A stretch of 64,000 nt of DNA from Raja brachyura. Taxonomy: Eukaryota. Position numbers and translations under genes: made by a program. The notes under the pieces are model-generated. The model ran no database searches and was not told the DNA's origin. It worked only from the letters and a program-made list of their open reading frames with translations. The DNA lies in contig OY740800.1 in assembly GCA_963514005.1 (NCBI GenBank), positions 41,168,001 through 41,232,000 of the forward strand, given 5' to 3'. This document shows positions 1 through 64,000 of the stretch, in pieces (position 1 is the first letter of the stretch; each line of letters starts with the position of its first letter).

Positions 1-169
1 ACATGAGAGCTATCAAACATGTGTTAATAACATGTATTAGAGATCACTTCAACTGGCATTTTTATTGCCTTCTTGTAACTCCAAACATGACCATGAGATC
101 CATTCCACTTTCTAAAGAGCACACGTTAAAGGGTTCAAGTCATGGGCTGCAGTCTAGGTTTTGTTTTAG

Positions 170-790
170 ATGTAGTTTAGAGATATAGCGCGGAAACAGG
201 CCCTTCGGCCCAACGAGTCCGCACCGACTAGCGATCCCCTGCACACTTTGATCTTTGGTTTCCTCCCACACTCCACAGACGTACAGGTTTGTGGGTTAAT
301 TGGCTTGGTATAAATGTAAATTGTCCCTAGTGTGTGTAGGATAGTGTTAAGGGCCCGGCCCACGTGGGCGTCATTTGTGAGTCACGCAGGTGGCGCGTTC
401 AGCACGGGGTGCCACGCGTGACCGCGCGTCAATGCTTACGTCACCACGCCTCACCGCGCCCCATGCGCGTGTAATGCACGCCATGTGCGCATCACGTGCG
501 TGTCGTGCGTCGTGACACGTAAATAACACGCAAATGACGCCCAAGTGGGCCAGGCCCTTAACACTATCCGACACACACTCGGGACAATTTACATTTATAC
601 TGAGCCAATTAACCTACAAACCTGTACATCTGTGGAGTGTGGGAGGAAACCAAAGATCTTGGGGAATGGCCACGCAGGTCACGGGGAGAACGTACAAACT
701 CCGTACAGGCAGCACCCGTAGTCGGGATCGAACCCGGGGTCTCTGGCGCTGTGAGGCAGCAACTCTACCGCTGTGCCACCGTGCCGCCCA
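170..790 (-). mobile_element. HE1 (V-SINE) tRNA-derived SINE, interrupted by an inverted segment and a MITE
   Basis: Minus-strand tRNA-like head (ggcacggtggcacagcggtagag, B box ggttcgatcc), V-domain core and CR1-like tail. Confidence 0.85.
350..558. mobile_element. PIF/Harbinger-type MITE
   Basis: Inverted ends agggcccggcccacgtgggcgtcatttg / caaatgacgcccaagtgggccaggccct, with TTA/TAA flanks and a CpG-rich palindromic interior. Confidence 0.8.
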
Positions 791-849
791 TGAGGCGTGT
801 GAGGCTGAGAGCGTTTGCTTGGTGAATGACTCGCCTTGTTTCCCTACAG

Positions 850-1945
850 GTGGAGCGAGAGAAATCCCTGCTGATGAGCAACCTCCAGGAGTCTCAGAGC
901 CAGCTGGAGCACACCAAGGGCGCCCTGAGCGAGCAGCACGAGAGGGTCCACAGCCTGACGGAGCACATCAACGCAATGAGGAGGCTCCAGGTCAACAAGG
1001 ACTCGAAGACCGACCTGGAGAACGAGAAAGGGCGGGAGTCCGGGGAAGAGACGCACGACTACGAGGTGGACATCAACGGGCTGGAGATCCTGGAGTGCAA
1101 GTACAAGGTGGCCATCACCGAGGTGATCGACCTCAAGGCTGAGCTGAAGAGCCTGAAGGAGAAGTACAACAAGTGCGTGGAGACCTACACGGAGGAGAAG
1201 GCCAAGTATGAGAGTCGGGTACAGGAGCTGGACAAGCAGGTGAGCTGCCTGGAGAAGATGAACAAGGAGTACAACGACAAGGTGTCGCACTTCGAGACGG
1301 AGGTCAAGTCGCTGACGGTCATGGCCAACGAGGGCCACAACACGTTGAACACGGCGCAGGACGAGCTGGTGACGTTCAGCGAGGAGCTGGCCCAGTTGTA
1401 CCACCACGTGTGCCTGTGCAACAACGAGACGCCCAACAGGGTGATGCTCGACTACTACAGGCAGAGCAGGGTGACGCGCAGCGGCAGTTTGAAGGGTCCC
1501 GACGACCCACGGGCCGTGCTGTCCCCGCGCCTGGCCCGCCGCGGCCTCTCCTCGCCGACCGTCGAGCCCCGCAACTCCCCGGACCACTCGCCCAGAGAGG
1601 GCAGCGGTAGCGGCGGCGGCGGCGGGCAGCAGAGTCCCACCAAGCCCGCCAGCGTTCCCCCCCCCCCCATCCTCGCCCGTCTCCGACCCCGGCGACCTCC
1701 GCAAGGAGCCCATGAACATCTACAACCTGAACGCCATCATCCGCGACCAGATCAAGCACCTGCAGAAAGCGGTGGACCGCTCGCTACAGCTGTCCCGCCA
1801 GCGGGCGGCCGCCAGGGAACTGGCCCCCATGATCGACAAGGACAAGGAGGTGTTGATGGAGGAGATCCTCAAGCTGAAGTCACTGCTCAGCACCAAGCGC
1901 GAGCAGATCGCCACCCTCCGCACTGTCCTCAAGGCCAACAAGCAG
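850..1945 (+). CDS. BICD1: BICD1 large internal coding exon (coiled-coil region); apparent +1 frameshift in the C12 run at 1657-1668
   Basis: Acceptor tttccctacag|GTG and donor AAGCAG|gtaact. Translation VEREKSLL...[17 protein letters not shown]...[13 protein letters not shown], then in the next frame [49 protein letters not shown]...LKANKQ. This matches vertebrate BICD1 as recalled and fits BICD1 better than BICD2. Confidence 0.96.
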
Positions 1946-2035
1946 GTAACTCCAGCAATAGCAGCAGAATCTGGCCATTCGTCCCATCACCTCTACCTCG
2001 ACTCAATCCCATATACCCATCACTTGTGTCTGTGG

Positions 2036-2382
2036 TCAGGAAACGTGTTCCCGATGTTGGGGGAGTCCAGATCCAGGGGCCACCGTTTAAGAATAAGGAG
2101 TAAGCTATTTAGAACGGAGACGAGGAAACACTTTTTCTCACAGAGAGTTGTGAGTCTGTGGAATTCTCTGCCTCAGAGGGCGGTGGAGGCAGGTTCTCTG
2201 GATGCTTTCAAGAGAGAGCTAGACAGGGCTCTTAAAGATAGCGGAGTCAGGGGATATGGGGAGAAGGCAGGAACGGGGTACTGATTGGGGATGATCAGCC
2301 ATGATCACAGTGAATGGCGGTGCTGGCTCGAAGGGCCAAATGGCCTACTCCTGCACCTATTGTCTATTGTCTATTGTCTATT
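2036..2382 (+). mobile_element. CR1-type (HER1-like) LINE 3' fragment
   Basis: [17 protein letters not shown]...[39 protein letters not shown], with tail (ctattgt)n. Confidence 0.9.
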
Positions 2383-2719
2383 ATCACCACCTGAGCAAAA
2401 AAAAGCTGCCCTGCATCTTCCTATTAAATCTTTCCCCTCTCAGCTTGGAAACATAGAAAAAATAGGTGCAGGATTAGGCCATTCGGCCCTTCAATATTCA
2501 GCACAACCATTCAATATGATCGTGGCTGATCATCTAGAATCAGTACCTTCAACCTGTGCTCTGGTTCTTGATGCCCCTACACAGGGGGAATAGACCCGAT
2601 CTATTCACCTCATGATCGTATACACTTATCTTGCTGTCTCAGGCTGCGGTACGTCTGAAATCCTGAAGTCGTGGGCTGAGCTATCTTAACTGTGGATGGA
2701 ACAAGCATTTATAAGGTCA

Positions 2720-3135
2720 CACGGTCATAAGTGATGGGAACAGAATTAGGCCATTCGCCCCATCACGTCCTCTCCGCCATTCAATCATGGCTGATCTATC
2801 TCTCCTTCCTAACCCCATTCTCCTGCCTTCTCCCCATAACCCCTGACACCCGTACTAATCCAGAATCTATCTATGCATCAAAAAATATCCACTGACTTTG
2901 CCTCCACAGCTGTTTGTGGCAAAGATCTCCACAGATTCACCACCCTCTGACTAAAGACATTTCTCGTCACCTCCTTCCTAAAAGAATGTCCTTTAATTCT
3001 GAGCCTATGACCTAGACTCTCCCACATGTAGAAACATACTCCCCACATCCACTCTATCCAAGCCTTTCGCTATTCTGTATGTTTCAATGAGGTCCCCTCT
3101 CCGTCTGCTAAATCCCAGCAAGTACAGGCCCAGTC
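2720..3135 (-). mobile_element. CR1-type LINE 3' fragment
   Basis: Reverse-complement similarity to the CR1 3' ends elsewhere in the window. Confidence 0.8.
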
Positions 3136-4519
3136 AAACAGTTGGTCCCAGGTTCGATCCTGACCTCGGGTGCTGTCTGTGCAGAGTTTGTACCCCCCTC
3201 ACCTTAAACCTATGTCCTCCCCTACTCTGGGCAATAGAATCTACCCGATGCATTTACCCAGTCTATTTCTCCCATTTTGTACACCGCTACAAGATCACCC
3301 CTCATCCTCCTGCACTAAAAGGAATTGCTGTAAGTCTTAACCTGCTCAACCTCTCCCTGTAGCTCCGGCCCCTGTGAGGATGTCGCACGAGTCCTGGCGA
3401 CATCCTTGCAATTCTTTTCTGGCCCGTTTCCAATTGGACCTATAAAAACGGTGCCTAGAACTGAAAACAATAGTCCAAATGCGGCCTCACCATCTCCTTG
3501 TGCAACTGCAACATGTATACGCAATACTCTGACTAATGAAGGCCATCATCAATGAATGTGCCAATCTAAAAGCCTCATACGCCATTATCCATAGATCCAA
3601 CATCTCTGTGTTGTCAGTGGAGTTGATAACCAGTTAGTAGACATCTTCTCAAACTGTGGGGGTTACCACATTTTATAATGAAACCCGTTCAAAAAGCATC
3701 TTTAAACCAAATAAAATGAAGCAATTTTTCCACTTCCCCGACTTCAACAACGCTTTATCTCACCTGCTTCCATGACTACTCCACAGAATTAATGTTATTC
3801 ATTCATTTCAGTGTTTGGCAACTAGTTCTCGGATCTGATCTGCCCTTAGTAGCTTCCCCTTTAGTCAGGACTTCAATCGTATAAGGGTGGCGGGTTGACC
3901 CAGAACGGACTGCCAGGGGAGGTTGTCGGCCCAGTTTATACAACAGCTGTTACAAGACATTTGGAGAGGCACATGGATAGGAAAGGTTTAAAGGGATACG
4001 GGCCACATGCAGGCAGGTGGGATTAGCGTAAATGGGGCATTTGGATCGGCATGGTCTAGTTGGGCAGGAGATAGTTGGGCAATGTTTCGGGCCGGAACCG
4101 TTCTTTAGAAGTGAGAGTTATCCATCATTGAAAGCACTAGTGAATATGTAGGGCTGGTGGCAACAACTAGAGAACGGTCCTGAGCTACAAACTACCTCAT
4201 TGGAGACTCTTGGACTATCTTTGATCGGATGTTACTGGACTTTACCTTGCACTAAATGTTTCTCCCTTTATCATGTAGCTGTACGCGGTGCACGGCGGGA
4301 TGCGACCATGTAGTGTTTCTCTGCTGACTGGTTAGCACGTAACAAAAGCTTCTCACTGCGACAATAAACTAAACTGAAACTTCAACTCAAACTCAAATTC
4401 AAAGCCAGGAGTTGGTCAGAATATTAAAGCTGGAAACCGCACCTTGCCGCACGGGGGAAATATTCACCATTCTGTGCGTTTATTGAAACGTTTCCCAATG
4501 GAGTTTTGTTTTGCCATTT

Positions 4520-4825
4520 GTTTAGTTTAGCGATACAGCACATAAACAGGCCCTTCGGCCCACTGGGTCTGTGCCAACCAGCGATCCCCGCACATTAACA
4601 CTATCCCACACACACTCGGGACAGTTTACACATACACCACGCCGAGTAACCTACAAACCTGCACGTCTTTGGAGTGTGGGAGGAAACCGGAGATCCCGGA
4701 GGAAACCCACGCAGGTCACGGGGTGAACGTACAAAGTCCGTACAGCCAGCACCCGTAGTCAGGATCGAGCTCGGGTCACTGGCGCTGTGAGGCAGCGACT
4801 CCATCTCCGCGCCATCGTGCCGCCC
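4520..4825 (-). mobile_element. HE1 SINE, full length
   Basis: Head, V core and (taaac)n tail on the minus strand. Ends just upstream of the BICD1 exon branch point. Confidence 0.9.
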
Positions 4826-4856
4826 GTATTCTAACCTTTAGCGTTCATCCCCGCAG

Positions 4857-5008
4857 ACGGCCGAGATTGCCCTGGCGAACCTGAAGAGTAAATACGAAAA
4901 CGAGAAAACCATGGTGACTGAGACGATGATGAAGCTGCGAAACGAACTCAAGGCCCTGAAGGAGGACGCGGCGACCTTTTCCTCGTTACGCGCCATGTTC
5001 GCCACCAG
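4857..5008 (+). CDS. BICD1: BICD1 coding exon (152 nt, phase 0 to 2)
   Basis: Branch-like ttctaac at 4829, acceptor ccgcag|ACG and donor ACCAG|gtgaga. Encodes [51 protein letters not shown], part of the BicD cargo-binding CC3. Confidence 0.97.
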
Positions 5009-5428
5009 GTGAGAACCCTTGCCTTTCCCGACTGTTGACGTTCGGACATTTTTATAACTTTGCTGCAAGAGAACGGAGTCCAACATTTATACCAAAGGGA
5101 ACCCGTTACTCATTGGTACTAGTTTTTAAAGATGCAGAACGGAAGCAGGCCCTTCGGCCCACTGAGTCCATGCCGACCATTGATCATCCGTTCAGTCTAG
5201 TTCCATGTTATCCCACTTTCTCATCCACTCCCTACACACGAGGGGCAATTTTAAGAGGCCAATTAACCTACAAACCCGTACGTCTGTGGGGAGTGAGAGG
5301 AAACCGGAGCACCTGTTATCCCATTTTCTTATCCACTCCCCCCAACACACTTGAAATAGGAGAAAGACACACAAAATGCTAGAGTAACTCAGCGGGTCAG
5401 GCAGCATCTCTGGAGAAAAGGAATAGGT

Positions 5429-5456
5429 GACGTTTCGGGTCGAAACCCTTCTTCAG
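5429..5456 (-). ncRNA. Minimal hammerhead ribozyme motif in a Penelope-type terminus
   Basis: Reverse complement reads CUGAAGA-A-GGGU(UUCG)ACCC-GAAA-CGUC. The core is intact with a palindromic ACGU stem III. Confidence 0.75.
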
Positions 5457-7167
5457 ACTGAGAGCCAGGGGAGAGGGAAACAAGAGATATAGACGGGGAT
5501 GTAGAGAGATATGGAACAAATGAGTGAAAGATATGCAAAAAAAGTAACAACGATAAAGGAAATGGGCCATTGTCAGCTGTGGGCTAGGTGAAAATGAGTT
5601 ACAGACAATGAGACTCAACAAGGCGACTTTGGAGCTGGGTGGGGGCGGGATGGAGAGAAAACGGAACCAGCATGGAGGTTGAGTAGACAAAGAGATGGCG
5701 AGTCCTGCAGCCACATAACTTGGCCCCAAGTGGTGTTGGTATTGATATTAGTTCATTAAAGTTACAAAGCTGGTCACTTAACGGAGCACTGATTGATACG
5801 GCATGAAAACAGGTCCCACGGCCCACCGAGTCCACACCAACCATCGACCTCCTGTTCACACTAGTTTAGTGTAATCCCACCGTCGCATTCACCTCCCACA
5901 CACGAGGGGCAGTTTTACACTAATTGGAGAAACCAGCATCTACTTCGACATAAAGGTATCATGCGTGCTTATATTTAAACATCCGTCAGTCTAGGCTGGC
6001 CCAAAGGATTATAGCTGAAGGCAAATCATTTAAGGTATGTTTTGCTTAGTTGGTGAAGCACTAAGGTACAGGTGCCATTGCAATCTGCTGACTGTACATG
6101 AGTTTCCAATCTGTCTGGTATGTATTTGTGATTAGCAAACTCAATGATCAATAGTGACAATTAACAAACTCAACCCTTGCCCCTTGGGACTATATTAATG
6201 TTAACTCACAATTACTGCGCTTCTTTAGCTCATCCTTGTATAATATATCGTAAGTGCCTTTGCCAATTTTTACTTTATAGAGATAAGTGCATGTGATGTA
6301 AGTAAAGTTGATGCAGTGAAATATTCTTAATTGGAATTCCCGCCACCAAGAATCAAATGCCCTTATTGCCAGATTACCAACGCACAGCTAGTAGAGCCGC
6401 TGCCTCACGGCGGCGGAGACCCAGGTTCAATCCCGACCTCGGGTGCTGTCTGTGGGGAGTTTGCACGTTCTCCCTGTGACCGCCTGGGTTTCTTCTGGGA
6501 GCTCCGGTTTCCTCCCACGTGAAGTGGGATAACAGAAGCTACAGTGAGGGTTGATCGATGGTCGGCGTGGACTCGGTGGGCTGAAGGGCCAGTTTTCATG
6601 CTGTATCTCGTGAGGGTTTGTAGGTCAATTGGCCTCTAGTCTGTAGGGAGTGGATGAGAAAGTGGGATAACAGTGAACTAGTGTGAACGGGTGATCGCTG
6701 GTCAGTGTGGACTCGGTGTCGGGCCTGTTTTGTTGTGTGCTAACCAGTCTAAAGTCGCTAAAGAGAGGGAATATGGTATTAGTTGGGAAAGCACAATTAA
6801 AAGATTTCTGTCAGATTAAATGTAATGAATGACTATTATGAAAAATATGACCACAGCACTGACTATTACTAAAATACGACAGCGTTTAGAAAGAGAGACT
6901 TGGATCAATGATTTTGCCGTGCAATTACCAAGCAGTTGGCTGCAAACCTGGACCCTTAATTTCCAAGCTGATAAATTAGTGACCTCAGCTCCTGACACCG
7001 TGGAAAACAGATCCGTCTCCCGGGGGGAAGAGGAGATAAGTGTTAACTGATGTAGAGTCGTGTTCTCACACCAGGCAGTAGCCTTGTTCTCACACCAGGC
7101 TCACACCTTGGACAGGCAGCATTCCAATTACACGGATCACACGCAGTCTGAGAAGATTAGTTTCCGA

Positions 7168-7482
7168 CGGCACGGTGGCACAGCGGTAGAGTTGTTGCCT
7201 TACAGAGCTTGCAGCGCCGGAGACCCGGGCTCGATCCTGACTACGGGCGCTGTCTGTATGGAGTTTGCACGTTCTCCCCGTGACCGCGTGGGTTTTCTCC
7301 AAGATCTTCGGTTTCCTCCCAAACTACAAAGAGGTATAGGTTTGTAGGTAAATTGGCTTGGTGTAAATGTAAGTTGTCCCGAGTGTGTGCGGGATAGTTA
7401 ATATGCGGGGATCGCAGGTCGGCGCGGACTCGGTGGGCCGAAGGGCCTTTTTCCGTGCGTTATCTCTAAACTAAACTAAACT
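7168..7482 (+). mobile_element. HE1 SINE, full length
   Basis: ggcacggtggcacagcggtagag...gctgtctgtatggagtttgcacgttctccccgtg...gggccgaagggcc...(taaac)n. Confidence 0.92.
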
Positions 7483-7814
7483 AGTTCAACCTGGCCTCAT
7501 GTACAGGACGGACATCGTGGGCTGAAAGGCCTGGGTCCTGTGCTGTACTGCTCTCTGTTCCATGTTTGGACTGTGGCATCAGTCGTGTTTTAGTTTTTTG
7601 TATCGCGTTGGTGGGTTTGTTTGGTATTGTTTGCATTGTATATACTAGTCTTGTAATAATTGATTACATTTATTTTTGTCATTAAAAAAGTCGTGTTTTA
7701 GTTTTAGAAATACAGCGTGAAAACAGGCCCTTCGGCCCATCGAGTCCGGCCGACCAGCGACCCCCCCTCCCCTACACTAACACCATCCTACACCCACTCG
7801 GGACAATTTACAGA

Positions 7815-8365
7815 AGTCAAAGTCAAAGTCAAACAATTATTGTCATTTAGAAATACATCGATATATGCAATTCCAAACGAAATTCCGTTGCATTTGGCTC
7901 CCCGTACAACACGATAATTAACAGAAGGATAAAATGGATAAAAGGATAAATAGACAGTGGTGGCAGCCCATTACATGGCATTCAGGAGTCTGATGGCTCG
8001 TGGGAAGAAGCTGTTGCAGAACCTTGATGTTCTGCTCCTTATGCTGCGATATCTTTTGCCCGAGGGCCGCAGAGTGAACAGTCCGTGATGGAGATGTGTG
8101 GGGTCTTTTATAATACTGCTGGCCTTAGACACGATATCCCCTCACCACTCTCTGCATGGACTTCCAGTCGGAGGCTTTACAGTCCCCAAACCAGACAGAG
8201 ATACAGCTGGTCAAAATACTCTCTATGGTGCCCCTGTAGAAAGTGGTGAGGATGGGATGGGGGAGGTGAGCTCTTCTCATCCGGCGCAGAAAGTGCAACC
8301 ACTGCTGCGCTCTCTTAACTGTTGATGAGATGTTATTCGACCAGGTCAGACTGTTAGTGATCTGT
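7815..8365 (-). mobile_element. Rex1/Babar-like LINE 3' fragment inserted in an HE1 SINE
   Basis: Microsatellite tail (gtcaaa)3 and a degraded C-terminal coding region. The host SINE halves are at ~7697-7815 and ~8372-8460. Confidence 0.7.
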
Positions 8366-8784
8366 TAGTTAGAAACCGATTAACCTACAAACCCGCACGT
8401 CTTTGGAATGTGGGAGGAAACTGGAGCACCTGGAGAAAACCCTTATGGTCACAGGGAGAAGGTTGCTGTGCTTGTTTTGTGTGTATGTATTTGGAGGCAG
8501 ACGTGGAGCCTATTGTAAAAAGATATATTTAGCAAAATTATAGAGCAAACTGAATTACACTAAAAACCTGGTGGCCATGAGTGATTGCAGAGAAATATTA
8601 GATCTTAAATCCATTAACAGGAACAATAGCTTTCATTTATTAACAGCATCCGTAATCCAGAGAAGCATCCCAGGAAATGCAATCGGTAAAATTGATCCGA
8701 GCGAGATGGTACTAAGAGGAGGAAGCAAGAGCTTTGCAAATGTCTGGAGGTGCGGAGTCTTACTCCCCGAGCTCCAACTTTGTT

Positions 8785-9043
8785 TCGAGATTCAGCGCGG
8801 AAACAGGCCCTTCAGCCCACCGAGTCCGCAGGGACCAGCGATCCCCGCACACTAACACTACCCTACACGCTCTAGGGACAATTTACATTTTTACCTCCAA
8901 ACCGATTAAAACTACAAACCTGTGTGACTTTGGTGCGTGGGAGGAAACCGAAGATCTCGGAGGAAACCCACGCAGGTCACGGGGAGAGCGTGCAAACTCC
9001 GTGCAGACAGCACCCGTAGTCTACCGCTGCGCCGCCGTGCCCG
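8785..9043 (-). mobile_element. HE1 SINE with internal deletion
   Basis: Similarity to the other copies. Confidence 0.85.
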
Positions 9044-10319
9044 TCCAAGCTTGACAAGCTAAAAGAGGGGGAGGATCAGCAGAGGGTGGTTAGTGAAGTC
9101 TAGAACACGTTCTGAATGAGAAAGGTTGGCAGAAGGTGAACAGTCAGATTGTCATGGTTGAAGAAATTTGGATGTAACTCCAAATCTGGCATGGTTTTCT
9201 GCAGCACTTTCCCCTTGCCTTGCCACTCATTTCCCAATAACTTTCAAGCTCCTTAATGCTGCAGAATGCAGACCCTTGCCAGAGTTTCAGTGTAGTTTGC
9301 TGTCACGTGTACCGAGGTGCAGTGAAAAGCTTTTGTTGCGTGCTAACCAGCCAGCGGAAAGACAATACACAAATGAATGGATGAATGCATGAACACTTGA
9401 TGCATGAACACTTGATGCATGATACATTTCTTGTCACATGTGACAAGACACAGTGAAATTCTTTGCATTGAGTACCCAAGGTATACAAATAGTCACTACA
9501 TAAAGGGCCCTGACTAAGTTACAAAGTATCCCGCGTCAGGTCCACCTTCCTTCTCCCCCCCCCCCCTCTCTCCCTGATTACAATCGAGCCATTTACAGTA
9601 TAGGTACATGATAAAAGAAGAACTTTTCTCATCCCATTGTACAGATCCAATTGCAGTGAATATCTTTCTCCTCCGTTCTGTCTCTGCTCAGTGAGTCCAC
9701 ACCAGCAGCTTCTTTGTGCAGCCCTCGTGAACAAACATCCCCTATAACCCTGGCTTTGCCCTTGGCGGCTTATCCATTATTTATCATAAATGAATCAATA
9801 TCTGCCAGCTACCGAGCCACTTCATCAGATTTCCAGAGTTTACATTCCAGCTCCAGCGGATTTGATTCCAAGGCTTTCCATGCCTTGCGGTTAGTTGGGT
9901 TATATTGATGTTACTTTTGGAAGGTATTACCAGCCACAGTGGTGCTCACCTAAAGTCCATGGGCAATTCTTCCAATTGATTAGCATGTTACACAGTTATA
10001 CAGAGTATGTTGTATGGTGGCCTATTGGCCTGATCATGCGCCAGGCTAATCTCAATCAATGATGAGTCACTTAATGAACCAGTGGAGACACTATAATTGC
10101 CTTGCATGTGTTTGGCTAAAAGGGGAAAATAAACAACCTACCTGACATAGAAACACGCTGACGCAAAGGCCCAGCGGGACATTGTGCCAACGTGCTCTAA
10201 ACTTGCACATAAAGACCGCTGAGAGAGCTAAACATAGGTAAGGACAAAGGCTGATCGCTCTGAGATAACTGGCTTACTTCCTGACACCCAAAAACATCTC
10301 TATGTATTAAAGAGTTAAA

Positions 10320-10525
10320 GAAGGAACTGCAGGAGAATCGAGGGTTACACAAAAAGCTGGAGAAACTCAGCGGGTGCAGCAGCATCTAAGGAGCGAAGGA
10401 GATAGGCGACGAAGGAGATAGGCGACTGGTCTGAAGAAGGGTCTTGACCCGAAACGTCGCCTATCTCCTTCACTCCTTAGATGCTGCTGCACCCGCTGAG
10501 TTTCTCCAGCTTTGTGTGTAACCCC
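10320..10525. mobile_element. Inverted pair of Penelope-type terminal repeats
   Basis: gggttacacaaaaagctggagaaactcagcgggtgcagcagcatctaaggag is mirrored by ctccttagatgctgctgcacccgctgagtttctccagctttgtgtgtaaccc. Confidence 0.75.
10431..10458 (+). ncRNA. Minimal hammerhead ribozyme motif
   Basis: CUGAAGA-A-GGGUC(UU)GACCC-GAAA-CGUC. The flanks ggu/gcc can form a short stem I. Confidence 0.7.
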
Positions 10526-10661
10526 CTACATCTCTATGTTGGAAGGAACCGCAGATACTGGACCAGACCGAAAATAGGCACAAAACGCTGGAGTAACTCA
10601 GCGGGTCAGGCAGCATCTCTGGAGAAAAGGAATGGGTGACGTTTCGGATCGAGACCCTTCC

Positions 10662-10957
10662 GTTTAGAGAGACAGTGCGGAAACAGGCCCTTCGGCCCAC
10701 CATGACCGCACCGACAAACGATCCCCGCACATTAACACTATCCTACACACACAACGCACTAGGGACATTAGCCGACAAACCTGTACGTCTTTGGAGTTTG
10801 GGAGGAAACCGAACATCTCGGAGAAAACCCACGCAGGTCACGGGGAGAACATACAAACTCCGTACAGACAGAACCCGTAGTCAGGATCGAACCCGGGTCC
10901 CCGGTGCTGCATTCGCTGGAAGGCAGTAACTCTACCGCTGCGCAACCGTGCCGCCCC
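10662..10957 (-). mobile_element. HE1 SINE
   Basis: Similarity to the other copies. Confidence 0.88.
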
Positions 10958-11419
10958 TATGACTGAGACTGAAGACTCAAGTCTGAAGAAGGGTCTCGGC
11001 CCGAAAGGTCACCCGGAACTCTCTCCATCATCTACGGAACCCAAGCTAGGAGTGTGTCGGAATATACACCGCATGTATGGTTGTGTTCAGATCCAACAAC
11101 TGTGAGGAAGCTGAACACCATCCATGACACTGCACTCACTTTATTGGCAGTCACTAGATAGTTACTCCCTCTATCAGAGTGCATTGTGGCCTCACTTTGT
11201 ACTATCTATAAGATGTACTGTGGTACCTTGCCAAGGCTTTAGTTTACTTTAGAGATACAGCATGCAAACAGGCCGCTCGGCCCAACGAGTCCGTGCCGAC
11301 CTTTAATCACCCACTCACACAAGTTCTATGCTAAGCCACTAGCTCATCCGCTCCCTACACACTAGCGACGATTTACAGAGGTCATTAAACCTACAAACCC
11401 GCACATCTTTGGGATGGGG

Positions 11420-11940
11420 GAGGAAATTGCCATAGAGGGAGTGCAGAGAAGGTTCACCAGACTGATTCCTGGGATGTCAGGACTGTCTTATGAACAAAGA
11501 CTGGATAGACTCGGTTTATACTCTCTAGAATTTAGGAGATTGAGAGGGGATCTTATAGAAACGTACAAAATTCTTAAGGGGTTGGACAGGCTAGATGCAG
11601 GAAGATTGTTCCCGATGTTGGGGAGGTCCAGGACAAGGGGTCACAGCTTAAGGATAAGGGGGAAATCCTTTAGGACCGAGATGAGAAGGACTTTTTTCAC
11701 ACAGAGAGTGGTGGGTCTCTGGAACTCTCTGCCACAGAGGGTAGTTGAGGCCAGTTCATTGGCTATATTTAAGAGGGAGTTAGATGTGGCCCTTGTGGCT
11801 AAGGGGATCAGAGGGTATGGAGAGAAGGCAGGTACGGGATACTGAGTTGGATGATCAGCCATGATCATATTGAATGGCGGTGCAGGCTCGAAGGGCCGAA
11901 TGGTCTACTCCTGCACCTAATTTCTATGTTTCTATATTTC
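11420..11940 (+). mobile_element. CR1-type LINE 3' fragment inserted in an HE1-like SINE
   Basis: Intact frame AIEGVQRRFTRLIPGMSGLSYEQRLDRLGLYSLEFRRLRGDLIETYKILKG, with tail (tttctatg)n. Host halves at ~11238-11413 and ~11943-12055. Confidence 0.92.
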
Positions 11941-13659
11941 TAAACCCACGTGGTCACAGGGAGAATGTGCAAACTCCACACAGACAGCATGCGAGATTAG
12001 GATCGAGCCCAGGTCTCGGGCGCTGTGAGGCAGCGGCTCTACCCGCTGCGACACTGTTTTCCGTCCAACCCAAAGGCAAAATATCTTCAACCTGAAATGA
12101 TAAGCTCGTCTGCTTGGACTTTGACAGCAGGGGCAAGGGGGCATCCAGTCCCTTCCATGTTACCTGGTTCACAATCCAACTGCACCACCCAGCTCTCTTC
12201 ATTGCATTGCCTTAAGCGCTCCAGGGAAGTGGTTCACCCTTCCATCATCCCAGGGACAATAAACACTCAACATTAGCTCACACCATCCAGGAGAGGAAGC
12301 TATAAAGGTGAATATGAAAGCTGCACTTGTAATAGTACTTTACAGAAAGGGCCATTTGTCGGGGCACCATCCTCATTAAAAAGTCTCTGCCAAAGCTTTC
12401 TCATTTTTGTTACAGACACTTAAAGCAAAGAGATAAATCTGATGACGGCATCACATCAGGTTTGGCATCATCGGGGAAAATTGTGCTACAGGTTTTCTTC
12501 CATGGTTTTGTTTTCGGTTCCGGATCGCTTTCCGGACGTACCTTTAGAATGGAGACGAGGTGGCATTTATTTAGCCGGTGAATCGTTGCAATTCATTGCC
12601 ACGGTGGGCTGTGGAGGCCAAGTATTTTTAAAGGGGAGATTGATCGGTTCTTGATCAGTAAGGGCGTGAAAGGTTAGGGGGAGAAAGCGGGAGAATGGGG
12701 CTGGGAGGGAAAGATAGATCAGTCGCGATGGAGTGGAGGAGCAGACTCAACGGACTGAATCGCCTAATTCTGCTCCTATGTCGTGTGGCCTCATTGTCTT
12801 ATTATCAGCTAGATAAGAGCTATGATGAGTAAAGACTTGTGTTACCAGATCCACAACAAGGTTTTCCAATATAAATTGCAGATGGGAACAGGTAGCTAAT
12901 GGTGTGTGGATGAAAACAGAACTAACCCTCTTGTTAACTCTTTGAATCACTTCCCTCTGGAAGGCGACTCCGGGCTGTCAAAGCTGCCACAGCCAGACAT
13001 AAAACACGAGTAGCTGCTCTACTCATTAACCAAAAGTCTGTAGCCCTCTTTCACTCTGGTATTTTATTTAATTCACATGTTTAAACTTTAATGTTTTATT
13101 CGTAATTGTTTACTGTATGTCATGTTGTTACCTGCGAGCGGAGCACCAAGGCAAATACCTTGTATGTATACGTACTTGGCCGATAAACATTAATTCATCA
13201 ATTCATTCCTTCATTATCAGTGAATGGGTAATGGGATGTGATGGTTTCCATCACAAGCTGCCATCCATTCCATGATTTTCCTTCCCCCAGTCCCCACCCC
13301 ACCCACCCCACCCACCCCCACCCCTCTCTACTTCCACTGAAGAAGCATCTCAACCCGAAACGCCAGCCATCCTTTTTCTCCACAGATGCTGCTTGACCTG
13401 CTGATTCTATCATCCGTCCATGATTTGGAGGTGATGTGGTTTCCAGCCTCTTACAAATGCAATGTTTTAAACAGTTCATGGTGATGGAAGGAGAGAGGCA
13501 GCTTTCAGTCTGGGCTGGGGGGCTGCAACAAGCAGCAAGCGTTCACTGTTCATAAGACTTACCTCTTGAGTTTCTCCTTGGTGATTCGGGATGAACGTCG
13601 TTGATGTTCCTCATGAAACCTCTACTTGGATGGGTCATTGAGTAAAACATCGGCAGAAA

Positions 13660-14032
13660 CAATAGACAGTAGACAATAGGTGCAGGAGTAGGCCAATTGG
13701 CCCTTCGAGCCAGCACCGCCATTCAATGTGATCATGGCTGATCATCCACAATCAGTACCCCATTCCTACCTTCTCCCCATATCCCCTGACTCTGCTATTT
13801 TTTAGAGCCCTATCTAGCTCTCTCTTGAAAGCATCCAGAGAACCGGCCTCCACCGCCCTCTGAGGCAGAGAATTCCACAGACTCACAACGCTCTGTGAGA
13901 AAAAGTGTTTCCTCGTCTCTGTTCTAAATGGCTTAATCCTTATTCTTAAACTGTGGCCACTAGTTCTGGACTCCCCCAACATCGGGAACATGTTTCCTGC
14001 CTCTAGCGTGTCCAAACCCTTAACAATCTGAT
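13660..14032 (-). mobile_element. CR1-type LINE 3' fragment
   Basis: ORF 13752-14069, [20 protein letters not shown]...[11 protein letters not shown]. Confidence 0.9.
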
Positions 14033-14620
14033 ATCTTTCAAAAACAAAACCACTTTCAGATAGGCACATGGAAGTGCGAGGGATAGAGGGATATTGAGGA
14101 TGTGCAGGGAGATGAGATCAGTTTAACTTGCCATCATGTTCACCACAAACATTGTGGGCCGAAGGGCCTGCTCCTGTGCTGTGTACTATCTTCAACAAGG
14201 ATCTGCAGACGTTGGTTTACAAAAGAGGACACAAAGTGCTGGAGAAACTGAGCGGGTCGGTCTGCATCTCTGGAGGACACGGATAGGTGACATTTTTGAT
14301 TGGGACACTTCTTCAAACTGGTTGTAGAAGAGAAAGTTGCAGGTGGGACAAAGCCTGGTGAGTGATAGGTGGATACAGGTTAGGGGGTAGGGTGTCTGAC
14401 TGCTTGGTCTCCTCGACCTCGAGGCTGGTGAATCTGTGGAGGCCGTCAATGGACATCTTTAAGGTGGAGATAGATAGATTCATGTGTCAGGGGTTATGGG
14501 GCGAAAGTGGAGAATGGGTTGAGAAGGAAAGATAGATCAGCCACGATTGAATGGCGGAGTAGACTTGATGGGCCAAATGGCCTAATTCTGCTCCAATCCC
14601 TTATGAACATGAACTGTTAA

Positions 14621-14941
14621 TAGCCCTGTCCCACGGTGCGAGTTCATTCCAAGAGCTCTCCCGAGTTTAAAAAAAAATCAAACTCGTGGTAAGCACGGAG
14701 AATGAACGTAGCGGGTACGTCGGAGCTCGGGGACGTCTCTTAGCGCAAACGGCAGGTACTCGGGAAGACTCGCTAACGGCAGGTAAGCACGGGAAGACTC
14801 GTGAAGATTTTTCAACATGATGAAAAATGTCCACGAGAGCCCCGAGTACCGACGAGCGGCCATTACCGTAAATCTCCGAGTTCGATTCAGGGCAAACTCG
14901 GGAGAACTCTTGGAATGAACTCGTACCGTGGGACAGGGGTT
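14621..14941. mobile_element. PIF/Harbinger-type MITE
   Basis: Inverted ends of ~45 bp: ccctgtcccacggtgcgagttcattccaagagctctcccgagttt / aaactcgggagaactcttggaatgaactcgtaccgtgggacaggg. TAA flanks. Confidence 0.8.
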
Positions 14942-15063
14942 TAAGTGTGAGAGTGGACAATGCTAAGCAAAGTACCGTTTATGAACCTCCTTGTCTTGCA
15001 GCCACTTGATGGGCCAAATGGCCAGATTCTGCTCCTATAACGCGTGACCTTGTGCTCCCGCAG

Positions 15064-15271
15064 GTGTGACGAGTACGTGACGCAGCTGGACGACATGCAG
15101 CGGCAGCTGGCCGCGGCGGAGGACGAGAAGAAGACGCTGAACTCTCTGCTGCGCATGGCCATCCAGCAGAAGCTGGCCCTGACGCAGCGACTGGAGGACC
15201 TGGAGTTCGACCACGAGCAGTCCCGGCGTGGCAGGACCAAGCTGGGCAAGGCCAAAGTCGGCAGCCCTAAA
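15064..15271 (+). CDS. BICD1: BICD1 coding exon (end of CC3 cargo-binding domain)
   Basis: Acceptor cccgcag|G completes the phase-2 Arg codon. Encodes [69 protein letters not shown]. Strong donor AAA|gtaagt. Confidence 0.97.
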
Positions 15272-15358
15272 GTAAGTGTGGACACCGAGGCTGGCAGCAT
15301 ACCTTTCCCCGCTGCCATTGACATTCTGACTCTGATTAACCAGGGGTCAGAGCAGTGA
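15272..15358 (+). CDS. BICD1: BICD1 alternative exon extension past the gtaagt donor ([28 protein letters not shown])
   Basis: In-frame continuation resembling the recalled human extension VSGEASVTVPTIDTYLLHSQGPQ. It ends either at TGA 15356-15358 or at an overlapping phase-2 donor CA|gtgagc (15354/15355). Confidence 0.55.
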
Positions 15359-16886
15359 GCCAAGGTCAGCCCGTCTCCAGTGGTGCTTTAAGGACGGGAC
15401 CATGCAGTGACATGGCTAGGACATTCTCAACCCAGAGTAAAGGAGTGTTTGATGACAAACAACCAAATGGAAATCAATGCTGCAACATTCCTCATCAAGA
15501 GTCCTAATTGTTCCACAACTTTATTTTCCATAACCTGATATTTGTGCTTTTGTTTCACATTAGTACATTATTTTACTGGAACGGGTGAGAGCTTTCAGGA
15601 GGACAGTGAGGTTTAATTTTGCTTAACCCCAAAAGCCTTTGCAGTTTGGCAAGAGTTTGTATTAACCACTGCCGGGGGAAGTAGACACTTCATCGTACAA
15701 TATGCAGTGACCATCTCTGAAGACCTCTACTCTTCGATACCAGTGTTATCCAAAGAAAGGTCGTTGGTCGCCCACTCACAGCGGAGATGGGCCAAACCTA
15801 GTAACAGCTGGCAGAAAGCAGGCGCGCTGAGTTCACCCATTCCCCAACTCTGACCCTTTCCTGTTTTAAGAGTGAAGTGGCGTAGTAACCTCAAAGGGAA
15901 GGGAAGGGAGGGACCTGGTGAAATCTCATTGAAAATGTCATTAACGTCCAACAAATACACAGTTGCTCTCCGGACATCAACGCCTCCTTTCAAATCTACT
16001 TAGCTGCGTTTAATCCAATTAATTTGGATTGGAACATGGTCCAGGCTGCAGATTTGATGAGGTTAGAAAAATCGTCCTGGTTAGGACTGGAATTGATGTT
16101 CGACATTCAGAACAGATCACATGGAGTCCAAGATATAGAGGCTGAGACATAGTCTGGAAAACAACTGTGCCCTGTTTGAAAAATAGGAATTTTAAAGTAT
16201 TAAAAACTCTTTTCAGAGGCATTAAGCCATAAAGAATGATTTCTGAACTGTAGCTGTGAGCTGCTTTGTAACACTATTAATCCCTCTGGTGAGTTCCGAA
16301 AAGAGTATAAACCGTCTATTGTCCCAGAGTGAGTTATCAATCTCTCATAAACCGGCAAAGAAAATGTAGCCCCATAACACAGTCCTTTAGCACGTTTGAC
16401 TCAGCGTTAAACATTACTTGTATGCGCAGCATCTTCCATTTTGAGTTTATTTGTATTTGCAAACTTTTTTTTTTGATGCTCTAACTCAGTTCTTGTAGCG
16501 AGTACAGTGGGGATTTCAGGTGGAGTTACATAGGGGAAATTTGAGGCGTTCACAACAAGGTTACTAATTAAGGGTGATGTTAGTTTTTATGGTATTGAAT
16601 CAATGCACAGTGATATCTGAAGAAATAGCTCATGCGGTGATACAAGGTGGTTATATGGAGATGGTCATGTACAGAAACCAACGAGAGGAAAACAGTCAGC
16701 AGTTTCATCATTGTGGAATGAATCAGGATTCATTCATAACTTTTTGGGATATTGGATCATGGATGCAGGATCAGGGATCAGACATTTAAAAACAGAGGTG
16801 AGATTTCTTTGCTGGAAGGATTATGAGCCTTTTAGAACCCTCTGCTGCAATGACGGGGATTGTCAGATGCTGAGACTGTTCAAGGC

Positions 16887-17215
16887 AGAGCTTGCTTGAT
16901 GTTGTACACAACGAGAATCGAGGGATGTGGAGATGGGGCAGATGGTTGGAACTGAGTAGAAGGTCAACCATGTTCTTAGAGTCTTGGAGTGATGGAAACA
17001 GGCCCTTCGGCCCAACTTGCCCACACCGACCAACATGTCCCATCTACACTAGTCCCACTTGCCTGCATTTGGCCCATATCCCTCTAAACCTGTCCGATCC
17101 ATGTTCTGTACCTGCCTAATTGCTTCTTTAACATTGCAATAGTCCCTGCATCTTCTCGAACAGCAGAGTGAGGTCAGGACACGGAACGATCTACATTGCT
17201 CTTAAATCCACATAT
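16887..17215 (+). repeat. Local direct duplication, copy 1 (copy 2 at ~26021-26345)
   Basis: The colinear composite gagcttgcttgat.ttgtacacaa.gagaatcgagggatgtggagatggggcaga...aacagagtgagg...acatat is shared by both copies. Confidence 0.85.
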
Positions 17216-18027
17216 TGCAAAAAACGGCTGGAGTCCTAAGAAAGATCCCGCCCTGAAACATCACCAATATATAAGTTACCTGGAGATGCCGTCTGAGCTG
17301 CTCCAGCACTTTGTCTTTTTTTGGTTGGAAACCTTTTTCTGATTTCTATTCCTTCTGATACTTTGAACTAATTCCCAGTGAAAGTATTTTTCTTCTCTTG
17401 CTAAGAACTAAAGTGCAGGAGCAGATCACATGATCTGAATTTTGCCCTCGACTCCATTTTCTTAACCTCATCCCCATAACTCTTGCTTCCTTCCTCTGCA
17501 GTCCGGACATTCCATTCAGAGATCCAGGGATTTGCTATGGATTCAGGAAAAGGAGCTTCTCCTTTCATTCTTCACTGGTTGATAACTTCTCCTGAAACAT
17601 CTCGCTTCTACAGGCTCCCTCCATGGAAACCTTCCTCATAGCATCTACCCCGACCGTGATCCCCTGAGCACTGGCCTGTTCCAATGGCATTTCAGAGGCT
17701 GTTAGATAGGCACATGGAAGTGTAGGGATCAATGGTTCAGTGGTGATTTTATTGTCACGTGTACAAAGTGCCAACAGTGAAATGTATTAACAGTCCAGTA
17801 GAGTATTACCCTACCCCCCAATCCCCGATTAGCAAGCGTACAGAAATAGTCCGCTGACCCCGCATGCACGAGGCACCATGTTTAGGGACCATTTTCTAAG
17901 TCCACGCTCCAGTTCCTGTGGGCGGTGCTTGTTCCAAGCAAGTCCCAGGCTGTTTTGGGCCTCCAGCCATCGCCATCCTTATACACCACGTCCCTCTCCT
18001 CGTCCAGTTAGACTCCCAACTTTTATT

Positions 18028-18315
18028 TGGACAAGGGGTCACAGCTTAAGGATAAGGGGGAAATCCTTTAGGACCGAGATGAGAAGGACTTGGAACTGTG
18101 GTGGGTCTCTGGAACTCTCTGCCACAGAGGGTAGTTGAGGCCAGTTCATTGGCTATATTTAAGAGGGAGTTAGATGTGGCCCTTGTGGCTAAGAGGATCA
18201 GATTGTATGGAGAGAAGGCAGGTACGGGATGCTGTGTTGGATGATCAGCCATGATCATATTGAATGTCAAATGGCCGAATGGCCTACTCCTGCGCCTAAT
18301 TTCTATGTTTCTATG
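18028..18315 (+). mobile_element. CR1-type LINE 3' fragment
   Basis: Near-identical to 11630-11935. Confidence 0.85.
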
Positions 18316-18319
18316 CTTA

Positions 18320-18950
18320 AGCTAAACGCAATACGCCACGCACCACCGCCCCGACGCTGCAGTGCAGTGCAATTAGTGCCGTGACGTCACGATGACATGC
18401 ACCTCTGGTGACCTTGCCCGCCACCCAAAAATAAACCAATGTCGAGGTGACCTGCAACCTCCTACCACCTCCCACGCGTATGTTGGAAACCTTCCTCGAC
18501 TATGAAGAAAAACGGCTTCGACTAGACATGCGATTAAAAAATGATCGATTTTTAAAACAGAAAACTATTTTCAGTCGAGGCCGGTTTTAATCATGATGAA
18601 AAAATAGCAGTGACCTAGATGAAGCCTCGACCACGCGAAAACCACTTTCAACCATTAGGGAGAGTGACCAAAACCTCCTGTGACCTGATGGAAACCTTGT
18701 GTGGCGGGCAAGGTCACCAGAGGTTGCTGTTTAGGTCTCCTAAGCGGGACAGGCCCTTTGTTGACAGGCTGCTGTAGGTTGTTGTAGGTTGTTGTAGGTG
18801 TTGTCGTCGACGGACGTCCCAATTCGCGAGGAGTTGTGTCGCCGGTCAACGTGGCTTGTCGTGGCTTGACGTCGACTCGGTGGTAGCTTGTCGGAGACAT
18901 TGTCGTGGGGTGGGTCCAGATTTCTCACTCTCTACTCTCACCCAATGCTG
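18320..18950. mobile_element. Nested or truncated Harbinger-type MITE cluster
   Basis: Inner inverted repeat acctctggtgaccttgcccgccac (18401) / gtggcgggcaaggtcaccagaggt (18701) and a right TIR gggacaggccct at ~18757. CpG-rich fragments of other MITEs lie on both sides. Confidence 0.6.
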
Positions 18951-19488
18951 ACAGGTCTGCCATCCACCTTTGTTCCCCGGGGGGTGGGTGCCTCCTTTGA
19001 GGGTGCGGTGGGCCAGATCCCAGATCCCTCTCCTCTTCTACCCTCATCGCTGCTCGCGACTGTCTTTAGCCTTCGGGGGACGAGCAGGGGCTGGCACAGC
19101 AGCCTTCCCCCTTCCGGGCCAAATCGATGGATATGGACCATGTACCAGCAGTCGAGATCAGTTTAACTTGGCATCATGTTCAGCACAAACATAGTGGGCC
19201 TGTGCTGTTCTGTTCTATCAGATTGTTGCTCATTATTCTGAACCGCGTTGAGTACATCCTGCTCATACCTTTCCTCCTCCATGCCAGCAACAAGCCTGTG
19301 AACCTCTAAAGCAGCTACTTCCTTCTATAAATAAGGAGACCAAAACTGAACGGAGCCGTGTACAGTGTCAGCCAGATTTCCCAACTTTTGTATCGAACCT
19401 TACCTTCCCATTTACCTGTTCTACCTGTGGGCCGAAGGTTGTCTTTGTACACTGCCATTTAATGACCCATTTAACACACCATTGCATC

Positions 19489-19797
19489 TTAGTTTAGTTT
19501 AGTTTAGAGTAAAGGTACAACGCTCAAACAGGCCCTTCAGCCCACCGAGTCCGCACCGACTGGCGATCAATGAACATTAATGCTATCCTACACACACTGG
19601 GGACAATTTTCACATACACCCAGCCAATTAACCTACAAGCCTGTATGTCTGTGGGAGGAAACCGAAGCACCTGGCGAAAACCAACACAGGTCGCGGGGGG
19701 AACATACAAACTCCGTAGAGACAGCACCCGTAGTCAGGATGGAACCCGGGTCACTGGCGCTGTAAGGCAGCAACTCTACCGCTGCGCCACCGTGCCG
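19489..19797 (-). mobile_element. HE1 SINE, full length
   Basis: Similarity to the other copies. Confidence 0.9.
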
Positions 19798-20257
19798 CAC
19801 TTTATTCTTTCTACCAGTTTTCTTCATCCTTTATTTACCCGAGTCGCTTTGTACCTCCTTAAAGCATTTGCAACGCTCAAGGTTAGATCATTTCCCCACC
19901 GACCGACCCTTTAATAACACAAGTATAAAGAGCCAACACTAGAGGGCACTGGAAGCACTTTAACAGCATCCCAAATGGTGATGAAATGCTTGTACAATAT
20001 TTACACTTCATTTCCCCACTCGTCAGTGAATCCTTTTCATCAAATCTTCATTCTAACATTATTTTATGCAAGTTCATAAGTGATTGGAGCAGAATTAGGC
20101 CATTCGGCCCATCAGGTCTACTCCGCCATTCAATCATGGCTGATCTATCGTTCCTTCTTAACCCCATTCTCCCCATGACCCCTGATACCCGTACTAATCA
20201 ATGTTAAATCTTTCAGGGTTTAAATTTTTTTTTAACTGGTTTAGTGGAATTTTAAGT

Positions 20258-20586
20258 GTGGAGATACAGCTTGGAACAGGTCCTTCCGTCCACCAAGTTC
20301 CACACTGTCCATCAATCACCCGTTCACACTAATTCTATGTGACTCCACTTTCTCATCCACTCCCTACACACTCGGGGCAATTTTATAGATGTCAATTAAC
20401 CTGCAAAACCCGCATGCCTTTTGAATGTGGGAGGAAACCGGGGCGCCCGGAGGAAACCCACGTGGTCACGGGGAGAACATGCAAGCTATTACATGGAGAA
20501 CACACACACAGAGCGCCCAGGGTCAGGATCGAACCTGGGTCTCTGGCGCCGTGAGGCAGTAGCTCTACCAGTGGCGCCACTGTGCC
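20258..20586 (-). mobile_element. HE1-like SINE (variant tail subfamily)
   Basis: Same head and core, with the variant cacccgttcacacta...ccactttctcatccactcc segment. Confidence 0.82.
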
Positions 20587-21341
20587 TCTCTTTAAAAAAA
20601 AATCAAATCTTCATTCAAACGCCATTTTATATTAAATTGTTGACATGATATCTTTTAAAAACTCCGACTGATTTAGTGTCACTTATTCCAGTTGTTAATA
20701 TCAGAGGTGATAAATATAATACTGGATGTTAAGAGGAGGGATGTGGCCCTTGTGGCTAAGGGGATCAGGGGGTATGGAGAGAAGGCAGGTACGGGATACT
20801 GAGTTGGATGATCAGCCATGATCATATTGAATGGCGGTGCAGGCTCGAAGGGCCGAATGGCCTACTCCTGCACCTAATTTCTATGTTTCTAATACAACTC
20901 TATCTTTAGGGAGACCAGCCTTATGGAAGTGGTTCATTCTCTTTAAAGCCATGGTTTGGAAACAGATTGCAGGAGGAGACAGCGGGAGGGATGCCTGAAT
21001 ATTCCAATATTCACCGCTCTGCTAAATACCCTTTCAGAAGACTCGTTGTGTGACGTTACTCATTTCATGGCTATGGATTGCAGTACAATGATGCGCCCTA
21101 ATAATTTCATGATTAACAAACTTGAATATGCATTCACTTAAATTAAAATATAGTCACATCCCATGTTAAGAGGAGGGATATGGTGCTGAAAAACACCTTG
21201 CTAGTTGAGACAGTATTACTCAAAGTATTAATTCTGTGGGCTATTGGAGGACAGGTATTAAGACTTAATTAATTCACATTATAATAAAAGGATATTTGGA
21301 CACAAAGTAGTAAAATAATAAAGAGGATTAAAACTTTCAAA

Positions 21342-21572
21342 GACACAAAGTGCTGGAGTAACTCAGTGGGTCGGGCAGCATCTCTGGAAGACATGGATAA
21401 GTGACGCTTCGGATTGGGACCCTTCTTCAGACTCAAGACTCAGGTCTGAAGAAGGATCCCAACCCAAAGTATCACCTATCCATGTCTTCCAGGGATGCTG
21501 CCTGACCCACTGAGTTACTCCAGCACCTTTTGCCTTTTTTTGTACACCAGTATCACCTGCAGTTCCTTGTGT
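21342..21572. mobile_element. Inverted pair of Penelope-type terminal repeats (long hairpin)
   Basis: gtgctggagtaactcagtgggtc...cccttcttcagac followed by gtctgaagaagg...gacccactgagttactccagcac. Confidence 0.8.
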
Positions 21573-22565
21573 CGGCACTAAAACTCGACTCACTAACTGC
21601 AACCCTGAAATTATAAATTGATTTCATTTGAAGAGGAAAACTCCTGCCTGAAGGAGAAGGTGATCCTCGGCTGCTATGGTTGCTTCCTTGTGGAGGCCTT
21701 GTGACATCGGTCGGCTAATTGGTGCATCGTTTAAAGTTGAGACTCCTTTGAGCTGAGTCTAGTTTATTGTCACGTGCACCGAGGTACAGGGGAAAGCTGT
21801 TGTTGCAGAAAGACAATACACGATTACAATCGAGCCATCCACAGTGTACAGATACAGGATAGAGGGAATAACGTGAATAATATTTAATGCAAGATTCCCG
21901 ATGGCATCTGTTGTGCTGCTGCAAGTGAGAATTACATTGTTCTGTCTGGGGCACATGACAATAAAATACTCTTGACTCTTGAGTCCTCAAACTATGTTCA
22001 GTCTATCAGAGGATTTATTGAATGGCTGTAGCCCCGATGGGCCACTTCGCACATTCTGGACGCGGCAAAGTTCTAGTCTCTCTTGGGGATGCAAGGAATT
22101 GCAGATGCTGGAATCTGGAGAAACAAGTTGTCACATTATATTAAGTATGTTCATAAGTTGTGGGAGCAGGAATGTGCGGGGATCGCTGCGCTGGTCAGCA
22201 CGGACTCGGTGGGACAAAGGGCCTGTCTCCGCACTGCAACTTCTAAACTAAACTAAACAAATACCAGATATCATGAAATTATCCATGAAATAGTTTTCCC
22301 ACCGCACCTCGTGGTCTTGAGACTTTTCACCTGCAAGTTGGTGATTATAAATATTAGTCCCTGTTTTAGAAAATAACATTAGCAACATTATCACATAACA
22401 GTATTGCAGCGAGGGGCAGCTGATTGAAGCCTTTCCGTTTTACCAAGGAAGTCAATGGAAATATAAATCAGGAGGACTGAAAAAAGAAAAAAATCTGGAG
22501 TAAATCAGGGGGTCAGACAGCATCTCTGGAGAAAGGGAATAGGTAGACACAAAATGCTGGAGTAA

Positions 22566-22806
22566 TGCCCCTGTCCCTCTTAGGAAACCTGAACAGAAAC
22601 CTCTGGAGACTTTGCGCCCCACCCAAGGTTTCCGTGCGGTTCCCGGAGGTTTTTGTCACTCTCCCTAACGGTCAAAAATGGTTTCCGCTTCTTCTATGTT
22701 CCGGCCATTATTTCAAAAAATTGAAAAAACCTCCGGGAACCGCACGGAAACCTTGGGTGGGGCGCAAAGGTTTCCGTTCAGGTTTCCTAAGTGGGACAAG
22801 GGGCAT
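22566..22806. mobile_element. PIF/Harbinger-type MITE inserted in a Penelope-type terminus
   Basis: TIRs tgcccctgtccctcttaggaaacctgaac / gttcaggtttcctaagtgggacaaggggca. It splits the host motif ggagtaa|ctcag at a TAA target. Confidence 0.85.
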
Positions 22807-23043
22807 ACCTCAGTGGGACAGGCAGCATCCCTGGCATAGGAATAGGTGACGCTTCTGGTCGAGACCCTTCTTCAGACAATCTCATCATTTACACAAGGTC
22901 AAGGTCTAGCCATTTTCCCTCAGAGGAAGTGTTTGTTAGTCATTGTTTAAACATTGTTGAGGCTTGAGTGGGGCTAATATTGAGAATAAAACAGGGTGCA
23001 TCAGAGCGGTGACTGCGTTGCATCGTGTGGTTGTGGTGTTGAT

Positions 23044-23161
23044 GAGGTGGGGTGGGGGTGAGGTGGGGTGGGTGGGGTGGGGTGGGGTGGGTGGGGTGTG
23101 GTGGGGGGGTGAGGTGGGGTGGGATGGGGTGGGGGGGTGTGGTGGCGGTGGGGTGGGGTGG
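23044..23161 (+). repeat. (GGGGT)n G-rich tract
   Basis: Many consecutive G3-G7 runs with short spacers. Confidence 0.9.
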
Positions 23162-23293
23162 TCGTGTGTGTGAGTTGGGTGAATGGTTGCTGGTGCTTAC
23201 ACAAAATGGCTCCAACACTTGTATGCAATCCTGTTGGGGGTTCCTGGGATCCAATAGTGTGCTGAACCCCTAGACCAGGGATCACATAAGACG

Positions 23294-23515
23294 GACACAA
23301 AATGCTGGAGCAACGCAGCGGGTCAGGCAGCATCTCTGGAGAAAAGGAATAGGTGACTTTTCGGATCGAGACCCTTCTTCAGTCGGGGAGAAGGAAACCC
23401 CAACCACCTCTTGAATGCATCCCGTATTAAACTTTCCTCATCCCTGACTCTCAATCTGAAGAAGGGTCTGGACCCGAAACGTCACCTCTTCCTTTACTCC
23501 AGTAATGCTGCCTGT
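23294..23515. mobile_element. Inverted pair of Penelope-type terminal repeats
   Basis: A minus-strand copy ending cccttcttcag, followed by a plus-strand ctgaagaagggtctggacccgaaacgtc copy. Confidence 0.7.
23456..23483 (+). ncRNA. Minimal hammerhead ribozyme motif
   Basis: CUGAAGA-A-GGGUC(UG)GACCC-GAAA-CGUC. Confidence 0.7.
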
Positions 23516-23616
23516 CTCATTGTTCCGTTCACCTCTGTGTTTTTTTTTACCTCTGTGTTTTTCGGTGGCTGACAGTGAGACAACGCACGCCCACCGCGTA
23601 GCTCCTGGACAGGAAC

Positions 23617-23906
23617 TTTAGTTTAGTTTTGAGATACAGCGAGAAAACTTGCCCTTTGGCCCACCGAGTCCACACCAGCCAGCGATCCCCGCACACTAAC
23701 ACTATCCTACAAACACTCGGGACAATTTTACATTTAAAGCCACTTAACCTAGAAACCTGTACGTCTTTGGAGTGCGAGAGGCAACCAAAGATCTCGGAGA
23801 AAACCCACGCTTGGCACGGGGAGAACGTAGAAACTCCATACAGACAGCAGCCGTAGTCAGGATCGAACCCGGGTCTCTGGCGCTGTAAGGCAGCAACTCT
23901 GCCGCG
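23617..23906 (-). mobile_element. HE1 SINE
   Basis: Similarity to the other copies. Confidence 0.88.
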
Positions 23907-24958
23907 CTTGTATAAAACACGTCCGATTGTGTATCGCTGCCTTCTGAATCATACACACCTTGACTAATGTGGAAACCGGACCAGATGATGAATATACTCT
24001 TTCCAATCACTCTACTCAAAAAAAAGTACAACTTTTAAGACTATCGGTGTAGAATTGCTTGCCAGGGTGAATCTGGCATCACTGATGGTGTGCCTTAAAG
24101 CACCACTGTCTGACCTTCAGAGATAGTCATCTTATTGTACCATGCTGGCCTTCTACCAAATGAATTTTATGGACTATTAATTCATTCCCAGATCAGGATT
24201 GTTAAATCTCGGAGATGCACTTCCAACAAGTAAGGGGGGGGGGGGAGGAAACAGAGCCAGCTCTGTATAATGACTAAGATTTGTATGCAGAATTCTGGAA
24301 GAATAAATATAACTTTCCGGCTAATAAAATTTGGTTAAATCTGACCGTATGTTCCTAGCTGACTGAAATTTTGCCCAAGAAATGAATGCACTCAGAATAC
24401 AAAATGATCACAACTGAAATTGATATCGTTAACACGAGGTTACTCGAATAATCGACTGCAAAATCCTCGCAGCTTAATAAAATAATGTTCAGTAATAACA
24501 TTGGACTGTCAAAGGCAAAAAGCAGTATTTTGTTAAAAAAGTGTCGCCACATGGTGGTATTAGTTATTCCTTTCATGAACTGCCAATGGTGGTTACAGTT
24601 AAGGTGTATTTGAAGGACAGAATTATTTTTATTAAGTCGTGGACATGATCTGTGTATCAAAGGTAAAATTGCTGTCAGCTATATATATATATCCAAGTCA
24701 TCACTTGATGTACTTTGCATACAAATCATTTACCTTCAATGCACACTGTTTATTTAATGCCAACTAACAATACGCCTCTGAACTGTTGTATAATGTATTT
24801 GTAAATTGAACTGTAAATAGCAGGTATCCAGACTTATATGTTAAATATTGTTCTGTGTACTGTGTTAATGAAACCTAACAATACATCATTAGACTACAAT
24901 GTTTGTTTGTTTTTTAACTTTCTGCTAATTACTAACATCATTTGTCAAATATTTCCAG

Positions 24959-24967
24959 AGAGATTTA
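24959..24967 (+). CDS. Candidate 9-nt BICD1 microexon (AGAGATTTA, RDL)
   Basis: U-rich tract, perfect TACTAAC at 24930-24936, tttccag acceptor and a gtgagg donor 9 nt later. It lies in a repeat-free intronic island. No transcript evidence. Confidence 0.35.
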
Positions 24968-25346
24968 GTGAGGATTCACTTTCACGTTATTGAAATGCTT
25001 TAATTATTATTAAATGCCGAGATCTATTAAATATTAAGATTCAAGATCCTTTGTATCAAAAAGTTTGTGCCCAATTTACACAGAGCTCTTTGCGAATTAG
25101 GAAACAACTATTCACTTAATATTTTGGTCTTTCGTGCTATTGGGTTACCAGATTATTGCCAGACAACTTTCTTTTGACTTGAATTTGTCTGAAAGTTGAT
25201 GGATATGGACAGTTGGTCAATGGTAAGTTTATATATATATATATATATATATCGGGATTTGATATTGTAGTGGCAAGATTTATCTTGTAAACTGCAAATT
25301 GGCCTACAGTAATTGTGGAGACACAAGGAACTGCAGGAGCCCTGCC

Positions 25347-25990
25347 CAAGTCAAGTCAAGTTTATTCGTCACATACACATACGAGATATGCAGTGAAATG
25401 AAAAGTGGCCGTGCTTGCGAATTGTGCAAAAAAACTACAAAACAGAATGGAACAGAATCACATATTCACATATTACATATTTGTGGGAGAAAAAAAACCC
25501 CCCAGCAATTTTAAAAAGACACCACACAACAGTAGAATGGTCTAGTAGAGTTGGTCCCTGGTGAGATTGGAGTTTACAGTCATAATGGCCTCTGGGCAGA
25601 AATTCCTTCTCATCGTCTCCGTTCTCACAGCGTGGCAACGGAGGTGTTTGCCTGACCGTAGCAGCTGGAACAGTCCGTTGCAGGGGTGGAAGGGGTCTCC
25701 CATTATCTTATTGGCTCTGGAGTTGCACCTTCTGATATATAGTTCCTGCAGGGGGGCGAGTGAAGTTCCCACAGTGCGTTCGGCCGAACGCACTACTCTC
25801 TGCAGGGCCTTCTTGTCCTGGGCAGAGCAATTCCCAAACCAAATGGTGATATTTCCAGACAAGATGCTTTCCACAGCCGCTGTGTAGAAGCACTGGGGGA
25901 TTCTCAGAGACATTCTGAATTTCCTCAATTGCCTGAGGTGGTAAAGGCGCTGCCTTGCCTTACTCACCATTGGTGCAGCGTGTGATGTCC
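25347..25990 (-). mobile_element. Rex1/Babar-like LINE 3' fragment
   Basis: KARQRLYHLRQLRKF...FYTAAVESILSGNITIWFGNCSAQDKKALQRVVRSAE...DPFHP...LRSG, a typical post-RT C-terminus. Tail aataaa(cttga)n on the minus strand. Confidence 0.85.
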
Positions 25991-26391
25991 ATGTTCTCCA
26001 GAGAGGCTGCCTGACCAGTTGAGCTTGCTTGATCTTGTACACAATGAGAATCGAGGGATGTGGAGATGGGGCAGACGGTTGGAACTGAGTAGAAGGTCAA
26101 CCATGTTCTTAGGGTCAAGGAGTGATGGAAACAGGCCTTTCGGCCCAACTTGCCCACAACGACCAACATGTCCCATCTACACTAGTCCTACTTGCCTGCA
26201 CTTGGCGCATATCCCTCTAAACCTGTCCCATCCATGTACCTATCTAATTCCTTCTTAAATGTTGTGATAGTCCCTGCCTCTTATTGAACAACAGAGTGAG
26301 GAGGGGACATGGAACGACCTGCGTTCTTCTTTAAACCACATACTCCAGTGATGCTGCCGGACCTGCTGAATTACTCCAGCACCTTGTGATG

Positions 26392-26514
26392 CTTCTTCTT
26401 GCGAATGAATGAAGACATTGGCGCAGAGACAACAACCTGGCTGCTCGACACCCGGCTTGAGATCTAACTAATCCTCTGGTTTATTTATGTTTCACTCGCA
26501 AGAAGAAGAAGAAG
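26392..26514 (+). mobile_element. 3' end fragment of a (GAA)n-tailed LINE (possibly Vingi/Ingi-like) with an inverted copy of its tail at the 5' side
   Basis: Begins cttcttcttgcgaatgaa and ends ttcactcgcaagaagaagaagaag (near reverse complements). The internal frame AETTTWLLDTRLEI* looks like an ORF C-terminus. Confidence 0.5.
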
Positions 26515-27254
26515 CAGCAGCTGTTAATACTAGTGCCCCGCCTCAGATTCTTCCACTCAGTGACCGTTATTTGAGGGGGCGGGTGATATTTAATGGCTGC
26601 TGATTTTAGAACATAGAACAGTACAGCACAGGAACAGACCCTTCGGCCCACAATGCTTGTGGCGAACACGAGGCCAAGTTAAACTGATCTCATCTGCCTC
26701 TACATGACCCAGATCCCTCTATTCCTGCCCCCATCTAAAGGCCTCTGAAACACCACTGTCACATCTGCCTCCACCATCACCCCTGGCAACGCTTTACAGG
26801 GCTCTGCCACTCTGTGTAAAAAACTTCCCCCACACATCTCCATTAAAGTTTAAACCTTCTGCCTCTCTCCTTATGTTGGACAATGCTAGCCTGGGGTAAA
26901 GGCTCTGACTGTCTACCCTATCTATGCCTCTTATCATTTTATATACGTCTATTGTCTCCATTCAATCTCCGATGTTCCAGAGAAAAGTTTATCCAATCCA
27001 ACGTTCCTTGATCATCGTTGCTGCCTTTGATTTGTCCCTTTTGCATATCTTTCATTCATTTGCTCATTGCACCTCTTCATATCTCCAGTTTCTCTCTCCC
27101 CTGACTCTCAGTCTGAAGAAGGGTCTCGACCGGAAACGTCACCCATTCCTTTTCTCCAGAGATGCTGCCTGGCCCGCTGAGTTACTCCAGTACTTTGTGT
27201 CTGTCCACGTTTGCCCAAGCTCTGCTGGTAGCTGACCCTCGAATCCAGGCGCAA

Positions 27255-27750
27255 GAAATTGCAGCGAATAGTAGACGCAGCCCAGACCATCACACAAACC
27301 GACCTCCCTTTCATTTATACCGACTCCATTTATACCTCACGGTGCCACGGCAAGGCCAGCAGAATAATCAAGGACAAGTCACACCCTGGCCACTCCCTCT
27401 TCTCCCCACTGCCATCTGGCAAGGGGTATAGAAGTGCGAAAACGCCCACCTCTAGATTCAGGGCCAGTTTCTTCCCTGCTGTTATCAGACAACAGAACCA
27501 TCCATCCTTCCACAACCAAAGATCAGTCCTGAATTACTATCTACCTCATCAGGGACCCTTGGACTATCTCTGATTGGACTTTACTGGCTCTACCTTGCAC
27601 CAAACGTTGTTCCCTGATCATGTACCTGTACACTGTGGACGTCTCGATTGTGATCATGTATTGTCTTTCCGCTGGCTGGTTAGCACGCAACAAAAGCTTT
27701 TCACTGTACCTCGTGACCATAAACTAAACTGAAACTAAACTAAACTGAAC
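27255..27750 (+). mobile_element. Rex1/L2-group LINE 3' fragment with common 3' UTR
   Basis: LQRIVDAAQTIT...IIKDKSHPGHSLFSPLPSGKGYRS...SFFPAVIR, then a 3' UTR ending (taaac)n. The same UTR recurs at ~4165-4380, 21755-21900, 30240-30845 and 55510-55720. Confidence 0.8.
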
Positions 27751-28439
27751 ATTCTGGTAAACCACCTCTTTGTTTGTTAATCTAGTGGGAAGCAGTAAAC
27801 TGCTCCCGTAACTAAATCACTCCCTCAGTTGGAGATTCAGCCTGGAGAGTATTGAATCAAACCAGACTAAATAGATCTGCCTGAGAGTCTTGAGATCGTT
27901 TCTATGGTCTGCACTGTAGTGAACATTCACATGATTTGATTATTGGTCAATATTGCTCTGCACAATGTCCACTGTCCCAAATGTTGTAATGAAATCCATG
28001 GCCTTTACAGTGATTTGCTGGTGTTGATTAGCATTCACTTGTCACTTTGCCCCTTTCAGACATTTCTTCAATAGTTAAGTCAATAAAGGATTAGACAAAC
28101 CTTGCCTTTCTGTCCCTGGCCTCCTCCATGGCCAGAGTGAGTCCCACCACAAATTGGAGGAGCAGCACCTCATATTTCACTATACCCCAGCGGTATGAAT
28201 ATTGGACTCCAATTTCAGGTAGTCCTTGCTTTCTCTCTCCTTCCCCTCCCCTTCTCACCTCTCCCACTCAGCCCCTTCCTTTCTTCTTCCCGCCCCCCCC
28301 CCCCCCCCCACATCAGTCTGAGTAAGGGTCTCGACCCAATACGTCACCTATCCCTTCGCTCCATTGATGCTGCCTCACCCGCTGAGTTTCTCCAGCATTT
28401 TTGTCTGCCTTGCCTTCCAACAAGTTCAGTTCTGCTGTG

Positions 28440-28600
28440 TGATTTCTTAATCTCCCCGATACATTAAAAAAAACAAAATAATTTGAAAATATTGAACTGA
28501 CCAAGGTGGATATTGTCTTTTTAACTGCCATAACCTGACTCAGATCCACATATGATCGCATCTGACAGTAGGAGTCATTCTGTTCTGCAAGAGTTCCAAT
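28440..28600 (+). repeat. Local direct duplication, copy 1 (copy 2 at ~29275-29447)
   Basis: gatttcttaatctcccc.atacattaaaaaaa...tttgaaaatattgaactgaccaaggtggatattgtc...ctgcaagagt is present twice. Confidence 0.9.
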
Positions 28601-29810
28601 GGCGCTTTATTGTCAAATATGAGTACAGGCGCGCAGTGGAATTATTTTCTTCAGTCCAGTGGAGTATTGCCATACCATCCTCGATCAGCAATTGTCCAGA
28701 AATAGCCCATTGATCCCGCGTGCAAGAGGCGAAAAGATTCGGCGTAATTTTCCAAAATCCAGTCCATCCTCTGGTTGTTAAGAGCGGTGCCCGATCCAGG
28801 CGAGGCCCAGGCTCCTGCAGGGCCTCCAGCCATCGTCTCTCCTTGGTCGATCACCAAACTCGCGTCCCTCTCCTCGCCCGTCCACCTTTTATGCCCCAAG
28901 GGGTGGGAGCCTCCTGCGGGCGTGCTTGAGGCCACGGTGGGCCAGACCCCGGTTCCCTCTCCTCTCCCACCAGCCCCACTCCCCGCCTGTCACGTCCGTC
29001 ATCATCGCCAGCTCCTTCCTCCCACTCACTGGCCTTCGGGGAAAGAGCAGTGGCGGCTCGGCCAGCTACGCCTGCCAGGTGGAATTCTCTGCCGCAGGAG
29101 GCAGTGGAGGCCAATTCACTGGATGTTTACTAGAGAGAGTTAGAAGGTTTAGCTCTCAGGGCCAAAGAAATCAAGGGATATGTGGAAAAAGCAGGAACGA
29201 AGTACTGATTCTGGATGATCAGCCATGAATGGTGGTGCTGGCTGGAAGGGCCAAATGGCCTACTACTGCACCTATGATTTCTTAATCTCCCCAATACATT
29301 AAAAAAAAAAGATATTTAAACAAAACACTTTGAAAATATTGAACTGACCAAGGTGGATATTGTCTTTTGAACTGCCATAACCTGACTCAGATCGACATAT
29401 GATCGCATCTGACAGCAGGAGTCATTCTGTTCTGCAAGAGTGCCAATGTTTCTAAGTGACGGTGCAGGTGGTATTTAGAAAGAGAACGGATATTTTATGC
29501 CAATTGTCCTTCAGACTAGATCAGTTTCCACATGTTGTCCACTTGCCTTTCCAAACCCTGTGGGATCCCTTTGGATGGCTCCAGGCTTCTCCTGAAAGAA
29601 CCATCCTGAGCAGGAGATGCCTATGGTGCCCGGCTACTTCCTGCCAGCAGTGTTGACCTCTTGTCTTTCCTTCATACCCATATTTGGAAATATGTGTCAA
29701 TCCCTCTCCGTCATTTTCAGTCTGCTTCTTGAACAAAAACACAGAAGTAGTGAAAGCGCACACCTCCAGATTCTGGGACAGTTTCTTCCCAGGCAACTGA
29801 ACCATTTTAT

Positions 29811-29860
29811 GAAGTTGTCCTACAACTTTAGGCTGTGCACGCCACACGAAAGAAGAAGAA
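29811..29860 (+). mobile_element. 5'-truncated copy of the (GAA)n-tailed retroposon
   Basis: gttgtcctacaactttaggctgtgcacgccacacgaaagaagaagaa, flanked by the direct repeat (ga)accattttat at 29799-29810 and 29858-29869. Confidence 0.8.
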
Positions 29861-29884
29861 CCATTTTATCACCAACCTATAAAA

Positions 29885-30235
29885 GAACTGGACAAGCTAG
29901 ATGCAGGAAAAATGTTCCCAATGTTGGGCGAGTCCAGAATCAGGGGCCACAGACGTAGAATAAAGGGGAGGTCATTTAAGACTGAGGTGAGAGAAAAAAA
30001 TCACCCAGAGAGTTGTGAATTTATGGAATTCCCTGCCACAGAGGGCAGTGGAGGCCAAATCACTGGATGGATTTAAGAGAGAGTTAGATAGAGCTCTAGG
30101 GGCTAGTGGAGTCAAGGGATATGGGGAGAAGGCAGGCACGGGTTATTGATAGGGGACGGTCAGCCATGATCACAATGAATGGTGGTGCTGGCTCGAAGGG
30201 CCGAATGGCCTCGCCCTGCACCTATTTTCCATGTA
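29885..30235 (+). mobile_element. CR1-type LINE 3' fragment
   Basis: Same 3' end architecture, including the ggctcgaagggccgaatggcct stem-loop. Confidence 0.85.
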
Positions 30236-30364
30236 ACAAGAGAGTGGTCCTGACCTACCATCTACCTCATTGGAGATCCTCAGACTATCTTTAATTGGAC
30301 TATCTTTCACTAAGCATTATTGCCTTAATCCTGCATCTGTGCACTGTGGACGGCTCGATCCAAC

Positions 30365-30491
30365 TTCAAGTTCAAGTGAGTTTATTGTCATGTGTCCCAG
30401 ATAGGACAATGTAATTCTTGCTTTACTTCAGCACTGAATATTGTAGGCATAAATAAATATAGAACAGATCAGTGTGTCCATGTACCATTGA

Positions 30492-30522
<31 letters not shown>

Positions 30523-30760
30523 TAAATAAGCATATAAAGTGCAATGGGCTATTAAAGTTCAGGTTTTTGTTTGAGTTGAGTTTAATAGACTGGCTGTGGG
30601 GAAGAAGCTGTTCCTGAACCTGTATGTTGCAGTCTTCAGGCTCCTGTACCTTCTACCTGAACACAGCGGGGAGATGAGTGTGTGGCCAGGATGGTGTGGG
30701 TCCTTGATGATGCTGCCAGCCTTTTTGAGGCAGTGACTGTAGTAGATCCCCTCGATGGTA
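30365..30760 (-). mobile_element. Rex1/L2-group LINE 3' fragment nested in another LINE 3' UTR
   Basis: LPTIEGIYYSHCLKKAGSIIKDPHHPGHTLISPLCSGRRYRSLKTATYRFRNSFFP. Confidence 0.8.
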
Positions 30761-31852
30761 GGGAGGTACAGTCTTATTCGCTGACTGGATAGCACGCAAC
30801 AAAAAAGCTTTTCACTGTACACGTGACAATAAACTAAACCGAACTATAGTTGCAAGCTTTGCACAATTAGTTCCAAAGTATAATTGATCGCAACGGAATT
30901 GAAATAAATGTAAAGATAAGATTTATCTTGTATAAGCACATTACATTTGAGCTGGAAATTGGTCTAGATGTAATGTAAACTGTGAATTTTTATATCCTTG
31001 CTATAGCTAGATAAATACATTGGGAATAGCTGTACTGTGTATACTCTGTACAGAAACACTGTTTGCATTACCTCCAGCTAGCACAAGCTCCACACACACT
31101 ACCATAAATCTGTCTTCTGTAACATCCTCCAAGTCCCTACTCTTGCATGGAATTCCAATGTACATTTTCATCAAGTGACGACCTCACTTGTCACAATCTA
31201 CATATTTGGGATTGGAAATAAACTCAATTTCCTCAATCCTCAGCCCTCGAACTGACAGTTCAAGACAATAGACAATAGGTTCAGGAGTAGGCCATTCGGC
31301 CCTTCGAGCCAGCACCGCCATTCAACGTGATCATGGCTGATCATCCACAATCCCCCAAAACAATCCCAATTCATGACACTAGTTTAATACGATTGAAGCC
31401 AAGCCGAATGGTGGATTTGCAGGCATTGCAAATTAGAAGCAAAAGTAGGCCACTCGGCCCATCGAGTCATTGCTGGCATGCGTGGCTGATCTAATTGTCT
31501 ACCTTTAGTTTGGTTTAGAGATGCAGCACGTAAATCGACCCTTCAGCCCACCGAGTCAACGCCAACCAGCAATCCCCGCATACTAACCCTATCCTACACA
31601 CACTAGGGACAATTTGCATCGTTAGAAAGCCAATGAACTGCAACCCTATACGACTCTGCAGTGTTGGAGGAAACCGAAGATCTCAGGGAAAACCTATGCG
31701 GTCTGGACTCTGCCGTACCGCCCACCTGCAGCAGATTTTCACCCCCTTTGATTAGCAAGGACCTACCTACATCCGCAGAACAATCTCCACCTCTGCAAAT
31801 ACTCAAGACTCTGCTTTCACCATCCTTTGAAGAAGCAGATTTCAAAGACTTA

Positions 31853-32426
31853 AGGGCCTTTCCCACCAGCATGCAACTCCATGCAATGAGCGCGACCTAA
31901 CGTGGTCGCTTGAGCCGTCCGGCGTCGTGGGGCCGGTCCCACTTCGATCGCCGGAGCCGTGCGGAATTGTGCGGAGTTCGTCCCGACATCGCGCGGGGCT
32001 CCGAAAAACTATGTTCAAAAATTCCGCGCGGCAACGGCTTGTCGGCTCGCAGTCGCCTCGACGCATTACACACCGTCTCGACGTCGTGCCTCCGTGACCC
32101 TCTCTGTAGGTGCCTCCGTGACCCTCTAAGTGTGTGGCTCCGTGGCCCTCTGTGTGTGTGTCTCTGTGCCCCTCTCTGTGTGCCCCTCTCTGTCCTGGCG
32201 AACTTACCTTTAAGACTTTGTTCCAAGTTCGCCTCACTTTGCGCCGCGTTGCGCCACTTACCCGATCTCCGCGCGGCCCTCTCTGCCGGTTTGGTCGCGC
32301 TCGCCACATGCAGGCGCATGCTGTTGGGAACGGCCCTGTACAGGGATCACCCGACCTCCGCTCGGCCCCCGCTTCTAGTTTGATCGCGCTCACCGCATGG
32401 AGTCGGATGCTGGTAGGACAGGCCCT
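31853..32426. mobile_element. PIF/Harbinger-type MITE, full length, TTA TSD
   Basis: tta|agggcctttcccaccagcat...atgctggtaggacaggccct|tta. Same family as the copies at 53318-53757 and 58158-58347. Confidence 0.88.
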
Positions 32427-32693
32427 TTAGGATTCTGAGAGAAAAATTTGCCCTATTTCTGCCATTTTTTAGTGAGCTAGTTCCAGATCCTCCCACAATA
32501 GGCAGCATCCTCTCCCTACCAAGCCCTGTCTGTACCTTACTTGCAGTCCTTTCATAAGCTAGTGTACTGTCCGATTCATCTCTATTGCAGACTCACCAAT
32601 TGCAGATATTGGACATAGTCTATGGAACTGGTGCACTATGATGCTGAGAACTATATTCTGCGCTCTGTATCTTTCCCTTTGCCGTCCCCATCA

Positions 32694-33000
32694 GCGGCAC
32701 GGTGATGCAGCGGTAGAGTTGCTGCCTCACAGTGCAGGAGACCCGGGTTCGATCCTGACCAAGGGTGCTGTCTGTACGGAGTTTGTGCGTTCCCCCTGTG
32801 ACCTGCGTGGATTTTCTCCAGGAGCTCCGGTTTCCTCCCACACTCCAAAGACGTACAGGTTTGTAGGTTAATTGGATTGGTAAAATTGTAAGTTGTCCCT
32901 AGTATGTGTAGGATAGCGTTAGTGTGCAGGGATGGCTGGTCGGCACGGATTTGGTAGGCTGAGGGGCCTGTTTCCACGCTGTACCTCTAATCTAAACTAA
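32694..33000 (+). mobile_element. HE1 SINE, full length
   Basis: A/B boxes, V core and tail. Confidence 0.92.
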
Positions 33001-34621
33001 CCTATCGTACTTGAGTTTTGACTGGATGGTATTACCTGATCTGATTCAACGCCATGCAAAAGGAAGCCTTGCCCGCTACTTTGGCACACATGGCAGTATC
33101 TATCTTCGGTATAAACCAGCGATCTGCAGTCCCTTTCTTTAGAGACACATCACGGAACCGTTCGCCCACCGAGTCCGCACTGACCAGCGATCCAAGCACG
33201 TTAACGCTATCCCACCCACACTTGGGACAATTTACACGTACACCAAGCCAACGGGTGTCAGGGGATATGGGGAGAAGGCAGGAGAATGGGGTTAGGAGGA
33301 AGAGATAGATCAGCCATGATGGAAAGGTAGAGTGGATCTGATGGGCTGAATGGCCTAATTCTGCTCCTATCACTTATGATCTTGTGAACACACATGTTGA
33401 CACTCGGAAACTCTTAGAAAAGGATTGAGCTGATTGTGCAGGAGAGTTTGGGGAAATTAACACTGGTATTTGCAGGCTCTTCATTTCTGCTTTATTGTCA
33501 TTTGGAGAGCACTTTGTTCCACTGAAAATGCTCAACTGTTGTAGAGTTCCCATGTTGAGATTTACTTGGTGCTGGAACAGACTCATTAGATCTGCATGAA
33601 TGGCAGAGCGGTATTCTGTTTCTTGTGAAGGAACTGTTTGTTCTTGGCGTTTGGCAATGCTGATCTGGCCAATGTGTATTAAATAAACATTTGACAAATT
33701 AAATAAGGTTCTGGTGCTCAGTATTAGCTTTGAACCTCTGCCATTGAATCATTAACCTGCTAAACTGTGGGGGGGAAAAAAACCAACTTGTTCTTGTTTA
33801 GAAGAAGGGAAACAGCTGATCAAACTGCAGTCGTTCCTTAAAGCCATCACTGCCATTTGTCACCTCTGAGTGTTCTCATCTCATGTCTAACCGTCCGAAG
33901 AAGTGCCTCGACCCGAAACGTCACCCGTTCCTTCTTTCCAGAGATGCTGCCTGTCCCGCTGAGTTACTCCAGCATTTTGTGTCTCTTGTCATCTCTGACT
34001 CAGGACAATGAGGCTTTGCTTCAGCGAGAAGTTACCCATCCTGCCCTCATCAAAAGCAGAGTATCCAAGATATCTTGGCATCCAATCGAGAGGGGTCACT
34101 TGCTCCAATTTTGGTTAGATTTAATTGAAACGCGACCAGCCTGTGTAGTTTAAACATTCATGACTTCAAGACAAGTCAAGAGACTTTATTGTCATGTGTC
34201 CCTGATAGGACAATGAAATTCCTGCTTTGCTTCAGCACAACAGAACATAGTAGGCATTGACTACAAAACAGATCAGTGTGTCCATATACCATTATGTACG
34301 TAAATACACACATGAATAAATAAACTAACTTGGCCACATTGGTCTAAAATCTGATCTGGTGCAAGAAGTCATTTTGGAATTTGCTTGAATTTAACTCAGA
34401 ATGAAGCCCCACCAATATTTGCACTTTGTGTCCGTTCTGTTAGTTTGTGCCAAAATGTTGCTAGCTGGAGAGCAACTCACTGTATCTGAGAGGGCTGGCA
34501 TTTACCCTCCGCCCCCATTTTTTTCCATGTACATCCATGTACATCCAGTTCTATAACTATCTACCACACCCCCGTTCTTAGAAATGGTCTTGTGGTTACA
34601 TCTTTCAAGAGCAGTTACAAT

Positions 34622-35050
34622 CAAAGATTATAGAGGAGCAAGATGTGCCACTCAGTGGAAAAGGCGTAGTATCACGTGTGTGATTGTCGACGCCATATTA
34701 GCGGACAATGAGATGGCGTCGACTATGGCATCTACTGGGAAACTGGGCTTCTCTATGATCTTTGTCTCTTGATCTGCCGCTGTGTAATCCGTTCCAAAGC
34801 TACAGAGCAGTTGCAAGGGGATAGAGAGGGATCGAGAGGTAAGTAAAGATCTATTACAAATAAATCTAATAACTTTCTAATGCATCTTGCTCCTCTATAA
34901 TCTTTGCTTGCAACTGCTCTGTAGCTTTGGAGCGGATTACACATGGGGAGGCAGTCCGCCAAAATGGCGGCCGTGACGTTCCGTTACGTACTACACACCA
35001 GTCCATTGGATTTCCACTGAGTGGCGCATCTTGCTCCTCTATAATCTTTG
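34622..35050. mobile_element. hAT-type MITE with 8-bp TSD
   Basis: TIRs of ~40 bp: caaagattatagaggagcaagatgtgccactcagtggaaa / tttccactgagtggcgcatcttgctcctctataatctttg. TSD gttacaat at 34614-34621 and 35051-35058. Confidence 0.9.
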
Positions 35051-35119
35051 GTTACAATGGTGGTAAATTTCCTTACCATCTAATGTTAACTTTGCCAACT
35101 GGCTCGCTCGTATAAGACT

Positions 35120-35595
35120 TCAGACTACAGATACAGCATGGAACCAGGCCCTTCGGCCCACCGAGTCCGCGCCAACCAGCGGCCACCCACTACAATAGTA
35201 TTATCCTACATACTAGGGACAAGTTTCAATTTTTACCAAGCCAATTAACCTACAAACCTGTTTGCCTTTGGAGTGTGGAAGGAAACCGGATCATCTAGAG
35301 AAAACCCACAAGGTCACACAAGGAACATACAAACTCCGTACAGACAGCACCCGTAGTTGGGATCGAACCCAGGTCTCTTGGCGCTGTAAGGCAGCAACTC
35401 TACCGCTGTGACCATTTGGGTTTTCTCCGGGTGCTGGCGGTTTCCTCCCACAGGTTTGTAGGTTAATTTAGTTTCCGGTAAATAAATTGTAAATTGTCCC
35501 TAGTGCGTCCTAGTCCCTAGGATCGGCTAGTATACGCGGTGCAGACTCGGTGGGCCGAAGGGCTTGTTTCCACACTGTATCGCTAAAGTCTAAAT
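35120..35595. mobile_element. Adjacent inverted HE1 SINE pair (minus copy, then partial plus copy)
   Basis: Minus copy ~35120-35413 and plus 3' half ~35417-35595. Confidence 0.85.
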
Positions 35596-35869
35596 GCAAA
35601 TGAAATGCCATTCTGTGCACTGAATACCTAATGGAACACGATTCATCAACTGATTGCTGTTGTAACATTTATACTTCATCTGGGTCGATTACTAATATAA
35701 TTGCAGGACTACATTTTTGCGGTAAAGGACTGGAATTTAAACATTCACCTTGCATGTTAATTTTTGGATTTCCCAAATTGTTTTTAAAGCAATTGAATAT
35801 CTCTGCGACTAGTTTCACTATTATCAATATTATTAATTGCATGCCTTGTTGTCACCATTCTACATTTCC

Positions 35870-36252
35870 CTAATAATTGTCCCCTTTGATCTGTGTTTTC
35901 ACACCTTGCCCTTCCATATCTCTAAGTCTCCCTCTTCCCTGACTCTCAAACTGAAAAATGGTCTCGACCCAAAGCATCACCCATTCCTTCTCTCCAGAAA
36001 TGCTGCCTGTCCCGTTCAGTTAATCCAGCATTTTGTGTCAAATCTTCAAAGTATTTCTAAAGTGTAACACAAAAAGCTGGAGTAACTCAGGGGTCAGATA
36101 GCATCTTCTTCAGACTTCTTCTGTCTGATCCTGTCAATCTGAAGAAGGGTCTCGACCCGAAATGTCACCCATTCCTTTTCCCCAGAGATGCTGCAGAGTT
36201 ACTCCAGCTTTAAGTGTCTATCTTTGGTTGAAACCAGCATCTGCAGTTCCTG
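35870..36252. mobile_element. Cluster of tandem and inverted Penelope-type terminal repeats
   Basis: Three partial copies in +, -, + orientation. Hammerhead-like core at 36139-36166. Confidence 0.65.
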
Positions 36253-36635
36253 CATATTTTGAAGTATACTTGGTTTTGGATAGCAGCTAATCTTCACATG
36301 GGAAGACTCCACACACAACAACGTGATTGTGACATGATCCACTGTTTTTGTGACGTTGAGCTTGGGATATATATTGACGGACACTGCGATCGAGTCCGAT
36401 CCTCGTAGTCAAGTAATGCCTTGGGAACTTTTACATTTACCTAACCGAACATGAGGTTGTAACATCTCATCGAAGGACACATAACGTGTATCTATTTCCG
36501 TCAGTTTACTGGGGTCTCATTCATTAAATGGTAATCAGCTGACCCTTGTCCAAACTGTTCTATAATCCCATGATAATGACAAATGACAGTGTGGTGCATG
36601 CGTCACAAGAAGTGAGCGGGCAAGTGCAACAGGTA

Positions 36636-37525
36636 TTTATTTTTGTAATTAATTTATTTGTAATTAATTTATTAGCCAAGTACGTAAACATACAAAAATG
36701 CAACAAGATACATAATGATTTAAAAAATTAAACGTAAACAGCCACCACAGCGGCATGTGAGAGAGCACACAGCATACGTGGAGACCCACAGCCATCGGTC
36801 CAATGTCCGGGCCACACACGCGCTGCTTCACCGTGATGTGACCAGAGTTGTACCGACCGCTGTCACTCTCTCTGCAGTCCCTGTCCGCCCGAACAGTCAG
36901 AAAGCCGTCCGCACTCGCACCAGACTCCGGGATGTCCTCATGGAGCCTTGTCCCCACAAAACACCGCGATCACAGCACACACGGCACTCCCTCCGAGTCC
37001 TCACCAGCGCAGGCAGCACGGCCATCTTGTTTTCTCAGCGACCTCACATTCCCCACGGTGATGGAAGGCAAGTAACTTATCCCTTCTTTCCTCCTTTTCT
37101 CCCGCGGTCGGGGCGATTGAAACTTCCGCAGTTGGTGATCGAAGTTCCCGCAGTCGGTGGTCGAAGCTCCCGCGTCGGGGCGGTCGACACTCCCGCGTCG
37201 GGGCGGTCGAAGCTCCCGCGTCGGGGCGGTCGAAGCTCCCGCGTCGGGGCGGTCGAAGCTCCAGCGGTTGGAGCTCCCGCAGTCGATCCCCAACAAAGGG
37301 ACCGCCAGCTCCACGACGTTAAAGCCGCAGTGCGGACAGAGATACGATGAAAAGTCGCTTCTCCGTCGAGGAAAGAGATAAAAAAGGTTTCCCCCAAACC
37401 CCACCCCCACATAGTACAAAAACTAAAGGTACACTAAACACAAACAAGTAAACACAGACCAAAACAGCGAATGAAGAAAAAGACAAGGCAGGCTGTTGGC
37501 GCGACTGCCATGTACGGCGCCAGTG
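36636..37525 (-). mobile_element. Internally deleted Rex1/Babar(L2-group)-like LINE derivative: 5' end, start of APE endonuclease, and 3' tail
   Basis: Minus-strand peptides LPSITVGNVRSL and LHEDIPES...DGFLTVRADRD resemble an APE N-terminus. The tail reads gtacttggctaataaattaattacaaataaattaattac. It contains a 23-bp tandem array. Confidence 0.65.
37160..37262. repeat. 23-bp tandem repeat (gtcgaagctcccgcgtcggggcg) x ~4.5
   Basis: Directly visible. Confidence 0.9.
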
Positions 37526-37992
37526 GTCTTGCTTTAAGAAAACAAGTGGTATTGTAGTTTAGAAAATTGGGAAGTATTGTTCCAAATTTACAGGTTATTG
37601 GTGAGACTGCACCCGGAGAACAGGGACCCAGTGACCCCTGTATCACAGGGAGCGGGAACGGTATGCATCGCCATTTTCCCTAACGTGAAGCCACATCATC
37701 TGTGCCTTTGTCAAGAAAATCTAGTTGAAATATTGTGCTCTTTTATTGATTTTTCCCGCTGAATCCAACGAGAGCCGGTGTTATTCCTTATCTCAGATCC
37801 TTGTGAATTCTGCAAGGTGCGTTTTCTTGTAATTTAGCAACAATGTGTTCACCGGAGAGATTTGCTCGGGGAACCCCCTACTCCATCGCCGTAGCCGTGA
37901 GGGAAACAACTCGCTCCCGTCAGAGTTTCCCCCACATGAGTTGGGAACATTCGGAGGAAATACGTGGATGCTGCACATATTTCTGCACCGTA

Positions 37993-38731
37993 AGGGGCCT
38001 GTCCCACTGCGGTGACCTAATCTGCGAGTTTAGACGAGTTTGTCTTCGACTCAAACTCGCAGCATGGTCGATGCGTGGTCCTAGGAGGTTCTATGTGGTC
38101 ACTGGAACTCTCCTTCATGCTCGAGGGAAGTTCCCGCATACTCGCTGCCTCGGCTAGGTCGTGGAAAATTTTTCAGCATGTTGAAAACGTTTGGCGAGTA
38201 AAAATTGGTCGGCGTGGTTCTTTTTAACTCGTAGTGCAGTGGAGTGGGGTCGCTATGTAGTTACAGGCAGTCGAGGGCAGCCGTAGGCAATCTCCTTCGC
38301 TGACCGGGCTTTTTAATTGGCCCATTTGAGTTTTCAGGACCAAGGAAAACTGACCGGTAGGTTAAATGCCCGCTAAACGTTATTAAACGTCTAACTTCTT
38401 AAAAGTGTCTCCACTCATTTTCCCCTCCTCCCCACCTTCTGCCTCCCTTCTCTCCCCCACGCCCCCTCCGCACTCGCTAAAGGACTTACCGTACACTGTG
38501 CAGCCATCTTTTACATTCCTCTTCCTAGCGAGTGTGAATTTCAGACAGTGCTCCCCTGCTTTCCCTGGCCCCCGCCTTTGCGATGTGTGTGTGTGCGCGT
38601 GCTGAATGTCCGCGGTTTCATCGCTGACGGTCGAACCAGCTCGAGGTTTTCCAGGCGAGTGCCCTCGAGCTTGAAGGTCAAAGACACTCTTCGGAACTCG
38701 CGGATTAGGTCGCTGCAGTGGGACAGCCCCT
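37993..38731. mobile_element. PIF/Harbinger-type non-autonomous DNA transposon
   Basis: TIRs ggggcctgtcccactgcggtgacctaatctgcgagtt / aactcgcggattaggtcgctgcagtgggacagcccc. Confidence 0.85.
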
Positions 38732-39094
38732 TTAGTTGGCCTCCAAGAATGAATCTCATCAAAAACATATGCAGAGCATTAATCAACAACTATTTGGTTT
38801 ATTTACCTTGAAATAAGGGAGGGAGGCTGTCATGGTGACTGAGTGCTGCCTTCAATATCCTGTCTCATTAATGATGCTTCTTTCTCCAGTGGTGAGTGAA
38901 GATGCAAAGACAAACGGTGTTAATCTGAAAATGTTCCAGTCACGGGGCCCGCCTCTTGCTGATCATTACCAGGGCTCACACGCATTGTACACTGCCTTCA
39001 TTTACAGCACAGCATGTATTTCAATGGAAAATAAGCCCCCAAATCCCACAGGAGCCATCATTACTAGCCACGAACAAGTGCTGTGTCAGATCAA

Positions 39095-39402
39095 GGGCAG
39101 CACGGTGGCGCAGCGGTAGAGTTGTTGCCTCACAGCGCCAGACATCCGGGTTTGATCTTGACTACGTGTGCTGTCTGTATGGAGTTTGTACGCTCTCCCT
39201 GTGACCGCCCTGTGGGTTTTTTCCCGGTGCTCCGGTATCCTCCCGCTCTCCAAAGACCTACAGGTTTGTGGGTTAATCAGCTTTGGTAAAATTGTAAATT
39301 CTGTGTGTAGGATAGTTTTAGTGTGTGGGGATCGCTGGTTGGCACGGACTCGGTTGGCCGAAGGGCCTGATTTTGCGATGTATCTCTAAAACTAAAACTA
39401 AA
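39095..39402 (+). mobile_element. HE1 SINE, full length
   Basis: A/B boxes, V core and (taaaac)n tail. Confidence 0.92.
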
Positions 39403-39834
39403 TCAACATAATAAACCCGATCGTGCTTTTCAAATAGGGCTTGAGGACCATGCAACACTTGCTGCTTAAAGGATGGCGAATATTGAGTAGAAGAATTTAG
39501 TTTTTCAAGCGAGTAGCTAATGTTTCTTTCTGTTGAGATATTATTGCTGGGGTATCATAGTGATGCTGATGACGATAGTTTATTGTCACGTGTACCAAGG
39601 CACAGTGAAAATCTTTGTTTTGCATACAACCCATTAAAATCATACTATACATTGGCACCATCGTAGATAAGTACAAAAGTGTGTTTGTAGGCCTCACTGA
39701 GGCAGTACACAAAAAGTCACCACGTTTCTTATGCCAACAAAGTTTCAAAGTACTTAAGAGAGCAGGCTTATCCTGACCTGAAAGGCCCGTTGCCATGGCG
39801 GCGCCGATCCTCTCATCCGTCTGCCACCATTTTG

Positions 39835-40060
39835 ACAGAGAGTGGTGAGTCTGTGGAATTCTCTGCCTCAGAGGGCGGTGGAGGCCGATTCTCTGGATGC
39901 TTTGAAGAGAGAGCCCTAAAAAATAGCGGAGTCAGGGGAAATGGGGAGAAGACAGGAACGGGGTACTGATTGCGGATGATCAGCCATGATCACATTGAAT
40001 GGTGGTGCTGGCTCGAAGGGCCGAATGGCCTCCTCCTGCACCTATTGTCTATTGTCTATT
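39835..40060 (+). mobile_element. CR1-type LINE 3' fragment
   Basis: Similar to 2140-2380, with a (ctattgt)n tail. Confidence 0.85.
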
Positions 40061-40732
40061 GAAAACGGCCCTTTGTCCAGGGCCCAGCGCCGTCACTGAC
40101 CTCCTCACCGGTTCCCGGCCTTTGGGGTCGAGCGGGAGAAGAGCTTCGGACGGCTCCAGGTGAGTTCCCAGTCCCCGATGGGAAAGCCAGGCCTACTGTC
40201 GAGGTGTGGCCGCGGCTCGGCGGGAGAGTCTGCCGCCCTGCTGGGCTGAATGGGAGCTACATGAAGGGCCCATTCATCAAACCGATGCACAGCCTTGTGA
40301 TGTTGTTAACCAGCTCCGATGCAGTAATTTTGTGATCATTAATTCTGTGTATTAGCGACAATAGTGGAGAGATCTGTTACAGTACTCTCCCAGGGAATGT
40401 GCACTGTAGTTGTTCATAAACTTATAAAGCACAGCTTCATAAAGAAAATTTCAAATTGCATCCATAGCCAACATGACTTTGTGATGTTAATCCTAGTTAC
40501 AGGAGGTGGCTGTGATTTTGTCTGTCTTCGCTCCAAAAGGCCAGAATTCATCTACGGTTGTTTACATTCTGCTGCACGAAGGCTCAGCGATAGTGTGTCG
40601 TTTCAATAAACCAAACCGTGCAGCAAAAGGAAAACTCCTCACTAAATCTCTCGGTTCAAACTTTTCTATTTACTAATCCACTTTGCTGTGCCGTCTCTCT
40701 GTATATTTGTCTAATTTGTCAGTTTTTTGTAG

Positions 40733-40808
40733 ATTGTCAGCAGTCTGCTATCTCCATACCGCCACACTGCTCACAACTAGACAGAGGATGTGACTCAGAG
40801 ACGGAAAG
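40733..40808 (+). CDS. BICD1: BICD1 76-nt dual-frame exon: IVSSLLSPYRHTAHN* (stop 40778-40780) or (D)CQQSAISIPPHCSQLDRGCDSETE
   Basis: Acceptor ttttttgtag|ATT and donor GAAAG|gtaacg. Both frames resemble recalled human isoform ends (IVSSLLPPYRHSAHN and DCQQPAASVPPQCSQL). Confidence 0.9.
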
Positions 40809-43564
40809 GTAACGTTTTAATTACCTCTGAACCCCAGTCTGAAGCATGCATTGTCCATGACGTTCCTGTCCAGAGCTGACCATCTTTGCGTTTTGGCCAA
40901 ATGCTTCCCTCACGCCTTACTGCATGTTGGGATTCACCTTTGACGGTTCATGCTTCACAGTGTCGCTTTAGTTCCAGGTTCCACACTTGTGTCGCAGTGC
41001 ATTTTACCATCGTGACTGAACTAATGCCCCTATCATCCCTGTCAACATGTGCAATATCGTAGCTTCATTTGAACCATTCTGTGTCCAGTAACTTCTCTTT
41101 GTTCCTATGTGTTCGTTGAACTTTCTTGACAAAGAAAAAAAACAAATTGAACATTGTGACTCTGAATGGACTTCTTGTTTGGCTTATTATCCATCTCAAA
41201 GATTGAAAATTCATCATGCCGTTATAGCGAGGAGTGTCGTACTGTCGTCTCACTCACAATTCAGCTTTGGGAGGCTTCAATTTATACAGACATTCAGACT
41301 TATTATTAACCAGCTTAGTAAGATTATACCAAAAATGAACTATGCAAACCACATTATATTAGCATGTTTAAGAAAGAACTGCAGATGCTGGAAAAATATT
41401 TTTATTAGCCATCGTCCGCTTAATAACCAACAGAATATGGTGACATTTTGTTGTGTTTACCAGTTGACACACATGATGCTTGTTCAGCAACATGACAGTT
41501 TAAAAAAAAGATATATTTCCAATGTGTATTTTTTTTTAATACAATATCAGATGGAAAATTTAAGTATTGGATAAAAATCAGATTAATTTAGTACATTATC
41601 AGATGAGGATGAATTTTAACCACTCGATTATGGTGACTGAGTACACACTCACTATTGTAAGAGTGGACACTAGTATAAGATCTTTCCAGGTTTTGGGTAA
41701 ATAATTCTGCCCATTTATCCAAGGCTGGCATGATGTGTGACTTGCAGCGGAAAAAAATTGTGTGTCTCACTGCCTTTGATAGGTGGTGGGAAGAACTACA
41801 ATGAGAGTACAAACTGCAGCTACTGTTTTCCATTGGCAAAAGGAACCTAAGCTTGCAGATAAAGTGCTGTAAGCTTACAGATTGCAGTTCGGCCATACAG
41901 CATGGATACAGGCCCTTCGATCGCCCGTTCACACTAGTTCTATGTTATCCCAACTTCACACCCACTCCCCACACCTTGGGGGCAATTTACAGAGGGCCAA
42001 TTAACCTACAAACCCGCACATCTTTGCGATCTGGCAGGAAGCCGGAGCACCTGGAGGAAACCCACGCGGTCCCCATAATCGCTCTCCCATGAAAGGTTTG
42101 ACTAATAGTGAATCGCTCTTCAGCAACTGTCTGAGATTGAGCCAGACTATTTGGAATCTCGGTGAGCCGCATGTTGAGTTTGGGCCAATTGACTATTATT
42201 TTGCCCTCAACCTGTATTCCACAGCCCTACTTTGTCCAGCTCATTTCTGCTCATCACACACTCATCCACATTTTGTTATTTGACTCTTGACTGCACTTCC
42301 AGTCAGTATTCCTCAGCCCACACTCGATAACATTCAAGTCATACAAAACTCTGCCCACTTGTATCCTGGCACCTCGTGCTGAGCTGCCAACGTCAGCTCC
42401 CATTAGCACTTGGCTTAAAATCCTCATTCCTGCTTGTAAAAAGCTTCACATGGTCTCCCCTCTAAATCTCTGTAACCTTCCAATAGTACAATCTTCTGAG
42501 GTATCCACATTCTTTCAACTATAGGCTCTCAGCCTATTTACCTTATGCCAAAGTAATATTATTCCATCATCGGTAGATGAATCTTTAGTTGGCACAACAC
42601 TAAGCTCTGAAATTTTGCTTAAGTGAGGATAGACACAAAGCGCTGGAGTAACTCGGCAGGTCAGGCAGCATCAATTTCATGAAATGTCCTTCCTCGGCCT
42701 TGTTTTCCTTTCTCTTTGATTAATCTTTTGGTTATCTGCATTTTTACCCACGTGTCTAGTTTGCTTCAAGTCTTTGTCTTTGTAACTTTTCTATTAAATA
42801 CTGTGCCATTGAAAATACTACATAGATACAAGATTTTTGTTGCATCTGTGTATAGATGTCACTGGTTAGATTCTCTCAAAATAAAAATGATACATTATAT
42901 TAATTAACTATATCCACTGAGTGGCCATGGCTATTCAGAAATTAGTAATTAAACGGCATAATTAATTCACCACTATCCAGAATGGTAGGTATTTACATGC
43001 AAACTACAATTTTCCCAGTTAATTTCGTTACGAAGAGCCAGGCTCATCTCTTTATAGATTTAATCCTTCGTAATACTACAAAAAATATTGTTGACAAGCC
43101 TTCTGTACTTTCCCCTTTTTCTTTACTAGCTACCTTGAACCATTGCTAGATTATCTCCCTATATTGAAAATGTTACGCTATTCACAAGACCTATGACTTC
43201 TGGGTTTATTGCTGTTACTAACATTTGTTGGTGAAAACTTTTTTGTCGACATGTTTGGATGGTCATTTGACAGGATTATCAACTGTGAAATGTTCCTCGA
43301 CCCACGTGAGAAATACACTTTCAGTAGATTGGCTGCTTCAGGCTTAAACTGGTAAACACAACATTTAAATGAGCCATATTAACTGGGACCGTCACACGTT
43401 TTTTGGTGAGTTTGTGGCGGGGACTGGACTCCTGTCAGTGGGGCAGTAGTGGTGCTATAATTATCCCAAATCTTCCAGCTCATATGGTCATAAGGTCATA
43501 AGTGATACGAGTAGAATTGGGCCATTTAAGTCTACTCCACCATTCAATCATTTCACAAAGTCCA

Positions 43565-44601
43565 CAAACTTAATCCACAAACCTGACTGTGCCGGTAGAC
43601 CCATTGTCTCTGCCTGTTCGTGCCCTACTGAACTTATTTCCACATACCTTGACTCCATCCTATCCCCCTTGGTTAAATCCCTCCCCACCTATGTTCAAGA
43701 CACCTCAGACACTCTCTGTCGTCTCCGCGCATTCCATTCTCTAGGTGCCCATCCCCTCATCTTCACCAGTCACTCTACACCTCCATCCCCCACCAGGATG
43801 GTCTCAAAGCCCTCCGGTTCTTCCACGACCAGAGGAGCAACCTATACCCGTCCACTGATGCTCTCCTCCGCCTAGCGGAGTTGGTACTTACCCTCAATAA
43901 CTTCTCGTTCGACTACTCCCATTTCCTCCAAACACAAGGCGTAGCTATGGGCGCACGCATGGGCCCCAGCTACGCTTGCCTCTTTGTCAGGCATATCGAA
44001 CAATCCTTGTTCGGGGCCTACCAGGGCCCCATCCCCGACCTCTACCTCCGCTACATCGACGATTGCTTTGGTGCCACCTCCTGCACCCACACACAACTCA
44101 CTGACTTCATCCGTTTCACCACTAACTTCCATCCGGCACTCAAATACACCTGGGCCATTTCCGACATTTCCCTACCATTCCTTGACCTCACTATCTCCAT
44201 CGCAGGTGATACACTCCTGACCGACATCCACTACAAACCCACTGACTCCCACGGCTATCTTGACTACTCTTCCTCCCACCCTGCTTCCTGTAAGGACTCC
44301 ATCCCCCATTCCCAATTCCTCCTCCACGGCCAGAGTGAGCAACACTGGAAATTGGAGGAGCAGCACCTCATATTCCGCTTGGGGAGTCTGCATCCTCTTG
44401 GCATGAACATTGATTTCTCACAATTCTGTTGACCCTCACTGTCTCCTCCCCTTCCTACCTCTCCCTCAGTGCCTGAAGAAGGATTTTGGCCCAAAACGTT
44501 GCCCATTTCCTTCGCTCCATAGATGCTGCTGCACCCGCTGAGTTTCTCCAGCATTTTTGTGTACCTTCGATTTTCCAGCATTTGCAGTTCCTTCTTAAAC
44601 A
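43565..44601 (+). mobile_element. Penelope-like retroelement remnant: degraded RT, internal deletion, 3' pLTR, 14-bp TSD
   Basis: RT motifs QTQGVAMGARMGPSYACLF, YLRYIDDCFG, LPFLDL and YKPTDSHGYLDYSSSHP, and C-terminal KLEEQHLIFRLGSLHPLGMNIDF. tttcacaaagtcca is repeated at 43551-43564 and 44602-44615. Confidence 0.9.
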
Positions 44602-44642
44602 TTTCACAAAGTCCATTTTATATCTGTGATCTCAGTTAGAAG

Positions 44643-45372
44643 GTCATAAGGTCCCCAGAGATAGCAGTAGTTTTAGGCCATTCAGCCCATCAAGTCTGAC
44701 ATTCAATCATGGCTGATCTATCTCTCATAGAAACATAGAAATTAGGTGCAGGAGTAGGCCATTCGGCCCTTCGAGCCTGCACCGCCATTCAATATGATCA
44801 TATCTGATCATCCAACTCAGTATCCCGTACCTGCCTTCTCTCCATACCCTCTGATCCCCTTAGCCACAAGGGCCACATCTAACTCCCTCTTAAATATAGC
44901 AATTTAATATAGCAACTCTCCCTCCTAACCCCATTTTCCTGCCTTCTCCCCATAACCTCTGACATCTGTACTAGAGTATCTATCTATCTCTGCCTTAAAG
45001 AATCTATCTATCTCGGCCTTAAAAAAAAAACGGACTTGGCCTCCACAGCCATCGGTGGCAAAGAATTCCACAGATTCACAATGCTCTGACTAAGGAGATT
45101 TCTCCTCATCTCCTTCCTAAAAGAACATCCTTTAATTCTGAGGCTATGACCTGTCGTCCTAGACTCTCCCACGAGTGGAAACACCCTCGCCACATCCACA
45201 CAATCCAAGCCTTTCACTATTCTGTATGTTTCAATGAGGTCCCCCCCTCATTCTTCTAGACCCTAGCGAGTGCAGGCCCAGTGCCGACCAACCCTCACCT
45301 ATGGTTAACCTTTGGTTCCTGGGATCATTCTCGTAAACCTTCTCTGGACCCTCTCCAGAGCCAGCACCTTCC
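44643..45372 (-). mobile_element. Nested CR1-type LINE 3' fragments
   Basis: A young fragment (~44727-44900) sits inside an older CR1 3' end. ORF 45008-45217 reads KGLDCVDVARVFPLVGESRTTGHSLRIKG. Confidence 0.85.
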
Positions 45373-45934
45373 TCCAGATTGCAGTGGCCCAGGGCAAATA
45401 ATCCAAATCAAAAGTGCTGGAATGTGGATTTTAGATGGTGATACAATGTGGCTTCACTGTGAAGGGTATCCCATTCTCATAGTTGGCCTGATTACTAACT
45501 CCTTAAGTTGTGAGCTTCGGTATAACTACCCTTGAATCTGAAGTCGAGAATGAATCGGTGGAGATTGAATGAGATCAGATAGGCTGCCCACTTTACATCT
45601 CGACCCGAAACGTCACCTATTCCTTTTGGACACTAGACAATAGGTGCAGGAGTAGGCCATTCGGCCCTTCGAGTCAGCACCGCTCCAGAAACGCTGCCTG
45701 ACCCGCTGAGTAAGTGAATCCGATCCCTTCAGACGCTTGCCAGGTAGCTGAGATTAAAATTGCGTATATCTACAGGAAAGAAGATTGGAAATAAGGGGAC
45801 GTCAGCAGATTTTAAAATATAGTTGCAATAAATTGCTACTGGCCCGTGTATATAACAGCTGCATGGTTTCCAACAGTGTCATCTTGCTTTCTCGGTGTCT
45901 GTATCTCTTACTGCTTTTTTTTTTAACTTTGCAG

Positions 45935-46025
45935 TCCAAATATAGCTCTCCAGGAAGAGCAACCACATTCCAGATCAAAGTGTGTCCCTCTCCGATATCT
46001 TTCCGAGACTCCTCCCCATTCCTAG
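45935..46025 (+). CDS. BICD1: BICD1 terminal exon, coding part for the long isoform: (S)PNIALQEEQPHSRSKCVPLRYLSETPPHS*
   Basis: Polypyrimidine tract and ttttaactttgcag|T acceptor. The phase matches the 40808 donor. Similar to recalled human SPDTALPEEQPHSSSQCAPLHCLSKPPHP*. Confidence 0.85.
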
Positions 46026-49000
46026 TCATGCCACTGGAAGTTGTCCACCGGAAAGAAGGAAGTAGGATTTCTCTGGCAGAGTCGCACTGGCAGGAGGAAC
46101 AGCCAGAGCATTCCTCTGCAGCTTCACCGCCGCATCCCCCCCCCCCCCCTCCCCCACTACTCCTGTCAAAGGTGGTGGCAATATCGAAGAGGGTGTTGAT
46201 CAACGAGACACGTGAAGTACTGAGCATTTGCCCGGGAAAAAAACCTCCTTTGCTGCTTATTTTCCCCTTTCCCATCTCCCCCCCCACCCCATCCTTACCC
46301 CCCCCCCCCCCCCCCCTCATCTCTTATTTCAGGGTATAGAAGGCCGACTAACCTTTGTGTAACAGAATAGCTTGGCTTTTGCCTCTGAAACATAAGGAGA
46401 GATCGGGGCAGAACAAAGCACCAAAATACTTGATTTGTAAAAGTTGGACACCAGTCATTCAGCATCTGGGATTACGAACATGAATTGATTTTGACGTGTG
46501 TTTCGGTGATCATTTTTGGCCGCATGAGGTGATGCCATATATTTTGTACGGTTTGTCCAAACCGATGTTTCAGTATATTGTTCTCTTGTATGATTTTCCC
46601 ATTTAATTTATTGGATGACCTTTGGTAGGAAATTATTACTTGGAAATTATGTTGTGATTGTCTTAAAAAGGGGGAAAAAGGAGAAAAAAAAAGGTATTTT
46701 GACATTAGCAATTCCTAGAGTCTGCCAAGAGTGTGAACTGAACCTCAATTCCTCTTAACTCTCTGCATTTCCGACGCTGCAGATCAGCTACTTCATTGTA
46801 TTTATTTATTTATTTGTCCTCCTATTTAACTTACAAACGGATGCATTTTGATTTGTACCTTTTCACAAAAACAGATTACAAGAGTATTTATTTGATGTTT
46901 GGGGTAGATAGCAAACAGAGGTAGCTCGATCTGCCACGCTCGGTTTCAAGAGGTTGATACTAATATTATTTAATAGATTTTGTTGCCTTCAAGTAACATT
47001 AACGGTGCTCCTGTTGAGAAAAAAGAAAATCAGGGTATTATTGCCAGGACGCTGTCTTCTAAGACGAACTGACTAAAACGGCCGCAGTCATCTTTCTACA
47101 TTATGTGCAAGGGTTTGGAACATTTATCTGTAAGTATATAATGTCTTAAGTGTGACAACTTTTACACCTTGTTAGATAAACGTATCCAAGAGCCCCCACG
47201 GACTGGTGTTGATGTTTGAAGAATCAGGATTAAATCTGTAATCACCACGGATCAGTATTAATAGTGTTTATGAAGTTCTTTGGGGCTGAGGAGACCCTGG
47301 GTTCCTGTGAACAAAAATGTGAATGGTATAGATAGTACCGTTATTCAAGAAGTAATGGTGAATGATTATTCCCCTACTCAAGTTGAAGACACATCCGAAT
47401 CTCATGAAACCAAGTCTTCTGCCAGAGATGTTTACATTTGTGTTTTCACAATTGGCAAAAAGCTGAGCATTCATTGACTTGTGTTTTAACTTCTCTGACT
47501 GGCACATTTCACTTTTTGCACAATCCATGCCCGGTTGCATTACAATGCAATTCTGATTAAGAATTACAAATTAGGTTGGGTGGTTTAAGCAACTTATTCC
47601 AGGATGCGATTTTGATTTACGCCTTTTCATAAAACATGGTATGCAAACAGTATATATGCAAATAGTAAATATGTTTGTCTATATCAAAGCCATTTTGTAA
47701 TTGTTCTTTTCTATGGACAAAATATCGGGTACGCAATGTGTCCAAACCAGTGCCATAACTGTGTACTGCACTCATTCTGGGCAAAACATTTATGGTGCCC
47801 ATCAACCTTTCTGTGACATGTAAGGAACTTCAACCTAATAGTCTCTTTTGTTAAAAGAAAGATGATTCTCAGCACTGCCATCATAAGGCAATGGCATACA
47901 TCATACCCAACTGGCAAAGAGTGTAGCAAAATAAGGGCAGTCAGTTAACATAGGCCGCCCATCTTGAGGGAAGATGAAGTATTTAGGAAAAAGCTTTATA
48001 TTAACGGGAAATGGAAGAAAAATTAAGACTAGAGAAACAGACTACACCAAAACACACATGTTTATTGGAGTTTGAAGTCATTGTGTTGAAAATGGTATAC
48101 AGTTCCTGGTCTGACTGGATCTGCCTAATTAATCTTCCTGAAGCCCATGCCCTTTGTGGAACTTCTACTAGAAATAATGTAGGTTATGTTAGAAAATAAA
48201 CATTTGTGACTAAAGTAAGAAGCATCTAATCTATTTAGATTTGTTTTTAAAGTTGTTTCAGAAGAAGTAAATACCAATGTAATGGGCCATGGATAAAGAC
48301 TGCTTAGATCCTTTGTTATGTCCACTTGGCAAGTGCAATCTGATCCCACTCCCCTTTGGACAGCTACGGACAAGTCAGTATCATCAGATTGGCCAAGAAA
48401 CCTTTGAAGTGGAATTGATTGAAATAATAATTTCACTAAATTTGGAACACATCCCTGAGTCAGTGACTTGTTTAGCAGTTCTTCAGCTGGGCAGAGTGGG
48501 AAGTAAAAACGGCAACAGGAAACCTGTGTTATACTCCTCATTATATCAGTCTGGAAAGGAATACATGTTATGTTGCATTCAGTTGGTAAATATTTCATAA
48601 AAAAAATAAAATCAACAGTTTCTGCTGACCATTGAATGCCTACATTGAATAGGCAAATTGTAAATACTGCTTCGAGTGAACGCTGTAGCCAATACTCTAC
48701 CCTCTTTGCCTTCCCATTGCATTGACCATGACAAACACCATTGCTCTCAGCTACTATCCTGTTGCTGTTTCTAGTCTGTTTGTGAGCAACGATTGAAAGG
48801 TCTGTACTTGCTGTCACTGTTCCCATGTGTTGATTGCATCGATCACCACAATCTCCATCGCTCTCAGCTTCTAATCCTGTTCCTTTTCCCCAATCCGTGT
48901 GTGAGCAATGATGATAAAGCTTACTCTTTCTGCCACCGCTAGAACATCCTTGGCAGGATATCCTCAGTTAGCCTGGACTGCGATCAATTGGTGTTGAACG

Positions 49001-49816
49001 AAATTCAAAGTCTGTGCAGGATTGTTCAAAGGACTGAGCCAATGTCATCAATGTTAGTGTAAAGAACAAGCTGAATTCAACTGAAGTTAAAATTGTGCAC
49101 AAAATCTATTTTTGTTGTTATGTTACTTCATGTGTATTTTTATATTTCCAACAAAATATATTAGCAAGATATATTTTCCATAGTATCCAGCTGGAATGTT
49201 AAATATTTTTGACTACACAGCAGGATGTTGCAAAGGTTAAAAATGACCCAACCTGTCATTTATATTATAATAAGGACTAAAAGCACTGCAGTATTAATGT
49301 TCTATCGCTTAATGTTTCTGGCACACAGGACAAGATAACGGACTACATGTTTCTCTCTGGTAATGTGAGCCACAGAGGAAAATGTATTTCTATGTTATAT
49401 TTGAAAAGCACACAAAAGGCATTTAAAGATAAAACATCACTACTGCACTGATGTCCTTTCCAGCATAACTCTGGAATCCAATGACACTGGATTCGTGAAT
49501 ATTTAAATAGGAGAGAATATTGACATTAAGAAAGCTGAGGATAATGCTGTTTGCATGGCATTAGCTACTTTACAGGAAGGATTACTTTTAGAAATGATCT
49601 AATTACTTGTCTTCGATGTTGATGCTTCAGTAATTGGTGATCAATGTCCCGATTGGGATACTTCAATTGGGGATCTATCAGCCCATGTACCACAAACCCA
49701 TCGCCAACCCTTCCCAGCCACTTGCTTAAAGTGAGCAGCTAGCTCAAGAACTCTTGCTGGAAATGAACACGTTGAGAATGGAGCAAGGGCTTGATTTGCC
49801 TTATCTTCTTTCTTCG

Positions 49817-49849
<33 letters not shown>

Positions 49850-52044
49850 CCACCCTGCAAAAAAAACCAGCTTCCGTTTCAGGTTTCAATTATCAGTCAT
49901 GTTGCAACAGTCGTACTTCACCAGTTGTAGTTCTCAGGGCTGGACGAGCCATCCATACTAGGCAAGTGTCTTTCCCAATTCTGCTTTGGACATGTTGATC
50001 CAGAAATATAATCTCAGCCTTTCCATAACAGATGTAGCATTTTTAATGTGTTGTTTAATGGGGACTCCATTCTGGTCCTAAATGAGACTATTATGGTGTG
50101 TGTGTGATTTTGTTTTTTTTTTAATTATACATCATTTTTTAAATATGTACATCTGCTCTGGCCCCTCTTACATTGTTGTATTCTACAAAACTCCTCTGTT
50201 TACTTTCCGTGAGTTCTTGTAAACCAATATTATTTTGTGGTTTTGCTCATTGTTGCTATAAAACTACCTTACATCCAAGGATGGAGACTTGGAATAGATG
50301 GCGCAGACAACAGCAGGTTGCATAATGTATGCATCACTGCCTTATGAATGTACAACCACAAACACAAACTCAGTGTCTCACATGAACACTGGCAACAAAA
50401 AAAACCCTATACAACTGTGAGTTGTGAGAAATGTCTTGAAAATATGGCAACATTTAGTTTTGTGTCTTGTTTTCATTTCCGAATACTATTTAAATGTCTG
50501 CGAGCTTCTAATTTGAACCTTTTTTTTGCACTATCAACACTTTTTAACATTGTAAAGGTTTATGTTTTGAGGCCATCCAGAATAATGATTTTTTTTTTAA
50601 CTTTGTGATCTGATGGAGTAAGATTTTAGCCTTGAGTTCTTGAGTTCGTGTGTATAAAATATACTTGAAAACTGTAGAAAACGATTGAATCCAAACAAAC
50701 ACATTTTTTTTTCACACAACAGCCTGACATAGTTACTAATTCACTGCAATATTGTCTGCCTGGAAAGATAACGGCAGTATACTCCATCAAAATGGTGCCA
50801 TTTTACATAGCCTGTCAGGGTATTACATTTTCGACAGGTGCTTATTTAATTTTCCTTAAAAAAAAGGTGTTTCTCTCACTTGTCAGTGTAAAGCCAATCA
50901 GAATTCCACAATGGACAGAACACGTGCAGAATACACACACTCTCCTGACCACTCCTTCATGGTTCCCATTCATAATCCATTGGGTGAACGTCATACGTAA
51001 ACTACATGACCAAACACACAGGCTATTCCTCACATTTGCCTTTGGTTTAATACCATGAGTGTCTTTATAAGAACCTTGGTAGATTTTAAATCTTCCTCTC
51101 TTGCAAAATGAGTTTTCTGATCTGTTAGACCAGCAAACAGAAAATAGCTTTCCCCAAAGAATGGCTCATACTAAAAATGCTTTGAGATGCATACTGAAGC
51201 TCGGTCAAATTTACAAAGAAAACATGTGACTGAAATAAGAGATAAACAAAGTCACAACAACACCTGTGAACCAGAAATAAAGTCTTATTTCATGGTCAAC
51301 GTACACTCTACCCTATCCAAGTGTAGACATGAGATTCCACTTAGTAGCAAGAAAACTTGCAAAACCATGAGAATCTCCGATTTATTGGTATTGTCATTAA
51401 ATTCATCCATATTCATTAAAAGAGAGGTTAAAATCTCGGTAGTCTTCTTAATCATCGTTCAGTATGAAGTCGGCTGTTTTGGGGAACATTGTTATATGAA
51501 ACATGTATTGTAACGGTTGCCTTCATTGGAAATAAAATCATGTTGTGATATATACTTCAACACAAAATCAGAGGTGGGTTGGTAGATAGATTACACCTTA
51601 ACGTATGCTATGATTCTCAGGTCAGTGGAGATGAACATTTGACAGATCTCCAGGTGTTAAAAGCACAGATGTCATCTTAAGGTAGACCAAAAATCTATCT
51701 TTAAATGGCATCTTTTCAGGCTTCAATAGTTTCTATGCTGGAACTGAATTTGACCTGATCTTAAGTCACTTAAGTGGAAGAGTCAAACGCTGCCTTGCAT
51801 TTGAACTCTGCTTTGGTCAACTCTGTCCAAACTCTCAGAGAATTTGTTTTCGTATGTGATAACCTCAAGGCCAAAATTTAATCGCATTATTTCCCATTCC
51901 CTTCTACATTGCAGAAATCAATCTGCGGTCATTTTCTGTTCCAACAGAGAATACCTGAAGTCTGAACTATAATTACATAAGTTGATTTTTTTTTAAATAT
52001 AACATTATTTGTTCCATGCCTATTTTGTGCCTTTTTGCAATGTC

Positions 52045-52050
52045 AATAAA
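52045..52050 (+). terminator. Possible proximal polyadenylation signal AATAAA
   Basis: Canonical hexamer after a U-rich stretch. The downstream element is weaker than at 52820. Confidence 0.35.
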
Positions 52051-52819
52051 GTCATGAGTTTAAATTTGCATGTGCTAACTACCTGACAAGCAGCTATTTG
52101 TTTAACTATTCTTAAAAAGAAATCTTCAAAAGAAAATACTATTCTTCAAAAGAATTGTATAATACACATCGTCTAAAAGTGCAAAGAAGTTGATGGTACA
52201 TACTGTCCTGGTTGGGCAGATGTCAAAGAAATTCTTACACTTCCATATTCTTCATGCTCAGCTTCATAAAATATTCATCTTCCTCACTGAAGTTTGTAAT
52301 TTGAAATGTACAGTAACTATTTGGTTGGTTGGTAGAATTTAGGAATGGTATTAGTGGATTGAACCTTTGAATTTAGTGTGTTTGATTCTGGTGTGTATAC
52401 AACTGTTGGATTTCTTCCCCTTGGTTTACAAAACATGTAATGGACGTATTACTTTGTACAAAAAAAAATGAAATGAATTCCTATATTACTGTGTATATTG
52501 TTTATGAGACAATCTAAGATTCCCAGCTTTGAAATTGGCTCCTTTTTTGTGTGACCTAGTTTGAAATTAATCCTATCGCAGGGTGAAAAGCAAAAATCAG
52601 CTGAGAACCCTTTGATCGATTTGGAAACGCAAATCTGGAGCAAAAGCTGTCTCCTTTATTGAGTGGATGTGGGTCAAATGTCTAGGCTGCCCATTTCTGC
52701 CCTTGCGACGGTGAAAAGGCTACTGAAAAGCTTCAGAGATGAAAAACAAAAGCAATTTATCTGTTTTTAAATTATTTCTTAAAAAGCAACATAAAACAGT
52801 GTAATGTATAATTGTTTCC

Positions 52820-52825
52820 AATAAA
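52820..52825 (+). terminator. Distal polyadenylation signal AATAAA
   Basis: Upstream TGTA motifs (gtgtaatgtata) and a downstream GT/T-rich element (gtttgtttcttgtg...tgtctttatgtgcgtctg). It lies near the end of the repeat-free zone. Confidence 0.65.
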
Positions 52826-53317
52826 GAGGAGACAGTTTGTTTCTTGTGATCCTGTCTTTATGTGCGTCTGATGGCTTATTTAAGAGGTGCCGTGTGAGTT
52901 GCACTTTTAATCGTCAGAATTCAATATCATAAAAGAAAAGCACCACCACAGCGATCTGTCGCTGCAAGGCAAGAAGAACGTTCATAATTCAAGTGAACCC
53001 AGATGATTTCTCAAACTAATAAATACATAGGCTGTTTGCCTAAATTCACAGATTACGGTTATATTATGCCGGTATTTACCAAGTTTTGAATTTGAACTTC
53101 AACACTGTGGAATGTGCTGCCGAAGATTTGTGTTAAGTTGCACCTTATAAGGTATTAAAAAATACAATGAATAACTGTGAAATTTAGTAAGATTAAAAAC
53201 AATTTTACACAACAGAATCTGATGACGAGCAGTTCATCTGGTGTTGTTTGAAGGAGAAATATGAATGAATGTTTTGAATTAAAACTTTGTAACATGACAA
53301 GCCACAGTGAAACCAAA

Positions 53318-53757
53318 CCGGCAGTAGGGGCCGCGCGGAGGTCGGGTGAGCGGCGCAACGCGATGCAAAATGAGGCGAACTTGGAGCGAAGTCTAAGGTA
53401 AGTTCGCCAGGACAGAGAGGGGCACACAGAGAGGGGCACAGAGGCACACACACACAGAGGGCCACGGAGCCACACACACACAGGGTCACGGAGGCACCTA
53501 CAGATAGGTTCACAGAGGCACGATGTCGGGGCGGTGTGTAAACGTCGAGGCGACTGCGAGCCGACAAGCCGTTGCCGCGCGGAATTTTTGAACATGGTCA
53601 GTTTTTCGGAGCCCGGCGCGATGTCGGGACGAACTCCGCACAATTCCGCACGGCTCCGGCGATCGAAGTGGGACCGGCCCCGCGACGCCGGACGGCTCAA
53701 GCGACCACGTTAGGTCGCGCTCATCGCATGGAGTTGCATGCTGGTGGGACAGGCCCT
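53318..53757 (-). mobile_element. Truncated Harbinger-type MITE (inverted relative to 31853-32426)
   Basis: Reverse-complement similarity to 31853-32290. One TIR, gctggtgggacaggccct|tta. Confidence 0.85.
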
Positions 53758-55736
53758 TTACCAAGTTACAAAGTATCCCTGCCAGGTCCCCCTTTTGTTC
53801 TCCCCCCCCCCCCTCACAGCAGTCCCCGCCCGCCGGGTCCTCATGGTTCATTGAACTCCCCCCTCCCTCACGGCGGTCTCCCCACGCCAGGTCCCTGTTG
53901 TTCATCTGACTAGGAAGGTGGGAAACTGATTTAATCATCGCAGCTAGTGCAGTGACACCGTGCTATCCGTCTATCACTATGCTACCTACAGTATCTATCA
54001 TCATACCATTTATCTATCAAAGCCACTGCAGCGAACGATGGTTTAATTTCTCAGGTGAATGAACAAGTGTGAATGAAAGACTCGTAATTCAGCAGTCTTT
54101 GAATTATGGCCTGTGTTACAATCCCAGTTCTCAAACTCAAAGCCCAACTACGTGATTCATCGTTGAACTGACAGGTAAGACTGCTTTCCACTAATAAAAA
54201 CAGAGGCGGGGATATATTAGAAACATAGACAATAGGTGTAGGAGTAGGCCATTTGGCCCTTCGAGCCAGCACCACCATTCAATATGATATTGTCTGATCA
54301 TCCAGAATCAGTACCCCGTTCTTGCTTTCTCTCCATATCCCTTGATTCCGTTAGCCCTAAAAACTATATCTAACTCTCTCTCTTAAATACAGATATTTAT
54401 CAGGCTTGCATCGGCGAATAGTTGTGTTCCACTTTGATTAACTTTCATCAAGGGTCATTGCCTGAAGTACCAGCTCTGTCATAGGATCAGGGCAGGATAG
54501 GTTCAGCCCTCGTCTGTCGTGGGACTCTTCTGCATGCACACACTCATGCAATGTTTGAAGGAGCCGATATTAATTAGTGTTGTGGTCCTAACTCAACGAA
54601 ACACCAGTGAAGGGACGTGCCCACTTAATAATGCCAATGATATACTTGCATCTACACGATCAGTTCATATCTGCTTGATAACATGTAGGTAGCTTATTAT
54701 TGCATTTAGAGTTTGTTATTGTCCTTCGCATAAGTTTGTATCGTCTGTTTAGATACTACTTTGGCTTTGAGCTTGGTCTTCTTGGTCGAGAGCTTATCCT
54801 GGTGTTAGAGCACAAGTAAAGTCATGAGTGATAGGAGTAGCATTAGGCCATTCAGCCCATCAAGTCCACCCCGCTATTCAATGATATCTATCTCTCCCTC
54901 CTAACCCCATTCTCCTGCCTTCTCCCCATAACCCCTGACACCCGTACCAATTGAGAATCTATCTGTCTCTGCCTTAAAAATATCCACTGACTTGGCCTCC
55001 ACAGCCTTCTGTGGCAAAGAATTCCACTGATTCACCAGCCAAAGTGTTTTGTGTTTTAATTGTACTTTGTATGGTGGGGAATCAGTATCATTCTCGGTGG
55101 GATGGAGAAGCTGAAAATATATATTTTGAAGTGTTAGCTATTTGATAATGTTTGTTTTAGTAGAATATTATTGAATTGCTGAAGGCTTCAAAGGCTTTGT
55201 CTTAGAAAAATGCATAATGCACATTTAATATAATATTATACATATATTACATCTGTATAATATATAATACATGTATAATATGTGTTATACACATTATATA
55301 TACTCATTATATAGAATAAAGTCACCTGTTACATGATAAATATAATGCTAGTTTTCCTCTGATAAACCATGGTTTAATGTTAACCTGACTAAGCTTTATT
55401 TTCTTAGGTCTTTTTAAACAAAGTTATCACTCAAAACTTTCTGGAATTCTCTTGGACCATCTCTGACACCTTCCTCCCCTTTCTTGATCTCACTGTAATA
55501 GTCATGAGTTTAGTTTATTGTCACGTGTACCGAGGTACAGTGAAAAGCTTTTGTTGCGTGCTATCCAGTCAGCGGAAAGACAATCCATGTTTGCAATCGA
55601 GCCGTTTACAGCGTATACATACATGATGAGGGAATAATGCTTAGTGCAAGGTAAAGCCAGCAATGTTCGATCAAGGATGGTCCAAGGGTCACCAGTGAGG
55701 TGGATAGCAGTTCAGGATTGGGTTGGTAATACTGTG

Positions 55737-55903
55737 TGTAGGAACGAACTGCAGATGCTGGTTTAAATCGAAGATAGACACAAAATGCTGGAGTAACTCA
55801 GCGGGACAGGCAGCATCTCTGGACAGAAGGAATGGGTGACGTTTCGGGTCGAGTCTGAAGAAGGGTCTCGACACGAAACGTCACCCATTCCTTCTCTCCA
55901 GAG
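55737..55903. mobile_element. Inverted pair of Penelope-type terminal repeats
   Basis: agaaggaatgggtgacgtttcgggtcgag is mirrored by ctcgacacgaaacgtcacccattccttct. Confidence 0.75.
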
Positions 55904-56344
55904 GTAATACTGTGGTTTTCTGTCTGTTGTGCTTTGCCTGAAAAACCAACAATGACATATCCACTCGGAAATGCTCCAGCAACTTCCAGGAATGGGAGCA
56001 TCCACCCAAATGAGTTTCATTAATGTTCCCACTTGTGACGACATATTCATTTCATACTGGTGCGGCTCGGTTTAAGTTGAATCTTGCCAAACTCCAAGAT
56101 GTCAGCCAGCCTTGATAACAACATGCAAAACTATGCAACGTGGCTTCAAAAGTATGTTGTTTGATCACACACTCACACAACTCCCAAACAATGTACTGCT
56201 GACTCCCTTAATCGCAAATTCTGTGACTACTCTGTGGCTCAATCCTTATCTTTCTGAATGCTGTTTTTATGTTTCCCAATATATAAACCCTATACCATCC
56301 ACACTTATTCCTACTGGTAGATCACAGTATTTCCCCATTACATT

Positions 56345-56634
56345 CCGTTTAGTTCCATTTAGAGATACAGCGTGTAACAGGCCCACCGAGTCCGTGCCGA
56401 CCAGCGATCACCCCGTACACTAGCACTATCCTACACACTAGGGGCAATTTGCAATTTTTTTAAAGCCAGACCTGTACGTCTTTGCCGTGTGGGAGTAAAC
56501 CAGAGCACCCGGAGAAAACCCACAAGGAGATCACGGAGATCATACAAACTCCGTACAGAGAGCTCCCGTAGTCAGGATCGAACCAGGGTCTCTGACGCTG
56601 TGAGGCAGCAACTCTACCGCTGCACCACCGTGCC
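56345..56634 (-). mobile_element. HE1 SINE
   Basis: Similarity to the other copies. Confidence 0.88.
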
Positions 56635-57164
56635 ACCTAAAATTGCTGCTCTAACATTAAATGGAGTATCAACGTAGCCAGACAGACCCTCCACTAGCTT
56701 CTGATTATTTTGTTCTGTCAACAGCAATTTCCGTCAATGTCTATGTTCACGAGTGGCATTACAGAAATGAAAATATAACATCCATGTTATAATGCTCGAT
56801 AGCTGTCATTAAGGGATTTTTACTCTATCGGGAACTGGTGGAAAGAACTCGGCTATTGTTACACAAAGGTGAGTTCCAAGTCTTTTGTATTCATGAGTAA
56901 CGATTAGTTTACACAGCGCTGAAACAAAGGCAATGACTCACCAGTGATCATCCAATTACTGCTGAGGTGAAAGGGAGGGAAGGTTGCAATGATATGTACC
57001 ACCATAAAGTTATACAGCACAGTGTCATTCAGCCCAACTTGCCCATGCCGACCAAAATGCCCATCTATGCTAGTCCCACCTGCCAGCATGTACATATATC
57101 TGAAGAAGGTTTCCGACCCAAATAATCACCTGTTCCTTTTCTCCAGTGATGCTGACCAGCTGAT

Positions 57165-57530
57165 TATCCACAATCAGTACCCCGTTCCTGCCTTCTCCCC
57201 ATATCCCCAGACTCCGCTATCTTTAAGAGCCCTATCTAACTCTCTCTTGAAAATATCCAGAGAACCGGCCTCCACCGCCCACACGGTTGATCTATCTCTC
57301 CCTCCTAACCCCATTCTCCTGCCTTGTCCCCATAACCTGTGACACCCGTACTAATCAAGAATCTATCTATCTCTGCCTTAAAAATATCCATTAACTTGGC
57401 CTCCACAGCCTTCTGTGGAAAAGAGTTCCACAGATTCACCACCCTCTGACTACAGAAATTCTTAATCTCCTTCTTAAAGGAACATCCTTTAATTATAAGG
57501 CTACGTCCTCTGGTCCTATACTCTCCCACC
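57165..57530 (-). mobile_element. CR1-type LINE 3' fragments
   Basis: ORF 57305-57532, VGEYRTRGRSLIIKG...QRVVNLWNSFPQKAVEA. Confidence 0.85.
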
Positions 57531-58157
57531 ATTTGTTGAAATGCACAAATGCTTCAAAATAAAGGTAGTTCTGCTGCAATGCTGAATTGGTTATAACCCG
57601 ATTTTGAAGAAGAGAATCACTTAAGTTATTTTGAAAATTGACAAGCAGAGAAAAGGTGTCATTGGACAAAGTCTAGATTTTAAAAAAACTTTCATGTAAC
57701 CTCCCTGAAGTAATCAGACACCTTTGTCTCTTAGTTTCACTAGTTTCACCATGGATGGCCATTGAAATTGATGAAGCCATCACTTCAATTGCTACCTGTG
57801 CAATGACCAAACAATGTAACATTGCGAATCAAGGGACTGTGGATGCTGGTGTACACAAGAAGGCACGCAGTGCTGGATTAACTCAGCGGGTCAGGCAGCA
57901 TTTCTGGAGAATATAGATTAGTGACGTTTTGGGTCAGGGTAGAAGATGGCCCAAAATGTCACATCTCCATATTCTCCACAGAAGTTGACATTGGGTATTT
58001 TTAAAGAAAGATTGATAGGATCTTGATTAATGAGGGCGTCAAAGGTTATGGGGGCAGGCAGAAGAATAGGGTTAAGAGGGGAAAAATAGATGAGCCATGA
58101 TCAATTGAAGGATTTTTTCTTCAGAAGGCTCAAATCCTTCAATGTGCGTAATGATAT

Positions 58158-58347
58158 GCCGTTGCCGCGCTGAATTTTTGAACATAGTCAGTTTTTCGGA
58201 GCCCCGCGCGGTGTCGGGACGAACTCCGCACAATTCCGCACGGCTCCGGCGATCGAAGTGGAACTGGCCCCGCGACGCCGGACGGCTCAAGCGGCCACGT
58301 TAGGTCGTGCTCATCGCATAGAGTTGCATGCTGGTGGGACAGGCACT
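58158..58347 (-). mobile_element. Truncated Harbinger-type MITE
   Basis: Near-identical to 53568-53757. Confidence 0.8.
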
Positions 58348-58349
58348 TT

Positions 58350-58816
58350 AGTGCAAAAAACACCAAGAAGCTGGACAAACTGGTTAAACAAGCTAGCTCA
58401 GTGCTGGAGGGGAGAGTGGACTCTGGGATGGATGTGCTTGAGAGGCGTATGAGGCACAAAGTGCAGGTCATCCTGAAAAACCCTGGGCATCCCCTCCATG
58501 TCATTCTGGAGAGTCAAAAGAGCACTTGGAACAACAACGGGCTCCTCTCCCTGCCCTGTAGAACGGAGCGGTTCAGGAGATCCTTCACCCCGGCAGCCAT
58601 TAGATTTTAGGCTGTAGCGGGATGCATTTTTGCAATTTTTAGTTTTTAATTATTGGTCTTTTTAAGTATTTATTGCTCTCAGGTAGTGTCCACAGTGTAT
58701 TTTATGTATTTTCTGTCTGTGTTCATTTTGAATGTGTGGGTTTGTTGGTTGGGGGCTTCTGGACATCTGAATTTCCCCGAGGGGATCAATAAAGTGTTTA
58801 TTATTATTATTATTAT
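58350..58816 (+). mobile_element. Rex1/Babar-like LINE 3' fragment with (TTA)n tail
   Basis: KLDKLVKQASSVL...ILKNPGHPLH...RTERFRRSFTPAAIRF*, followed by aataaa and (tta)n. Confidence 0.8.
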
Positions 58817-59398
58817 CAAATAGCGGAGCAGACTCGATGGGCCGAAAGGCCTCATGAACTTATGAATGTATACGTTTATCAGCTGAGTCAGGGGATATGG
58901 TGAGAAGGCAAGAACGGGGTACTGATTGGGGATAATCAGCCATGATCACATTGAATGGCGGTGCTGGCTCGATCAAAGGGCTGAATGGTCTACTTCTGCA
59001 CCTATTGTCTATTGTCAACTACCAATAACCATGCCTGAATAAAGATTTCAAAAGCTTATCTATTGTCATTCATCTGCATTTTCTTAATGTAAACTATCTT
59101 CAATCTCACCTGGTGGAACAGCCTATACCTTTGCAGCCATTACCCTCTATGAAAGTTCTACACCTGGTTTCCAGAAGCATGGCTTTAAGATGAGAGAGGG
59201 GAAGTTTAAAAGAGATGCGCAGGACTACTTTGTGTGATGGATGCCAAGAATGTACTGCTAGGGTTGGATTAGTTTTAGTTTAGAGGCACAGCATAGAAAC
59301 AGGCCCTTCAACCCATCGACTCCACGCCAACCATTGATCACTAGTTCTATCTCACATCTCCACTAAGCTCGAATTACAAAGGCCATTTAACCTACAGA

Positions 59399-59545
59399 AC
59401 AGGTTCTAGACTGAAGTCTGAAGAAGGGTTTCGGCCCGAAACGTTGCCTATTTCCTTCGCTCCATAGATGCTGCTGCACCCGCTCAGTGTCTCCAGCATT
59501 TTTGTCTACCTTCGATTTTCCAGCATCTGCAGTTCCTTCTTAAAC
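59399..59545 (+). mobile_element. Short Penelope-type terminal fragment with 10-bp TSD, inserted in an HE1-like SINE
   Basis: aacctacaga at 59389-59398 and 59546-59555. The 3' end (gcagttccttcttaaac) is the same as in the 43565-44601 element. Confidence 0.8.
59418..59445 (+). ncRNA. Minimal hammerhead ribozyme motif (GUU cleavage triplet variant)
   Basis: CUGAAGA-A-GGGU(UUCG)GCCC-GAAA-CGUU. Confidence 0.7.
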
Positions 59546-61522
59546 AACCTACAGAGCAGCACGTCTTTGGGATGTGGGAAGAAACCCCTGGGGCCCAAAG
59601 GAAACCCTCCTGTGGCCATGGGAAGAACGTGCAAACTCCGCACAGACAGCACCTGAGGTCAGGATTGAACTGGGTCGCTAGGTGTTTAAGAGACTTTTAG
59701 ATAGTCACATTGATATGCAGGGAACTGAGGGACATGGATCATGTGCAGGGAGACATTAGCTTATCTTGGCATCATATTCAGCACAGACATTGTGAGTCAA
59801 AGGTCCTGTCCCTATGCTGTACTTTTTTATCTTCTATTTGGACTTTGGAACAGTTAGCACTACCAAGTATTTTATAGTTTATTCCTCCAGAACTGCATAA
59901 ATGTACAGTATTACTGGGAATGCCTGTATGAGGACAGTAGCAAAGGATACCAAACTGGCAGACAAAGGTCAGGACAGGTAAAAGTTGAAACCCACCAAGC
60001 AGGTGAGGGAATTTAAATTCAAGTAACTAGCAAAAATTAAATAAAAAGCTAGTGTAATTTGTTTTCATTTTTGAAGGGCTAGCAGGTGGAGGAGGTAACC
60101 TGGAGAACAGAAAGGGGCTACCTGAGCGTGCGGGCAGGCTTACCTGGGCAAAGGAGCGGGGTCACCCGGAGTAGGATGCGGGTTCACCTGGTGGAGGGAG
60201 CAGTTCTACCTGGGTGATGGGTGGGGCTACCTGAGGAAAGGGGGGGGTTCACCTGGTGGAGACGACAGAGCTGCCTGAGTGGCTGGGAGGGGCTCCAGCT
60301 GGAGGGTGCAGGTTTACCTAAGCCGGTGGGCGGAGTTACCCGAGTGATGGGATGGGTCTACCTGGTGTAGGAGGCGGGGTTACCTGAGCAAAGGGGTGGG
60401 GTTACCTGAGTGAAGGGGTGGAGTAACCTGAGTGTAGGAGTGGGGTTACCCGAGGAAAGATGGTGGGTTACCTGGTGGAGATGGGTGGAGCCACCTGTGC
60501 AGGTGGGGGGGGGGTTACCTGGTGGAGGGGTGAGGTTATCTGTAGGGGTGGAGTTACCTGAGTGAATAGGTGGGGTTACCTGAGTGAAGGGAGTTGGGTT
60601 ACCTGAGCCAAGGGGAGGAGCTGCCTCAGTGGGTGGGTGGGGCCACCTGAGTGAAGGATCAGGGTTACCTGGTGGAGGTTATCTGAGTGTATGGCAGAGA
60701 GTAGCTGGTGCAGGGGTTACCTGGCGGAGAGGGCAGGGTTACCTGAGCGAAGCATTGGGGTTACCTGAGTACAGGGGGGCTATCAGGTGGAGAGGGGCGG
60801 GGCTACCAAAGCAGGTTGGGGGTAACCTGGTGGAAGGGGTGGAGTTACCTCAGTGAACGGGTGGGGTTACCTGACCAGGTGGGGCATAATTACCTGGTTG
60901 TAGGGACAATTAACTGGTGTAGGGGTTCAGTTATCTGTAGTGGTGGACTTACCTGAATGAAGGGGTAGAGTTACCTGAGTGAAGGGGAGGGGCTCCTGGC
61001 AGAAGGGATGGGGCTACCTGAGCAGATGGTGGTTACCTGGTGGAAGGGATGGAGTTCGCTGGTGGGGTGGAGTTATCTGAAGGGGTGGGTGGGGTTTCCT
61101 GGTGAAGGGGCAGGACTACCTGAATGAAGAGGGTAAGGATACCTGAGCGATTGGGAGGAGTTACCTGAGTGCGGTGGGGTTACCTGAGTGAAGAGGGCGG
61201 GGTTACCTGGTGTAGGGAATGTTGTTTACCTGAAGAGGGCAGGGTTACCTGAGTGAAGGGGGCAGGGTAACCTGGTGTAGCGGCTGGCATCTGCGTGAAG
61301 GGGGTGGGGTTATCTGAGTGAAGTGGGTGGGGTTATCTGGTGTAGGGGTTACCTGGTGTAGGGGGTGGGGTTACCTGAGTGAAGGGGGTGGGGTACCTGA
61401 GAGTAGGGGGGTTACCTGAGTGAAGAGACCAGGGTTACCTGAGTGAAGAGGGTGGGGTTACCTGAGAGAAGAGGGTGGGGTTACCTGAGTGAGGAGGGTG
61501 GGGTTACCTGAGTGAGGAGGGT

Positions 61523-61576
61523 GGGGTGGGAGATTGCAACCTTCACGTGGTCTGCCCTGTTTCAATGAATGCAATC
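61523..61576 (+). ncRNA. HDV/CPEB3-like ribozyme fold (this copy has U at the catalytic C position)
   Basis: P1 GGGGUGG/CUGCCCU with G1-U wobble, P2 GAUUGCA/UGCAAUC, P3 ACC/GGU, L3 UUCACGU, minimal P4 and J4/2 UGAA. Confidence 0.75.
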
Positions 61577-61662
61577 AACCTGGCGTGCACAATCAAATAA
61601 GATCAAATAGAACACGTTGTCCTACAACTTTAGGCTATGCACGCCACAGCAAGAAGAAGAAG
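61523..61662 (+). mobile_element. Short non-autonomous retroposon (Ingi/Vingi-like derivative) with 5' HDV-like fold and (GAA)n tail
   Basis: Non-satellite insert of ~140 bp ending gcaagaagaagaag. Its 3' part recurs at 29811-29860 with a target-site duplication. Confidence 0.7.
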
Positions 61663-62812
61663 TGTAGGGGGTGGGGTTACCTGGTGAGGAGGGTGGGTTC
61701 CTGTTGTAAGGGGTGGGGTTACCTGGTGAAGGGGGTGGGGTTACCTGGTGAGGAGAGCGGGGTTACCTGGTGAAGGGGGTGGGGTTACCTGGTGAGGAGG
61801 GTGGGTTTACCTGGTGAGGAGGGTGGGGTTACCTGGTGAGGAGGGCGGGGTTACCTGAGTGAAGGGGGTGGGGTTACCTGGTGTAGGGGGCGGGGTTACC
61901 TGGTGTAGGGGGCGGGGTTACCTGGTGTAGGGGTGGGGTTACCTGGTGTAGGGGGTGGGGTTACCTGGTGTAGGGGCTGGGTTACCTGGTGTGGGGGCTG
62001 GGTTACCTGGTGTAGGGGGTGGGGTTACCTGGTGTAGGGGTGGGGTTACCTGGTGTAGGGGTGGGGTTACCTGGTGTAGGGGTGGGGTTACCTGGTGTAG
62101 GGGTGGGGTTACCTGGTGTAGGGGTGGGGTTACCTGGTGTAGGGGTGGGGTTACCTGGTGTAGGGGGCGGGGTTACCTGGTGTAGGGGTGGGGTTACCTG
62201 GTGTAGGGGTGGGGTTACCTGGTGTAGGGGGCGGGGTTACCTGGTGTAGGGGGTGGGGTTACCTGGTGTAGGGGCTGGGTTACCTGGTGTAGGGGGTGGG
62301 GTTACCTGGTGTAGGGGTGGGGTTACCTGGTGTAGGGGTGGGGTTACCTGGTGTAGGGGCTGGGTTACCTGGTGTAGGGGGTGGGGTTACCTGGTGTAGG
62401 GGGCGGGGTTACCTGGTGTAGGGGTGGGGTTACCTGGTGTAGGGGTGGGGTTACCTGGTGTAGGGGTGGGGTTACCTGGTGAAGGGGATGGGGTTACCTG
62501 GTGAAGGGGATGGGGTTACCTGGTGTAGGGGGCGGGGTTACCTGGTGTGGGGTTACCTGGTGAAGGGGTGGGGTTACCTGAGTGAAGGGGTGGGGTTACC
62601 TGGTGAAGGGGGCTGGGTTACCTGGTGTAGGGGGTGGGGTTACCTGGTGTGGGGTTACCTGGTGAAGGGGTGGGGTTACCTGAGTGAAGGGGTGGGGTTA
62701 CCTGGTGAAGGGGGCTGGGTTACCTGAGTGAAGGGGGTGGGGTTACCTGGTGAAGGGGGCGTGGTTACCTGAGTAAAGTGGGTGGGGTTACCTGAGTAAA
62801 GGGGGTGGGGTG

Positions 62813-63035
62813 CCAGAGATTGACGGGGCGTGTGTCCACTGTGGCCAGTGTCCAGATCGCTACAGTAGCTCCAGCAGCAGCGGGCGGGAGAGAGTGAGAG
62901 CGAGTGAGAGCGAGTGAGTGGGCGCCGGCACTATGTGAACTATTCGCCGACTCTGCCTTTCACTGAACGCCAGTGTGTGGCTCCTTGCGGCGGGGTTGCT
63001 TGAGCCTTGTCCCGGGGTCGGGACGCGTCGCCGCC
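62813..63035 (+). promoter_or_regulatory. CpG-rich promoter / 5' UTR of the downstream gene
   Basis: GC boxes (ggggcgtg, gggcggg), GA-rich repeats (gagtgagagc x2) and locally high CpG density directly before a Kozak-context ATG. Confidence 0.6.
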
Positions 63036-63120
63036 ATGCAGCAAGACTTCAGGAGAGTTGCGATGAAGAAGAAGGGGATCCATTCTCCGCTCCTCCAACG
63101 CAAGGCGTTGGGTGAAACGG
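63036..63120 (+). CDS. FGD4: Putative first coding exon of FGD4 (frabin) long isoform, MQQDFRRVAMKKKGIHSPLLQRKALGET(G)
   Basis: Kozak gccgccATG and a phase-1 donor ACGG|gtaagg. FRRVAMKKK resembles the recalled FRRVAIRRK of the human FGD4 long N-terminus. FGD4 follows BICD1 on the same strand in vertebrates (recalled synteny). Confidence 0.7.
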
Positions 63121-63690
63121 GTAAGGCACCACCTGACTGAATGCTGCAGGCAACAGAGAGGGAGGGAGAGAGACAGGGCAGTGTTGGTTTGTGACAAGTT
63201 TACATGTCTCGCCCCCGTTCCTGGAGATAGATTCCTTCCAGAGTTTCATCTCAGGGCGTCTCTGACTAAGATCCCGCCTTCCCCCTGCCGACAACAAAAC
63301 ACTAGAGTATTTACCGCTGGGATAAACGTTTTCCTTCCTTCTTGTCGGTTGCATTTGATTCCCAGACGAAGGGGTTCAAGACTAGACAGTTATTGCACAT
63401 TGCGTTATTTTCAAAGCCAGCTTTCGTGTCAGAGTTGACTGGGATCTTTGCAAATGAAAAAGTAAAGTGTAAACCATGGACTTGGAATCCCGCTGACAAA
63501 GCAGGTGATTAGTTGTTACCCTTTTCAAGGAAGTTTGCAGAACATCCTTGGCATGGTTGTCTCTCTGGCCCTGACCGAGCTCTCGGAGTAGCGTTCTGTT
63601 TTTGGGCGTCTGAACACTCTGGTCTGTCCTTTGCAGTCGGCTGAGTCAACTTTGGTGAAGTTGCTCGGGGAAGGTGGTTCACTTGTGCTG

Positions 63691-63905
63691 TTCGTAGAAA
63701 ATCGGTGCAGGAGTAGGCCATTCGGCCCTTCGAGCTAGCACCACCGCCATTCAATATGATCATAGCTGAACAACTAAAATCAGCAACCCGTTCCTGCTTT
63801 CTCCCCATATTTCTTTAGCCCTAAGAGCTAAATCTAACTCCCTCTTGGAAACATCCAGCGAATTGGCCTCCACTCCCTTCCACAGCAGAGAATTCCACAC
63901 TTGCA
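63691..63905 (-). mobile_element. CR1-type LINE 3' fragment flanked by a 16-bp direct repeat
   Basis: tggttcacttgtgctg at 63675-63690 and 63906-63921. Confidence 0.8.
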
Positions 63906-64000
63906 TGGTTCACTTGTGCTGACCAAATTGAAACAGGAGAGGGGGACCTCGTTGAAACATACAGAATAGTGAAAGGCTTGGATAGAGTGGATGTGGAGAT

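What the first reader, a model, noticed from the sequence alone, without database searches (positions are those of the whole stretch)
61523..61662. HDV/CPEB3-like ribozyme heading a ~140-bp (GAA)n-tailed retroposon, sitting inside a promoter minisatellite
Seen: the first 54 nt satisfy the nested double-pseudoknot pattern. P1 is 61523-29/61552-58 with a G-U at the would-be cleavage site, P2 is 61532-38/61570-76 (7/7 bp), P3 is ACC/GGU, L3 is UUCACGU and P4 is almost absent. J4/2 reads UGAA (61566-69) where active HDV-like ribozymes have CGAA. The remainder folds back (tggcgtgca 61581-89 / tgcacgcca 61638-46, plus a ccta-caactt-tagg hairpin) and ends in (GAA)n. A 5'-truncated sibling with a TSD at 29811-29860 shows the family moves by retrotransposition. 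Established: Ingi/L1Tc, R2 and RTE retroelements carry 5' HDV-like ribozymes, and L3 UUCACGU is the loop I recall for the CPEB3 ribozyme. Inference: this is a non-coding, non-tRNA SINE-like element (ribozyme plus LINE tail) that would cut itself out of host transcripts. This copy is probably inactivated by CpG decay of the catalytic C. I do not know whether the family is already described in chondrichthyans.
Basis: partly seen in the sequence, partly recalled or inferred. Interest (0 to 1): 0.8.

Follow-up and report, generated by a model that had tools for sequence, protein, structure and literature searches.

The report
Ribozyme-headed mini-retroposon with 10,000 copies
This 140-base insert is one mutated copy of a very abundant jumping element made of the two ends of a larger retrotransposon; its first 54 bases are predicted to fold into an unusually small self-cutting RNA that likely frees the element from host transcripts.

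Summary
Window 61523-61662 belongs to a family with at least 10,739 exact core matches. Most copies start at the predicted cleavage G (65 of 76) and carry target-site duplications (49 of 61). The catalytic-position C is present in 9,999 matches and absent in 740; this copy has T. The partner is in the same genome: a decayed 3.1-kb single-frame LINE (endonuclease, reverse transcriptase, no RNase H; Vingi-like) sharing nt 1-81 and the last ~45 nt. So it is a short internally deleted element like R2 SIDEs or NARTc, not a tRNA SINE. A distant LINE family keeps the fold with compensatory changes. Unexpected: 14 of 60 truncated LINE insertions carry an inverted piece of the 5' end, mostly primed at nt 71-81, where the short element's junction also lies. 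Cleavage is untested, the Vingi label rests on architecture only, and Repbase/Dfam could not be searched. New variant of a known kind.

The parts
61523..61662 (+). Full-length copy of the short internally deleted retroposon, subfamily A (141 nt in most siblings, 140 here)
   Evidence: 29 siblings at 94-96% identity over the whole length with unrelated flanks
61523..61576 (+). Predicted minimal HDV-like ribozyme, element nt 1-54, no true P4
   Evidence: helices read; descriptor hit; pair counts across families
61523..61558 (+). P1 (61523-29 with 61552-58), P3 (61539-41 with 61549-51), L3 (61542-48); G at 61559 would give the single P1.1 pair
   Evidence: the LINE has U-A where the short element has U.G at pair 5-32
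61566..61569 (+). J4/2; T at 61566 replaces the family's C (CpG-type change), so this copy is predicted inactive
   Evidence: C 9,999 vs non-C 740 exact matches; C-to-U inactivates HDV-like ribozymes (PMC10879173, section 7)
61577..61603 (+). Stretch derived from the LINE 5' UTR (nt 55-81), with the 5' arm of the fold-back stem (61581-89)
   Evidence: side-by-side with LINE heads L153, L165; blastn of the element on L147, L150, L140 to nt 77-82
61604..61616 (+). Short linker, apparently a partial duplication of the preceding A-rich 5' UTR letters
   Evidence: read; inferred
61617..61662 (+). LINE 3' end: last codons and stop of the ORF (TAG 61631-33), short 3' UTR with the 3' arm of the stem (61638-46), (GAA)n tail
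29811..29858 (+). 5'-truncated sibling (tail only) inside an 11-nt duplication at 29800-29810 and 29859-29869
60328..62811 (.). 22-nt-period G-rich minisatellite that hosts the insertion (not part of the element)
62801..63400 (+). CpG-rich stretch with candidate first coding exon (ATG 63036, GT donor 63121); context only, transcript not shown
   Evidence: no Pfam hit for the 28-aa peptide; RNA check uninformative

Best explanation
The element is the first 81 and last ~45 bases of a 3.1-kb Vingi-like LINE joined together, copied more than 10,000 times, and its 54-base head likely self-cleaves just before base 1 while the LINE protein likely reverse-transcribes it from the (GAA)n tail. Shown: shared ends with the LINE, sharp 5' start at the P1 G, target-site duplications, C at the catalytic position in most copies and T here. 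Inferred: copies are transcribed by read-through from host promoters; the ribozyme cuts the element free, giving a defined 5' end; the LINE's endonuclease/reverse transcriptase acted in trans by target-primed reverse transcription; how the RNA's 3' end is made is not known. This copy is predicted dead, and the family looks extinct here because no intact partner frame was found. Further inferred: the 5' UTR lies next to the 3' end in the RNA-protein particle (8-nt complementarity in the LINE, 11 nt in subfamily A), which would let reverse transcription jump or re-prime at nt 71-81 and so produce both the short element and the inverted-head insertions.
For: Copy number and C/T counts. G at position 1 in 65 of 76 copies against mixed letters upstream; duplications in 49 of 61 full-length-looking copies vs 31 of 600 swapped controls. 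Partner: L140:1250-4352 with head and tail; Pfam endonuclease and RT domains, weak zf-RVT below cut-off, no RNase H family; full-length homologue P0001, 1019 aa, 69% identical. Differences among LINE and subfamilies A, B fall at nt 8 (J1/2), 32 (U-A to U.G) and 45 (second letter of J4/2). A second LINE family in metagenome contigs has a homologous head upstream of its ORF: over 13 aligned heads 92.3% of cells pair, 8 of 16 pairs change on both sides, slid controls 28-47% paired with 1-2 such pairs. Same boundary and no change at the catalytic C reaching 8% in four runs from four other organism labels. Inverted 5' pieces in 14 of 60 LINE insertions; 2 hits in 23 control bins vs 9 for the first bin by the same test.
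Against: No cleavage data. Rfam gives no HDV or CPEB3 hit at E<=10 for this copy or four siblings. The linker between G37 and C44 is very short and can form a G-U-[UUCG]-A-C hairpin that would pair the catalytic C (read from sequence). Only one P1.1 pair, and CUAA in the LINE and subfamily B, depart from the design descriptor in PMC6326823 (two pairs, C-R-R-A). Pseudoknot-free folding does not recover P1 in the window copy. The covariation rests on essentially two lineages, the structure was derived from these sequences, and the second family has a 6-pair P1. Only 2 of 19 metagenome loci with upstream DNA passed the relaxed descriptor. Conservation among genomic copies is not selection, as copies decay neutrally. 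No tree with named Vingi or Ingi references was possible.
Confidence: 0.8

Rival explanations
1. The head is mainly an internal polymerase II promoter that starts transcription at base 1; the fold is weak or incidental.
For: L1Tc's first 77 nt are both promoter and ribozyme (PMC3185411 passages); a promoter would also give a sharp start; the missing P4 and possible UUCG hairpin may impair catalysis.
Against: A promoter does not explain compensatory changes in P1, P2 and P3 with fixed L3 and J4/2 between two distant families, nor the start falling exactly on the P1 G. Dual function is not excluded.
Confidence: 0.1
2. The fold forms but serves as a 5' shield or a protein-binding site, with little cutting.
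For: The R2 ribozyme fold gives cap-like protection (PMC13708176 passage); hundreds of T copies exist.
Against: All three source lineages keep the C; T copies are mostly TG at a CpG and are roughly matched by CA-type losses in the listing (by eye), as decay after insertion predicts.
Confidence: 0.07
3. For the inverted heads only: they come from a second RNA molecule (dual priming) or from an A-rich priming hot spot, not from looping of one RNA.
For: Most priming points lie at nt 71-81, which an A-rich stretch covers and which a LINE-like short subfamily (L128-L130) also holds; twin and dual priming could not be told apart in L1 (PMC2837659 passages); T is enriched just before insertions (40 of 76).
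Against: Inverted heads long enough to type are LINE-type, not the far more abundant A or B type; several reach nt 109-489, which only the LINE has; other LINE bins give almost no such matches.
Confidence: 0.35
4. An ordinary tRNA-derived SINE whose head pairs by chance.
For: Size and LINE-derived tail fit a SINE.
Against: No A or B box pattern; the head is the LINE's own 5' end; descriptor hits are absent from shuffles.
Confidence: 0.02

Closest known systems
R2 SIDEs of Drosophila (Eickbush and Eickbush 2012, PMC3414825; passages read)
   Same: 5' HDV-like ribozyme joined to the 3' end of a LINE by internal deletion; precise 5' junctions; template jump offered as one route of origin
   Different: R2 SIDEs are 500+ nt, confined to rDNA and called rare; this family is ~140 nt, dispersed, above 10,000 copies, and served by an endonuclease of the APE type
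NARTc, RIME and SIDER with the Pr77 ribozyme of L1Tc/ingi (PMC4035085, PMC3185411; passages read)
   Same: non-autonomous partner sharing both ends with an Ingi-group LINE; single P1.1 pair; dispersed
   Different: trypanosomes; 77-nt ribozyme with P4; partner encodes RNase H
Vingi clade and its internally deleted derivatives (Kojima 2011 not held; described in PMC5786205 and PMC13708176, passages read)
   Same: compact single frame, APE plus RT, no RNase H, bipartite short derivatives
   Different: [quoted passage not shown]
Minimal HDV-like and theta ribozymes (PMC10879173; passages and section 7 read)
   Same: no P4 domain, short J1/2, catalytic C first in J4/2
   Different: nearly 99% of those were in tailed phages; here it heads a retroposon in a large animal genome
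Mammalian CPEB3 ribozyme
   Same: same seven-letter L3 at nt 20-26 (mouse primer placed 18 nt from the cleavage site, PMC10919898 passage); single P1.1 pair (recalled)
   Different: CPEB3 has a full P4 and different helices (recalled); single-copy and intronic; Rfam model not hit
L1 twin priming (PMC2837659; passages read)
   Same: two pieces in opposite orientation inside one target-site duplication, short overlap at the 5' junction
   Different: here the second priming is concentrated within the first ~110 nt, up to 3 kb from where the first strand stops

Membership tests
HDV-like ribozyme | Nested double pseudoknot P1, P2, P3 with G.Y first pair | tested here: met
HDV-like ribozyme | L3 with U..CG and a P1.1 pair | tested here: met
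   L3 and G37 conserved; one pair only, against two in the descriptor of PMC6326823; one or two are accepted in PMC3185411
HDV-like ribozyme | Catalytic C first in J4/2, family level | tested here: met
   9,999 of 10,739 exact core matches
HDV-like ribozyme | Catalytic C in the window copy | tested here: not met
   T at 61566
HDV-like ribozyme | Compensatory changes in the helices | tested here: met
   8 of 16 pairs, but from about two lineages and with one poorly aligned row, L174
HDV-like ribozyme | Mg2+-dependent self-cleavage 5' of G1 | not testable with these tools
   no raw RNA reads were offered
Rfam HDV or CPEB3 families | Covariance-model hit | tested here: not met
   no hit at E<=10
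Short internally deleted element (SIDE, bipartite non-autonomous LINE) | Shares 5' and 3' ends with an autonomous LINE, no ORF | tested here: met
Short internally deleted element (SIDE, bipartite non-autonomous LINE) | Own copies with target-site duplications and LINE-type tail | tested here: met
   49 of 61, 7-17 nt
Vingi clade (partner LINE) | Compact single frame, APE plus RT, no RNase H | tested here: met
   3.1 kb; frame read from broken copies and from homologue P0001
Vingi clade (partner LINE) | RT tree placement with named Vingi, sister to Ingi | not tested
   no named Vingi or Ingi protein among the 240 listed homologues
tRNA-derived SINE | A and B boxes in the head | tested here: not met
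   pattern check on two copies

The most novel reading that the evidence does not exclude
Vingi-type LINEs carry an active, P4-less HDV-like ribozyme and hold their RNA as a loop with the 5' UTR docked beside the 3' end; reverse transcription therefore re-primes or jumps at a hot spot just behind the ribozyme, which makes about a quarter of insertions inverted-head chimeras and repeatedly gives birth to ribozyme-headed mini-elements. This would answer why so few LINE clades spawn internally deleted partners.
Probability: 0.4. Interest if true: 0.78.

Novelty: new variant of a known kind. Interest (0 to 1): 0.6.

Why it matters
It would put about ten thousand potential self-cleaving sites in one animal genome, half of intronic ones in sense to host genes, and supply a natural mutation library for a 54-nt ribozyme of a type so far reported almost only from phages. 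It extends the 5' ribozyme to a Vingi-like clade not listed as having one in PMC5786205. The inverted-head hot spot makes testable the open question, stated there, of why only a few LINE clades produce bipartite elements. Vingi-1 is being developed for gene insertion with both UTRs on the donor RNA (PMC13708176), so self-cleavage and inverted-head products would matter for template design and junction checks.

Tried and rejected
Rfam scans gave only unrelated weak hits. A head-anchored exclusion pattern meant to find the partner returned mainly subfamily B (6,507 matches). An endonuclease-family search (PF14529) gave 30 loci, none with the head. The tail-anchored pattern found the partner. No intact partner frame among 129 listed matches; only the best candidates are scored, so this is not proof. 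My strict descriptor (7-pair P1) missed the second family, which has 6 pairs. L174 has a candidate fold with an atypical L3; kept as weak. The promoter check on four RNA-guess runs covered only a simple repeat. Family contigs in run X15 are not evidence of expression, as its RNA status is a guess. Special kinship with CPEB3 was not supported. L288 has an inverted head 685 nt upstream but its truncated piece has its own duplication, so it was not counted. Literature searches found no listing that describes a Vingi ribozyme, this family or Vingi inversions; I read passages of 12 papers, no supplements. Ruminski 2011, Kojima 2011 and Webb 2009 are not held, and Repbase, Dfam and patents cannot be searched, so prior description is quite possible.

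Full report
Observation. A descriptor written for the HDV fold finds this one site in the window, only when T is allowed at the catalytic position; with C required it found nothing in 3.7 Mb of shuffled sequence. The element interrupts a 22-nt minisatellite at 60328-62811. Its first letters resemble the repeat unit, but siblings with unrelated flanks begin the same way. Rfam has no hit for it or for four siblings.

The family. A DNA search gave 1,374 candidates, 40 scored, all 94-100% identical over nearly the whole length. Exact patterns give 2,340 matches for a 30-nt head and 10,739 for a 25-nt core, of which 9,999 have C and 740 do not at the catalytic position; these are lower bounds and include some LINE copies. 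Of the 100 non-C matches listed, 77 read TG by eye, as CpG decay predicts. In 76 copies drawn from fetched loci (29 loci chosen by likeness to this copy, the rest by patterns, so not a random sample), position 1 is G in 65 while upstream positions are mixed, and 49 of 61 full-length-looking copies have a 7-17 nt duplication against 31 of 600 swapped controls. Subfamily A (141 nt, J4/2 CGAA) includes the window copy; subfamily B (139 nt, CUAA) is about as common; a rarer type follows the LINE more closely. Contigs of four runs from four other organism labels show the same boundary and variants, and no change at the catalytic C reaching 8%.

The partner. A tail-anchored pattern showed a recurring different upstream sequence that reads as an ORF end. 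Walking from it gave L140:1250-4352, 3.1 kb with the same head and tail; L147, L152, L154, L155 and L165 show the LINE head starting at or next to the same G run. Its frame holds endonuclease and RT domains, a weak zinc-binding match below Pfam's cut-off and no RNase H family; a full-length homologue of 1,019 aa at 69% identity has the same layout. That is the architecture given for Vingi in PMC13708176 (passages); no tree with named members was possible. Copies are 83-91% identical to each other, 208 match an exact tail pattern, and none of 129 listed matches is an intact member. The short element is LINE nt 1-81, a 13-nt linker and the last ~45 nt, including the stop codon. It has no tRNA boxes.

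Is the fold real? Among the LINE and subfamilies A and B the ribozyme differs at nt 8 (J1/2), nt 32 (U-A versus U.G) and nt 45. Among 80 metagenome loci encoding relatives, one family carries a homologous head about 130-150 nt before its frame in L244 and L185: same L3, CUAA in most copies, a real P4, a 6-pair P1. Over 13 aligned heads, 92.3% of cells pair and 8 of 16 pairs change on both sides; 8 of 500 shuffles reach that count, and slid structures pair at 28-47%. This is about two lineages and a structure derived from the same sequences, so it is good but not strong evidence. Against activity: only one P1.1 pair, a linker that could pair the catalytic C in a UUCG hairpin, CUAA where the descriptor in PMC6326823 has C-R-R-A, and only 2 of 19 metagenome loci with upstream DNA passing the relaxed descriptor, though blastn found decayed heads in seven more loci.

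Inverted heads. I fetched the 60 not-yet-held places among the first 71 listed of 208 LINE tails. Six carry a long inverted piece of the 5' end joined to a far-downstream forward piece, five a short one, and three have the same layout split by a later insertion: 14 of 60. Four of the 11 skipped, earlier-fetched loci have it too. One of 60 has the head joined forward; none is full length. The same adjacency test against 23 other 125-nt bins of L140 gave 2 hits in all, against 9 for the first bin. Ten of the 14 have an exact duplication of 9 nt or more around both pieces, six of them overlapping the inverted piece by 2-5 nt, one by none and three leaving 6-9 nt unexplained. Twelve of 14 outer junctions lie at nt 71-81, one at 109, one is ambiguous; other samples reach nt 489. 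L198 of the second family shows a similar layout with a 248-nt gap. Nt 71-81 follows an 8-nt stretch complementary to the 3' UTR (11 nt in subfamily A) and is where the short element and L147 join head to body. I infer twin priming on an RNA whose ends are held together; dual priming or a plain A-rich hot spot are not excluded.

Mechanism. Most likely a host transcript reads through a copy, the ribozyme cuts before G1, and the LINE protein copies the RNA from its tail into a new site. Ends, duplications and shared sequence are shown; cutting, transcription and trans-mobilisation are inferred from R2, L1Tc and related systems (PMC6765202, PMC3185411, PMC4035085, PMC3414825; passages). The window copy has C-to-T at the catalytic site, a change that inactivates such ribozymes (PMC10879173, section 7), and lies about 1.4 kb upstream of a candidate first exon whose transcript I could not show, so an effect on that gene is unsupported.

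Comparison and novelty. The design is known: R2 SIDEs and NARTc/RIME. What differs is the clade (PMC5786205, section 23, does not list Vingi among ribozyme-bearing LINEs), the P4-less size (nearly 99% phage in PMC10879173), the copy number, and the inverted-head hot spot. The L3 equals that of mouse Cpeb3 at the same positions (primer in PMC10919898), but a distant LINE family has it too. Nine literature searches showed no description of this family; three key papers, Repbase and Dfam were out of reach, and no supplements were read. Two unchecked notes from this scan report ribozyme-headed short elements with an L3 hairpin in other genomes; this family has a plain L3. Verdict: real, well supported, a new variant of a known kind; interest 0.6.

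Noticed in passing
L251-L310; also L114, L117, L119, L120, L122, L123, L144, L145, L150: Inverted 5'-end pieces joined to truncated LINE 3' pieces inside one target-site duplication; 14 of 60 in the tail-ascertained sample.
   Followed up: yes
L244:3852-3932, L198:968-1048 (-), L185, L186, L187, L196: Second Vingi-like family in metagenome contigs with an HDV-like head whose P1 has six pairs, one fewer than usual.
   Followed up: partly
L174:286-362: Candidate HDV-like fold with a 5-nt atypical L3 upstream of a long RT frame.
   Followed up: partly
G000:C1:14572477-14950560: About ten near-identical copies with CAAA in J4/2 at roughly 7-20 kb spacing, probably inside a larger tandem duplication.
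   Followed up: no
P0161, P0135, P0001: Closest protein relatives are 69-86% identical and include one named from a deep-sea eel, while most others are 36-50% and named ones are arthropod; patchy spread may mean horizontal transfer.
   Followed up: no
window 63036-63122: Candidate first coding exon; the peptide recalls the start of long FGD3/FGD4 isoforms (recalled, no Pfam hit), which would fit the Bicaudal-D exons at 826-2284.
   Followed up: partly
window 60328-62811: The minisatellite unit differs on the two sides of the insertion and is more uniform downstream (88% matches against 68%), as if the insert limits repeat homogenisation.
   Followed up: no
element position -1 in 76 copies: T precedes the element in 40 of 76 copies, a possible target preference.
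   Followed up: no
window 25545-26096 (-): Open frame with an ALKBH8_N Pfam hit, likely part of another repeat.
   Followed up: no
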